Under the pieces are notes generated by a model, which worked only from the letters and a program-made list of their open reading frames with translations, had not been told where the DNA came from and searched no databases. A stretch of 25,543 nucleotides of DNA, from the IMG/VR virus record IMGVR_UViG_3300032332_001381, positions 1-25,543 of that record. One strand, written 5' to 3'. Made by a program: the position numbers and the translations under genes. Source of the stretch: a virus (Duplodnaviria; Caudoviricetes). Positions 1 to 25,543 of this stretch are shown here, in pieces. The first letter of the stretch is position 1. Each line of letters opens with the position of its first letter.

Positions 1-21
1 ATCAATTTTTGGTAAAGCCAT
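1..21 (-). CDS. 5' end of a probable baseplate hub subunit (T4 gp26-like), truncated by the window edge
   Basis: Minus strand reads ATG GCT TTA CCA AAA ATT GAT (MALPKID), preceded by GAAAAGGAAATAAACT (SD-like AAGGA). MALPKI is the usual N-terminus of gp26-like proteins in environmental T4-like phages. Only 7 codons are visible. Confidence 0.55.
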
Positions 22-55
22 AGTTTATTTCCTTTTCATATAATAAATGATAATG

Positions 56-799
56 TTAGGGTCCAACTCCGTTAGAAAGGGTATCAACGGTATTGCCATA
101 TGTTTCTAAAAAATTTTTACGATTTGCTGTTTGGTCGCTTGGAACTGTACTTTGTACATTATTAGGATATGCTAGCGCACCGTCGCGACTATTAGTATTA
201 TTAAAAAATTTAGTTTGGGAGTTCGCATCAAAGCTGCCGTTATCTTTAAGAAAAGCCTGTTTAGCAAGTTCTTCAGGATCTATAATTTGCCAATATCTAT
301 ATGCAAAAGTTACACTTAACTTATGATAACTATCATTAGACCAATCCAAGTCTAATTGATTAACAGAAATAGGAAAAGCATCAATTAATGCAATTGAATA
401 TGTTGTTTTAGATATAGCGCCATCATATTGATAAACATAAAAATCGGTAATATAATCATCTCTATAATTAAAATCAAATGATGATGTTGGATTAATTAAA
501 TTTAACCATGCATCAAAGAATTTTCTTTCAGACATATCTTCAGAAACAATAAAAGTCATTTCAATGTCATTATATGTTGTATGATAGGCATGTTTTTCTG
601 TTGGATTAGTACCAAATTTTTGTTCAGTGGTCGCAAATGTTCTACTTGGAAATTGTGTGGATTCACATCTAAATGTTAAATTTCTAGCAGTATCGCGATA
701 ATTTATTAATCCATTAGGCGGCGGCATTATAACATCAAAAAGTTTTGGTCTTGCAATATCAGTTACAAATGAATCTCTAAATTGTGTTAAACTTGGCAT
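56..799 (-). CDS. gp54: Tail-tube-fold baseplate tube initiator (T4 gp54/gp19-like)
   Basis: 247 aa. Motifs ARPKLFDV, FRCESTQFP, ERKFFDAW, DAFPISV..LDW and KLSVTFAYRYW are typical of the gp19/gp54 fold. It sits next to gp2 and a gp26-like gene. Confidence 0.75.
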   Translation of the reverse strand: MPSLTQFRDSFVTDIARPKLFDVIMPPPNGLINYRDTARNLTFRCESTQFPSRTFATTEQKFGTNPTEKHAYHTTYNDIEMTFIVSEDMSERKFFDAWLNLINPTSSFDFNYRDDYITDFYVYQYDGAISKTTYSIALIDAFPISVNQLDLDWSNDSYHKLSVTFAYRYWQIIDPEELAKQAFLKDNGSFDANSQTKFFNNTNSRDGALAYPNNVQSTVPSDQTANRKNFLETYGNTVDTLSNGVGP

Positions 800-801
800 T
801 T

Positions 802-1422
802 TTATTCTTCTTGGTTAAAGTGTGACATATGGTCTTTGTAGTGTTGCATCGAATCTTTCCATACAGTTGATGCTCGAGCACCTTTAAATTGTTGTATAGG
901 TATCATTGCTGCAACATCCCATTCATTTGGTTGAACCATCAATAATTTAGACCTCAGGTGGCTAAATAAATATCTTTTCAACATTGGTTTAATTTCCACA
1001 TATCTTTTGGATGCATTTAGGATTTCATAGGACACCCGCATACGTTTAATATCATCTTCCGGTGTCAGTTGGGCAAACTTCATCAATTTGGACATAAATG
1101 CCATTCTCATCTTAATCGGCAAATAATGTAGGTTTAACCCTAGGAATCCATCATTATATTTCTCCAACACCAAAATAACAGGAAATTTATCCCAATAAGG
1201 CAAATCTGCTTTTGTTTTTGGATCATAAAAGAAACAATACATCATTCCAATTCTTAATGTTGAAGCCCTCCTAAAGGTTTCCGCATTGATTGTTGTAGCA
1301 ATTCTGTCGGGTCTTTTAATTTCTTCTATCTTGTCTTTAAGCCAGGCAATTGAGTCCTGCGACATGGTCTTATAACCTGCCGTTACTTTTTGTTCTGTTA
1401 ATGTTGTTAGTTTAGATGCCAT
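802..1422 (-). CDS. gp2: DNA end protector protein (T4 gp2-like)
   Basis: 206 aa. GMMYCFFYDPKTKADLPYWDKFP and GFLGLNLHYLP match T4-type gp2. Adjacent to gp4. Confidence 0.92.
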   Translation of the reverse strand: MASKLTTLTEQKVTAGYKTMSQDSIAWLKDKIEEIKRPDRIATTINAETFRRASTLRIGMMYCFFYDPKTKADLPYWDKFPVILVLEKYNDGFLGLNLHYLPIKMRMAFMSKLMKFAQLTPEDDIKRMRVSYEILNASKRYVEIKPMLKRYLFSHLRSKLLMVQPNEWDVAAMIPIQQFKGARASTVWKDSMQHYKDHMSHFNQEE

Positions 1423-1426
1423 GCAG

Positions 1427-1434
1427 TATTTAGT
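1427..1434 (-). promoter_or_regulatory. T4-type late promoter-like motif ACTAAATA upstream of gp2
   Basis: Minus strand reads ACTAAATA-CTGC-ATG in the gp4/gp2 gap. Resembles the T4 gp55 consensus TATAAATA. Confidence 0.65.
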
Positions 1435-1868
1435 CAGAGTCCCAAATGGTCTTCAGTTATAACCATGAACACCCAACCTCGGTCAAGCGCAAATTCTTCT
1501 GCGGCTTTCCATTTTGCTTGATTTACCCCCCATGTTGTCACTTCTTGGATGTATTGTTTTGTTATTCTTTTCTTCTTTTCTGGTTCAACTGATTGCTTTT
1601 TAGGTTTGACTTCAATAATCATGGTCTTTAATTTATTGTCTTTGGTTCGAGATTTTACTAAGAAATCAGGAAAATACCTGTGTCTTTTGCCATCTACGGG
1701 TGATATATAAGGAATTACAAGTTCTTCTGATGCCCAAGAGATTATATCAGAATTTAAATCTAACCAGGACATGACTTTACATTCCCAGGAAGAGCGATAA
1801 ATAATATTAGTGTAATCACCCACATACTTGTGTGGATATTTGGGTATAAATTTGCCTGAGTATGCCAT
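1434..1868 (-). CDS. gp4: Head completion nuclease (T4 gp4-like, TnsA-type PD-(D/E)xK fold)
   Basis: MAYSGKFIPKYPHKYVGD, IIYRSSWE, WASEE, HRYFPDF, IEVKP and NQAKWKAA. The true start is taken as the ATG at 1868 (144 aa), because the track's extension to 1991 overlaps the divergent gp48. Confidence 0.92.
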   Translation of the reverse strand: MAYSGKFIPKYPHKYVGDYTNIIYRSSWECKVMSWLDLNSDIISWASEELVIPYISPVDGKRHRYFPDFLVKSRTKDNKLKTMIIEVKPKKQSVEPEKKKRITKQYIQEVTTWGVNQAKWKAAEEFALDRGWVFMVITEDHLGL

Positions 1869-1882
1869 AAATAGTATGTATA
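1866..1882. promoter_or_regulatory. Face-to-face pair of late-promoter-like motifs (CATAAATA on +, TATACATA on -) between divergent gp4 and gp48
   Basis: Sequence CATAAATA-G-TATGTATA. Each half has one mismatch to TATAAATA on its own strand, and the pair sits at the only divergence point in the window. Confidence 0.6.
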
Positions 1883-1899
1883 ATCTTTTTGGAAAATAA

Positions 1900-3033
1900 A
1901 TGGCCGAAATCACAGTAACAAACCTCATGCTTAACGCCGTTGGGCGCCGTAATGCAGGCCCTTTAAATGGTCTTGCTAAAACTCTAGGCATATCTACATT
2001 TCAATATCCTTCCGATTTAGGAACAGATGGTAGTAAAAAACATTATGTTACATTTTTAGCAAAAGAAATTGTGCCACAGACATATGCCATAACTGAAGGA
2101 GCTAAGAATATAGGTGTTGCAGTTTATAACGCTGGGGCCGCTGCTGGCCAGTATTTAGAATCAACGGCCAAACAAGCTTTGAATATGGATAATAATGGAA
2201 CCGCAGCCACTGGCACCAGTAATGTGACTGATGCTGCGCCCAAAGTGGACGGTACCCCTGTGATTGGCGCACTTGCAAGCGCTTCCAAAGCTATACAAGA
2301 TAATATTAACAATTTAGTTAGTATTACAAAAAACAGGCAAGCTATAAACTCTATTATTGCTCTTTATATGCCAGATACTTTGCAAGCAACATATAAAGCT
2401 GATTATGCCTCATTTAGTCTCAGAGATGAGTTGGCTGGTCCTTTAAATAATATTAGAGGTGTTGCGTCAATAGCACAAGCTGGGTTGAATGCATCTGAGA
2501 ATCCAATAGATGCTATGAGTTCGGATCCGGCCGCGATAAAATTTGCTTTAGATACTTTATTTGGTGGAAAAGATTTATCTTCAGGTATATTACAAACACA
2601 AGGATATGCTTCAAATCCACAATTACAAATGATTTATCATGGTGCGCCTTTTAGGTCTTTTACATTAAATTTTGTTTTTACTCCAAAATCAATGGCTGAA
2701 GCTAATGAAGTTGAAGAAATTATTCATAAATTTAAATACTATGCTGCACCAGAATTAAAAACAGCCGGCCAAACAAATTCCATGTTTTTAATTCCACCAG
2801 CTTTGTTTGAAATTAAATTTTATTACGACGGTTCAGAAAATTTAAAACTTCCAAAATATGCAGATTGTGTTTTAGAGGATATTCAGATTGATTATGCTCC
2901 AAATGGTTTTGCTGCACATACAGATGGCGCCCCAATACAAACACATTTATCACTAAGTTTCCATGAAGTTGAGATTGTTGATAAAGCCAGATTAGATAAA
3001 GGTTACAATGGTATTGATGGGGGGTTAAGATAA
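1900..3033 (+). CDS. gp48: Baseplate tail-tube cap (T4 gp48-like)
   Basis: 377 aa. FQYPSDL, IALYMPD, NPQLQMIYHGAPFRSFTLNFVFTPKS..EA, CVLEDIQIDYAPNG and LSLSFHEVEI. Confidence 0.85.
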   Translation: MAEITVTNLMLNAVGRRNAGPLNGLAKTLGISTFQYPSDLGTDGSKKHYVTFLAKEIVPQTYAITEGAKNIGVAVYNAGAAAGQYLESTAKQALNMDNNGTAATGTSNVTDAAPKVDGTPVIGALASASKAIQDNINNLVSITKNRQAINSIIALYMPDTLQATYKADYASFSLRDELAGPLNNIRGVASIAQAGLNASENPIDAMSSDPAAIKFALDTLFGGKDLSSGILQTQGYASNPQLQMIYHGAPFRSFTLNFVFTPKSMAEANEVEEIIHKFKYYAAPELKTAGQTNSMFLIPPALFEIKFYYDGSENLKLPKYADCVLEDIQIDYAPNGFAAHTDGAPIQTHLSLSFHEVEIVDKARLDKGYNGIDGGLR

Positions 3034-3692
3034 TGAAATATTTCAATACTCTACCTAAAATAGCTACTATTGATTATAGTGGAAATTATATTGTTTTAAC
3101 AAATTTAATGATTAGAGCAGAAATTATTCCAGGTTTACTGAATAATCCTTCATTATTCTATTCTTATGATACAAAAGAAGGTGATACTCCTGAGATAATT
3201 GCAACAAAATACTACGGTGATCCTTATCGTTATTGGATTGTTTTATTTGCAAATCAAATGATTGATCCACAATGGAATTGGCCAATGAATTCTAATTTAT
3301 TCACCAATTTTGTTGTTGAGAAATATAGAAGTGATGCTGCAAACAATTTATCAATTTCGGCCAATACAATAACACCTTCACAAGTCATTTCTTATACACA
3401 AACAATAATAAAAAATTATGTAAAAACTGTGACAACGATTGATAGTACATCATCAGAAGTTACTACTAAAAATTATTATTTAGATTTGAACGCTTATAAT
3501 AACACATTCGAAACAAGTAAGACTAAAAATTTTGCATCAGGCGCTCAAGTTATTGAAAACATATCTAAATCAAGACAAACAATATATGATTATGAAAATG
3601 AACTAAATGAATCACGTAGGACAATCAACTTAGTTAATTCTGATTATGTCTCTAGATTTGAATTGCAATTTTACAACTTAATGAAGATATAA
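3033..3692 (+). CDS. gp53: Baseplate wedge subunit (T4 gp53-like, LysM-like)
   Basis: 219 aa. MKYFNTLP, EGDTPEIIATKYYGDPYRYWIVLFAN and YDYENELNESRRTI. TAATG overlap with gp48. Confidence 0.9.
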   Translation: MKYFNTLPKIATIDYSGNYIVLTNLMIRAEIIPGLLNNPSLFYSYDTKEGDTPEIIATKYYGDPYRYWIVLFANQMIDPQWNWPMNSNLFTNFVVEKYRSDAANNLSISANTITPSQVISYTQTIIKNYVKTVTTIDSTSSEVTTKNYYLDLNAYNNTFETSKTKNFASGAQVIENISKSRQTIYDYENELNESRRTINLVNSDYVSRFELQFYNLMKI

Positions 3693-3693
3693 T

Positions 3694-5070
3694 ATGGCAG
3701 ATAATACGCCGAGTGCTCCTGGTATAATATATCCTAACGATTATACATTAATAAAGTTAACATTATATACAGCCACCGCACCTTTAGATTGTAGATTCAT
3801 TTTAGAAGAATTATCATATAATGAGGATATTTTTAATAATACTGCCTCAGGTTATTTGATGATTAAGGATTCACAAGGTTTTTTTAATAGTTTGAACCTA
3901 AACGGTAATGAATTCATTCAAATATCTTTTGGTAAAGGTGATAACACTACAAACATTATTGATAAGACTTTCCGTGTGTTTAATGTAATGAGGAGAATAC
4001 CTGAAATTGATGGTAATACGGAATCATATTCAATTTATTTCTGTTCTGAGGAATTATTTTTATCTGAACAATATAAAATAAGTAAATCTTATAAAAACTC
4101 CGATATAACCACAAATATCAAAGATATTTTAAACACCTACTTAAAAGTTCCCGCAAAGAAAATTTCACAGATTGATAAAACATATGGTGTTTACGATTTC
4201 ATTATTCCATATTTAAAACCTTTTGATGCTATCAACTGGTTATCCACATATGCAAGACCAGGTGAAAATAACTTTGGTGATTGGAGTATGATTGGTGCGG
4301 ATATGTTATTTTATGAGGATAAATTTGGATATAATTTTAGGTCATTACAATCTTTATATTCACAGAGACCATTGAGGCAGTATTTTTATAATCCAAAAAA
4401 TTTAAATGTTACTGACCTAGCGTACAATTTATCAAATGCATTATCATATGAAATAATGGATTCTTTTGATACGTTGGGTGCTATTAATCAAGGAGCTTTT
4501 TCCAATCGTTTATTATCAGTTGATGTATTACTAAGAAGATATAAAAAAACAGATTTTAATTACAATGATTATGTTCAAAAGGCTACAAGTTTAAATCCAT
4601 GGCCAATCATAAACAATTACAAAAATCGTTTTGGCCACCGACTATTTGAAACGCCTGAAGCTTCACTTAAATTATCTTTTTCAAATCCAAATCAAAATGA
4701 ATCTCCACTTATCGCAAGTCATCCTGGATCAGTTGCTCATGATGTTTTTGCAGAGACCTACATACCAAATAGAACCGCACAATTACCTTTGGCGAATTAT
4801 ACAAGAGTAAAAATATCTGTTCCGGGTGATCCTGCTTTAACTGCCGGTGTTGTTATTGATTTTAATTTAACATCTAAGAATCCAGATCCGGCGCAAAAAG
4901 GTCCAGATGAATATTATTCAGGCAATTATTTGGTCACTGCCGTAAGGCATTTGTTAACTCGCTTTCAATATAGAACAATTTTAGAATTGTGTAAACAAAG
5001 TTCTACCCGACCATATGCATCAATTAATAATACTTCAGACTGGAATAATGTTGTCAAAGGAAATATATAA
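3694..5070 (+). CDS. Baseplate central hub protein (gp27/VgrG-N/Mu gp44-like)
   Basis: 458 aa between gp53 and gp5. Motifs LNGNEFIQI, FYEDKFGYNFRSL, ISVPGDPALTAG and YSGNYLVTAVRH are typical of contractile-tail hubs. Confidence 0.72.
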   Translation: MADNTPSAPGIIYPNDYTLIKLTLYTATAPLDCRFILEELSYNEDIFNNTASGYLMIKDSQGFFNSLNLNGNEFIQISFGKGDNTTNIIDKTFRVFNVMRRIPEIDGNTESYSIYFCSEELFLSEQYKISKSYKNSDITTNIKDILNTYLKVPAKKISQIDKTYGVYDFIIPYLKPFDAINWLSTYARPGENNFGDWSMIGADMLFYEDKFGYNFRSLQSLYSQRPLRQYFYNPKNLNVTDLAYNLSNALSYEIMDSFDTLGAINQGAFSNRLLSVDVLLRRYKKTDFNYNDYVQKATSLNPWPIINNYKNRFGHRLFETPEASLKLSFSNPNQNESPLIASHPGSVAHDVFAETYIPNRTAQLPLANYTRVKISVPGDPALTAGVVIDFNLTSKNPDPAQKGPDEYYSGNYLVTAVRHLLTRFQYRTILELCKQSSTRPYASINNTSDWNNVVKGNI

Positions 5071-5399
5071 TGTCTAAAGTGACATCCAATTTTGCAGGTT
5101 TAAATGGATTCGTTTGGTGGGTTGGTGTTGTTAAAGACAGAGCTGATCCTTTGGGTATTGGTCGTTGTAGAGTCAGAATATTTGGCTGGCACACAGATGA
5201 TATTACTTTGATTCCTGATAACGAATTGCCTTGGGCAACACCAATGAATGCTATAAATAGTTCTAAAACTGTACAACCTTTAGAAATAAATGATTGGGTT
5301 CTTGGTTTCTTTATGGATGGTGAGAGTGGCCAATTTCCAATAATGATGGGTGTTTTACCGGGATTAAAACCAGAACAAAAAGCCGGATGGTCTATATAA
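5070..5399 (+). CDS. gp5: Stand-alone gp5 N-terminal OB-fold domain
   Basis: 109 aa. WWVGVVKDRADPLGIGRCRVRIFGWH, LPWA and WVLGFFMDGESGQFPIMMG are the classic gp5/VgrG OB-fold motifs. The ORF stops immediately after the domain. Confidence 0.88.
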   Translation: MSKVTSNFAGLNGFVWWVGVVKDRADPLGIGRCRVRIFGWHTDDITLIPDNELPWATPMNAINSSKTVQPLEINDWVLGFFMDGESGQFPIMMGVLPGLKPEQKAGWSI

Positions 5400-5410
5400 A
5401 AGGATAAAAT

Positions 5411-6253
5411 ATGACAGATGCAACACAACCTGGTTTTGTTAATGTTACTGAAACACAAACAATAAAAGGTAGAACAACCGAAAAAAATCCACCATTGTGG
5501 CCTTATAATGGTTCTTTCAATGTAGCCGGCACACAAACAACTCCAGGAATATCTAGAGGCGCTTTGATAAACACCGGTGTTTATATAACAAATAGTCAAA
5601 TAGCACACGTTTGTGATTTTAAGTTCAATTTAACTTCTGCATTATCTTTGGATGCTTTGATTCCAAATCTAGGAATACTTGCTGGTGCTATCAAAAATGG
5701 CCAAAACCGGGCAGCGGCCGCAGTTCGCACTGCATTGGCTAAATTAAACCAGTTGTTTAGAGCAGCAATGGATGCTATCTTAAAAGGTTTAAATTTAGAT
5801 ATAACTGGCGTATTTTCTGTGGAATTTTCTTCACTTAAAAAAATTGTAAGAGAGATAAATGAAAAAATTAAAGTAATTGCACAAATAGTTGCAGATGTTG
5901 CTTTTGTATATTACCTTATTAAAGATATTGAAGAAATAGTTAAATGGATAGAAGATTTACCAGAAAGAACAAAAAATATATTAAAAGAATGTTTAACAAA
6001 CTTTACAACTTCTGTAGGTAATATTCCAGAAATTCTTAAAGGCAATTTGGAAAATGCACAAGTTTCTATTACAAATTCTATTGTTAATGCACTAACAGAA
6101 AACCAAGGCCAAGCACCGCAACCTACCAGCCAGTTTGTTTCAGCAATTGTTGATCCAGTAAATACCAAGATTGATAATCTAACTAGTCAAATTAGTGGTT
6201 CAGTAGAAGCCGGAAAATCAAAAGCTTCAGCCGGTTTTGGTAGCAAACCTTAA
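5411..6253 (+). CDS. Unknown, largely amphipathic-helical protein inside the gp5 locus
   Basis: 280 aa with its own SD (AAGGA at 5400-5404). TTPGISRG resembles the post-OB linker of gp5. It is followed by an HVCD motif and a long helical region. No lysozyme motif recognised. Confidence 0.75.
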   Translation: MTDATQPGFVNVTETQTIKGRTTEKNPPLWPYNGSFNVAGTQTTPGISRGALINTGVYITNSQIAHVCDFKFNLTSALSLDALIPNLGILAGAIKNGQNRAAAAVRTALAKLNQLFRAAMDAILKGLNLDITGVFSVEFSSLKKIVREINEKIKVIAQIVADVAFVYYLIKDIEEIVKWIEDLPERTKNILKECLTNFTTSVGNIPEILKGNLENAQVSITNSIVNALTENQGQAPQPTSQFVSAIVDPVNTKIDNLTSQISGSVEAGKSKASAGFGSKP

Positions 6254-6266
6254 TGGAAATTATATA

Positions 6267-7085
6267 ATGGTAGATACAGTAAACAAACCAAGTTTCTTTT
6301 CAGGATGGACTGAACCAGAATCGGCCGCAAATACCGATTATCAACCCGTTTATCCTTACAATAATGCAACACAAACTGCCAGCGGACATGCGTTTGAGAT
6401 GGATGACACTCCAACAAGGGAACGCATAAGGCTACAGCATAGAACGTTGACCTTCATTGAAATGCATCCTAATGGTGATGAGGTGCATAAGATATGTGGT
6501 GATGGATATGAAATCATCCTCAAAGACAAGAACATGTTGGTCAATGGTAATCTCAACATTACTGTGAATGGTAATGCAAATATTTACACCAAAGGTAGTT
6601 TTGTGCAAGAGGTTGAGGGTGATTATGAATTACATGTCAAAGGAAATTATACCACTTCTGTTGAAGGTTTAACTAGTTTTAATTCGCAAGGTGATATGAC
6701 AATACAAGCCGGCGGTGCATTAGGTGGTGGTTTAACTGTTGTTCCAGGAGATTATGTAAGTATTAGGGGTGACTTAAAAGTTAATGGTGAAGTCGCCGCA
6801 GATAAAATTTATTCTTCTGGTCGTGTAGACTGTGCATCTGGAATGTCAGCGTTAGCTGGAGGTTTTGCAACTTTAGGTGGTGGAATTTCTGTAGGTCCAT
6901 TGGCACCAATAATTGGACAAATTAATTGTGTTGGACCAATCAATTCATTGGTTTCCATGAGGGCGCCTTTGATTACTGCAATGTTTGCGAAAGATGTTAT
7001 TAACTCCGCAATAAGAAACACGCAAATACATATTGCACCTAATGGACCAACAAGTCCGCCAACTAGCCCAGAAATTTCAGCTTAG
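6267..7085 (+). CDS. gp5: gp5 C-terminal beta-helix spike protein
   Basis: WTEPES..YPYNNATQTASGHAFEMDDTPTRERIRLQH..FIEMHPNG, then 8-residue VxGx repeats (VNGNLNIT, VNGNANIY, VEGDYELH, VKGNYTTS). ATG at 6267 preferred over TTG at 6237. Confidence 0.85.
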   Translation: MVDTVNKPSFFSGWTEPESAANTDYQPVYPYNNATQTASGHAFEMDDTPTRERIRLQHRTLTFIEMHPNGDEVHKICGDGYEIILKDKNMLVNGNLNITVNGNANIYTKGSFVQEVEGDYELHVKGNYTTSVEGLTSFNSQGDMTIQAGGALGGGLTVVPGDYVSIRGDLKVNGEVAADKIYSSGRVDCASGMSALAGGFATLGGGISVGPLAPIIGQINCVGPINSLVSMRAPLITAMFAKDVINSAIRNTQIHIAPNGPTSPPTSPEISA

Positions 7086-7095
7086 GAATTATAAT

Positions 7096-7941
7096 ATGAG
7101 TATATATGGAAGATTAGGATTTAATTCAACAGACTCCATCACAGCTGCGACTGTAACAAACTATAGTAGTGGAGTTGCAAATAATATGGCAATAATGCCA
7201 AATTTGTTGCCATATGCATGGCAAATTGAAGACATATCCAACTCAAATGCTAGTGGTTATTTTGTTAATCCTGTTTATTCTTCTGCTAGTTCAATTTTAA
7301 CTGTGACAGGATATACCGCAGGAATATTTATAACTTATAATCCATCATCATCAATTTCAACTAATATTACTAATCTCTTATATAATATAGCCACCACTTC
7401 AATAAACATTTACAATACAGCTGCACCAAATTACATATATGTTACAAACAGAGAGTCGAATGTTGTTAGTCCAGGTTCAGATATCACCACCGTACATTAC
7501 CAAATGGCCATTGGCCATGGAAAATTACTATCATATTTGACATATCAATCTGATGGAATCCAAAATAATTCTCCAATCATGGGTAATTTTACAAGTTTAA
7601 CATTAGGTGATACATTAAGTAGCCTCAATTCATCATTGATTATCTATTATAATACATTAGCCAACAGTATTACAATTACTTCCAATGGCAATGGAGGATA
7701 TGCAAATACTTCAAACATTAGTTTATCTAATGCACAAGGATTTTCAGATACCGTAAATACAATCAATACTTTGATGACAACATATCCAGCACAAGATAAT
7801 GCTTTTTTTACAAACTCTAAAAGTGTAATTGCTGATTATTCTGTGGTTTCATCACTAGGAGATTTAGGATCAACTGAAAACTATTTGGTAAACAATTATA
7901 TTGGAACGGATAAGTTAAAAACCAGGATAAACTCCCAATAA
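7096..7941 (+). CDS. Hypothetical N/S/T/Y-rich virion protein between the spike and gp25
   Basis: Open frame with host-consistent codon use. ATG at 7096 is preceded by AGGA (7084-7087), giving 281 aa. No family recognised. Confidence 0.7.
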   Translation: MSIYGRLGFNSTDSITAATVTNYSSGVANNMAIMPNLLPYAWQIEDISNSNASGYFVNPVYSSASSILTVTGYTAGIFITYNPSSSISTNITNLLYNIATTSINIYNTAAPNYIYVTNRESNVVSPGSDITTVHYQMAIGHGKLLSYLTYQSDGIQNNSPIMGNFTSLTLGDTLSSLNSSLIIYYNTLANSITITSNGNGGYANTSNISLSNAQGFSDTVNTINTLMTTYPAQDNAFFTNSKSVIADYSVVSSLGDLGSTENYLVNNYIGTDKLKTRINSQ

Positions 7942-7945
7942 GAGT

Positions 7946-7953
7946 AATAAATA
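7946..7953 (+). promoter_or_regulatory. Late promoter-like motif AATAAATA upstream of gp25
   Basis: Intergenic AATAAATA-ACAG-ATG, one mismatch to TATAAATA. Confidence 0.65.
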
Positions 7954-7957
7954 ACAG

Positions 7958-8350
7958 ATGGCAACTGCACAAAAAATATATTCAGATTTAGACCTAACAT
8001 TCAAACGTGTTCCTGGCACGAATGATGTGGCTATGCGTTACAATGAAAATGCTGTTATTTCTTCAGTTAGAAATCTTCTGTTGACTAATTTTTATGAGAG
8101 GCCTTTTCAGCCAGACATTGGTTCAAATTTAGATGGTTTATTGTTTCAGCCAGCGACCAATTTGACTGCACATATGTTGGAGTCTGAAATAAAAAATGTT
8201 ATCAATAATTATGAACCGAGAGTTACTGTTGATGTTTTGGAAGTAACTCTAAATGCAGATAATAATTCTTTTTCTGTATATTTTAGTTTTTTTGTGGGAA
8301 ATAATACAATGCCTACAACAGTTAATCTAATTCTTCAAAGGTCCAGATAA
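7958..8350 (+). CDS. gp25: Baseplate wedge/sheath initiator (T4 gp25-like)
   Basis: 130 aa. YSDLDLTF, SVRNLLLTNFYERPFQPDIGS and INNYEPRV. Confidence 0.93.
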   Translation: MATAQKIYSDLDLTFKRVPGTNDVAMRYNENAVISSVRNLLLTNFYERPFQPDIGSNLDGLLFQPATNLTAHMLESEIKNVINNYEPRVTVDVLEVTLNADNNSFSVYFSFFVGNNTMPTTVNLILQRSR

Positions 8351-10422
8351 TGGCATCAAATACAAATATACAAGTAGCTAATCTAGATTTTGCGGATATT
8401 AAGCAGAATTTCATTAACTATTTGCAGTCTCAGGAAGCATTCAAGGATTATAATTTTACAGGATCAAGTCTATCTGTCTTGTTGGATGTTCTTGCTTACA
8501 ATACACAATACAATGCTTTCTACTTAAATATGGTAGCAAATGAAATGTTTTTGGATTCAGCGTTACAACGTTCTTCTGTAGTATCTCACGCAAAATTAAT
8601 GAATTATGTTCCAAAATCTGCAATTGCACCTATTGCAAAAATTGATATGTCATTCAATGGAGTAACAACCACCACATTTACTATTCCAAAATATACAAAT
8701 TTTCTTTCAGAACCTATTAATAATGCAAATTACAATTATGTAACAATAACCGACACAACAGTTAATGTCATAGGCAATGTTGCATCATTTTCAAATATAG
8801 AAATAAAACAAGGAAGACCCGCAAGTTATAACTTTACGGTCAATTCCACATCAAATCCAAATTACATATTTGAAATACCAGATACAAATATTGATTCAAC
8901 AACATTATCTGTATCTGTACAACAATCTTCTTCCAATAGTTATTATGATGTATATAATCTTCAAACAAGTTATTTGGAATTAGGACCAACAGATAAAGTT
9001 TATTTTATCCAAGAAGCAGTTAATGGAAATTATCAAATTTATTTTGGTGATGGTATTTTGGGTCAACAATTGTCTGATGGAAATATTGTAAATGTTTCTT
9101 ATATTTCCACTGATGGAATAAAAGGTGGTTTGGCAAATAATTTTATTTTAATGGATAACATTGGTAGTTATGCTAGTACAACAATAACACCTAAGTCAGC
9201 CGCTACTACAGGAAAAAATAAAGAATCTATTTCTTCAATCAAGTTCCAAGCACCAAAAGCTTTTGCTTCACAGGGACGCGCAGTAAGTAAGAATGATTAT
9301 ATTACAGCAGTCCAACAAAATTCTTTAGGTATTTCTTTTGATGCAGTATCTGTTTGGGGTGGAGAAGAAAATGTTCCTCCTGTTTACGGCCAAGTTTTTA
9401 TTGCAATGAAACCGGCTGGCGCATATGATTTGACATTAAACCAAAAAGAACTAATCCTATCTCAGGTGCTCAAACCGATTAGTGTTATGACAGTAGAACC
9501 AGTTATTGTCAATCCTGATTATAATTATATCCAAGTAACTGCAAATGTGGTATACAATTCTTCAAAGACAGCTTCAACAGCCGGAACATTACAGGTTGGA
9601 ATAAGAAATTCAATATACAATTATTCCACAACAAATCTAAACACTTTTAATTCCACATTTAGTGCATATGATTTATTGAGTACGATTAACTCTTATGATA
9701 AATCAATTGTTTCTTCCGATTTCACAATTAACATCCAAAAGAAATTCTATCCAACACTTGGAACATCAACAGATTATAATCTTTATTTTAATAGTTCTTT
9801 AAAACGTGGTTTATATGGAACATCTTTGGTTAGTTATCCGGGAGTAACAATACCAAATCCAAGCAACTCAGCATCAATATTAACCGGTGTTTATTTTGAA
9901 GAAGTTCCAACTTCAACTGTTGGTGTAGATTCAATTTCAGTAATTAGTACAGGTTATAACTATTCTGGAACACCAACGGTAGTTATTACAGGTGATGGAA
10001 CTGGTGCAACCGCTACTGCCAAAATCGTCAACAACAAGCTTTATTCAGTCACCGTAACGAATGCCGGAATTAATTATACATCTGCACTAGCTACAATTGT
10101 TCCAGCTGATGGAGACACAACAGGCACAGGTGCAACAGTAGTTGTAAAATTACAAGGACAGTATGGAATAATAAGAAGTTATTACAATGATGCTGTGAAA
10201 GGTAAGATTATAGTTTTAAATAATGCTGGTACAATTGATTATACAAATGGTATTGTTGTATTATCTAACTTTAATCCTATTTCAGTAAGTAATGATTTAG
10301 GGCAGTTAACTATCTCTGCACAACCAACAACAACAATCATTTCTTCTTCATTAAATAGAATAATTACAATTGACCCATATGATCCAAATGCTGTAAGTGT
10401 TTCTGTTAACGCTAAGAACTAA
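8350..10422 (+). CDS. gp6: Baseplate wedge subunit (T4 gp6-like)
   Basis: 690 aa. LDFADIK, FKDYNFTGS.LSVLLDVLAYNT, NEMFLDSA..RSSVVSHAK, FGDG, QGRAVSKNDY, VWGGEEN.PPVYG and GTIDYTNG. Confidence 0.95.
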   Translation: MASNTNIQVANLDFADIKQNFINYLQSQEAFKDYNFTGSSLSVLLDVLAYNTQYNAFYLNMVANEMFLDSALQRSSVVSHAKLMNYVPKSAIAPIAKIDMSFNGVTTTTFTIPKYTNFLSEPINNANYNYVTITDTTVNVIGNVASFSNIEIKQGRPASYNFTVNSTSNPNYIFEIPDTNIDSTTLSVSVQQSSSNSYYDVYNLQTSYLELGPTDKVYFIQEAVNGNYQIYFGDGILGQQLSDGNIVNVSYISTDGIKGGLANNFILMDNIGSYASTTITPKSAATTGKNKESISSIKFQAPKAFASQGRAVSKNDYITAVQQNSLGISFDAVSVWGGEENVPPVYGQVFIAMKPAGAYDLTLNQKELILSQVLKPISVMTVEPVIVNPDYNYIQVTANVVYNSSKTASTAGTLQVGIRNSIYNYSTTNLNTFNSTFSAYDLLSTINSYDKSIVSSDFTINIQKKFYPTLGTSTDYNLYFNSSLKRGLYGTSLVSYPGVTIPNPSNSASILTGVYFEEVPTSTVGVDSISVISTGYNYSGTPTVVITGDGTGATATAKIVNNKLYSVTVTNAGINYTSALATIVPADGDTTGTGATVVVKLQGQYGIIRSYYNDAVKGKIIVLNNAGTIDYTNGIVVLSNFNPISVSNDLGQLTISAQPTTTIISSSLNRIITIDPYDPNAVSVSVNAKN

Positions 10423-10436
10423 GAAAAGTTAATTAA

Positions 10437-13400
10437 ATGATACAAAGCAATCAGAAAACATCATTACTGGTTCCTTACGAACTTCCTAAGTTCATTAGTG
10501 AGGACTCAAACTATGCAAATTTTGTTTTGTTTATCCAAGCGTATTATGAATGGATGGAACAAAAAAATAACACATTAGATTTTAGTAAAAATATTTTGAA
10601 TTACATGGATGTGGACACAACCACAGACCAATTTCTTCAGTATTATATTAACGATTTTCTTTCTTATTTTCCACAAGAAATTTTAGCAGACAAATCAAAA
10701 GCAATTAAAATAGCAAAAGAATTGTATCAAAGCAAGGGCACTCCTGCATCATACAAATTTCTTTTTCGTGTACTCTATAACTCGGATGTAGAATTTCTTT
10801 ATACTAAAGATGTTTTGTTGAAAGCTTCTGCTGGTAAATGGTATATAACTAGAAGTTTAAAATTAGCAACAACTGATAAGAATTTTTTGAACATTCAAAA
10901 CCTTCGTTTATTTGGAAATATATCAAAATCTATTGCAACAGTTGAATCTGCAATTTTTGATGGTGTTAAAACAGAAGTATTCATTTCTAATATTGAAAGA
11001 TTATTTCAATCCGGAGAAACTGTTACTGTTGTCGATGCCAACAATCAGCCCATTTATTTTCTTAATGGAAAAATAGTTGCAAAAGAAGAAACAGGTTCAG
11101 AAACTTTAACCGCTCTAATTGTTGGCCAAATAAGTCAAATTAAAGTTGATCCAAATTATAGAGGTTTATCATACAATACTGATGATCCTGTTGTTTTTTC
11201 TGGAGGTTTAAACGCAAACGTATCTGGTCCGATTGGTGCAACCGCAACAGTGGGTTCTGTAACCTCAGGTTCTATTCAACGTGTTAGTGTTGTGGATGAA
11301 GGATATGGTTATACAACTCCAGAGGCAAATTCACAAATTGGAGGTGCCAATACATATATTAATGTAACTAATTTAGTAGGAAAAAGTCCAAAAGCTCCAA
11401 TAATTACAGTAGGTAGTTTAAATCCAATAGGTAGAGCAAATGTAACATATATTCCCACAGACAGTATTCAACTTAAATTCTATCACTATCTTGGTAATAT
11501 TGCGGGAAGTTCAGGTGCAAACACCTACAATCCAAGTACAGGCCTATGGACGCAACAAAAATATCAATTCGCTAATTTATCCAGTGCTAACGCAAATACA
11601 ACTTTAGCAAATGCATTTACATTTACTTCCTTTTCAACTTTTCCTTTATCGTCTGTTATTGTACAAAACCAAGGCGGCGGAATAACTTCTCCTCCAACAC
11701 TTGAAGCATTATCCGAATATACTACAGACGTTTATTCACAAACAAATCTTGCAAATTTAGGTATTCTTGCACCAATACAAATTACTAGACCCGGTTCAGG
11801 TTATGCAAACAACGATCAAATTGCATTTTTAGGTGGTTCAGGATATGGTGCTTTTGCAAATGTAACTGTAAATAGTACAGGTTCTATTGTTTCTGCAAGT
11901 TATGTAAGTAATTCAACCAATATGATTTCATTGGGTGGAATGGGATACATGAATCAATTGCCGCTTGTGGTAGTAAAACACACAGCAAATGGAAATGTAA
12001 CAGTAAGAAATACAAGTACAGTTGTCACTGGAAACGGCACAAACTTTACTACACAGTTCAGCAATGGCGCTCTCTTAGTAACTAATACAAATATTTTAAT
12101 TGGTACAGTAAAATCTGTTGTAAATGCAAACTCAATGATATTAACCGCAAATGCTTCCATTAACGGAAATGCAAATAGTTATTATCTTGGAACTTCTTTG
12201 TTATCAGTTACAGGAATTTTAGGTAAAGGTGCAACATTCTCACAAACATTGGATCGTGTTGGTTCAATTACAAGTTTCAATATTTTAGACAATGGCCAAG
12301 ATTATATTTCTGCACCAAAAGTTTCATTAAAAGTTCAAGACTTGATAGTTTCCAATGTGTCGGTACTGACTATTCCAACAGCTGGTGATATAATATATCA
12401 AGGTGCAAATATAAACACAGCGACATATATTGCACACGTTGATTCTATTAACGCTTTAGAAAATTTCCTTCCTGCTAATAATAGTATATACCAACTAAGA
12501 GTTTATGATTATAATTCTATTCCAAAGAAATCTTTGCCGTTAAAAGTTGATTCGAAAGGTGCAGCTGCTATTTTAGTTGGTGGCTACACAAATATACACA
12601 ATACAACTTTTGATAATAGCATAACAAATACAAGATTTGATTCTGCAAATGGTATTATAACTTATGGTGATGGATACGCAAGAGCCAATTCAACTTTCTT
12701 AAATGGTTTGGTTATTGGTGATGGACAATACTTAGATACTTCTGGCCAACCAAGTTCGTTTGATGTGTTACAAAGTTTGGACTATAATAACTACACCTAT
12801 CAAATTACTTTGTCAAAAGAGATTGAAAAATATCGTGACATTCTATTGAATTTATTACATCCTACAGGAACAAAAGTAGTTGGTCGTATTGCAATGTCAT
12901 CAAATAACAATATGGATTTTGAATTGACAGACGCATTAGATACTGGTTTTAGATTAAGTTATTATGCAGGTCTTGCTGCAACCGCAACTATTCCTGCCGG
13001 TACTGCAACTAATCCAAGTAACAATATTGTTAAATTTAATAATTTGTATGGTGCTAATGTTTCTGATTTCATTACTGCAAATACTACAGAAATAGTATTC
13101 CATTATGGAACAAATCCAACAGATGCTATCCACGGTCTAGTTATTGCAATAAACAATGCAGCAAATACTGTAACATTGGAAGATAATGTTTGGACATACT
13201 TTGCAAATGTGGCTATAGGTACTGCATCGAATGGTAATAACCAGATAATAAATATATCATCGTTGACATGGAGTTATAACATTGTCAATAATGGAAATTA
13301 TAGTAATACTGCATATCCAATAAAAGATATTATTCGAGTTGGCGATACGATTACAGTTAACGGAGTTGCTCAGACAGTAACAACATTTGCTGTACCTTAT

Positions 13401-13592
13401 AATTCCGTTACCTTGAGTGGACCATTAACAAGTGGCGCGAATGGTTACATTTCTGTAGGCAGAAGTATGACTTCTTTATATAACAATGTACAAATTATTG
13501 GACCAGTAGGAACACAATATCTCGCACAACTGGGAACAGAAAATGGCGATATACTAACATCAGAAACCGGCGCTTGGCTACTAATAGGATAA
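10437..13592 (+). CDS. gp7: Baseplate wedge subunit (T4 gp7-like) with inserted beta-sandwich modules
   Basis: 1051 aa following gp6. FIQAYYEWME, LYQSKGTPASYKFLFRVLYN, QSLDYNNYTY and LLHPTGTK. Several GxGY Ig-like repeats. Confidence 0.78.
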   Translation: MIQSNQKTSLLVPYELPKFISEDSNYANFVLFIQAYYEWMEQKNNTLDFSKNILNYMDVDTTTDQFLQYYINDFLSYFPQEILADKSKAIKIAKELYQSKGTPASYKFLFRVLYNSDVEFLYTKDVLLKASAGKWYITRSLKLATTDKNFLNIQNLRLFGNISKSIATVESAIFDGVKTEVFISNIERLFQSGETVTVVDANNQPIYFLNGKIVAKEETGSETLTALIVGQISQIKVDPNYRGLSYNTDDPVVFSGGLNANVSGPIGATATVGSVTSGSIQRVSVVDEGYGYTTPEANSQIGGANTYINVTNLVGKSPKAPIITVGSLNPIGRANVTYIPTDSIQLKFYHYLGNIAGSSGANTYNPSTGLWTQQKYQFANLSSANANTTLANAFTFTSFSTFPLSSVIVQNQGGGITSPPTLEALSEYTTDVYSQTNLANLGILAPIQITRPGSGYANNDQIAFLGGSGYGAFANVTVNSTGSIVSASYVSNSTNMISLGGMGYMNQLPLVVVKHTANGNVTVRNTSTVVTGNGTNFTTQFSNGALLVTNTNILIGTVKSVVNANSMILTANASINGNANSYYLGTSLLSVTGILGKGATFSQTLDRVGSITSFNILDNGQDYISAPKVSLKVQDLIVSNVSVLTIPTAGDIIYQGANINTATYIAHVDSINALENFLPANNSIYQLRVYDYNSIPKKSLPLKVDSKGAAAILVGGYTNIHNTTFDNSITNTRFDSANGIITYGDGYARANSTFLNGLVIGDGQYLDTSGQPSSFDVLQSLDYNNYTYQITLSKEIEKYRDILLNLLHPTGTKVVGRIAMSSNNNMDFELTDALDTGFRLSYYAGLAATATIPAGTATNPSNNIVKFNNLYGANVSDFITANTTEIVFHYGTNPTDAIHGLVIAINNAANTVTLEDNVWTYFANVAIGTASNGNNQIINISSLTWSYNIVNNGNYSNTAYPIKDIIRVGDTITVNGVAQTVTTFAVPYNSVTLSGPLTSGANGYISVGRSMTSLYNNVQIIGPVGTQYLAQLGTENGDILTSETGAWLLIG

Positions 13593-13595
13593 AAA

Positions 13596-15299
13596 ATGTC
13601 AACAATTAAAATTTCAGAGTTACCAAAATTTACAACAATCAATGCAAATACATCTAATACGTTGTTTGTTGGTATTGATATTCCTTCTGCACAGACATTC
13701 CAATTTTCTGCTGGCACATTAGCAGAAGGTTTATTTGCGAATACTGCGCTTGTTGTGGGTAACAATAGAATTGTTTATCCATCAACAACTGCACAATTCT
13801 CAGGTGTTGCTAACGGTTATTTACAACTTAATTTACAAAATTTTGCAAATGGAATTTATTCTTCTTCCGATTTTGTAGCTTCAACCATAGATTCAGACAA
13901 CTCAACTAAATTTATTGACATGGGTATTGATGGCCCATTGTATAATGATCCAGTCAATTATGCTGCATTTAAACCATATGATGGTTATCTTTATGTTCAT
14001 GGACCAAGCGATAACAGTCCACAAGGAAACTTAATTCTAGGTACAGCATCATCTAACGCAATCATTAAGTTTATGGTTGGCGGAACCATGAATGGGAATA
14101 TTGCTGGATGGATGACAAAGACTGGTCTTAAATTAAATACACAATCTTACATCACTTTTTCAGATAATACTCTCCAATCGACTGCGGCCGCACCTTATGC
14201 AGATTCTAATGGAGTTAATTTAACTCAAAATACCAATATAACTTCGGCATTTACACAAGCAAATTCAGCATTCACAAAAGCAAACAATGCGCTGGCGAAT
14301 ACTACAGGTACATTTGCTGGTAATTTGACTATTACGGGCGCAGTTGTTGCCAGTTCAGGTAATATTGGTAGTATAACAATTGCAAACAATTCAATTTATT
14401 CTGCATTAACTTCTGTTGATATGACTATTGGCCAATCTTCAGCCACAGCCAATTTAGTTATCAATCGTACAACAAACATCACTAAAGACATTAATGTAAC
14501 AGGAAATCTTGTAACTAATGGAACATTTATTGATTTCAATAATACAACTTTTGATGCAAATACTGCACTTGTGCAGATAACAGGAACAACGGCCGCTTTT
14601 CCGGCATCAAATACAAACTACATGTTACAGATTACAGGTAAAGCAAATACTGTAACCCGTTTAGTATTGGATAGTTTTGGTCAGAATACATATCCTGTTG
14701 TAGTTGGTCGTATGGGCCGTGGTTCTTCTTTACTACCTGCCGCAGTGGCAAACAATGATGTTATGATGAGAATTGTTGGTAATGGTTATACCGGAACACA
14801 ATTTCCAGGATCTAGTCCAACTAAGATTGATTTTGTTGCAGCTGAAAATTTTACAGATTCCGCAAGAGGAACACGTATTGATTTTTATAATACACCAGTA
14901 GGATCAAATGTAATTACAAGAATTGCATCATTTAATGCCGATAGTGTTACATTTACCGGTCACGTTGAACCGCAAAAAGGATTCATCTATACACCAACAG
15001 TGTATCCCGGTGCTCAAACAGCAATAACAATCGACCATGCAAATAACTCTGTCATTAGAGCTCAAACTTCATCAGGTTTAACTGTTACTCTCTCTAATTT
15101 ATTGGCCGGCAAAGAAGTTGTTGCATGGATTACAAATACTTCTGGTTTCTCACAAACTTTTACACACGGCCTATCTGCAATCAATTCAACATTAAATGCA
15201 ACAACTTATAGTATTCCATCAACGTCAACCATCCTAGTTAGATATATGTCAATAGATGGAACTTTGCAAAATACTTTGTGTTCTGTCACCCACGCTTAA
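13596..15299 (+). CDS. Probable tail fibre/baseplate-attached adhesin
   Basis: 567 aa. N-terminal KISELP motif, a short AFTQANSAFTKANNALANT coiled coil, then G-x-L-T-I-T-G beta repeats typical of fibre shafts. Confidence 0.62.
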   Translation: MSTIKISELPKFTTINANTSNTLFVGIDIPSAQTFQFSAGTLAEGLFANTALVVGNNRIVYPSTTAQFSGVANGYLQLNLQNFANGIYSSSDFVASTIDSDNSTKFIDMGIDGPLYNDPVNYAAFKPYDGYLYVHGPSDNSPQGNLILGTASSNAIIKFMVGGTMNGNIAGWMTKTGLKLNTQSYITFSDNTLQSTAAAPYADSNGVNLTQNTNITSAFTQANSAFTKANNALANTTGTFAGNLTITGAVVASSGNIGSITIANNSIYSALTSVDMTIGQSSATANLVINRTTNITKDINVTGNLVTNGTFIDFNNTTFDANTALVQITGTTAAFPASNTNYMLQITGKANTVTRLVLDSFGQNTYPVVVGRMGRGSSLLPAAVANNDVMMRIVGNGYTGTQFPGSSPTKIDFVAAENFTDSARGTRIDFYNTPVGSNVITRIASFNADSVTFTGHVEPQKGFIYTPTVYPGAQTAITIDHANNSVIRAQTSSGLTVTLSNLLAGKEVVAWITNTSGFSQTFTHGLSAINSTLNATTYSIPSTSTILVRYMSIDGTLQNTLCSVTHA

Positions 15300-15305
15300 T
15301 AAATA
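15298..15305 (+). promoter_or_regulatory. Late promoter-like motif AATAAATA upstream of gp8
   Basis: AATAAATA-AATC-ATG at the gene junction. Confidence 0.6.
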
Positions 15306-15309
15306 AATC

Positions 15310-16734
15310 ATGGTACCAAATCTAAACACACTCACAAACCACGCAAAAGTAATCAGAGTTGAAACGGATTATTATAATCCGACAGCAAAAGTTTACGGAA
15401 ATCCAATTGGCTCAATATATGCTTTTATTGGCCAAGAAGATTCATGGCCTCTAATAAACTCAGTAGAAACTCCCACAAAACCTACAGAAGACCAAGCATA
15501 TTTGAAAAAAGTTTTTAAAAATATTTTTGCGGTTAAGTTGATTAACAACAATAATGTTTCTCCAGTTATTTCCAGAATTAATTGGGCCAACAATAAAAAT
15601 TATTTTGCATATTCAGATAATGTCAATATGAATGCAAAAGATAATTCTGGATTTCCACTTTATAATTTTTACATAAAGAACCGTTACGACCAAGTTTTCA
15701 AATGCTTGGCAAATAATAACGGAGGTTTATCTACAACTGAACCATATTTTCAACCAGGTTCTTATGGAACAAATAACATTTATCAAGGTAACGACCTTTA
15801 CAAATGGAAATATATGTATACCATTGATGCCGGCCTCAAGAAAAACTTCTTAGATACTGATTGGATGCCTGTTCCTGTTGGTGCAAATACACCTCAACCA
15901 TATCTGACTAGAGCAGGATACGGAGACATTGAGGTAATCAATGTGGTGAACGGAGGTTCAGGTTATGATGCTGTCAACACCTATATTGTTGTTTCTGTGA
16001 CAGGAGATGGTGTTGGAGTTATTGCCAACGTCACAAGTTCAGAAGTAACAGATGGAGTTATTAAAGATATCATTATAAAATCGGGTTATTCTGGTAAAAA
16101 TTACACTTATGCTAATGTGGCAATAACGGCTTATACGTCAGCAAATCTATCATATGTCTCACCAAATGGTACCGGAGCAACTGCCGTAGCACCAGTTTCT
16201 CCTGTTGGCGGTCATTCATATGATGTAATTTCCGAATTAGGTTGCAATCATATCATGTATACGGCTGAATTTAATGGCACTGAAGGAGGTATTATTCCAA
16301 CAACCGGTGTAAATTATCGCCAAGTTGGAATACTTGTTAATCCTCAGATTTATGGTCCATCAGGACCAATTCTTGCAAACGGCGCAATATATAACACAAC
16401 CACACAATTCCTACTTTCTTCTGGCGGAGGAAATGTGTATAGTTCAGATGAAATTGTTCAACAAAAAGACTCAAACGGAAATGTTACATATTATGGAACA
16501 GTTTTAAACTTTAACACATCAAGTAATCTTTTACAGTTAATAAATACTATTGGAACATATACAGTTGGCCAGTCAATTATTGGCGCAACTTCAGGGGCTT
16601 CGAGAGTAGTACTTTCCGTAACTGAACCCACCCTTATTCCTTTTTCAGGATATATAACTTATATCGAGAACAGAGTTGGAGTTCAAAGAAGTAGTGATGG
16701 CATCGAACAATTTAAATTTGTACTAGGATACTAA
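15310..16734 (+). CDS. gp8: Baseplate wedge subunit (T4 gp8-like)
   Basis: 474 aa. YAFIG...W, RINW, VFKCLANN..STTEP, YKWKYMYTI, SPVGGH, YRQVGILVNP and SGYITYIENR....R. Confidence 0.88.
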   Translation: MVPNLNTLTNHAKVIRVETDYYNPTAKVYGNPIGSIYAFIGQEDSWPLINSVETPTKPTEDQAYLKKVFKNIFAVKLINNNNVSPVISRINWANNKNYFAYSDNVNMNAKDNSGFPLYNFYIKNRYDQVFKCLANNNGGLSTTEPYFQPGSYGTNNIYQGNDLYKWKYMYTIDAGLKKNFLDTDWMPVPVGANTPQPYLTRAGYGDIEVINVVNGGSGYDAVNTYIVVSVTGDGVGVIANVTSSEVTDGVIKDIIIKSGYSGKNYTYANVAITAYTSANLSYVSPNGTGATAVAPVSPVGGHSYDVISELGCNHIMYTAEFNGTEGGIIPTTGVNYRQVGILVNPQIYGPSGPILANGAIYNTTTQFLLSSGGGNVYSSDEIVQQKDSNGNVTYYGTVLNFNTSSNLLQLINTIGTYTVGQSIIGATSGASRVVLSVTEPTLIPFSGYITYIENRVGVQRSSDGIEQFKFVLGY

Positions 16735-16743
16735 AGGAAAAAA

Positions 16744-19700
16744 ATGGCTTTAAATTTCAATGTTGGTCCTTATTTTGACGATTTTGACCCATCAAAAAAC
16801 TTCCACCGCATACTTTTTAAACCAGGTTCTGCGGTTCAAGCTCGTGAATTAACACAATCTCAAACAATTCTGCAAAATCAAATATCAAATTTTGCCTCTG
16901 CGATTTATTCTACAAACACTCCAGTCTCTGGTGGTAAAGTTACAATTAATCAAAATTGTTATTATATTAAATTGAATAACACATACAATGGCGCTACAGT
17001 TACAGCATCCAATTTTAATGGTGCTATTATTCAAGATACAACGGGAACAATTCTTGCTAAAGTTCTCGCAACTGCCGAAACAACTTCAAGTGGTACAACG
17101 GTTGGCGATCCACCAACCTTAATTGTTTCTTATTTGTCTGGTAACCAATTTATCGATGGAAGTGTTATTACCACAACAGAAGGAACAACTTATTACGCTT
17201 CGGTTGCATCTTCTACTGCATCTTCTACATCTACAGGTGTATCATCTGTTGCATCTATTTCTGATGGTGTTTTTTATGTTGTCAATGGTTATTCACTTTC
17301 TGATATAACAGGAATAAAATATTCAATTGGAAATTTTGTTCAAGTTGATCCGCAAACTATTATTTTAGACAAATATGATGCGGCTCCTTCCTACCGTGTT
17401 GGTCTTCAAATAACTGAGACAATTTATGATTATATAAATGATTCTTCTTTATTGGATCCAGCAATTGGCGCATCTAATTATCAAGCTCCTGGAGCAGACC
17501 GATATGTTATTACATTAACTCTAATTACACTGCCTTTAACTTTAGGTAATGATGATGGTTTCATTGAGTTGGTTCGCATCGAAAAAGGAAACATAATTAA
17601 GCAAGTTGATGGCACCGTATATTCAACAATTGATGATTATTTTGCAAAACGTGACTATGAAACAAATGGCGATTATATTGTCGAAGATTTTAAATTAACT
17701 TCTTCAGCAAACACATCATCCACTTCAACATATGATTTGAGTGTTAGTAAAGGGATTGCGTATGTTCATGGTTACAGGGTAGAAAACCAAAGTCCAGTAA
17801 AACTTACAAACGATAGAGCGCAATCAGTTGCAAATGTAAATAATAATGCAATTTATGTGGATTATGGAAATTATTATGTTGTTGACACAGCCAATGGTGT
17901 GTTTGATATTTCTACAATGCCGCAAGTTGATTTACATTGTGTTGGTGCATCAAGTATAGTTTCTACAAATAATAAAACTTATTCTTCAACACTAGTTGGT
18001 ACCGCTTTTATGCGTTACATAACATATGTTTCAGGAACAGGAACAAATACAAAAACATACATTTATAATGCTCATATTTCAGATTTTTCTGCAAATACAC
18101 TATCTGGTAATGTTGCATCAGGTACAACAAATTCATTCACAATTAGTGATACAAATGGTTCATTCTCTGCTGTAGCCAATGCTTACTTCAATGTTACTGT
18201 AACTGTAAATACGGGAGGCCTTGTTGATATACGAAATATTACAAATTACACAACAGGAAAACAAGCTTATGTAGATAATCCATTTACTGTTACTCCAACT
18301 TCAAGTTCAACTTTCTCACTAAATTTTGAAAAATATGATGTAGATTCTATTGTTAAAACTGCTGGTTCAGGATCATATGCTTTAATTGCAAACGCAAACA
18401 TTAATTCTGCATCAGGTAAAGTTAATGGTTTAGGAACTTCCGATACAATATATTTCAGCACAACGCCGCCAGAATTAATATTCCAAGTTGGTTATCCTTA
18501 TGTTGCACAATTGACATCCACATCATACTACACACAAAGAGTATATCGTCAAAAATCTTTTACAGGTAGTACACTTACAATCCAATCAACATCAGGCAAC
18601 TCAAGTAATCCATTAAAATTTGAAGGATCAGGTACACTATCAGGTTCAGCCGCAGAACAATTGTTTATTGTTATTGACAATTCAACAGGTAGTATTTTGG
18701 ATTTTACCACATCAGGTAATACAATTTCAATTTCTTCAGATAAGACGCAAGCGACATTTACTGTTGGTGCAGGTGTTGCAACTAACAAAAATGTTACAAT
18801 TATTGCACAAGTCCAAGCAAGCAGCGCAGATTCTTCAAGTTATGTTCTAAAATCTAAGAGTTTGGTTACGGGTAACACTGCTACTGTTGGATCATTAAGT
18901 TCTATTTCAACAACAAATGTATTACACGATTTATCAAAAGGTCAAATTGCAATTACAAAAACAGGCATTTCATCTTCTGAAAAAATGTCATTGTATGTGA
19001 ATGACGTTAAACGAATTTTGAAAATTATTGATTCAGGTGTTGCAGGAACAAATCCAACAGGTACAATATCAAATTATACAGACATTACAAGTTATTTTAC
19101 ACTCGATAATGGTCAACGTGACACATATTATGACCATGCTTCAATTTCTTTGGTTCCTGGTGCACCAACACCTGTCGGTAATATTCTTGTTATTGTAGAG
19201 TATTACTCTCACACACAAGGATCATCAGGTGATGGTTATTTCAGTATTCAATCATATAATACATCAGGTTCTACTTATGGTGGTGTGTCTTCGGCCGCAG
19301 AATCTTATGCACAAATTGGAACATATACATCTAAATCTGGAACTCAATATAAATTAAGAGATTGTATTGATTTTAGGCCTTGTCGTGTAAATTCTCAAAC
19401 AGCACTTATCTGGGAATATTCAGGATCACAAACAACCACAAATGACATTGGTATATTGTTACCAAATAACTTAACAAACTTCACAGGTTTCTATCAGTAT
19501 TATTTGGGAAGAAAAGATAAATTATTATTAACTAAGGACAGAAGTTTACAAATTGTTCAAGGAACACCTTCTGTAAATCCTTTATTGCCAAATGAACCAT
19601 CAGGTTCGTTGGTAATAGCCAACTTAACACACGATCCATATACCGCTTACGTTCCAGGTGAAGCACCAGCAGGAACAACTTCAAATCTTTCAATCAATAA

Positions 19701-21918
19701 AATTATCCATAAACGTTGGATTAAGAATGATATTACTGATTTAGAAACTCGTGTTAATAACTTAGAATATTACACCTCATTGAGTATTTTAGAAAATAAA
19801 GCAAGTTCTTTACAAATTCCTGATGCTAATGGTTTGAATCGTTTTAAAAATGGCATCTTAGTTGACGATTTTTCTTCTTTTGGAACAGCAGACACAAACA
19901 ATCCAGACTATGCAATAAACATCAATGTTAGAAAAAATCAATTAGCACCACTACAGATTGTTAATAATTTCCAATTACAAAATCCCGTTGTTCTTTCAAC
20001 ACTAGGAACTTTAACCAGTACATCTGGTTACAAAATTAATAGTATCAATGGTGCTCAAACCAATCTATTTACTTTACCATACACAACAGCAAATGTAATA
20101 GTACAACCTCTTGCAAGTAGTGTGGTATCAGTAAATCCCTTTAGTGTTATTGTACAACAAGGTAACTTAGAAATAAATCCTCCAATGGATAATTGGGTTG
20201 ATAATAATCAAGCACCTGCAATTTTAATAACTGATCCTAATTTCCAAGCATATCAAGCTTCTGGTGGTGTTAATTTATTAAATTCAGGCGATTATCAAAC
20301 AATACCAGGAACTTCTGTTGCAAAAAGTGGAGATCCAAAAACTTCGGTTACTACAGCAGGTTCTTCTACAACCACATTTACACAAACAACAACTCAAACT
20401 TACGCAAGTCAGTTACAAAATACATTATCTGGATCATATAATCCAACTTCATCGACATTTGGAATAAACAATGGTTATTTGACAAACATTGCGGTATTGC
20501 CTTATATTAGACCACAACAACTCGTTATTCGTGCTTCAGGTTTATTAGTTAATTCTAATGTATCAACGTTTTTTGATGGTGTAGATGTATCCAAATACTT
20601 AACAACACCAAATATTATAGAAGTAACTGGCGTTTCTGGAACATTTAAAGCTGATGATATAATTGGTTTCTATGTTGTTAATCAATTTTATCCTCTAGCT
20701 CGTGTCATTTCGGTTTTGAAATATGCAGATACAACAAAAGTTCGTTTATATGTTGCAGATATTGTTACTGCTCCAGACACAATAGGAACCACATCAATAA
20801 GAAATGCTTTCTTTGATGTGAATGGAAATTATGCTTCTTCAACAGCATCAGGTACTATTCCTTCCAGTGGGGTAATAACTACAGGTGCAAGTGGCACAAT
20901 TAGTGGTGTTGGTGGTGGATGGGCTAATACATTAAATGGTAATGCAACTACACATTATTTCATGACTCCAATTGTTCAAGGTTATTCAACTTTATTAAAT
21001 CAATATGGTGTTTGGGGCGATTCAACCAATAGTACATCTTTTAGTTGGACAGCTCCAATAACAATTGCAAATGCAGGAACATATACTATTGAAGTTGGTG
21101 CTTCTGGTTCTGCAACATTCTATGCGAATGGTGCAAGTATTGGCACATCTTTAACAAATACACCGGCGTCAACAAAAACATTCACATATACTGTTGCTAC
21201 AGGTCCAGCAACAGTATATATTGGATGGACAGCAACAAGTTCAGGTACAACAACATCTGGTGTTGCTATGACAATTAAAAATTCTGCCGGCACAATTGTT
21301 GCTTCTTCACTTAATCCTCCAGTAACATATACAAATGCAGGAACATCAGTAATCATGCCGACTGGTGGAGAATGGTTTGTTGGAGCTACACAATTACGAT
21401 TAAATCCATCTACAGCTTCAACTGTTTCAAACTTTTATGTTGGTGCAACAATAAATATAAAATCTAAATATGTTTATTCTATAGAACAATCAGCAACATA
21501 TGTTCCTCCAGCACCAGCACCATCTGGTGGTGGAGGAAATATTGCGAGTGGAGGTGGTAGCTGTTGTGTTATTGCAACTGCTCTAACAGATGGTGGTGAT
21601 TGGGATCCAGAACAAAAAAATCAATTGGTAAAATGGTCAATAAATACTTTAGATAAGTATTTCTTAGGTGAAAGATTGCATAGAGGTTATCATGTTGTTG
21701 CATCCACTGTATTGCCTTTCTTCTTTGGTAAAGATAGTAAAACAGCAAAAAAATACGCTAAATGGTCGTTCACTAATGCAACAAATATGATTCAAGGTAA
21801 AAAGTTTAATCCAATTTCTATACCAAATAGTGCAATGTGGATAACTGTGATGTTGGTGTCAGGTCTAGTTGTAAGCAAGGAATATGCTGAAGCTAAATGG
21901 AAATCATTATACAAATAA
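16744..21918 (+). CDS. Giant virion structural protein, VrlC/DUF4815-like, N-terminal part with a C-terminal CCVIATA domain
   Basis: 1724 aa. NVGPYFDDFD..KNFHRILFKPG.AVQARELTQ.Q, APGADRY, RDYETNGDY, LDNGQRD..YD, LRDCIDFRP, RVNNLEYYTSLS, NRFKNGILVDDF and PYIRPQ..FFDGVDV. Confidence 0.85.
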   Translation: MALNFNVGPYFDDFDPSKNFHRILFKPGSAVQARELTQSQTILQNQISNFASAIYSTNTPVSGGKVTINQNCYYIKLNNTYNGATVTASNFNGAIIQDTTGTILAKVLATAETTSSGTTVGDPPTLIVSYLSGNQFIDGSVITTTEGTTYYASVASSTASSTSTGVSSVASISDGVFYVVNGYSLSDITGIKYSIGNFVQVDPQTIILDKYDAAPSYRVGLQITETIYDYINDSSLLDPAIGASNYQAPGADRYVITLTLITLPLTLGNDDGFIELVRIEKGNIIKQVDGTVYSTIDDYFAKRDYETNGDYIVEDFKLTSSANTSSTSTYDLSVSKGIAYVHGYRVENQSPVKLTNDRAQSVANVNNNAIYVDYGNYYVVDTANGVFDISTMPQVDLHCVGASSIVSTNNKTYSSTLVGTAFMRYITYVSGTGTNTKTYIYNAHISDFSANTLSGNVASGTTNSFTISDTNGSFSAVANAYFNVTVTVNTGGLVDIRNITNYTTGKQAYVDNPFTVTPTSSSTFSLNFEKYDVDSIVKTAGSGSYALIANANINSASGKVNGLGTSDTIYFSTTPPELIFQVGYPYVAQLTSTSYYTQRVYRQKSFTGSTLTIQSTSGNSSNPLKFEGSGTLSGSAAEQLFIVIDNSTGSILDFTTSGNTISISSDKTQATFTVGAGVATNKNVTIIAQVQASSADSSSYVLKSKSLVTGNTATVGSLSSISTTNVLHDLSKGQIAITKTGISSSEKMSLYVNDVKRILKIIDSGVAGTNPTGTISNYTDITSYFTLDNGQRDTYYDHASISLVPGAPTPVGNILVIVEYYSHTQGSSGDGYFSIQSYNTSGSTYGGVSSAAESYAQIGTYTSKSGTQYKLRDCIDFRPCRVNSQTALIWEYSGSQTTTNDIGILLPNNLTNFTGFYQYYLGRKDKLLLTKDRSLQIVQGTPSVNPLLPNEPSGSLVIANLTHDPYTAYVPGEAPAGTTSNLSINKIIHKRWIKNDITDLETRVNNLEYYTSLSILENKASSLQIPDANGLNRFKNGILVDDFSSFGTADTNNPDYAININVRKNQLAPLQIVNNFQLQNPVVLSTLGTLTSTSGYKINSINGAQTNLFTLPYTTANVIVQPLASSVVSVNPFSVIVQQGNLEINPPMDNWVDNNQAPAILITDPNFQAYQASGGVNLLNSGDYQTIPGTSVAKSGDPKTSVTTAGSSTTTFTQTTTQTYASQLQNTLSGSYNPTSSTFGINNGYLTNIAVLPYIRPQQLVIRASGLLVNSNVSTFFDGVDVSKYLTTPNIIEVTGVSGTFKADDIIGFYVVNQFYPLARVISVLKYADTTKVRLYVADIVTAPDTIGTTSIRNAFFDVNGNYASSTASGTIPSSGVITTGASGTISGVGGGWANTLNGNATTHYFMTPIVQGYSTLLNQYGVWGDSTNSTSFSWTAPITIANAGTYTIEVGASGSATFYANGASIGTSLTNTPASTKTFTYTVATGPATVYIGWTATSSGTTTSGVAMTIKNSAGTIVASSLNPPVTYTNAGTSVIMPTGGEWFVGATQLRLNPSTASTVSNFYVGATINIKSKYVYSIEQSATYVPPAPAPSGGGGNIASGGGSCCVIATALTDGGDWDPEQKNQLVKWSINTLDKYFLGERLHRGYHVVASTVLPFFFGKDSKTAKKYAKWSFTNATNMIQGKKFNPISIPNSAMWITVMLVSGLVVSKEYAEAKWKSLYK

Positions 21919-21930
21919 TCGGAAAAATAA

Positions 21931-24165
21931 ATGGCAACACAATATAGATCAAGTCTCTACGAATATACTGCAACAATTACAGCATACGATCCTGTAACTA
22001 AAGTTGTAACATTAGATACTCCGGTAAATTTATCAATGGGAGTAAATACATCGATGGGTGGTGATGTTACTTCAAATTATTCAATCACCGGTAATTTAGC
22101 AAAAATTCATTCGTCTGTTCAAGATGGAACAAAATTAGCAAGACCTACTTCAGATGAATCTGGAAATTTTGTTGCTTTATTTAATGTTCCTTCTACAAAA
22201 TTTCAGACTGGTAACAGAGTATTTCGTGTTGACAATAGAACCTTACCAAATGATCCAACAACAGCAACAACATGGGCAGAAGGTACATTTAGTGCTTCTG
22301 GACTATCAACAACCTCACAACAATTGGATTTTTCTGCTTCAATAGATTCTTCTAAAAATGTATTTACACAAGTAAATCAAAAAACAGGATTAGTAAGCAC
22401 AGTTACCACAACCACCTCATCTACTATAGTTGCTCCTACACCAGTTTCTCCTCCAATTACATCTCGTGGTGGTGGATCCGGAAGTATGGATCCTGTTGCA
22501 CAAACTTTTATGGTTTCTGATGATATTTATCCTAATGGTATATTTTTATATTCAATTAAACTTTTCTTCCAAAAGAAGCCAACAACAAATATTCCTATAA
22601 GTGTTTGGGTTTTGCCTACAGTGAATGGTTATCCTGGCGGCCTGGCATTAGATTATTCTAAAGTAAGTTTGTTGCCAGAAAATGTAAAAGTTTCAGATAC
22701 GCCTCATTATTTGGATCCAAATACGTATACAGAATTTGTTTTTAAATCTCCAGTTTATATTCAATCTGGTGTTTTATATTCTTTTGTAGTTAAATCCAGT
22801 TCTCTTGATTATGTTTTATATTATGGACAACAAAATAAAACAGCTATACCATCTACAGCTAAAGCTAAACCAACAGATCCAGATCCAACAAATCCAACAA
22901 AAATTGGAGCTGCCCCTTATATTGGATCATTGTTTGAATCACAAAATGGTATTACATGGACCGCCGATCAAACTAAAGATATGATGTTTATGATTGATAA
23001 ATGTGTATTTTCAACAACGGCCGGCGCAGTTGTGTTTACTGTTCCTAAAGGTTTACCGTTTAGAAAAATGGGCTCTCAGGATATTTTAAATAAAGTAGAC
23101 GCAAATAGTACACCACAATTATTAGGAAACTATTCTAATGATAGAGTATATGACGCTTTCAATATAACAACAACAGACTTGATGCCAACAGGAACAAATA
23201 TTAATTATGCTTATTCATCAATATTAAATGCTGGAAATGTACCGACAGGACAACAATCGGTTACTCCTGGAAGATTTGGAAGTCCTTTATCTGAAGATAT
23301 TTTATTGGCTGACGGAAATGGCCAAAGAACTTTATTGAAATCTTCTAGTAGTTCGTTCTCTTTGTATGCAACAATGTCCACAAATGATCCTAACGTGTCT
23401 CCAATCATCTCAGATGATGGTGTTTCATTATACACAGTTTCTTATGTTATCAACAACATGGGAATTGGTAATAATGTAATTGCAATCACTAATCCAGGTT
23501 ATGGTTATAATGTAAATGCAACTACAATTTCAGTTTCTAGTCCAGATGTTGGTTCTAATTCTGCGGTATTAGGTTTTACTGCAAATGCAGGTGGTGCAAT
23601 TACATCTGTTTATACTATTTCTTCTGGTTCAGGTTACATAACCAATCCAACAATTACCATATCAAATCCATCAACAAGAGGCGGAAATGCAAATGCAGTA
23701 GTTACTGTAACAGGAGAAACTTCATCTAAAGGTGGTAATTCTTATGCAAAATATTTTACCAAAAAGGTTGTATTGGCACCAGGAAATGATTCTGGTGATT
23801 TGCGTGTATTCTATACTGCATATAAACCATTAGGAACAGCTGTATATGTTTATTATAAAATTCTAAATTCTTTAGATACTGCAACATTTGAATCTGGAAA
23901 CTGGCAGTTAATGACTACTTTGCAAAATCCAAACACATTTTCAACTTCAAGAAACGATTTGTATGAATATGAATGTGCTCCAGGTGTATTTGCAAGTAAT
24001 CAAGCAAACAACAGTATAAGTTATACTAGTTCAGCGACAGGCCAAACATACAATTCTTTTATTCAATTTGCAATTAAAGTAGTACTGTCAACAAACGATA
24101 ATACTGTTGTACCATTCTTAACTGATATTCGTGCATTAGCTTTACCAGCAGGAACAGGAATTTAA
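21931..24165 (+). CDS. VrlC/DUF4815-like protein, C-terminal part encoded as a separate gene
   Basis: 744 aa with SD-like GGA upstream. TSDESG.F...F.VP..F.TG.RVFR, DPVAQTF, F.F.SPVY, GSLFESQNG.TWT, NVSPII, AKYFTKKV.L and F..FAIKVVL...VP...DIRALAL are the motifs that normally end these proteins. Confidence 0.82.
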   Translation: MATQYRSSLYEYTATITAYDPVTKVVTLDTPVNLSMGVNTSMGGDVTSNYSITGNLAKIHSSVQDGTKLARPTSDESGNFVALFNVPSTKFQTGNRVFRVDNRTLPNDPTTATTWAEGTFSASGLSTTSQQLDFSASIDSSKNVFTQVNQKTGLVSTVTTTTSSTIVAPTPVSPPITSRGGGSGSMDPVAQTFMVSDDIYPNGIFLYSIKLFFQKKPTTNIPISVWVLPTVNGYPGGLALDYSKVSLLPENVKVSDTPHYLDPNTYTEFVFKSPVYIQSGVLYSFVVKSSSLDYVLYYGQQNKTAIPSTAKAKPTDPDPTNPTKIGAAPYIGSLFESQNGITWTADQTKDMMFMIDKCVFSTTAGAVVFTVPKGLPFRKMGSQDILNKVDANSTPQLLGNYSNDRVYDAFNITTTDLMPTGTNINYAYSSILNAGNVPTGQQSVTPGRFGSPLSEDILLADGNGQRTLLKSSSSSFSLYATMSTNDPNVSPIISDDGVSLYTVSYVINNMGIGNNVIAITNPGYGYNVNATTISVSSPDVGSNSAVLGFTANAGGAITSVYTISSGSGYITNPTITISNPSTRGGNANAVVTVTGETSSKGGNSYAKYFTKKVVLAPGNDSGDLRVFYTAYKPLGTAVYVYYKILNSLDTATFESGNWQLMTTLQNPNTFSTSRNDLYEYECAPGVFASNQANNSISYTSSATGQTYNSFIQFAIKVVLSTNDNTVVPFLTDIRALALPAGTGI

Positions 24166-24166
24166 A

Positions 24167-24388
24167 ATGGAATTAGTCAGAGTTACTGGTACCAATTTTG
24201 TTCGTGATATAAACAGTAGGGCTATATTGCCTATAGATAATACAGAAAAAAATGAGTATTATGCTAAACTTAAACTGGTGAAGTTACAAAAAGAAGAAAT
24301 AAATAAAGTAAAATCAGAAATCGATTGCATCAAAACCGACATGTGTGAGATAAAGTCGCTGTTGCAACAATTACTAACAAAAGGTTAA
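24167..24388 (+). CDS. Small conserved hypothetical coiled-coil protein of T4-like phages
   Basis: 73 aa with SD AGGA. VRD..S.AI motif plus heptads (EIDCIKTDMCEIKSLLQQLL). I recall similar genes directly after VrlC-like genes. Confidence 0.8.
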   Translation: MELVRVTGTNFVRDINSRAILPIDNTEKNEYYAKLKLVKLQKEEINKVKSEIDCIKTDMCEIKSLLQQLLTKG

Positions 24389-24389
24389 A

Positions 24390-25543
24390 ATGGCAAATAC
24401 AGTCAATATTTTAGGTTACGCTAACACATTTGGTGATTGGATAGTTGCAACCAATGCGGATACGAATGAAATTAATTCGATAGGCAAATACGATTGGACA
24501 AAAGATTCTGGAACTTTAACACTAAATGGATCAGGTACCAGTTTAACTGTTGGAAATAATGTTATTATTCAAGGGCAATTACAAGTTACAGGTACAAGTT
24601 CTTCTGCAACTATAGACAATAACTTAACTGTTGGTAAGCAAGTATATTTTACTAACACAGTCCAAAGTTTAACTGCAAGTGGAATAATCTACGCGAACGG
24701 CACAGTTTATGCAGGAAATACAGGAACTAGTTTAGCGGTAGCAAATAACACAATCATCGGTGGAACTTTAACTGTTGCAGGTTCAACAGTTATTTCAAAT
24801 ACAATTAATGTACTTCTTGCAGCAACACTTCAAAACACTTTAAGTGTTGCAAAAAACACCATAATTACAGCTAATCTAAATGTAACAGATTTGGTTCAGA
24901 CAAATAATATTGAAGCCAACACAAGTGTATTGACTAATGTGTTACAAGCTAATACAAGTGTATTAACCAATACAGTACAAGCCAATACAAGTGTTGCAAC
25001 TGATGTAATAAGGGCCAATACATTACTAGCCAATACTAGTATTACAACAAATATGTTACAATCCAATACAAGTGTATTGACTAATGTGTTACAAGCAAAT
25101 GCTAGTGTATTAACCAGTGCATTGCAATCTAATAACAGTATACTAACCAGTGCATTGCAATCTAATAACAGTATACTAACCAGTACGTTACAATCTAATA
25201 CAAGTGTTAATACCACTACAATTTCGGTAACAGGAACTAGTTTTACTGATACAGTACAAGCAAATACTAGTGTTGCAACTAATGTAATAAGAGCAAACAC
25301 CGTATTAGCAAACACAAGTGTATTAACCGGTACGTTACAAGCTAATACTAGTGTATTGACTAATGCGGTACAAGCAAATACTAGTGTATTGACTGGTACG
25401 TTACAAGCTAATACTAGTGTATTGACTGGTACGTTACAAGCTAATACAAGTGTATTGACTGGTACGTTACAAGCTAATACAAGTGTATTAACCAGTACGT
25501 TACAAGCAAATACTAGTGTTGCAACTAATGTAATAAGAGCGAA
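24390..25543 (+). CDS. Probable tail fibre protein, 5' part, running off the window (absent from the ORF track)
   Basis: ATG at 24390 after AAAGG. Reads MANTVNILGYANTFGDWIVATN..., with an NTF..W...TN fibre-attachment-like motif. The frame is open to the window end and contains 11-aa repeats. Confidence 0.8.
   Translation, partial: MANTVNILGYANTFGDWIVATNADTNEINSIGKYDWTKDSGTLTLNGSGTSLTVGNNVIIQGQLQVTGTSSSATIDNNLTVGKQVYFTNTVQSLTASGIIYANGTVYAGNTGTSLAVANNTIIGGTLTVAGSTVISNTINVLLAATLQNTLSVAKNTIITANLNVTDLVQTNNIEANTSVLTNVLQANTSVLTNTVQANTSVATDVIRANTLLANTSITTNMLQSNTSVLTNVLQANASVLTSALQSNNSILTSALQSNNSILTSTLQSNTSVNTTTISVTGTSFTDTVQANTSVATNVIRANTVLANTSVLTGTLQANTSVLTNAVQANTSVLTGTLQANTSVLTGTLQANTSVLTGTLQANTSVLTSTLQANTSVATNVIRA
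24912..25543 (+). repeat. Coding tandem repeat, 33-bp unit (consensus peptide VLTxxLQANTS), with periodic 48-bp variants
   Basis: Units such as ACTGGTACGTTACAAGCTAATACTAGTGTATTG are repeated almost identically at about 25392-25490. Many differences between units are synonymous. Confidence 0.93.

Follow-up and report, generated by a model that had tools for sequence, protein, structure and literature searches.

An uncatalogued 118-residue module family at a split in the predicted baseplate-protein gene of an uncultured phage

A 25,543-nucleotide stretch of viral DNA (the window; Caudoviricetes, IMG/VR record IMGVR_UViG_3300032332_001381) encodes a giant virion protein that ends in a Cys-led domain of very different composition, which raises the question of what this domain does there and whether it is retained or removed.

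Module position and the split of the host gene

ORF1 (16744..21918, + strand; 1724 aa) was identified as the N-terminal piece of a DUF4815/phrog_358 virion protein with the module at its end; it matched Pfam DUF4815 (E 2.4e-58) and the PDB 9euf chain of phage 812 (E 4e-25), and covered phrog_358 profile positions 5-1276. The layout given in the initial annotation held at every coordinate, including ORF1, the Pro/Gly linker (21505..21561, +) and residue 1607 at 21562, where the module of 118 aa plus stop begins (21562..21918, +; six predicted helices; here termed CCV). The abrupt change in composition that it reported at this junction was also confirmed, as T+S+N+G fall from 41% to 25% and K+W+F rise from 7% to 21%. 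Its description as the C-terminal module of a giant protein is correct in that the module ends ORF1, but the gene resumes in the next ORF. ORF2 (21931..24165, +; 744 aa) is the C-terminal piece of the ORF1 protein with no added N-terminal domain; phrog_358 picks up in it at profile position 1276, and nine residues stand ahead of the aligned host segment. In relatives whose gene is unsplit, the first half of this conserved segment (21385..21480, +) runs on directly into the start of ORF2, as aligned with the continuous loci L044, L052, L087, L088 and L106. On these alignments the DUF4815/phrog_358 gene is split in the window, and the module and its stop codon occupy a loop.

The halves are separated by a 12-nt spacer (21919..21930, +) with a GGA ribosome-binding-like motif ahead of the restart ATG, and most relatives split at this point (site 1) have similar spacers, while no sigma-70 promoter or terminator was found at the gene break. 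The module stop codon recurs in relatives and was spanned unaltered by a contig of run X2, which shares its study with the possible source run X1 and in which the Pro/Gly linker has a 12-nt length variant, and is thus considered real. Searches for removal of the module at the RNA level gave no Rfam match and no contig joint skipping the module alone. A second split place in the same gene (site 2; 22462..22500, +) is unbroken in the window, where DPVAQ follows a Gly/Ser linker and a Met in frame (22486); 16 of 27 module loci were broken at site 2, and Gly-rich genes hold further module sites.

Within the module, the initial annotation had pointed to the first Cys, whereas the conserved one is the second. 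Cys1608 (21565..21567, +) was invariant in 117/117 aligned sequences and directly precedes predicted helix 1, making it the candidate nucleophile, whereas Cys1607 (21562..21564, +) occupies a variable position (Cys 38, Gly 53 and Ser 10 across the 117). Trp1631 and, within the segment G-E-x-x-x-R-G-Y, Tyr1649 (together 21634..21690, +) were each present in 117/117, with Gly before the Tyr in 116/117 and R/K in 115/117; LGERLHRGYHVV lies at 21664-21699. Towards the end are the hydrophobic helix 5 (21811..21870, +; model helix 92-111) with an invariant Gly1707, the stretch AMWITVMLVSGLVV (21832-21873) and the basic KWKSLYK (21895-21915). No His, Asp or Asn was invariant among the 117 aligned module sequences. 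An extra Cys (96/117) and His (95/117) were common, and the window's module lacks both.

Conservation, predicted fold and remote relatives

Among 604 candidates, 24 proteins matched the module at E<=1e-3 (one being the window's own), its profile matched 173 clusters at 50% identity, and pN/pS was 0.06 against each of two relatives; together these values indicate that the module is not a chance product. The pN/pS values place the module under purifying selection, and its invariant residues persist to approximately 21% identity. The Pfam, NCBIfam and PHROG libraries returned no match for the module, and at the level of sequence CCV is an uncatalogued 118-residue family in the predicted baseplate-protein gene of an uncultured phage. 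Hits bearing the Cys-led box were C-terminal in 133 of 134 cases, on average five of the eight residues preceding the invariant Cys were Gly or Ser, and the 142 module carriers formed 37 single-linkage clusters. By this clustering many unrelated phage proteins end in a CCV module, and the number of carrier clusters together with the C-terminal position is as expected of a cargo-independent device.

An AlphaFold2 model built from the 117 sequences (mean pLDDT 91.8, pTM 0.83) contained six helices and no strand, with helix 11-18 beginning one residue after Cys1608. The prediction is therefore of an all-helical domain whose Cys stands where helix 1 starts, in agreement with the earlier view that the domain looked helical and was not Hint. 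The membrane tether that had also been suggested fared less well, as the Kyte-Doolittle maximum of helix 5 was 1.57 in the window, values of at least 1.6 were reached by 22 of 52 long-subfamily and 5 of 65 short-subfamily members, and the helix is charged in the short subfamily; in this model helix 5 more probably serves packing than membrane anchoring. Fold searching of the deep model against 48,161 PDB chains gave a best Z of 4.3 (rmsd 4.3, 85 aligned), and Foldseek found no match for it at E<=0.001. NEL-type ligase domains headed the fold-search results and were rejected, since a Z of about 4 is background level for helical bundles. A shallow model (pLDDT 79) gave no PDB match and PDB sequence searches with the module gave nothing useful. 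In the ESM Atlas, the module matched nameless viral clusters at 0.88-0.90, with weaker rows for the partner protein described below.

The resemblance to the bacterial CFI-box-CTERM domain noted initially stood as a remote likeness, while membership of the family did not. Both are C-terminal after a Gly-rich linker and share a C-x-I-A-T-A box (C-V-I-A-T-A at 21565 in the window, with Val in place of Phe), and L-G-E/R and a Tyr fall in register. Comparison by hhalign gave 54 columns in colinear order (probability 40%, pairwise E 2.9e-4), scoring 25.1 where the best of 30 column shuffles scored 14.6; once the box is removed, the match drops to E 0.24, and the CFI set used for comparison had itself been chosen by the box. 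The family model NF041770 did not match the window protein at E<=10, and only 4 of 117 module members matched it at E<=1, the best reaching 13.3 bits against a cut-off of 40. The LRxFRD and YYxxSP motifs seen in 122 bacterial copies are missing from the module, which has W-x4-L and R-G-Y instead, in a register that is kept weakly, and the module differs further in being borne by phage proteins. CCV is probably a remote relative of CFI-box-CTERM below the family cut-off, as judged from these alignments. A single pattern scan of GTDB genomes, itself a weak test, returned 33 stretches among which no relative was confirmed, and no paper on CFI-box-CTERM or NF041770 was found in a search of the openly accessible literature.

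Two further families belong to this comparison. The ICT module aligned with CCV at a similar level (hhalign probability 38%, E 3.3e-4) and is probably homologous by sequence; it has Lys, Ser or Arg at the Cys1608 position in 60 of 62 distinct copies and its own invariant Cys three residues later. The second is a small CFI-like partner gene, found directly behind the module in 20/20 loci retrieved with the partner (gap -1 to 3 nt) and adjoining it in 23 of 26 distinct metagenome loci outside site 1, with none next door in 10 distinct site-1 metagenome loci. Partner genes at the other sites gave no family match above cut-off, and the partner showed no direct match to CCV or ICT, being linked through the CFI profile only. 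Five related virus records, four of them incomplete, contained neither a second CCV copy nor a partner, the partner search having no positive control, and a weak test of 12 candidates of 68-217 aa revealed no stand-alone module. It is conceivable, if doubtful, that CCV, ICT, the partner and CFI-box-CTERM form one all-helical Cys-autoprocessing superfamily unrelated to Hint, which phages would exchange for Hedgehog-like Hint cassettes in cutting and chemically capping the C-terminus that arises when a virion gene is split at a surface loop.

Occupants of the split site

Our survey of 80 related loci found 30 that were continuous, 11 with a CCV module, 17 with the sister ICT module, nine with a Hint-like domain plus helical tail, two with S74, 10 with a short tail only and one that was unscorable. 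The three states foreseen for this site (nothing, Hint or CCV) were thus all seen, with Hint-like copies representing Hint, and ICT and S74 came in addition. The suggestion of a discrete, removable module was likewise borne out, as related loci bear other modules or none at the same linker. A host-gene tree of 57 rows required 16 state changes including loss and re-fusion; module-free split loci are sisters of CCV loci (L090/L096, L050/L051), and the continuous locus L044 is nested among split ICT loci, its Pro/Gly linker running straight into the second half. Read from this tree and the site contents, the baseplate gene has repeatedly been broken, joined up again and fitted with new caps, of at least four module types.

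Hint and S74 families both cut themselves off, Peptidase_S74 (PF13884) being a C-terminal self-removing intramolecular chaperone of phage virion proteins and Hedgehog-type Hint domains coming with a helical adduct-recognition region. S74 at site 1 scored 25.8 bits against a Pfam cut-off of 22, while the Hint matches of the Hint-like copies were below cut-off (E 6e-4 to 8e-3), with the initial Cys-Phe and T-x-x-H invariant in 7/7 distinct copies. At site 1 these copies lack a His-Asn end, which fits front-only cleavage, and continue into a tail of about 95 aa. The idea that this tail is a Cys-less copy of the module found no support, the comparison (E 0.12-0.42) showing no detectable resemblance. 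CCV resembles Hedgehog-type Hint in being Cys-led at the same linker and differs in being predicted all-alpha, without T-x-x-H or an invariant His. Neither Pfam Hint nor PF13884 matched the module at E<=1, and the S74 motif differs. No report of Hint or hedgehog adducts in phage virions, or of this module, was found among titles and abstract openings.

Readings of module function

From what replaces the module at its site we infer, tentatively and at somewhat less than even confidence, that CCV is a dispensable self-removing cap, cleaved just before Cys1608, whose host-protein halves reassemble non-covalently. The bond between linker and Cys would undergo an N-to-S acyl shift, and resolution of the resulting thioester by water or a small nucleophile would free the module, leaving a surface loop of the virion with a new Pro/Gly C-terminus that is either bare or capped; the two halves would then reassemble with no covalent bond, a reading favoured by the 10 loci split with a short tail only, some of which are sisters of CCV loci. 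Cleavage or acyl transfer, as suggested initially, is still plausible; the Ser-Cys bond initially named as scissile is not retained, as the residue preceding the invariant Cys is Cys here and Gly, Cys or Ser elsewhere. It is important to note that a site shared with self-cleaving domains may only reflect tolerance of any tail, and that the partner gene behind most modules outside site 1 is left unexplained by self-cleavage alone. If ICT and CCV do the same job, the later position of the ICT Cys argues against a plain shift at residue 1. The absence of an invariant His, Asp or Asn also counts against self-cleavage, and cleavage of an all-helical domain by its own N-to-S-type shift is not known to us. 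Should the module cut itself off, it would represent a small all-helical autoprocessing domain without a solved fold, possibly a new tool for protein ligation or tagging, and the first experimental handle on the catalogued bacterial CFI-box-CTERM.

Alternatively, the module may be a retained, uncut cap or adaptor in which Cys, Trp and Tyr form a putative pocket for a cofactor, metal or partner protein acting in assembly or infection, an explanation that we regard as rather unlikely. The offset between the CCV and ICT Cys corresponds to about one helical turn, a spacing easier to reconcile with a common pocket than with a scissile bond, and both the partner gene directly behind modules and the frequent additional Cys and His point the same way. 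The window's module, however, is without those residues, site-1 loci are without the adjacent partner, close relatives manage without any module, and those occupants of the site that belong to known families are of self-removing kinds.

Trans-ligation, in which the module thioester would ligate the ORF1 piece onto the N-terminus of the protein encoded by the following gene, like a one-sided split intein, is improbable. Both ends derive from one loop, and the direct joining of linker to second half in L044 indicates that a joined chain is structurally acceptable. Against this, ORF2 has no intein-like piece, and its second residues are not class-specific (Thr/Ala in CCV, Thr/Ser/Pro in ICT, Ser/Ala/Gly/Thr/Pro in Hint and Ser/Ala/Thr in module-free loci); module-free split genes are common and many carriers, such as L026 and CRP-1 gp49, have no recognisable second half. 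A report on fractured phage genes with split inteins (Dassa et al. 2009, PMC2677866) describes conserved genes divided into two parts, in some cases with an independent gene lying between them; in that system split-intein pieces are attached to both parts, the intervening gene encodes an endonuclease and the interrupted genes encode DNA enzymes. Our locus shares the division of a conserved phage gene and differs in its structural host, in an ORF2 lacking a C-intein piece, and in its 12-nt gap with no endonuclease gene between the halves. The middle gene at other module sites encodes the small helical CFI-like protein that is absent at site 1.

A sorting signal of the kind proposed for CTERM-type tails, in which the module would tether the precursor to the membrane so that a protease of host or phage origin processes or lipidates it at the Cys, is equally improbable. 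It would accord with the probable remote homology to CFI-box-CTERM and with the hydrophobic helix and basic tail of the long subfamily. MYXO-CTERM-type tails sit on exported carriers with a signal peptide and have a conserved transmembrane helix, whereas a crude scan found a hydrophobic N-terminus in 0/148 carriers, and helix 5 is not conserved in hydropathy, being weakly hydrophobic here and forming part of a compact model of high confidence. None of the window's ORFs, 11 of which were scanned against family libraries, was recognised as a membrane protease, in a record about 15% complete. Support is poor both for a membrane anchor and for ligation in trans to the second half.

Least probable of all is a near-neutral hitch-hiker, a cassette spreading by recombination at Gly-coding linkers with its own stop and restart signal and no benefit to the phage, for which the many state changes and the two split sites in this gene, with further sites in Gly-rich genes, would speak, and against which stand the lack of any endonuclease or Rfam element found with the module, the strong purifying selection and the persistence of invariant residues among distant members.

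PDB 9euf, 9tic and others are baseplate and arm structures of phage 812, according to the source report (PMC13433997). Its 1152-aa DUF4815 chain, probably the trimeric tripod protein in 9euf, matched the N-terminal region of ORF1 (best stretch residues 916-1156), a match that holds no counterpart of the split site or module. Irrespective of the chemistry involved, this site suggests that aquatic myophages vary at their host-contact end in a way not yet described, and two cultured phages carry relatives of the module, namely Synechococcus phage SynMITS9220M01, whose genes 028-030 are a carrier with an ICT module, a partner and the next gene, and Roseobacter phage CRP-1 (gp49), so that the question is open to testing now.

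Split of the predicted baseplate gene

The window contains a T4-like tail and baseplate cluster, where neighbouring ORFs matched PHROG baseplate wedge families, and its virus record is approximately 15% complete. ORF1 (16744–21918) matched phrog_358 at positions 5–1276 and the match was picked up again at 1276 by the next ORF, ORF2 (21931–24165); the DUF4815/phrog_358 gene is split in two at the CCV module, the 118-aa C-terminal tail of ORF1 (21562–21918) that follows a Pro/Gly linker (21505–21561). All sequence features listed for this region in the initial annotation were confirmed. In alignment with continuous relatives, a single variable loop lies between the point where the host part of ORF1 ends and the point where ORF2 begins. 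The two ORFs are separated by 12 nt with a GGA motif, similarly to most relatives split at this site (site-1), and a contig of sequencing run X2 spanned the module stop codon unaltered.

We take DUF4815 to be equivalent to VrlC. ORF1 also matched a 1152-aa DUF4815 chain of phage 812 (E 4e-25), which we infer to be the tripod protein. The phage 812 PDB entries with this chain are baseplate and arm structures according to PMC13433997, and VrlC is placed at the baseplate in PMC4621102. Fractured genes, as described in PMC2677866, occur with split inteins and endonucleases, unlike the split gene of the window.

Within ORF2, a Gly/Ser linker with an in-frame Met (22486) was found at 22462–22500, a position that coincides exactly with a split by module and partner (a small gene product directly behind some modules) in 16 relatives, and may be a re-fusion relic or an internal start. 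A fibre-like ORF with tandem repeats of ~11 residues (24390–25541) runs past the window end.

Conservation and relatives of the module

The module had no match in Pfam, NCBIfam or PHROGs. Among 604 candidates, 24 proteins matched at E<=1e-3, of which 22 carried DUF4815 and one was the window's own, and a profile search gave 173 matching clusters, the best 150 of which were examined. Because of these matches and a pN/pS of 0.06 against both related loci L001 and L003, the module is real and under selection. Alignment of 117 sequences showed invariant Cys1608 (21565–21567), Trp1631, Tyr1649 and Gly1707, with Thr1612 kept in 112/117. The initial annotation had centred on the first Cys (Cys1607, 21562–21564), which proved variable, since the residue ahead of Cys1608 was Gly in 53, Cys in 38 and Ser in 10 sequences. 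The helical character proposed there was supported by an AlphaFold2 model from the same alignment, which has six helices and no strand at a pLDDT of 91.8 and in which the Cys directly precedes helix 1. Foldseek returned four viral models (probability 0.82–1.00, TM 0.54–0.61), none of which reached E<=0.001; a DUF4815 protein was among them, and another had the same length as gp49 of phage CRP-1. No match stood out against the PDB.

When compared by hhalign with 122 bacterial CFI-box copies picked with a box pattern, the module aligned colinearly over 54 columns beginning at the Cys, at a probability of 40% and an E of 2.9e-4; the score of 25.1 beat all 30 shuffles (at most 14.6), and E rose to 0.24 once the box was removed. 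NF041770 was reached by only 4/117 members, at best with 13.3 bits versus a cut-off of 40. The module is probably a remote relative of CFI-box-CTERM, the family to which it was likened initially, and is not a member of it. The sister module type, ICT, matched the module with an hhalign probability of 38%; its Cys sits three residues later, and the position corresponding to Cys1608 is Lys in 40, Ser in 10, Arg in 10, Thr in 1 and Cys in 1 (n=62). No paper on the module or CFI-box-CTERM was found in the open-access literature searched. We regard the feature as a phage module that is CFI-like but uncatalogued, and as part of a system of swappable end caps.

The partner family comprised 94 uncharacterised proteins, mostly of 133–149 aa, with invariant Cys, Arg and Tyr-Tyr, and aligned with CFI at a probability of 29–37%. 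In 20/20 loci retrieved with the partner as query, its gene came immediately after a CCV or ICT module. Across 46 metagenome loci, minus 6 duplicates and 4 unscorable, it followed 23/26 modules at other sites and 0/10 at site-1, and it is absent from the window. Members at L011:7373–7822, L021:7360–7776 and L135:4001–4834 show an optional Cys/His-rich head of 36 residues on a CFI-like helical domain, and the L135 member forms a fusion with an ICT module. Small genes of 58–129 aa with a Leu-rich pattern, similar as judged by eye only, lie behind modules (L135:4855–5034, L320, L310, L005:5347–5736); the contexts are unrelated in several cases, and CRP-1 gp48 is one of these genes.

Occupants, exchange and spread

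A profile of the ORF2 start matched 95 viral loci, of which the best 80 were collected. Their site contents, sorted by script motifs, were 30 continuous, 11 CCV, 17 ICT, 9 Hint-like with a ~95-aa tail, 2 S74, 10 short-tail-only splits and 1 unscorable (21, 8, 10, 7, 1, 10 and 1, respectively, after de-duplication). Nothing, a Hint domain or the module had been envisaged at this site in DUF4815 homologues, and all three states, the second as Hint-like domains, occurred in these loci. S74 domains exceeded their Pfam cut-off and Hint matches fell below theirs. In L060 (3265–3930) and six more distinct loci, a Hint-like domain with invariant Cys-Phe and T-x-x-H (7/7) and no His-Asn end precedes the conserved tail, which belongs to no known family; this architecture recalls a Hedgehog Hint domain with its adduct-recognition region. 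The upstream gene of module-free splits in L049, L066, L096 and L110 ends in a short Trp/Asp-rich tail, and in several continuous forms the same loop contains a G-D-G-D peptide together with a short insert that resembles a helix.

A tree was built on the downstream piece from the window and 56 of the 80 loci, leaving out L107, duplicates and pieces <400 aa. It required 16 state changes, compared with a possible minimum of 5 and a mean of 32.8 after shuffling; the CCV state needed 5 of its own and formed a single clade in 0/200 bootstrap trees. The module is absent from close relatives of its carriers, as in the sister pairs L090/L096 and L050/L051 (CCV versus module-free), and L044, a continuous gene, was placed within split ICT loci. 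The split thus requires no module, modules are exchanged and the split is reversible. L044 is an apparent re-fusion via module loss; at 3794–4120 its Pro/Gly linker runs straight into the second half.

The module is also cargo-independent. Its profile fetched 27 viral loci: 9 have the module at site-1 and 16 have it elsewhere in that gene, at a second site immediately before D-P-x-A-Q, while one has it at a split of a glycine-rich gene (L021) and one at the end of an unrelated 647-aa protein (L026). It was C-terminal in 133/134 box-bearing matches and terminates both halves of a glycine-rich gene in L134. Single-linkage grouping of its 142 carriers gave 37 clusters, including 25 singletons. 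Cultured CRP-1 gp49 gave a weak match (E 0.7) with a visible motif, and gene 028 of cultured Synechococcus phage SynMITS9220M01 bears an ICT module. Other proteins that terminate in an ICT module are ~300 aa long and contain Asn-Cys repeats (L307, L311, L313, L323 and others) or, in L292, have a start that resembles the 109-aa ORF at 5070–5399 of the window.

Candidate mechanism

Our favoured, if tentative, reading is that the module would cleave at the linker-Cys1608 bond through a thioester, which would then be hydrolysed or passed to a small nucleophile, and the putative reassembly of the two host-protein halves would most likely be non-covalent. Self-cleavage is suggested because an invariant Cys follows a flexible linker and because the recognisable site-mates are self-removing domain types. 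Against it, the ICT Cys is shifted, the module has no invariant His, Asp or Asn, and we know of no precedent for a helical self-cleaving fold. The main rival, somewhat unlikely, is that the module would be kept as a cap and would act through a partner or a pocket formed by Cys, Trp and Tyr. Trans-ligation of the halves is improbable, as module-free splits exist, ORF2 is without any intein piece and second-gene starts are alike across classes. Membrane sorting, raised initially as a tether, is equally improbable: the hydrophobic helix reaches a hydropathy of 1.57 and contains charged residues in the shorter subfamily, making a conserved anchor unlikely, and a crude scan gave 0/148 hydrophobic N-termini. 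A neutral hitch-hiker would fit the turnover but is at odds with selection, and is the least probable.

An amphipathic Gly/Val/Leu-rich peptide lies just ahead of the module or S74 domain in carriers P0016, P0020, P0036 and P0061 and in L104:3461–3943, and would be the free C-terminus if the module were removed. Genes 028–030 of SynMITS9220M01 (L339:5675–9109) are, in order, the ICT carrier, a short partner and a Gly-rich gene that follows it, and offer a ready test system in a cultured phage.
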